The notes under the pieces are model-generated. The model saw nothing but the letters and a program-made list of their open reading frames with translations. It was not told where the DNA came from and searched no databases. From Promethearchaeota archaeon (GTDB lineage Archaea > Asgardarchaeota > Lokiarchaeia > Sigyniarchaeales > SOKP01), in the NCBI GenBank assembly GCA_016839745.1, contig JAEOTS010000115.1, positions 1 to 22,028 on the forward strand: 22,028 nucleotides of DNA. Direction: 5' to 3'. Both the position numbers and the translations under genes were made by a program. Below are positions 1-22,028 of this stretch, in pieces; the first letter of the stretch is position 1, and each line of letters opens with the position of its first letter.

Positions 1-334
1 ACATTCTACCAACTTGAGCACCAATTACCAACATTGGTATCGAATCAGCATATGCCGCAGCAACAGCTGGAATCAGATGAGTTACTCCGGGTCCTGCTGT
101 TCCTAAACAAACACCTATTTCTCCAGTTGCTCTTGCCCATGCGTCCGCCATATGTCCTCCTGCTTGTTCATGTCGTACCATTACAGTTTCTATGCCCTTT
201 TCGCGACCCCAACGTTCAATAGCATCATAAATCTTTAGTAATTCTCCACCAACAATACCAAAAATTTTGGTAACGCCTTCTTTTATAAGGCATTTAACAA
301 CTAAATCGCCACCATTTAATATTTGTTTAGACAT
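1..334 (-). CDS. Thiamine-diphosphate-dependent enzyme, acetolactate synthase-like family (N-terminal part; runs off the window edge)
   Basis: Not in the ORF track. Manual translation from ATG at 334: MSKQILNGGDLVVKCLIKEGVTKIFGIVGGELLKIYDAIE...VRHEQAGGHMADAWARATGEIGVCLGTAGPGVTHLIPAVAAAYADSIPMLVIG. It carries the RHEQ catalytic Glu, GPG and DSIP motifs of the TPP-enzyme N-terminal domain. Confidence 0.92.
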   Translation of the reverse strand, partial: MSKQILNGGDLVVKCLIKEGVTKIFGIVGGELLKIYDAIERWGREKGIETVMVRHEQAGGHMADAWARATGEIGVCLGTAGPGVTHLIPAVAAAYADSIPMLVIGAQVGRM

Positions 335-411
335 AATTTGAAGTATTATATATGAAAAATAAACTTTTTTAAGTTGAAAAATAATAAGAGAACGCTGATT
401 TTTATAAGGAA

Positions 412-1710
412 TTATTTAATACTTTCAGCAAAGTCGAGTTTTCCAGTTGGTTTTTCTAACTGGAATTCTTCGTTAAGGATCATTTGTTTTAGTTCTTCTG
501 CCAATTTAATTGCTCCGAATCTATCCGATTGTCTTAAAACGATTGGAATTTTGCTTCCTTCGAATTCAATCGTTTTTAGGTCCAAATTAAAAGCGTCGGG
601 ACATAATCGAACGCATGTACCACAATTAAAGCATCGAGACCTATCAATTGCTGAAATAACTCCACCTTTTATGACGAACGCGTTTGTCGGGCAGTAATCA
701 ATAGTTTGGCATTCTTCGCAATCTTTACACGCCTTAGAATCAAACTTCATGAAGAAATTATTATCCCAGACATCACCATAAGTGATTTCTCCCACCTTTT
801 CTCTTCCAACGAGGCTTAGTATCTTCAATTTTACATCTTTGTCAGATTTAACAACATAATTGAACACGCGTTCGCTGAGAATAGGAATTGGAACTGCTAT
901 CGAGCAGATGGGCTCAAGTCCGTAAGAAGTTTTAAACGCGCCCATATATTCTGGACTCATTTGAAGCATCGGAGCTATAGTCATCATGTTAGGTTTTTCT
1001 ATATAATTTCGGGTTCCTGGTCCCATGAGATAACCAATAGCGCCATTTACTAAAAGTGGGGTGCCTACGCCAAAAGATTGAAATTCAGGGTCGTTTTGAA
1101 ACGGATTTAGGGCACCACAACCAGAAAAGGTAAGTTCTGATTTATTAGGTTCAAATGGAAGGCACGAAAATATTGTGTCTACTTGGTATGATTCACAGTT
1201 AAGCATTGCATTGTAATTTTTTATAGCTTGTCTTGTTCCCATCAGTTTAGCATATTGCATATCTTCTAAAGTTAATTCTTTTTCGACTTTTTCTCCTTCA
1301 CTACTTCTAGCGAGAATTTCTATCGATTTACCTTCGACGAGTTCTCTAAATAAAGAGCCTCCACAGTAGTTTTCTCTTGTCTGGCTTTGAGATGTTCCAT
1401 AAACGATAAGATCTGCAATTCCTAAATACTCATTGGGGCACGGGCCTGGAAATGACGGGATACCATTTATACTAATCTCAGTAAATTTCCGTAATGTTTT
1501 TGGTGGACTCAGTCTGAAAGAAAATACTCCCATTATTCCGCTCATCAAACCTTTGGTGGCTGTGGTTATTACATCTACGTCTTCAAACTTGATGTGTTCT
1601 CCCTCGTTTATTCGGGTGATGAATTCTTGAACGGTAATAACATTCGCAGTACCACTACTAATTTTATTCCTTATTTCAGAAAGCTTTCGTTTATTAGGCA
1701 TAAGAACCAC
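412..1710 (-). CDS. DUF39 / 'methanogenesis marker 16' metalloprotein with C-terminal 2x[4Fe-4S] ferredoxin domain (aspartate-semialdehyde sulfurtransferase-related family)
   Basis: VDVITTAT..MSG, GPCPNE.LG, FSGCG.LNP.QNDP motifs; CxxCxxC...CP and CxxCxxCxxxCP clusters; LRQSDR C-terminal motif. The true start may be ATG at 1701. Confidence 0.8.
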   Translation of the reverse strand: MVLMPNKRKLSEIRNKISSGTANVITVQEFITRINEGEHIKFEDVDVITTATKGLMSGIMGVFSFRLSPPKTLRKFTEISINGIPSFPGPCPNEYLGIADLIVYGTSQSQTRENYCGGSLFRELVEGKSIEILARSSEGEKVEKELTLEDMQYAKLMGTRQAIKNYNAMLNCESYQVDTIFSCLPFEPNKSELTFSGCGALNPFQNDPEFQSFGVGTPLLVNGAIGYLMGPGTRNYIEKPNMMTIAPMLQMSPEYMGAFKTSYGLEPICSIAVPIPILSERVFNYVVKSDKDVKLKILSLVGREKVGEITYGDVWDNNFFMKFDSKACKDCEECQTIDYCPTNAFVIKGGVISAIDRSRCFNCGTCVRLCPDAFNLDLKTIEFEGSKIPIVLRQSDRFGAIKLAEELKQMILNEEFQLEKPTGKLDFAESIK

Positions 1711-1836
1711 TTATAATATAAAACAGTATAACATGTAAAATATTTATTCCAATAAAATTTTTTTTATTTAAAACTACTAAAATCACCAAAAACGCTATTT
1801 AAAAATCCAATTCTGAACACAGAGGTTATTTTCTTA

Positions 1837-2562
1837 ATGCCATATTTTGAGTCAAGATTAAAACTAAATCTTAGTAATTTCGGGGATATTGAGCAGAAAT
1901 TAAACTTTTGTAGAGATTTAGGGATCAATAACTTAATTTTAGAGTTCGAAAATGGCGTGAATAAGATAACACCGGAGTTAAAGGAAAAAATTAGCAAATC
2001 TTCGGCACTTAAATTATATTATCGCACAACAATTAAGCCAAAAAATCTAGATGACTTAAAAAGAAGGCTCAAACAAGCAAAAGATATCTCTGGTATTATT
2101 TCAGTTGAGTCATCCGACAGACAAGTTCAAATCCAAGCCGCTAAAGATTCTCGAGTAGATATTATTTCATTTTCGACAGAACATATAATTAAGACAATAA
2201 CTCCAGGTGTAATATCGCTTACAAAACAGAATAATTCGTTCGTAGAATTTTCCTTAGGACCAATTATGGTAAAAAATAAAGCGATTCAATCTAGGTTTCT
2301 TAGAAGTTTGTACCGTGCTTTACAATTAGCTATGCTATTAAATGCTAACTACATAATTAGTGGAAATTTTGATGATATGTTTAAGTTGAGACATCCCAGA
2401 GCTTTAGTTAGTATTTCTCATACACTATTGGGTATATCTTTGTTGAACGCCAAGAGGGCTTTTTCTGAAAATGTGATAACTCTTATTAATCGTGCTAAAA
2501 TGCGTCAAGGTAAAAATTACATTGAACCAGGAGTTAAACTAATTAACAGAGGTGACACCTAA
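1837..2562 (+). CDS. rnp3: Ribonuclease P protein subunit Rpp30
   Basis: AAKDSRVDII, VEFSL, IISG....LRHPR motifs typical of archaeal Rpp30; immediately upstream of a Pop5 homolog. Confidence 0.85.
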   Translation: MPYFESRLKLNLSNFGDIEQKLNFCRDLGINNLILEFENGVNKITPELKEKISKSSALKLYYRTTIKPKNLDDLKRRLKQAKDISGIISVESSDRQVQIQAAKDSRVDIISFSTEHIIKTITPGVISLTKQNNSFVEFSLGPIMVKNKAIQSRFLRSLYRALQLAMLLNANYIISGNFDDMFKLRHPRALVSISHTLLGISLLNAKRAFSENVITLINRAKMRQGKNYIEPGVKLINRGDT

Positions 2563-2897
2563 TAGTCAAAAAAGAGAGACATAGGTACATACTATTCAAA
2601 TTAATAAAAGAAGGCGATTTCGTTTTGAACCAGAGAGAGATTGTAAATTCAGTGTGGGCGTCGATTTGGAGATATTTTGGGTTAAAAGAGGCAAGTAAAG
2701 TAGGATTATGGTTGCTCGATATTAATTTTATAGATGGTTTTGGTATTATTCGGTGTTCTCATCAGACAAAAGAAATAGTAATGACTGCGCTAACCCTAAT
2801 TACTGAAATCTCGGGGAATATAGTTGTTTTATCACCAATCAAAACTTCCGGAACTATTCGCAGCATTAAAAAAGTAAAGGAATTAATGTTAATATAA
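2562..2897 (+). CDS. rnp2: Ribonuclease P protein subunit Pop5/Rpp14 (extended upstream of the ORF-track TTG at 2625)
   Basis: The frame extends upstream as IVKKERHRYILFKLI (conserved Pop5 'RxRY+xF' motif); G.IRC.H and TSGTI motifs present; in-frame TGA at 2553-2555 bounds the start; SD GAGGTGA at 2549-2555. Confidence 0.85.
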   Translation: MVKKERHRYILFKLIKEGDFVLNQREIVNSVWASIWRYFGLKEASKVGLWLLDINFIDGFGIIRCSHQTKEIVMTALTLITEISGNIVVLSPIKTSGTIRSIKKVKELMLI

Positions 2898-2935
2898 GAG
2901 TAAGTCATATGTATATATAACTTAAAGAAGAGATT

Positions 2936-3397
2936 ATGAAGAATCCTGACCTAACATTTGCTCAAATAAAAAAAATAGGTAAATTCTCCAATCTTGATAT
3001 TACTACATCGTTATCACACATTAAAGAAATTGAAAATTATAGAAATTTGTTAATAATAAAATCGGAAACTACCAGATATGCAAAATTCACGGTATATCCT
3101 ATAAATCGAGAACAATTACTTAAAATTATACTTATTGGCTTAACTCAAATCGATGAAAATATTGAGATTTTTTCCAGAAAGCTCCAAAAATATAATATTA
3201 TTCATTCTTCAGGATTAGTTTTAATAGACGGAGAGATATATTTTGAATGTTATCTTAATCTGTCTTTAAATGACGAAAAATATAAAGATTTAAAAATATT
3301 TCTGGATAAGAATAAAAGTAAATTCAAAGATATAAAAATAGAAGAATTAAGTTTATCTAAAAGTAAAGTGAACCTTAATGGATATATGGAAAATTAA
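2936..3397 (+). CDS. Hypothetical protein, possible C-terminal ACT-like domain
   Basis: 153-aa ORF co-oriented with its neighbours; the beta-alpha-beta-beta-alpha-beta-like pattern around IIHSSG...YFECY only suggests an ACT fold. Confidence 0.55.
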   Translation: MKNPDLTFAQIKKIGKFSNLDITTSLSHIKEIENYRNLLIIKSETTRYAKFTVYPINREQLLKIILIGLTQIDENIEIFSRKLQKYNIIHSSGLVLIDGEIYFECYLNLSLNDEKYKDLKIFLDKNKSKFKDIKIEELSLSKSKVNLNGYMEN

Positions 3398-3827
3398 TTT
3401 AAAATTCTCCGATGGAACGGTCAATGAATTAGATTTGTACGATGCAAAGAGTTATTTTAATGGATATTTAAAGTTGAAGAGAACTTATTTTATACGATTG
3501 GTTAAAGCTATCAAAATGACAAAAAAATACACTACGGGACATGCAATAGAGAGAGTTATTGGACCCGATGCAAAAGAATGGACTGAAAACTCTTGGATGC
3601 TACTTTTAATCAAAGATAACGAAAAAAAAAATCCATTTTGGATTCTTATAAAAAGAGAAAAGGATCTTTCAGGATTATTAATCGCAATAGGACCAAAATC
3701 GTTTGCAGAATATAATAATAGTAATATGCTTGAAGCTAAACGAGATATAAAACGATTGATAAATTATATAGTAGCTTATTTGAATAAGTTTAATTGTAGT
3801 GTCTTACTTCCTAATTATCTCTCATAA
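3378..3827 (+). CDS. Hypothetical protein
   Basis: 149-aa ATG ORF overlapping the previous gene by 20 nt; globular-looking composition; no family recognised. Confidence 0.65.
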   Translation: MDIWKINLKFSDGTVNELDLYDAKSYFNGYLKLKRTYFIRLVKAIKMTKKYTTGHAIERVIGPDAKEWTENSWMLLLIKDNEKKNPFWILIKREKDLSGLLIAIGPKSFAEYNNSNMLEAKRDIKRLINYIVAYLNKFNCSVLLPNYLS

Positions 3828-3860
3828 TTCGTAATTAACTCTCGAAATAATAGATTTGAG

Positions 3861-3883
3861 TTCTTTTTTTTAAGAAAAAAGAA
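3861..3883. terminator. T-tract/A-tract inverted repeat, possible terminator
   Basis: TTCTTTTTT-ttaag-AAAAAAGAA, a 9-bp inverted repeat 33 nt after the stop at 3827; oligo-T fits archaeal termination. Confidence 0.35.
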
Positions 3884-4031
3884 TTGAAGATATTTGATTT
3901 GAAATCCCTAAAAAATGATAAGACAAAGAAAAAATATTAAATTCAATCTTAATTATCAATTTTATAAAGTTTCTTAATTTAAATGCAAAATTGAACCTAA
4001 GTTTAATTGAAAAAAAAGTGGCTAAAGAACT

Positions 4032-4874
4032 GTGAAGAAAAACATAACAAGAATCATAACTCTTATATTAATTATTCAAGTACTCCTTAGTTCAGCATAT
4101 TTAATAATAAATAGTAATGGAATCCCAATCGAAGCAGAAGTGGGATTTGGAACCGCTCCTGTTATAGATGGCGTTATAGATGTAACTACGAACGAATGGA
4201 ACTCTGCGGAAAAAGTAAACATTAGCTTGTTTCAAGATCTAGATAATCAAAGCGATGGATTACTCATTGATTTGCGGGTTTTACAAGCAGAACCAAGCCC
4301 GAATATTTATAGTTTGAATTTTTTGATCCGATTCGATTTAGATGATCATAGTTCAAGCGAATATGATGGCGAATTTATAGGAATATTAATATCTGATTGG
4401 GATGATAGTTTAAATTTTACTGACGCTAAAATTGTTCAATTTTCAAATATTAGTGAAAATACTTTGGAGTATTTAGATTATTATATTGACGATACAGTAT
4501 ACTATGAAGACATTATCTCTGACGGGGAGGGCACTGCTAATTTAGAGAATAATGAAATTATTTACGAATTTTCAATGCCCGTTGAAAATGTTGAAGGTGG
4601 AATAGAGGATGTAGAATTAGATCATGATCTTACATTTGATTTTAAAATCGTATTTGGCAACGCTACTGATTACGATTATCCTAATGGGATTCTTATTTCA
4701 AATATAGTTTCAATAAAACTAGAGTTTCCACCTAGAGGTTCAGAGATAGATATTGGAGAAATTTTAATGTTGATCTCAACAATTATCGTTTTTTCCACAA
4801 TAGGGGCTCTTTATGTATTTTACATTTATCGAATTACTCAACTTAAGAAAGAAATCGAAAGAATAAGGAGTTAA
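4032..4874 (+). CDS. Membrane-anchored surface protein with CBM9/DOMON-like extracellular domain
   Basis: Basic-then-hydrophobic N-terminal signal, APVIDG...NEW..A motif, YEFSMP strand, acidic beta-rich body, C-terminal TM helix followed by a basic tail. Confidence 0.65.
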   Translation: MKKNITRIITLILIIQVLLSSAYLIINSNGIPIEAEVGFGTAPVIDGVIDVTTNEWNSAEKVNISLFQDLDNQSDGLLIDLRVLQAEPSPNIYSLNFLIRFDLDDHSSSEYDGEFIGILISDWDDSLNFTDAKIVQFSNISENTLEYLDYYIDDTVYYEDIISDGEGTANLENNEIIYEFSMPVENVEGGIEDVELDHDLTFDFKIVFGNATDYDYPNGILISNIVSIKLEFPPRGSEIDIGEILMLISTIIVFSTIGALYVFYIYRITQLKKEIERIRS

Positions 4875-4875
4875 G

Positions 4876-5292
4876 ATGTCAAAAATAAGAAAAGATATTG
4901 CTAAATCGGAATCGATTAAAAGAAAGCCGAAATTTATAGAGAAAGCTGCTTACCGTTCAGTTATTCTTTCAGGCATACTTGGAGGTGTGTTTTTAGTATT
5001 ATCGATTATGTTAAATGGAGAATTCATTACTATATTTACGAGTAATGATCTACTCTGGGTAAGCATAGATATTGTTCTCAGAGTCCTAATAATCTTATTC
5101 TTCTACTTCTTTATGATGATTAGTATCGGAAATTATAAAGAGTTGACAGGTAAACCAATAGATTTCAAGATAATACTACTCATTTTTTTCCTTTCGTTAA
5201 TACAATCTTTTAAAAATTCAATAGTTTTCTCTTTTACTCTTATAGGTTTATTAGTAATAGTAGTTTACTTATATGTAGTTCAAGAAAACTAA
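4876..5292 (+). CDS. Hypothetical membrane protein (about 4 TM helices)
   Basis: Basic N-terminus then four hydrophobic segments; 1-nt gap from the upstream stop. Confidence 0.7.
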   Translation: MSKIRKDIAKSESIKRKPKFIEKAAYRSVILSGILGGVFLVLSIMLNGEFITIFTSNDLLWVSIDIVLRVLIILFFYFFMMISIGNYKELTGKPIDFKIILLIFFLSLIQSFKNSIVFSFTLIGLLVIVVYLYVVQEN

Positions 5293-5323
5293 ATAATATT
5301 TACTATTTTATATTTCAATTTCA

Positions 5324-6082
5324 ATGTTGAAGAATATTTCTTTTTTTATTGGTCATAGAGGAACAAGAATAGGTTATGATGAAAATACATTAAAATCTTT
5401 TGAAATCGCATTAAATTCTGGAGCTAATTACATTGAATTTGATGTTAGAAAAACTTTTGATAACGAATTAGTTATTTTCCATGATTCTAAAGTTGATCGG
5501 ATTACTACTTCAAAGGGATTGTTAGAAAATTTTACTTATCCCGAAATTGCTCATATACGCTTTAAATTAACCAGCTCCCACATTCCAACCTTGAATGAAG
5601 TAATAGAAATGTTTAGGAGTAGAATTAAATTTATTGTTGAATTAAAAAGCGAAAATATTAGAGAAAAAGTGATAAAAACGATAAATAATCACAATTTATT
5701 AAAAGATTGTGTCATTAGTGGGCGTAATTTGTATGAATTGAAAATTATTAAACAAAGTTATCCTGAAAGTTGTGTATGCTACAATATTACTAAAGGAAAA
5801 GGTTTGAACCTTAAAGATTTTATGAAGCAAGGTAATGATAGAAATTTACATTTTATACCTGACCTTATTAGTTTACATTCAAAAATGATCACACAAGATT
5901 TTATTGAAATCTGCCATAAAAATGATATTCTAGCATTAAGCTGGGATTTCATAGAATATGAGAACCCATTCGAAGTTATAAAAGGATTAATCGAAATGGG
6001 AATTGATGGTATTTTGTTCGATAATCATAGAAATATAAAACTTACAAAGCACTGGTTGACAAAGATCAATCAGCTTTCTTAA
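5324..6082 (+). CDS. Glycerophosphodiester phosphodiesterase (GDPD family)
   Basis: GHRG, ENTL.SF, IEFDV..T.D..LVIFHD, IPTL.E, ELK and GIDGI motifs. Confidence 0.93.
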   Translation: MLKNISFFIGHRGTRIGYDENTLKSFEIALNSGANYIEFDVRKTFDNELVIFHDSKVDRITTSKGLLENFTYPEIAHIRFKLTSSHIPTLNEVIEMFRSRIKFIVELKSENIREKVIKTINNHNLLKDCVISGRNLYELKIIKQSYPESCVCYNITKGKGLNLKDFMKQGNDRNLHFIPDLISLHSKMITQDFIEICHKNDILALSWDFIEYENPFEVIKGLIEMGIDGILFDNHRNIKLTKHWLTKINQLS

Positions 6083-8123
6083 TTTTAGATGTTCCCGTAG
6101 GAAGCACAAGTATAACATCATCTAGGGGTAAAATTTTCCCCCACTTCTTTTTTTCAGTTTCTAAACCATTTAGAAAAATTGATTTGATTTCTTTTGCTAA
6201 TCTTCCTTTTGTATCTCCAGATTTTGAGGGATTTATTAATACTAAATTTGTTCTTTTTTTAAAAGCATTAGTTGGCCCGCACAAAATTTGTGGATAGAAT
6301 AGTTGAGATTCGGGATCAGATTCGTTTTTGATTTCTAAGAACTCCAAGGCAAGAGCCAGTTCTGTTTTAGCATCTTTAATAAGGTTTTTTTTCCCTGTAA
6401 TCATAAAGCTTCCTTTTGGTAAAAATTCGCCAGTAGGTGGTGTTTTGGAGACTTGATCAGGGAGAACATAAAATACATCAACAACGCCCCAATTTTCTTT
6501 CCAAGCTATTGAAAAACTAGCTACGAAGTCAGCAGTTTCTTTAATTGAATTACTTGGGATTTCTTTATTTTCAGGATTTATTATGACTGCTAGTGGCGAT
6601 CCGGGAAAGTTTGCGTGAAACACTAAGTCGTTGGGAGTAATATATTTTTTAAATATTATTTCGTTCGAGCTTGCATCTCTTCCGCCAATTACCAAAAATC
6701 CATCTGAAGATATAAACCATCTGAATTTTTCGTACCACTTTTTTGTTGGTCTCTTTATTAGAAAGTTAACTTCTAAGTCAATTGATTCCTTCTCAATCGC
6801 TAATTTTTTAATCTTCTCTTCTGTCTTTTCTATTGCTGGAAGGGTACCTTTTAGCTTTTTTTCGGCTTTTTTGCCTTTATTGTAAATTATATTTGCATTT
6901 TCGCCAATAGTCTTATTTATATCTAAATATACTTCGTTGTTGTTGATCAAAATTACAACTTGTCGAGTTGCGGGGATAATTCTGCCATAAAATGTTAAAC
7001 CTTCAAAATTTTCGTTTTTGGCAATTTGTAGTTTTTCATTTATTTCCACTAAATTATGACCTTTTTTTTTAGCATCTAAGATTACATTAAATAGTTTTTG
7101 AATAGCATTGAAATTAGCATAAATAAAAGCTCCTTGTTGGTAATACATATCCTTTCTTTTTTTAAGGTCTTCGAGATACTCTTGTTGATTTTTTAAGATC
7201 TTTTCTTGAGATTTTATTTTTTGATTTATAGCATGATCCTGAGGAGTAATCATTTTTGTGGAATCTATTTTAGAAAAGAATTCGTCAACAGCTTCATTAA
7301 AAGAGTTGAAAGGTCTTTTTTGAGCATTTTTATGAATCTCCAATTCAAACGGAATGACTGAAACTTCTTCTCCTTTCTCATCAACTACAATACTTGCATT
7401 TATTTCACCAAAAAGAAGTTGGTTTCTTAATTTTTTGAAAGCATTAAACAATAAATCGATTTCTTTTTGATTTAAATCCCCTCCCAATCGATTTTTTTCA
7501 ATTCCCGCTTTAAGACAAATCTCTTCAGATATTTCTCCAGAGATATTAATATTTCTTGCTAATAACCTTACTATTTCACCTTCAAAATTGTTTATTATCT
7601 CGTGAAAATCTTCTTGCGTAATATTCAGAAAATCCTTTCCCCGCGATTTGGGAAAAGAATACTCTCTATTAGCTAGGATGTCCCGATCTTTATATTTACT
7701 ATAAATTTTTGCGATTTTTATAACATTATTCTCGTCCAATACAATATAGTTTCCCTTATTGAATAGTTCAATAATAAATCTCCAAGGCTTTCCCTCTTCA
7801 TTACTTAGTTCGAATACAACAATTCTATCAAAATTATACTGATTTGCGGATAATATTTTTCTGTTTTTCAGAAGTTTTCTTAATGACATTATATATTGGC
7901 TTGGATATTTCGGGATAGGGTAATTATAGTTCGTAAAATTGATACGTGAATCGTTTTTAACGATTAATATCTTTTTCTCATTCAATTTGGTTTTTATTTT
8001 TAAGATTAAAAGATCTCCATCAATATCATAGACATTAGTTATTTTTCCTTGGGTTAGAATTGTATCTAATTCTTTAGTAATAGCAAATACATCAAAATTT
8101 GAAAATTTAATATTTTTTTTCAT
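6066..8123 (-). CDS. rqcH: NFACT-family ribosome quality control protein (Rqc2/NEMF/RqcH homolog)
   Basis: NFACT-N FDRIV and IELF.KGN motifs, helix-hairpin region, coiled coil, NFACT-R WYEKFRWFISSDGFLVIGGRDA..NE and VSKTPPTGEFL.KGSFMI.G. Confidence 0.93.
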   Translation of the reverse strand: MKKNIKFSNFDVFAITKELDTILTQGKITNVYDIDGDLLILKIKTKLNEKKILIVKNDSRINFTNYNYPIPKYPSQYIMSLRKLLKNRKILSANQYNFDRIVVFELSNEEGKPWRFIIELFNKGNYIVLDENNVIKIAKIYSKYKDRDILANREYSFPKSRGKDFLNITQEDFHEIINNFEGEIVRLLARNINISGEISEEICLKAGIEKNRLGGDLNQKEIDLLFNAFKKLRNQLLFGEINASIVVDEKGEEVSVIPFELEIHKNAQKRPFNSFNEAVDEFFSKIDSTKMITPQDHAINQKIKSQEKILKNQQEYLEDLKKRKDMYYQQGAFIYANFNAIQKLFNVILDAKKKGHNLVEINEKLQIAKNENFEGLTFYGRIIPATRQVVILINNNEVYLDINKTIGENANIIYNKGKKAEKKLKGTLPAIEKTEEKIKKLAIEKESIDLEVNFLIKRPTKKWYEKFRWFISSDGFLVIGGRDASSNEIIFKKYITPNDLVFHANFPGSPLAVIINPENKEIPSNSIKETADFVASFSIAWKENWGVVDVFYVLPDQVSKTPPTGEFLPKGSFMITGKKNLIKDAKTELALALEFLEIKNESDPESQLFYPQILCGPTNAFKKRTNLVLINPSKSGDTKGRLAKEIKSIFLNGLETEKKKWGKILPLDDVILVLPTGTSKIKKAD

Positions 8124-8274
8124 TGTTGTTCAGCCATTCAATAGAATTCCAGTTTTATTATTAGATATGCATCAATAATTTTCTATTTTTCCTTTTTTAG
8201 GAGATACTTAAATAAATAGGGTAAGTCTAAATTACAAAATTTTAATAAAAAAAATAATATTAATAATACTAATT

Positions 8275-8715
8275 ATGGGAAAAAAAGATAAACGGAAACC
8301 AAAAAGGATTAATATCAAAAAAGAACGCCAAAAACTAATAAAAGAGAAGAAAAAACTCCATCCCGATCAAGATTTGCAAATTGATAAGAAATCGACTAAA
8401 AAGATTGATATTCGACTCGAAAAAGAAACAAAACTATATTGGATACGAGCGATTACAGCACTGATAAGTGGTTTACTAGGAAGATTACTACTTGGTATCC
8501 CAAATACCAAAATGGTTTTTGGTTTTTGGTTATTTATTTGGATGTTGTGTTTCTGGTTTATTACTCCTTTTGTGGTTAGTTTTTTGGTTTTAAGATATGA
8601 ATACGATAAGGAAGAATGGAATTGGAAGAATATCATAAAACCAGGGATAGGAATATATTTCTTTTTATTTATGATTGTGACGATAATAACACATACCTTT
8701 CTAGTCTTTATTTAA
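8275..8715 (+). CDS. EMC6-like three-TM membrane protein
   Basis: Lys-rich N-terminus, then LYWIRAITALISGLLG, a second TM and W......GIGIYFFLF. The layout resembles EMC6/Rab5ip as recalled (YxR...A..SG..AG ... G+..Y++.W). Confidence 0.6.
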   Translation: MGKKDKRKPKRINIKKERQKLIKEKKKLHPDQDLQIDKKSTKKIDIRLEKETKLYWIRAITALISGLLGRLLLGIPNTKMVFGFWLFIWMLCFWFITPFVVSFLVLRYEYDKEEWNWKNIIKPGIGIYFFLFMIVTIITHTFLVFI

Positions 8716-8719
8716 CTAA

Positions 8720-9223
8720 CTACAATTGTATTGTTTGTTTAATTCTTTTCTCTATCTTCTCTTTAGAACTGAAAACGATTTCATCCAATTTATAAATTCT
8801 ATTACAATATACGCATTGAATTTTTAATGGTTTTTCTTCGAGCACATTGAATTCAGTATCGATTGGCTCTTCTGAATTGGAAATACAAGTTTTATTTTGG
8901 CACAAAATCAACTGTTTAATAATATCGGGGAGTTTTACTTTTTTTTTCTCAATAACTTTATAATCTTCTATCAAAGAGATCTGAGCGTTCGGTGAAAGTA
9001 TTGAAATCTGCTGCATTTGAATTTTATCCAGAAACTCACCTTCAATTTTTATTATATCTTTTTTATTATATTTCTTTGAGGAAACATTAACGCCAATTGT
9101 CATAAGATTTGGAGATTCACCAAGTCCAGTCAAATTGAGGATTGTCAAAGCATATCCGCTATCAATATGGTCAATAACAGTTCCTTTCTTTATTTTATCT
9201 ATTTTTAATTTTTCTTCGCTCAT
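8720..9223 (-). CDS. pyrI: Aspartate carbamoyltransferase regulatory chain
   Basis: GTVIDHI, NV.S.K..KKDIIKIE, Zn ligands CQNKTCISN and CVYC. Confidence 0.95.
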   Translation of the reverse strand: MSEEKLKIDKIKKGTVIDHIDSGYALTILNLTGLGESPNLMTIGVNVSSKKYNKKDIIKIEGEFLDKIQMQQISILSPNAQISLIEDYKVIEKKKVKLPDIIKQLILCQNKTCISNSEEPIDTEFNVLEEKPLKIQCVYCNRIYKLDEIVFSSKEKIEKRIKQTIQL

Positions 9224-9281
9224 GTTCTTATTAATAAAATTTTTTTATTGAAAAATTTTGCGAATAAATGTCATTAGTTTC

Positions 9282-10364
9282 TTAAGCTAATAAGAATATT
9301 GATATAAAGAATAAAATTGTTGATAATACAAAATTATAAGTTAAATTATCGTCAACATCTAGATCTAAAAAATCTAAAATTCCTATAATCACGGTTCCAA
9401 TTAAAGGAAGTAGAATTAAGGCCAAGAGATTAATTGTATATAATTGATTTAAAAATAATAGTGTGATCACTCCGGATAAATATGCTACACTCATTCCTGC
9501 AAATAAACCTTCATATGTTTTTTTTGTTCTACGAATTTTGTTGCTACCAAATTTTCGCCCTATCAAATTAGCTGCCATATCCCCAAAAATCGACATGGTC
9601 ATTGATGTGCATATAACAAAGGGTCCTATAGGCTGAAAAGGACCATACAATAGAATAATTGAAAAACAACCAATTCCCATTGAGATATGCGGCCCTAATC
9701 TCATATGACGTTCTTTTTTCCTAAGAATTCGATTAACTGGTTTTAAAGGATAAAGTTTTGGTTTTAAAATTCTAACAAAGTCAGCTGTCAGTAAACCAAT
9801 TAAGGATACTCCAACCAAAAAAACTACTAAATATTGGGTAAAAATCATTTTGTTAGTTTCGATGTTATAGATGGAAAAGAAAAAATCTGAAATTATACTC
9901 GGAAAAAAATCTAATATGTAGACAAAAATGTTTTGAACTAGAAAACCAAGCGTGAAATAGAAGAAGGCAATCCCTAAGACAACTAAGTGCGTTATTTTTC
10001 TATAGAGTTCGTATTTAAATGGGAGTTCCTCAGTTAAGTATGAAGTATCTTCTTCTATTGTTTTTTCTAATAATTTATATCTCTGTTTTTCCCTATAAAC
10101 TGAAAAAGAAAAATGAGGTAGGAAAAAAACGATAAAAATTATCATAAATATATCAAATGGGAAAACGATAAAACCAATATCAGAAATGTTTAGGGCGTTT
10201 ATAGTTATGTTAATTGAAATGCTAGTTATGAGTATTAGTGAATTTACTATATTATTAATAAAAGCTCCTTTTTCGTTTTTCTTTTTCGCTAATAATGCTA
10301 TATAGAGCGAGATTATTCCATATAAATACAAAATACACGTAATGATAATTGATAATAGATTCAA
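9282..10364 (-). CDS. CTP-dependent polyprenol/diacylglycerol kinase family membrane protein (dolichol/phytol kinase, Dgk1-like)
   Basis: ELYRKITH, GD.AA.LIGRKFG, KKTYEG and DDNL motifs; many TM helices; TTG start. Confidence 0.8.
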   Translation of the reverse strand: MNLLSIIITCILYLYGIISLYIALLAKKKNEKGAFINNIVNSLILITSISINITINALNISDIGFIVFPFDIFMIIFIVFFLPHFSFSVYREKQRYKLLEKTIEEDTSYLTEELPFKYELYRKITHLVVLGIAFFYFTLGFLVQNIFVYILDFFPSIISDFFFSIYNIETNKMIFTQYLVVFLVGVSLIGLLTADFVRILKPKLYPLKPVNRILRKKERHMRLGPHISMGIGCFSIILLYGPFQPIGPFVICTSMTMSIFGDMAANLIGRKFGSNKIRRTKKTYEGLFAGMSVAYLSGVITLLFLNQLYTINLLALILLPLIGTVIIGILDFLDLDVDDNLTYNFVLSTILFFISIFLLA

Positions 10365-10455
10365 AAATCAACAATCTCTTTAAGTTTCTTATAGATATTA
10401 TCTGTGAAATTTTAAAATCTTTATTAAAATTTAAAAAAAAAAGTAATTTAATTTT

Positions 10456-11856
10456 TTAAAAACGAGTTTCGTCGATTTTAGGCATATCAGGTGCTGATAA
10501 TGCTTTTTCAATTTCTTCGCGTGGCATCTCGTAATCTACTAAATTGCCCATCATGTGTTCTTTGTATGCTAATAAGTCGAAAAATCCGTGACCACTTAGG
10601 TTGAATACAATATTCTTCTTTTCTTTGTTTTCTTTAGCAGCTAAAGCTTGGTCAATTGCTTCTTTTATAGCGTGAGCTGCTTCAGGTGCTGGTAATATAC
10701 CCTCTGTTTTAGCAAACATTAATCCTGAGGAAATAACTTCAGTTTGATGGTGCATAACAGACGACATTATCTTCTTGCCTGATAAAATTGAAATTATCGG
10801 CGCCATTCCATGATAACGTAAACCTCCTGCGTGAATTGGGCTAGGAATGAAATTATGTCCCAAAGTGTGCATTTTTAAAATTGGAGCTTTTTTCGCCGAA
10901 TCTCCGTAATCCCATCTATAATCTCCTTTACAAACGCTTGGACAGGCTCTGGGTTCCACGCCTACGATCTCTAAATCAGGAAGTATTCCGTGTAATTTAT
11001 CTCTTGCGAAGGGAATCATAAAGCCTCCTAGGTTAGAACCGCCACCCATACATCCAATTAAAACATCGGGTTTAACTTCAATTTTATTAAGTTGAGCTTT
11101 AACTTCTTGCCCGATTATGGTTTGATGTAACAAGACAAAATTTACAACGCTACCCAATGAATATCTTGCTTTATCACTCCTCATACTATGCTCTACGGCC
11201 TCAGATATAGCAATTCCTAGACTTCCTGGGTGATCTGGATCGCTTTCATAGTAAAGTTTTCCAGAATCCGTAAGGTTTGAGGGACTTGCGTGAACTTGCG
11301 CATCATAAGCTCTCATTAATATTTTTCTTCCGGGTTTTTGCAAAAAACTAGCTCGTACCATATAAACCGTGCATTTTATATCGAATAAATTGCACCCGTA
11401 AGACAAAGCTGAACCCCATTGACCAGCGCCAGTTTCAGTGATCAATTCATTTACTCCATCTCTTTTAGAATAATAGGCTTGAGCCAAAGCTGTATTTGGT
11501 TTGTGTGAACCCGTTGGAGAAACTGATTCATTTTTATAAAATATTTTAATGTCATCTCCTGGTATTCCAAGTTCTTTTTCTAAACTCAAAGCTCTATGAA
11601 GAGGAGTGGGTCGGTAGGATCCTGCATAAATCTCCCTTAATTCGTTCGGAATGGGGATTAATGGTTCTTGAGAAACCTCTTGAAGCACACACTCTTTAGG
11701 GAATATAGCAAAAGCAAGTTCTGGAGGTGCGGGTTTTCCATCCATGGGGTTTATTAAGGGCGTCATAGGAGCAGGTAAATCTGGCACGATGTTAACCCAC
11801 TCCTTTGGAATTTCGTTTGGTTCTAATAAAATTCTTGTTTTATTAAAATCTATCAT
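10456..11856 (-). CDS. trpB2: Tryptophan synthase beta chain, TrpB2 type (stand-alone, PLP-dependent)
   Basis: SP.GSHKPNTA (PLP Lys), TETGAGQWGSAL, PGSLGIAISEA, GGGSN, HAGGLRYHG, NLSGHG; long TrpB2-type N-terminus; SD-like AGAGGT upstream. Confidence 0.95.
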   Translation of the reverse strand: MIDFNKTRILLEPNEIPKEWVNIVPDLPAPMTPLINPMDGKPAPPELAFAIFPKECVLQEVSQEPLIPIPNELREIYAGSYRPTPLHRALSLEKELGIPGDDIKIFYKNESVSPTGSHKPNTALAQAYYSKRDGVNELITETGAGQWGSALSYGCNLFDIKCTVYMVRASFLQKPGRKILMRAYDAQVHASPSNLTDSGKLYYESDPDHPGSLGIAISEAVEHSMRSDKARYSLGSVVNFVLLHQTIIGQEVKAQLNKIEVKPDVLIGCMGGGSNLGGFMIPFARDKLHGILPDLEIVGVEPRACPSVCKGDYRWDYGDSAKKAPILKMHTLGHNFIPSPIHAGGLRYHGMAPIISILSGKKIMSSVMHHQTEVISSGLMFAKTEGILPAPEAAHAIKEAIDQALAAKENKEKKNIVFNLSGHGFFDLLAYKEHMMGNLVDYEMPREEIEKALSAPDMPKIDETRF

Positions 11857-12100
11857 TTCTTATACCTCTGTTATTTTATATCATCATCTAATTTATATGA
11901 TGTCTCATCTTAAGATTGGAGCCCAATTATAATAATGCCCAATTGCAAACGCAATTGAAATTTTAAAATTCGATGTTTAGAAATAAAAAGAGCACAAAGT
12001 ATGGTTTATCCAATGAAAAGCGTTTTCAGGAACGCCAAGGCCACTGCCAACAAGAAAGATTAATTTTAGTAACCATAGAAATAAACCATGCTTTTATATA
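11857..12100 (-). promoter_or_regulatory. Putative structured trpB2 5' leader (attenuator-like)
   Basis: Leader ORF, alternative hairpins at 12020-12035 and 12014-12028, long-range helix 12081-12089 with 12001-12009, U-tract at 11979-11990, hairpin at 11940-11957. Confidence 0.6.
12026..12076 (-). CDS. Putative Trp-rich leader peptide MVTKINLSCWQWPWRS upstream of trpB2
   Basis: Minus strand ATG GTT ACT AAA ATT AAT CTT TCT TGT TGG CAG TGG CCT TGG CGT TCC TGA: three TGG codons within five, ending 169 nt before the trpB2 ATG on the same strand. Confidence 0.75.
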   Translation of the reverse strand: MVTKINLSCWQWPWRS

Positions 12101-12122
12101 GTGACATTATTAGTATCAAACA

Positions 12123-12130
12123 CTTATAAA
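12123..12130 (-). promoter_or_regulatory. Candidate TATA box for the trpB2 leader transcript
   Basis: Minus strand TTTATAAG, which would place transcription start near 12100, just upstream of the leader ORFs. The region is AT-rich, so this is uncertain. Confidence 0.35.
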
Positions 12131-12158
12131 GTTAATCCTCTAGATTGAAGGATGTCAG

Positions 12159-12563
12159 TTATTTTCTTTCAAATATGCTTGCTAAATTTTTAGCAGCAAC
12201 TCTCATAACTTTAACGGTCTTCATTAGAGTATCAATCAGTGTTCCCGCACAAACAATAACTAGACGCCCTGCGTTGCTTACGATAATGTAGCCATTCTCA
12301 GCCCTCACAATTATTTCACTTAAGTCTTCTTGAAAAAGAGTTTTAATTGTGGAGCTTCCCGTCATTAAAAGAGCACTCGCAAGACCACAAAACTGATCCC
12401 CATCAACTTGGTATTGAGGTAGCGCTGAAAAAGCGATTTGATAGCCTTCCATGCTCACAAGGGCAATAGCTTCTATATCCGCATTTGAAGTAATAAATGT
12501 AATTTGAGGGCTAATTTTTTCAATTTCTTCGGGGCCAATACCTAGATCCGTTCCGAATTCCAA
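12159..12563 (-). CDS. Roadblock/LC7 (MglB/LAMTOR-like) domain protein
   Basis: IEAIALVS.EG..IA, ...LASALL..G, L.EIIVRAENGYIIV pattern; TTG start with SD AGGTGA 7 nt upstream. Confidence 0.88.
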   Translation of the reverse strand: MEFGTDLGIGPEEIEKISPQITFITSNADIEAIALVSMEGYQIAFSALPQYQVDGDQFCGLASALLMTGSSTIKTLFQEDLSEIIVRAENGYIIVSNAGRLVIVCAGTLIDTLMKTVKVMRVAAKNLASIFERK

Positions 12564-12780
12564 TACAAAATCACCTTCTACAGCAAGTTAGTTAATTTGA
12601 AATTTGAGATTTTACTTTTCTTAAATATTATTAATATAATATTGGTACTTTTTATTTCTTTATTTTTTTATCTCCCTAATTTTTAATTAAAAATATGGAA
12701 AATTGACATCAGTTGCTCGCTTAAAAATTTCTATTGCTTAAAGTTAAAATAGATCATTATTATTCTTTATAAAAATAGAT

Positions 12781-15105
12781 TTGAAAAATAACAAAATTAT
12801 GATAACAACTCGAGAATCTATTAATTATCAATTTTCATTAATTTTTGGTTACTCAAGTCCTACAGATTTAATAGTAGGCGATGTAGTTGGTCCAGGTAAA
12901 TTAACTAAAGAGAAGGTAAACGAGTTATCACAAGAGGTCATTAAATATCTTCGAATGTACAATGCAATCTTACGAGATTTCGCGGGTTCTGAAGTTTTCG
13001 CTATCGAGTTTGAATTGTATAATTTCGACGAAAAAGACGCTAGGATTAATATTTATCCTAAATCCATGTTATTAATACCCGGTAGATTTAAAGATTGTGA
13101 GAGCCTATTACTTGCTTTAAAACCGGAAACTGGCTATATAGATCCTCATAAATCGAGAGAATCAATAAATAACATCAGCAGGTTGTTTTATGAGATAGAA
13201 GAGTTTACAAATCATCCCGAATTAGAAAATAATAAGAAAATTCAAGTTTTTGAAAAATTTGCAACTCGTTTTAGCAAAAAACTTTATGGAGATTTGATTG
13301 AGGATAAATGGAATAAAAAATTAATTGGTCTCAGTGTTTCTTTACCAACTGAGAAAGAACTGCTATCTACTTATGCTTCAATAAGATCTGATGTTAAATT
13401 TCTTTGGAATAAAAGACCAATTGAAATAGTTTTTTCAAATCATAAATTTGAGCGTTTAAAATCGCCATATTCAGGGAAATCGAGTGTTGATCATTTGAAA
13501 TATGCAATTTCAGAGCCTAGCGCAAATTTTATTGTGGAAAAAACATTAACTCTTGGAACAAATCTCCTAAAATTAGCAAATACTGGTACAATAGACGAAA
13601 TTCAAGAGGAAATCATTTCCTACTTCATAACTAAACTCAAAGAAAAATTAGTACTGATTAATGAAGTCTACTCCGGTGAGCAGCTAATCTCAAAAATAGA
13701 GCTTATACTGAAAGAATTAAGTAATGAAGTGGATAAATTTTTAAGAAGCTCTAATGATTTTCTTACTACGGGTGAAATTGGCAACATTTCAGACCTATTA
13801 GACAAATTCTATAGATTTATTATGGATAATGTGGGAACAGATAGTGAATTTTTCTCAGATCTTTGTAAATTAGCAATGAAATCTATGAAATTGTCAATTA
13901 ATAAAGAAGAAAAATTGAGATCTGTTGAACTGAATTCTGTAGTAAATTACTTTGCAGAAATCATTAGATATAGCTTTAAATTTATTAGCAAATCCTTTCC
14001 CCGATATCTTTCAAATCGAAGGTTAAAAACGCTAACTTATGGTTTTATGAGAAGTCTACATAACAAATTTAACAACGAACAAAAACCCTCGAAAGTATTG
14101 GGGCAAAGTATATTGAATAAGTTTGAACAGCATTTAATATCCCAAATTGAAATAAATCCTGTTGTTTTGCTAAAAACGGGTAAATTTAACGAGGATTTAT
14201 TAAAAAGAGAGTTTAAAAAAATAGTTAATGAAAATATTAAATCGTTTTTTGGAAGTGTTAAATTGAACATTAGTGATTTAATTGCTTTCGCGGAAGTACA
14301 AATGGAAAAGAATCCAAAGGCAATAGAATCGCATATAAAGAAATTTGAACGTTATTCCGGTGAATTAAAATACTTATTAAGTTATATTTTAAGGTATTCT
14401 ACTATTAATCGGTTTTTAAAAGAAGAACCTGACTTAGAAATAAGAGATCCAGTTACTTTTACTAATAGATTTCACCGGTTCTTAGAAAAGAGAGTAGGCG
14501 GGATTAATTTAATCTGGAAATCTTATATTTTAGAATGGATCAAAGATTACGCGAAAAAGTTTTTTAATGTAGAAGAAAGAAGAGATTGGAAATTAGATGA
14601 GACATTATTTGAGTTCATTGATTATCTTGAAGAACGTGAATCAAAAGAGCAAGATCCAGATACTTTTTTTAGATTTTTAGATAAATATATCCAAAGAGTC
14701 ACAGATCAAATAGAAAAAGAGAATTTAATCGATTTCTATAAGCACTATGAATATTGTATTGACATTAAAACTGAATTCCCTAAATATGTTCAGAGTAAGG
14801 TTGAAAAAGAAATTAACTTGTTTGTTAATGATCAAGAAAAATTGATCCCTATAGAGTATTTAAACATCGGTGAAAAGGACACATTCAAGAATTTTATAAG
14901 AGAAAAGGAACTAAAATATTTTTCTAAATTAATAGCAAGACCTATATCCTTGATTTTAAAACATGATTTAACAACTGAAGAAAAGGAATTATTTAATGCT
15001 GATTTATTTCATGTTTTTGAATTTAAATATTGGCATAAAAATACTAAATATGATATTGCAGACAATTTTAAGGAAGTTTATAGAGAATGGTTAAAAAATA
15101 TATAA
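12781..15105 (+). CDS. Large hypothetical protein (774 aa; start possibly ATG at 12799)
   Basis: Long uninterrupted ORF; alpha/beta-looking termini and a helical middle; no family recognised. Confidence 0.85.
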   Translation: MKNNKIMITTRESINYQFSLIFGYSSPTDLIVGDVVGPGKLTKEKVNELSQEVIKYLRMYNAILRDFAGSEVFAIEFELYNFDEKDARINIYPKSMLLIPGRFKDCESLLLALKPETGYIDPHKSRESINNISRLFYEIEEFTNHPELENNKKIQVFEKFATRFSKKLYGDLIEDKWNKKLIGLSVSLPTEKELLSTYASIRSDVKFLWNKRPIEIVFSNHKFERLKSPYSGKSSVDHLKYAISEPSANFIVEKTLTLGTNLLKLANTGTIDEIQEEIISYFITKLKEKLVLINEVYSGEQLISKIELILKELSNEVDKFLRSSNDFLTTGEIGNISDLLDKFYRFIMDNVGTDSEFFSDLCKLAMKSMKLSINKEEKLRSVELNSVVNYFAEIIRYSFKFISKSFPRYLSNRRLKTLTYGFMRSLHNKFNNEQKPSKVLGQSILNKFEQHLISQIEINPVVLLKTGKFNEDLLKREFKKIVNENIKSFFGSVKLNISDLIAFAEVQMEKNPKAIESHIKKFERYSGELKYLLSYILRYSTINRFLKEEPDLEIRDPVTFTNRFHRFLEKRVGGINLIWKSYILEWIKDYAKKFFNVEERRDWKLDETLFEFIDYLEERESKEQDPDTFFRFLDKYIQRVTDQIEKENLIDFYKHYEYCIDIKTEFPKYVQSKVEKEINLFVNDQEKLIPIEYLNIGEKDTFKNFIREKELKYFSKLIARPISLILKHDLTTEEKELFNADLFHVFEFKYWHKNTKYDIADNFKEVYREWLKNI

Positions 15106-17498
15106 TACGTGGAGTAAAGAGGAGATCAACAGCAGTAGAGAGTACTTATAGGTTTTTTCAAACTATAGATTTACTCATATCCCATTTGAAGAGAAAAGCA
15201 GATAAAGAAAAAATTTTTGAATTGATTCGTAAAAATCCTAACTTGCAATCGCTTTTAATTGCAACAGCAGCAGTTCATATATATCATTACATGGGTATTA
15301 AGGTTCAAGAATCTTTAGATTTAAATAAATTGACAATTGATTCTACTCAATTATTAGAAATAACAGAAAAAAAGATTTTAATGGAGGAAGTTGGTTCTTT
15401 ATTAAAAAACTCGTTTGAATTAGAAAGAGGTCTTTTTGATGAAATAATTGATTTAGAAAATTTGTTTCTAAGACTTTTAATCGAAGAAAGGCTTGGTAAT
15501 CTTCAAGAAACTGATAAGGTAAAAAATATAGAAGATATTGAGGATCAAATTGAATTTGGATTGTTAAACATCATTTCTAAATTTCCATCCTTTTACTTTT
15601 ACGATTTTATTGGTGATTTGATAGGTCTTAATGATGATCTAAGAATGGAAATACTAGGGGAGGGTGCAGCACTTAAAGGTGTATCTGTCGAGATAGAGAA
15701 AAAATTGGAGCTTGAGGAAAAGGAAGATAAATTTATTGAAGTTTTTACTTTAAATCGATTAATTGAAAGAATGCAAAGTCAATTTGAATTCAAGTCTTAT
15801 AAGGAATTGCAAGTTCAAACTATGCCTATAAGGATGATAAAGAAGAAAATATTAAAGTACGAACTTAATAAATTTCCTATTTCTATTTCCGGATTAAATA
15901 GATACATTGAAGGAAACAATCTAAAACGGGAGACTATTAAATATATCAACAATGCACTTAATGAAAATCTTGACTACGAACAATTTGAGGCGAGGATCCT
16001 TTCAGATTTAAAAAATGAAATAACCAAGCAATTAAAGACAAATCCTAATGATTTTATTTATTTTCTTCAGAGTCTATACGAATCTAGCTTTGAAGATGTT
16101 ATTTTTTTGCTTAATAAAAGGGGAATTGAAGATACTTTACATCTAATTAATATTGATTATGAGTTAGCCGAAAATGTTAAGAAAAACATGATTAGATACA
16201 ATATTAATAAACAAGATTTAATAGTTCTGAATGATAATAAAAAAAATTTGATTAATCTAGCAAAAAAAGCGTTATGCAATCTAAAATTTCCATACCTTGA
16301 AAAATATATGACAAAAGTAGGAGATCTTACAGAATTTGATCTATTTAAAATTCTTCATAGAACAGATGTTGAATTTGACGAGTTATGGGATATTTTAGAA
16401 AAGAAAACTGGGTTTTCAATTAATAATTTGAGAGAATTCGTAAGGAAAAAGCAAATTATTGACAAAATATTTTTTCAAGATTTAAAATTAAGTAATTATT
16501 CACAGATAATTCTACTTATTAATTACGATGAGATTTTTAACAATTTAGTAACTGATTTGTTTTACAATATTTTAGCTAAAATCCTAAGGCAATTAAGTAG
16601 AATCATTGAATTATATGGTATTATTTCAAATGATAAAGCTATATTTTCGCCTGCCTTAAAGAGAGCAGATCAAACAAACGATGTAGAAGATTGGGGTCAA
16701 ATTAAATTAGAAGAATTAAGTATTAAGCGTTTAATGAAAAGACAAGAAGAATTGGTTGTTGTTTTTAATGCTATAAATCAAGTGTTTTTAGTAAATGGGT
16801 TTATTTTATCCCGTTTGACTAACAAATCTCTAAAGGAAAGTATTTTTGAATTAAAAAACAAAGAAAGCTATGTGTATAAAGATATAATGCCTTTAAGATT
16901 GAAAGCGGATTTAGTTTCTCCTGTATCATATTGTATTGCTTACGATCTAATCAAAAGATTTGAAAATTATGGAGATTTTGAAAAAACAAAAGTTACTAGT
17001 GCTCATGAAGCAAAACAGAGAAAAGAAGATGACAAAAAGAAAGAGGTTCGTAAAAAACAGCAAGAAAATCCATTTAATTGGATCGAACGTAAAATTACTT
17101 CCACTTTGATGGGAATTAATCGTCCTGGAATGAACCCTAATCAATTCTATTGGGAACAAAAGGACACAAAAATCGCAACTGAACAAATTAAAATTCATAG
17201 TGATTTGAACAATGACCCTTTTACTAATTTTTGTGAATTCTATTATTTTGCAGTAGAAAAAATTAAATCTCATGTTGAAAATATGAAATTACCTAATCAC
17301 GAAGAAATTAAATTTGAAGTTTCTAGTTTTATAAATGATGTATTATCTGAGAGATTAAATCATACACCAAATTCTCAAGAGATCAGAGATTTGCTTGAAG
17401 GCGAGAGATATAAAGTAGCAAAAAAAATTGCGGTAAAAATAGGAAGTTTATTAGATAAAGCACTTTATTTAAAATTCAAGCAGAAACCGAAGAAATAA
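15087..17498 (+). CDS. Large, mostly helical hypothetical protein (803 aa)
   Basis: Long ORF overlapping the previous gene by 19 nt; charged coiled-coil segment (EAKQRKEDDKKKEVRKKQQE); no family recognised. Confidence 0.85.
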   Translation: MVKKYIIRGVKRRSTAVESTYRFFQTIDLLISHLKRKADKEKIFELIRKNPNLQSLLIATAAVHIYHYMGIKVQESLDLNKLTIDSTQLLEITEKKILMEEVGSLLKNSFELERGLFDEIIDLENLFLRLLIEERLGNLQETDKVKNIEDIEDQIEFGLLNIISKFPSFYFYDFIGDLIGLNDDLRMEILGEGAALKGVSVEIEKKLELEEKEDKFIEVFTLNRLIERMQSQFEFKSYKELQVQTMPIRMIKKKILKYELNKFPISISGLNRYIEGNNLKRETIKYINNALNENLDYEQFEARILSDLKNEITKQLKTNPNDFIYFLQSLYESSFEDVIFLLNKRGIEDTLHLINIDYELAENVKKNMIRYNINKQDLIVLNDNKKNLINLAKKALCNLKFPYLEKYMTKVGDLTEFDLFKILHRTDVEFDELWDILEKKTGFSINNLREFVRKKQIIDKIFFQDLKLSNYSQIILLINYDEIFNNLVTDLFYNILAKILRQLSRIIELYGIISNDKAIFSPALKRADQTNDVEDWGQIKLEELSIKRLMKRQEELVVVFNAINQVFLVNGFILSRLTNKSLKESIFELKNKESYVYKDIMPLRLKADLVSPVSYCIAYDLIKRFENYGDFEKTKVTSAHEAKQRKEDDKKKEVRKKQQENPFNWIERKITSTLMGINRPGMNPNQFYWEQKDTKIATEQIKIHSDLNNDPFTNFCEFYYFAVEKIKSHVENMKLPNHEEIKFEVSSFINDVLSERLNHTPNSQEIRDLLEGERYKVAKKIAVKIGSLLDKALYLKFKQKPKK

Positions 17499-17600
17499 CT
17501 ACACACTCCATATTAAAATAACAAAAATATTAAAATTATTATAATTTAATTTATTTACATATTTTATTTTAAAATATTATTAAGCGCATATGAATAAATC

Positions 17601-17870
17601 ATGTCGGGGTTAAAAACAGGCTTAGGATACATAAAAGATTCGTTTTCTCAAATTCTAAAAGGATTTATTCTCTTTATACTCGCTACTTCTGGTTTAGGAT
17701 TTGCTGTTCTATTAAGGTATTTCGGTTATAATGGTAGTACAATTGCGTCTGTCGGAATAGCTCTGGAAGCTATTGGTTTGATTTTAAGTTACATGCTTCT
17801 CCGAAAATATTTTACGCTAAAAGAAGAAGAAAATGATAAAAAGCAAAAAGGGAAAGGAAAATTTAAATGA
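17601..17870 (+). CDS. Small membrane protein (2 TM helices, basic tail)
   Basis: Two hydrophobic segments and a Lys-rich C-terminus; ATG start after an AT-rich spacer. Confidence 0.7.
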   Translation: MSGLKTGLGYIKDSFSQILKGFILFILATSGLGFAVLLRYFGYNGSTIASVGIALEAIGLILSYMLLRKYFTLKEEENDKKQKGKGKFK

Positions 17871-17877
17871 ATTAAGC

Positions 17878-18603
17878 TCATTCTAAGAATTCCTCCCATT
17901 TCCTTTCAATAATTCGCTGTGAAATTAGATATTCTTTTACATCCGTTAATAAAATACGAGGGTCATATTCCCAAGCTTCCTTTCTATTGAAGGAAATGCA
18001 TTTTATTTCATGCAAATTAAACAATGACTTAACAAAAAGTCCATATGTAGCGACTTGGGGCAACGAAAGCAAAAAATTTCCTTCGGGTTTATAATCTATT
18101 ACCTTTACAAGACCGTTTTCAATTTGGATGAGATCGATATGACCTGTGATATAATTGTTATTAATTTTTTTCCATATTGGAATCTCAATTGCGACGGAAT
18201 TCTGATCTCTTATTAAAATATTTTTTAAAATTGGTTCATGGCCAGGTTTTTTTCTGATTTCACTAGTTTTATAAGCTTCGAAGACATTGTTTACAAATTT
18301 AGGTAACCTTGAACCGGAATTATGAAGTTTAATTTTTCCTTCCCGAATTAAGCTTTTACTAAAACTCGCCATAAAAGCAGGTTTTAAACCTCTAATTTTA
18401 AACTGTGAAACGCGTGGGAGACTTCTAAGATTGAACAAATCATTTGGAATAGTGCCTTGATATATTTTTTTAAAATACGTTCCAAGGTTTCTAAATTCCT
18501 CTTTATTTTGATCTGATTGAACTAATTTTGCTTTATGGTGAAGAATATTCCAATTAAACGCATATGGGATATTCTGATGTACATAAATTTTTTTCTTCAG
18601 CAT
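17878..18603 (-). CDS. PD-(D/E)XK nuclease, RecB/Cas4-like fold
   Basis: EIPIW...ITGHIDL...VKVIDYK...QVATYG match RecB-family motifs II, III and QxxxY; no Cas4 Fe-S cysteine set. Confidence 0.85.
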   Translation of the reverse strand: MLKKKIYVHQNIPYAFNWNILHHKAKLVQSDQNKEEFRNLGTYFKKIYQGTIPNDLFNLRSLPRVSQFKIRGLKPAFMASFSKSLIREGKIKLHNSGSRLPKFVNNVFEAYKTSEIRKKPGHEPILKNILIRDQNSVAIEIPIWKKINNNYITGHIDLIQIENGLVKVIDYKPEGNFLLSLPQVATYGLFVKSLFNLHEIKCISFNRKEAWEYDPRILLTDVKEYLISQRIIERKWEEFLE

Positions 18604-18775
18604 AAAATCAAATGTTTAGAGGAATGATTTAAAAAAAATAATTAATCAATTATAATGATTCAAATAAAAAAAAGAAATCATATTAATGATTTATTAATTT
18701 TTAAACTTTTATTAGACTTTACGGTTTCCTTAGAGATCATAAAGAAACCAACTAAACATTTTAGATAAGTTAAAG

Positions 18776-18910
18776 CGGACCTGGCAGGATGTTCGTTTGA
18801 ATTATTAATTAACTCAAAATTTCGAACCTGCGACTTTCGGATTAGAAGTCCGACGCCCTATTTACACCGCTTATACGGGAGTAAAAACAACCATGCTAGG
18901 CTACAGGTCC
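18776..18910 (-). tRNA. tRNA-Arg(TCT) with two non-canonical introns (18862-18890 in the D-loop; 18790-18820 in the T-loop)
   Basis: The spliced sequence GGACCTG TA GCCT AGCATGG^ATA GGGC G TCGGA CTTCTAA TCCGA AAGTC GCAGG TTCGAA^T CCTGC CAGGTCC G folds as a 75-nt cloverleaf; both junctions form BHB motifs; CCA is not encoded. Confidence 0.92.
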
Positions 18911-19048
18911 TTTGTTCCAAAATAACTTATTTAAATCTTGATTATGACTTTTATTAATTAACAATAAATTAAAATTTTACCATTATTTTAAAGCAGAATT
19001 TATATAATGGAACCATTTGAATTCAGCATTTAATCAAAGCAATAAGTT

Positions 19049-20197
19049 TCACTGGACAATTTTGATATTAGCATCCACCACGATCAAATCTGATTTAGGA
19101 GAAAATGGTTTTACGATTTTAGAGTTAAGAATTTTTTCGATATGCCATCCCTCATTGTTTACCTTGGTTTTTAAATTTTCAATTCCCTTTTCGATTGAAT
19201 TTGGTTTTTCACAGAATTGATAGAAATGCAGTACCCCACCAGTTTTTTTCAGAAGGAAACATGCTATATCTATATATTTAGTAGATTGTTCCGGTAAATT
19301 CATTATTATTCTATCTACATTATTTTTCAGGGAGTTTCCTAATTCATTTGATGAATTTACCAGCTCAGCAACATCTAATTTATAAGCAAAAACTTTTCCC
19401 TTCAGTTTATTTAATTTAACATTTTCGACGAGATATTTATAAGCCGTTGGATTAACATCAAAAGAATAAACTTCTACTTCGTTGCTTTTTGCGATTTGAA
19501 TAGAGATTGGACCAACACCAGCAAACATATCTACGATTACTTCTTTTTTTTCAAATTTTAGTAAACTTAACCGTTTTCGCTCAAACACTAATCTTGGAGT
19601 GAAATAAGTATTCTTTATATCTAATTTAAACATGGAATTATTTTCTTTATGAATAGTTTCTGGGTTGTCTTCGCCAAAAATAAGCTGTAAGTCTTTTAAT
19701 CTATATTTTCCCTTTACTTCGCTTTTTTTCTCGTAAACGGTTTCCACTCCTCTATTCACTTTTACTATCGCATTTGCTACTTTTTTCTTATATGATGAGA
19801 TTTTGTCTGCACTTAATGAGTTAAATCTATCAAACTCGATAATCGCAATTTTTCCAATAACATCATAAGATTTTGGTATTAATTCTATAATATTTTCTGA
19901 TAATTCGCCTGTTAAAGCTTCTTCAACAGAACCAAATTTATAATTTGGATCAATTTCTCCCTTGGCGTTAATAATTTCAAAGTTTAAATCTTTAACATTG
20001 TTCTCAATAAATTTATTTACAGTTTCTCTGTTTTTTATTAAAGGAAACAGCACATATGGCCCGCTATGTATAACTTTTTTTCTTTTATCAATAAATTTTT
20101 CATCTGAAAATTTTTTTTTAATTAATTTTAAAAATTTTTCAGCGTAATCCTTTTCTATTTTTAAAAATTGAGTGTCTTCCTTTCCAGTCTTATTCAT
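19049..20197 (-). CDS. trm5: Trm5/Taw2-family tRNA (guanine37-N1) methyltransferase
   Basis: PKSYDVIG.IAI, ETIHKEN, YF.PRL..ER, VDMFAGVGP, D.NP.A, DRIIMNLP motifs. Confidence 0.88.
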   Translation of the reverse strand: MNKTGKEDTQFLKIEKDYAEKFLKLIKKKFSDEKFIDKRKKVIHSGPYVLFPLIKNRETVNKFIENNVKDLNFEIINAKGEIDPNYKFGSVEEALTGELSENIIELIPKSYDVIGKIAIIEFDRFNSLSADKISSYKKKVANAIVKVNRGVETVYEKKSEVKGKYRLKDLQLIFGEDNPETIHKENNSMFKLDIKNTYFTPRLVFERKRLSLLKFEKKEVIVDMFAGVGPISIQIAKSNEVEVYSFDVNPTAYKYLVENVKLNKLKGKVFAYKLDVAELVNSSNELGNSLKNNVDRIIMNLPEQSTKYIDIACFLLKKTGGVLHFYQFCEKPNSIEKGIENLKTKVNNEGWHIEKILNSKIVKPFSPKSDLIVVDANIKIVQ

Positions 20198-20621
20198 CTA
20201 CATCATTATCTTTGAAAATTATAGAGATATGGTTCTTGGAATTAGTTAATTTTTTAATAAGATTGCGGTTCAAATCCATTGAAGATTTTGTACATTTTAT
20301 AAGGATAGTTCTATCGCATACATAGCCACTTTTTCGAAAAACTAAATCTTTTGTATTTAGTAATGTTAATTTTTTACTACCATAGCCATAAAAACGATCA
20401 ACAACATTACTCACTTTTATTACTACATTAATTTTTTCTCCAGCCATTATTTTTCTCTTCAATTCCGGAGTTAAATCATAGCATGCTTTTGTGGCTTTTA
20501 TACCCAAGATACAAGTTCCTTTTTTGGTGAGGTAATTATCTTTAGTTAATTCAATCGTAGTACTATGAGTACATTGGATAAGTGAATGGCCAGTTGCATT
20601 GATTGAGTCTAAAATTGTCAT
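20190..20621 (-). CDS. DUF371 domain protein
   Basis: A.GH..I..TH.TT.E.TKD.YLT..G.CI.GI.A and LVFRKS.Y..DRTI motifs. Confidence 0.85.
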   Translation of the reverse strand: MTILDSINATGHSLIQCTHSTTIELTKDNYLTKKGTCILGIKATKACYDLTPELKRKIMAGEKINVVIKVSNVVDRFYGYGSKKLTLLNTKDLVFRKSGYVCDRTILIKCTKSSMDLNRNLIKKLTNSKNHISIIFKDNDVDE

Positions 20622-20624
20622 TTC

Positions 20625-22028
20625 TTATCCTTCTCTAAAAAAGCGTATAATTTCAGATACATTTCTAAATTCAGAAAAATTTGTTCCATATGTTTTATTT
20701 AGAATATCAAGTAGACCATAGATTGGATGAGTTTTTGGAAATTCTATTGATTCGTTAAATTGGTTAAGAAATACATCTGGAATTAGAATTGCGCATTTAT
20801 TATAGTTACTAGAAAATCGTTCTAAAAACTTTTCTGAGTATGTTATAGAATTTTGATAGAAAATATTATTTATAGAAGACGTAGCGCTCGTTTCGTATTG
20901 TCCCATAGGAAATGAATCGATGAGCTCGTATGGAATTATTCCATATATAATGGAGTAAAAGGTTAAATGGATATCCTTTCTTTGAATTAATTTATTCTTG
21001 TTAATTTCTTTTAGCCATTTATTAACAGAAGGAGATGTCATACCTTTTACATCTAATTCTGGAAAAATAACGAGATATTTAACGTTTTTAGGGGTTCGGT
21101 AATTTTCAATAATCCTTTTTTCATATCGATAAATTAAAGGTCTATTTACGCTCTCTTTGGAAGCATAAAGTCTCCCGTGGTTCTTATATGTCTTCTCATA
21201 AATCTCAAAAAAAGGTTTATTCAATTTAATTAAGTTCAATGCTTTCACTAAATTTGGGTGATTGCGCACTCTCTGTTCAACTAACTCCCATAAATTACCT
21301 TCCCTTATCGCCTGTCTTATTGTTCTTAATTCGGAGAACGATAAATATATATTATGTTTCGCAATTAGTTCAATCCTCAAATTATCCTCGAATTTTATAA
21401 TTTCTTTAGGAGAAAAATCAGAGCATATAGGGCAGTGACAAGGGAATTCTTCTAATTCTTCAAGCTTTTTAGTGCCAGTCGACAGGGTAAAATAGCGATT
21501 TTGTTTGGCAAATAATACATACGCCGCCGAATCCATTAAATCACAACCACACGCGACAGCTAAAGAAAAGTATTGCGGTAATCCTAAACCAAACATATGA
21601 ATAGGTTTGTTGGGAATAATGTATCTTTTCGTAGTTAATAACATTTGAGTTGTTAAATCGAACCTATAATCCAAAAACGCTTTTACTATTCCACCAATAG
21701 CATAGACTTCAAAATCCAATTTATTCATTTCGAGTGCGCTTTTTTTTAGTAAGTCTAGATGCTTTCCTCCGTGTATAGGACCAAACCAAGAGCATTCTGA
21801 ACGAGTTCTCCTCGAAATATTATCTTTTGCTCTCTGAATTGTAGTTAAAACTTTATTTTTTGCGATTTCGTAGCTATCCTCTAATTGTACAGGGATATCT
21901 AAAATAACAGGAAAGTCTGATCCAATATACTCTTGAAATTTTTCAATACTATCAGCATCAATATCCACAGAATCGTCGTTATACATATATTGTTGAAACG
22001 CACCACTATCGGTCGCGATTATCCCATC
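20625..22028 (-). CDS. tgtA: Archaeosine tRNA-guanine(15) transglycosylase (5' part beyond the window edge)
   Basis: The frame stays open to the edge (DGIIATDSGAFQQY, with the catalytic DSG motif); LDIP, H.FGLG, GCDLMDSAAY, Zn site CHCPIC...HN, G.LWELVE.R.R.HP. Confidence 0.92.
   Translation of the reverse strand, partial: DGIIATDSGAFQQYMYNDDSVDIDADSIEKFQEYIGSDFPVILDIPVQLEDSYEIAKNKVLTTIQRAKDNISRRTRSECSWFGPIHGGKHLDLLKKSALEMNKLDFEVYAIGGIVKAFLDYRFDLTTQMLLTTKRYIIPNKPIHMFGLGLPQYFSLAVACGCDLMDSAAYVLFAKQNRYFTLSTGTKKLEELEEFPCHCPICSDFSPKEIIKFEDNLRIELIAKHNIYLSFSELRTIRQAIREGNLWELVEQRVRNHPNLVKALNLIKLNKPFFEIYEKTYKNHGRLYASKESVNRPLIYRYEKRIIENYRTPKNVKYLVIFPELDVKGMTSPSVNKWLKEINKNKLIQRKDIHLTFYSIIYGIIPYELIDSFPMGQYETSATSSINNIFYQNSITYSEKFLERFSSNYNKCAILIPDVFLNQFNESIEFPKTHPIYGLLDILNKTYGTNFSEFRNVSEIIRFFREG

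Follow-up and report, generated by a model that had tools for sequence, protein, structure and literature searches.

The window analysed here, a stretch of 22,028 nucleotides from a Promethearchaeota archaeon, carries on its minus strand trpB2, whose product matches the NCBIfam TrpB-like family PRK12391 with 633 bits (cut-off 366). The spacer of 302 nt upstream of this gene is bordered on its far side by the gene for a Roadblock/LC7 protein (12563..12159), the upstream neighbour of the leader described below. Within this spacer the initial annotation had marked a 16-codon ORF with three TGG codons, located on the trpB2 strand in a GC-richer patch and ending 169 nt before trpB2, and translation and coordinates confirm each part of this description. 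Minus-strand translation of the window places the TGA stop of the leader at 12028-12026 and the Trp codons at 12049-12047, 12043-12041 and 12037-12035, and the 169-nt gap runs from this stop to the trpB2 ATG at 11856-11854. Three of the last seven sense codons are UGG, and the GC content of the Trp patch is 59%, against 30% for the spacer as a whole. No clear Shine-Dalgarno sequence is evident before the leader ORF, and no tRNA was detected in the window. The features of the locus are listed in Table 1.

Table 1. Features of the trpB2 leader region, from the promoter side towards the gene (positions in the window).
Feature	Position	Strand	Sequence or content	Remarks
TATA-like box	12124..12130	-	TTTATAA, preceded by ATTAAC	Predicted leader promoter; read from sequence
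P1 5′ arm	12081..12089	-	AUGGUUUAU	Long-range closing helix; pairs with 12001-12009
Leader ORF	12026..12076	-	MVTKINLSCWQWPWRS	16 codons and TGA stop; translation
P2 5′ arm	12068..12074	-	GGUUACU	Start-codon G and codons 2-3; pairs with 12039-12045
Trp-codon cluster	12035..12049	-	UGG-CAG-UGG-CCU-UGG	Codons 10, 12 and 14; proposed stall site
P2 3′ arm	12039..12045	-	AGUGGCC	Overlaps second Trp codon
P3 hairpin	12019..12036	-	GGCGUU / AACGCU, followed by UUUUCA	12036-12031 pairs with 12024-12019
CAU	12013..12015	-	CAU	Invariant; potential partner of the leader start codon at the junction
P1 3′ arm	12001..12009	-	AUAAACCAU	
U tract	11981..11989	-	UUUUUAUUU	Candidate attenuator termination site; read from sequence
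Hairpin/palindrome	11940..11957	-	CAAUUGC-GUUU-GCAAUUG	Conserved; spacer
AUUG-N5-CAAU element	11915..11927	-	AUUGGGCUCCAAU	Found before trpB2 and trpD
Hairpin	11882..11902	-	CAUCAU-N9-AUGAUG	Just upstream of the trpB2 ribosome-binding site
Shine-Dalgarno-like sequence of trpB2	11864..11869	-	AGAGGU	Read from sequence
trpB2	10456..11856	-	466 aa	TrpB-like PLP enzyme; candidate regulated gene

The source genome is 89% complete, and at this completeness trpA, trpC and trpE were undetected, as was a true trpD, the search returning just one sub-threshold trpD relative. trpB2 therefore stands alone as the only Trp-forming gene detected here, and from general knowledge of TrpB2 enzymes its product presumably makes Trp from salvaged indole. 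Genes 55-89% identical to trpB2 were also observed on contigs labelled WOR-3 bacterium, Deltaproteobacteria or Desulfobacterales (L116, L174, L175, L178); the contig carrying the 89%-identical copy is probably a mis-binned Promethearchaeota contig.

Since an ORF with at least three Trp codons arises in 0.5% of shuffles of the spacer, the leader is only moderately unlikely by chance when judged as a single sequence. For the motif TGGNNNTGGNNNTGG, 52 matches were counted in 7.06 Mb (3.5-Mb genome), nearly all of them in other reading frames of genes. Leader-like mini-ORFs with a WxW cluster number just 11 in the 429 kb of the whole genome that lie outside long ORFs, and in this portion the three-Trp mini-ORF is unique to the trpB2 leader. 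A genome-wide search for a second Trp leader gave chance-like WxW mini-ORFs only, and the WxW mini-ORF in C56 probably represents the beginning of a longer ORF. A crude scan of the source genome for mini-ORFs rich in other amino acids returned 46 noise-like matches; five of these were inspected, and the N-termini encoded downstream suggest, by eye, no role in amino-acid biosynthesis.

To compare the leader between relatives, we used trpB2 orthologues with their flanks from 22 species of the same genus, together with a covariance model (R1) that was built from the element and run on 101 family genomes. All 22 genus species have, at the same position, a short ORF that contains two or more Trp codons, with an aligned start codon that is GTG in three of them and TTG in one. 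R1 matches were found in 73 of the 101 family genomes, mostly as one copy per genome and as a single copy in the source genome. One divergent copy of the element (L104:3265-3362, minus strand), which lies 344 nt upstream of the gene for a CxxCxxCC-domain protein (PF03692), not a Trp gene, encodes MKAINCLFSFWFFFWRF and is Phe-rich as well as Trp-rich. In each of the 58 distinct family elements (58/58), the frame that begins at the aligned start runs intact through the Trp codons, and the other two frames, +1 and +2, are open in 26/58 and 17/58 respectively. The start codon of these 58 elements is ATG in 54 and GTG in 3, with a TTG one base upstream in the remaining one. Family leaders comprise 15-24 codons with 2-6 Trp codons, their differences in length amount to whole codons in every case, and the last Trp is located 0-3 codons ahead of the stop in 52 of 59 leaders. 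Family members strongly conserve the sequence WQWPWR(S/F/W)-stop at the C-terminus. The expectation, formulated from the single sequence, that orthologous trpB2 genes are preceded by a conserved short ORF with Trp codons is thus strongly borne out in the 22 genus species and also in the phylum sample considered below, and as a matter of sequence comparison the evidence for a leader beyond chance is decisive.

The leader ORF is enclosed by a predicted fold of three helices, and R1 matches the window at 11999-12091 with 92.8 bits. Since RNAalifold gave an empty consensus on the plain MAFFT alignment of 22 elements, the helices were proposed from single-sequence folds and then checked by pair counts in alignments. 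The MAFFT alignment of the 22 sequences has 82.8% of its cells paired, against 34-47% with slid partners, and ten pairs are changed on both sides. In the alignment of 58 sequences, which was fitted to the covariance model and hence leans towards it, 82.1% of cells are paired against 31-52% with slid partners, 76 cells carry double changes (19-40 with slid partners), and the covariation score reaches 0.223 compared with 0.02-0.09. For P1, pairing amounts to 79-82% and double changes affect 4-5 pairs, one pair appearing as GC in 27, AU in 17 and GU in 7 sequences; the corresponding figures are about 78% and 3-6 pairs for P2, and 91.7% and 3-4 pairs for P3. The proposed three-helix fold around the ORF is therefore supported by compensatory changes. 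The 5′ arm of P3 is formed by the last Trp, Arg and Ser codons and its loop by the stop codon, and a terminator scan of the window flagged this hairpin as terminator-like. The codons CAG, CCU and CGU are G+C-richer than a genome of 32% GC would be expected to favour, a choice that is explained by the pairing in P2 and P3, so that coding and structure constrain the same bases.

The CAU at the junction can pair with the leader start codon, the three positions being U-A in 58/58 elements, G-C in 55 with 2 further G-U, and A-U in 40 with 3 further G-U. Because the CAU columns are invariant, this pairing is compatible only and covariation cannot prove it; if formed, it could bury the start codon at the junction. 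Constrained folds of seven diverse sequences, with either the Trp codons or the stop blocked, revealed no conserved alternative or antiterminator pairing, and P1 was kept whether the ribosome was absent, on the Trp codons or at the stop. Pairing of the P3 3′ arm with GCGUUU of the downstream hairpin or with the TGCGUUA motif of the spacer was dropped as not conserved by eye, as was pairing of the U tract with the trpB2 ribosome-binding region. The 5′ arm of P1 opens with a conserved AUG, giving a 7-codon mini-ORF, MVYFYGY (12089-12066, minus strand), that overlaps the leader start in a different frame and is kept in most of the genus, although its conservation may possibly stem only from the pairing in P1 and P2.

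Away from trpB2, R1 matches are located 117-240 nt upstream of trpD in seven genomes from four genera, and these trpD genes score about 410 bits against TIGR01245 (cut-off 199). In genome G338, the operon behind the element has the order trpD-C-F-B-A-(unknown 238-aa ORF)-E-G, in which trpB belongs to TIGR00263; the ORF between trpA and trpE (L112:6500-7216, minus strand) has no NCBIfam match at E up to 1e-20. A small ORF without known family follows the leader in four further genomes, and the order in G070 is leader, 80-aa ORF, trpD-trpC-trpF and four ORFs sized as trpB, trpA, trpE and trpG. The 80-90 aa ORF between leader and trpD (L100:549-788, L101:548-802 and L083:1640-1909 on the plus strand, L102:2897-3145 on the minus strand), which occurs in one genus and in one genome of another, gave no Pfam or NCBIfam match, and in L100 it directly adjoins trpD. 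The presence of the element before the trp operon ties it to tryptophan and not to trpB2 alone. Moreover, the element travels with Trp genes, of two unrelated kinds, instead of staying with its upstream neighbour, which is the strongest argument for a tryptophan-specific regulator.

The Trp-codon leader extends across the Asgard archaea. A mini-ORF with a Trp cluster (WxW) within 400 nt upstream of trpB2 was detected on the sense strand at 18/22 genus loci and, by the same criterion, at 28/47 sampled non-genus Asgard trpB2 loci from many families, whereas the antisense control gave 0/22 and 0/47, and the background expectation is ~0.005 per 400-nt region. Only the Trp residues are common to distant lineages (WQWPW, WAW, WPW, WHW, WQWW, WRWW), which fits sensing at the codon level; the Trp ORF is retained in these lineages even though sequence and fold differ. 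A WPW leader is present, for example, at L048, a locus from a closed genome. Distant families repeatedly show a hairpin that covers the last Trp codon or the stop and leads into a U tract, as exemplified by a canonical stem with U6 in L025, a stem with a very long U run in L052, U9 in L067, and U6 directly before the trpB2 ribosome-binding site in L051, L070 and L056. The latter three loci and L057 have longer upstream ORFs of 45-60 codons that share an MGFALT start and end with 3-4 terminal Trp codons, the stop being located in a hairpin loop; the U6 tract lies just before the trpB2 ribosome-binding site, and a TATA-like sequence is present between leader and gene. In L055 and L058 the leader stop is followed by a hairpin of CCUCCUAAA with UUUAGGAGG (anti-SD-like/SD-like) and then AUG, an arrangement that hints at translational coupling in that lineage.

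Some genera have lost the leader upstream of trpB2 (L032, L042, L036, L037, L034). In L032, the ORF and the P1 5′ arm are missing through a natural deletion, and what remains are the 3′ arms of P3 and P1, the U tract and the spacer; this deletion fits attenuation but proves nothing. In the genus of L036 and L037, the element precedes the trp operon instead of trpB2.

A bacterial sigma-70 promoter scan was set aside, as the host is an archaeon. The TATA-like box keeps a fixed distance, starting 36-44 nt upstream of the element at most of 57 family loci, in both trpB2 and trpD contexts, and is retained in relatives without a leader upstream of trpB2. That the box is kept in leader-less genera suggests it is the promoter driving trpB2. 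Within 70 nt downstream of the element, a T5+ run is present in 46/58 relatives versus an A5+ run in 10/58, and the base content of this downstream sequence in the 58 relatives is 48% T and 28% A. Archaeal RNA polymerase terminates at U tracts and does not need a hairpin. Of the ORFs of at least 150 aa in the source genome, 53% are followed by a T5+ run no more than 80 nt beyond the stop (median distance 21 nt), and no stable hairpins were found before these gene-end runs (mean MFE -1.9 versus -1.65 kcal/mol in shuffles); gene ends in this genome are of the plain U-tract type of archaeal terminator. The U tract downstream of the leader resembles these gene-end runs, so that the leader carries a normal-looking gene-end signal, although the lack of hairpins at ordinary gene ends weakens the reading as a simple bacterial-type terminator. 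Further downstream, the spacer elements at 11882-11957 are shared with the trpD versions (L107, L083, L100, L075), including a TGCnUUA motif. The AUUG-N5-CAAU element has its counterpart in L085 as GUUG...CAAC, and the stem sequence of the hairpin close to the ribosome-binding site varies between lineages. These conserved elements could represent a second promoter or operator, or part of an expression platform.

Taken together, we consider a cis-acting leader-peptide tryptophan sensor with ribosome-mediated attenuation to be the best explanation of the locus, and probably the correct one. That a translated Trp-codon sensor controls the downstream Trp gene is highly likely, and we give even chances to transcription termination at the U tract as its output. 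In the scheme that follows, we infer translation of the ORF, ribosome stalling, an end of transcription in the U tract and the sign of the response. The promoter, approximately 50 nt upstream of the mini-ORF, would initiate a transcript in which the 16-codon leader comes first among the reading frames. In the RNA, P1 would close the element, P2 would pair codons 1-3 with the Trp region, and P3 would join the last Trp, Arg and Ser codons to nucleotides beyond the stop. With ample charged tRNA-Trp, the first (pioneer) ribosome would finish the leader and depart, the RNA would fold with the start codon buried at the junction, and transcription would end at the U-rich tract 35-45 nt past the stop, leaving trpB2 off. 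When charged tRNA-Trp is scarce, the ribosome would stall on the UGG codons within codons 10-14, covering the 3′ arm of P2 together with the 5′ arm of P3; the stalled ribosome would hold the fold open or shield the nascent RNA, and RNA polymerase would pass the U tract into trpB2. This mechanism is weakened by the lack of a conserved antiterminator, the ordinary terminators without hairpins, the absence of an evident leader Shine-Dalgarno sequence and the conserved spacer elements, and these weak points leave room for a second promoter or operator, or for a post-transcriptional output.

The same Trp-codon stall sensor could accordingly act on mRNA stability, on processing or on initiation of trpB2 translation within a long transcript, or it could cooperate with a proximal promoter or operator located separately in the spacer. 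Such an output would account for the length of the spacer (115-300 nt) and for the elements common to its trpB2 and trpD versions (TGCnUUA, AUUG-N5-CAAU and the ribosome-binding-site hairpin), and it agrees with the failure to find an antiterminator and with the CCUCC / GGAGG hairpin directly after the leader stop in one lineage (L055, L058). However, a gene-end-like U-rich tract follows the leader in most lineages, the start-proximal hairpin excludes the trpB2 Shine-Dalgarno sequence, and the leader showed no consistent pairing with the ribosome-binding site, and we regard this alternative as rather unlikely. A different kind of sensing is known from TnaC, which detects free Trp via its nascent peptide and induces a catabolic operon. 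By analogy, the Trp-Pro-Trp-Arg C-terminus of the Asgard leader might arrest the ribosome near the stop in response to free tryptophan, and the high conservation in the family of the WQWPWR(S/F/W) sequence adjoining the stop codon would be expected on that basis. Yet P2 and P3 pairing also explains codon conservation within the family, other families keep Trp only, with varying number (2-6) and spacing to the stop, and arrest at high Trp would need a different logic to turn a biosynthetic gene off, all of which makes a TnaC-like device improbable.

It is likewise very doubtful that we are dealing with a structured RNA that is not translated (riboswitch, T-box-like tRNA sensor or TRAP-like protein site) and whose ORF is a by-product of conserved UGG repeats. 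The three-helix fold with its compensatory changes, the UGG triplets every 6 nt and the lack of an obvious leader Shine-Dalgarno sequence are features that such an RNA would share, but it would not be expected to keep the frame intact in 58/58 elements, to confine indels to whole codons and to retain a start as ATG, GTG or TTG, nor would the Trp ORF outlast the changes of sequence and fold in distant lineages. Rfam gave no match, T-box and Trp_leader included, the TRAP gene (PF02081) was not found in the source genome, and there are just 2-6 UGG triplets. Finally, the single sequence alone might be taken for an unrelated small gene or for an ORF formed by chance in the AT-rich spacer, given the shuffle frequency of about 0.5%, but all comparative results oppose this reading, and conservation before two kinds of Trp genes effectively refutes it, reducing its probability to a negligible level.

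Returning to the translated Trp-codon sensor, we tentatively propose, as a possibility rather than a favoured conclusion, that leader-ORF control in Asgard archaea is distinct from its bacterial counterparts, in that the stalled ribosome blocks termination at a plain U tract and no antiterminator hairpin is involved. On this tentative reading, termination at the U tract would be either intrinsic or aCPSF1/FttA-dependent, the whole ORF would lie inside a branched fold, and the device might be old within the phylum, serving the trp operon as well as trpB2 with its stand-alone salvage enzyme. Attenuation by leader peptides, the textbook case of regulation by coupled transcription and translation, is regarded as bacterial, and Asgard archaea are the closest known relatives of eukaryotes. 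The Asgard element would be direct physiological evidence that transcription-translation coupling is exploited, and as a short, defined cis-element it would serve the study of regulated U-tract termination in archaea. A Trp-auxotrophic Lokiarchaeon would still gauge the charging of tRNA-Trp to switch on an indole-salvage enzyme. The R1 covariance model, with its matches in 73/101 family genomes, is usable for annotation.

With regard to known systems, searches for Rfam RF00513 (Trp_leader) gave no match in the window at the gathering threshold, nor in 11800-12200 at E up to 10, and no match to the T-box (RF00230) was obtained in the window at the gathering threshold or in 11800-12200 under permissive settings. 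The TRAP-regulated trp leader of the Bacillus type combines a TRAP gene with 9-11 (G/U)AG repeats in the leader. The TRAP gene (PF02081) was not found in the 89% complete source genome, in a search whose control matched B. subtilis, and the Asgard leader holds three UGG triplets only, without a NAG repeat array. Similar to enterobacterial trpL, the element contains a short ORF whose Trp codons cluster towards the end, upstream of Trp genes on the same strand, with its own (here predicted) promoter, RNA helices that the ORF overlaps and a U-rich tract thereafter. It differs from trpL (RF00513) in that there is no match in sequence or structure, the Asgard ORF lies inside a three-way junction with no 2:3 versus 3:4 alternative found, a long conserved spacer precedes the gene, the Trp codons alternate (WxWxW) where those of trpL are in tandem, the candidate termination signal is of the archaeal type, and the host is an archaeon. 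The proposal that this is a TrpL-like sensor is supported insofar as the Trp-codon leader is conserved and linked to Trp genes, but the likeness to E. coli TrpL is functional only.

Bacterial systems also include cases in which the position of the leader ribosome decides downstream termination with no classical antiterminator, namely Rho-dependent attenuation at E. coli tnaC and occlusion at pyrBI. No Rho is known from archaea, and the analogy with tnaC and pyrBI would be possible if aCPSF1/FttA or simple occlusion were involved. Among archaea, TrpY of Methanothermobacter is a DNA-binding repressor that acts at promoters of trp genes; in both cases archaeal Trp biosynthesis genes are controlled, but by a DNA-binding protein in the one and putatively by a translated leader in the other. 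Trp-rich leader ORFs before trp operons have been found by comparative genomics in actinobacteria, including the trpB2A operon of Corynebacterium diphtheriae (Seliverstov et al. 2005, PMC1262725). Unlike the Asgard element, those leaders are bacterial and have predicted classical terminator/antiterminator hairpins (PMC1262725), and the 'trpB2' of C. diphtheriae is merely a second trpB copy in the operon. Polycysteine leaderless short ORFs of mycobacteria are reported to act as Cys-responsive attenuators (bioRxiv 10.1101/834739); they resemble the Asgard leaders in having a 5′ ORF rich in one amino acid, cognate downstream genes and a mode of action by ribosome stalling, which is proposed for the Asgard leaders, but are bacterial and sense a different amino acid. 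Some Asgard leader ATGs (as in L023) are located at about the expected transcript start, comparable to the leaderless ORFs of mycobacteria. A search of the full-text literature, with most subscription journals outside its coverage, found no paper on leader-peptide attenuation in archaea. In function, the enterobacterial trpL attenuator and the actinobacterial Trp leaders come closest to the Asgard element, which very probably serves as a gauge of tryptophan that is read by the ribosome, a type of device described to date from bacteria alone.
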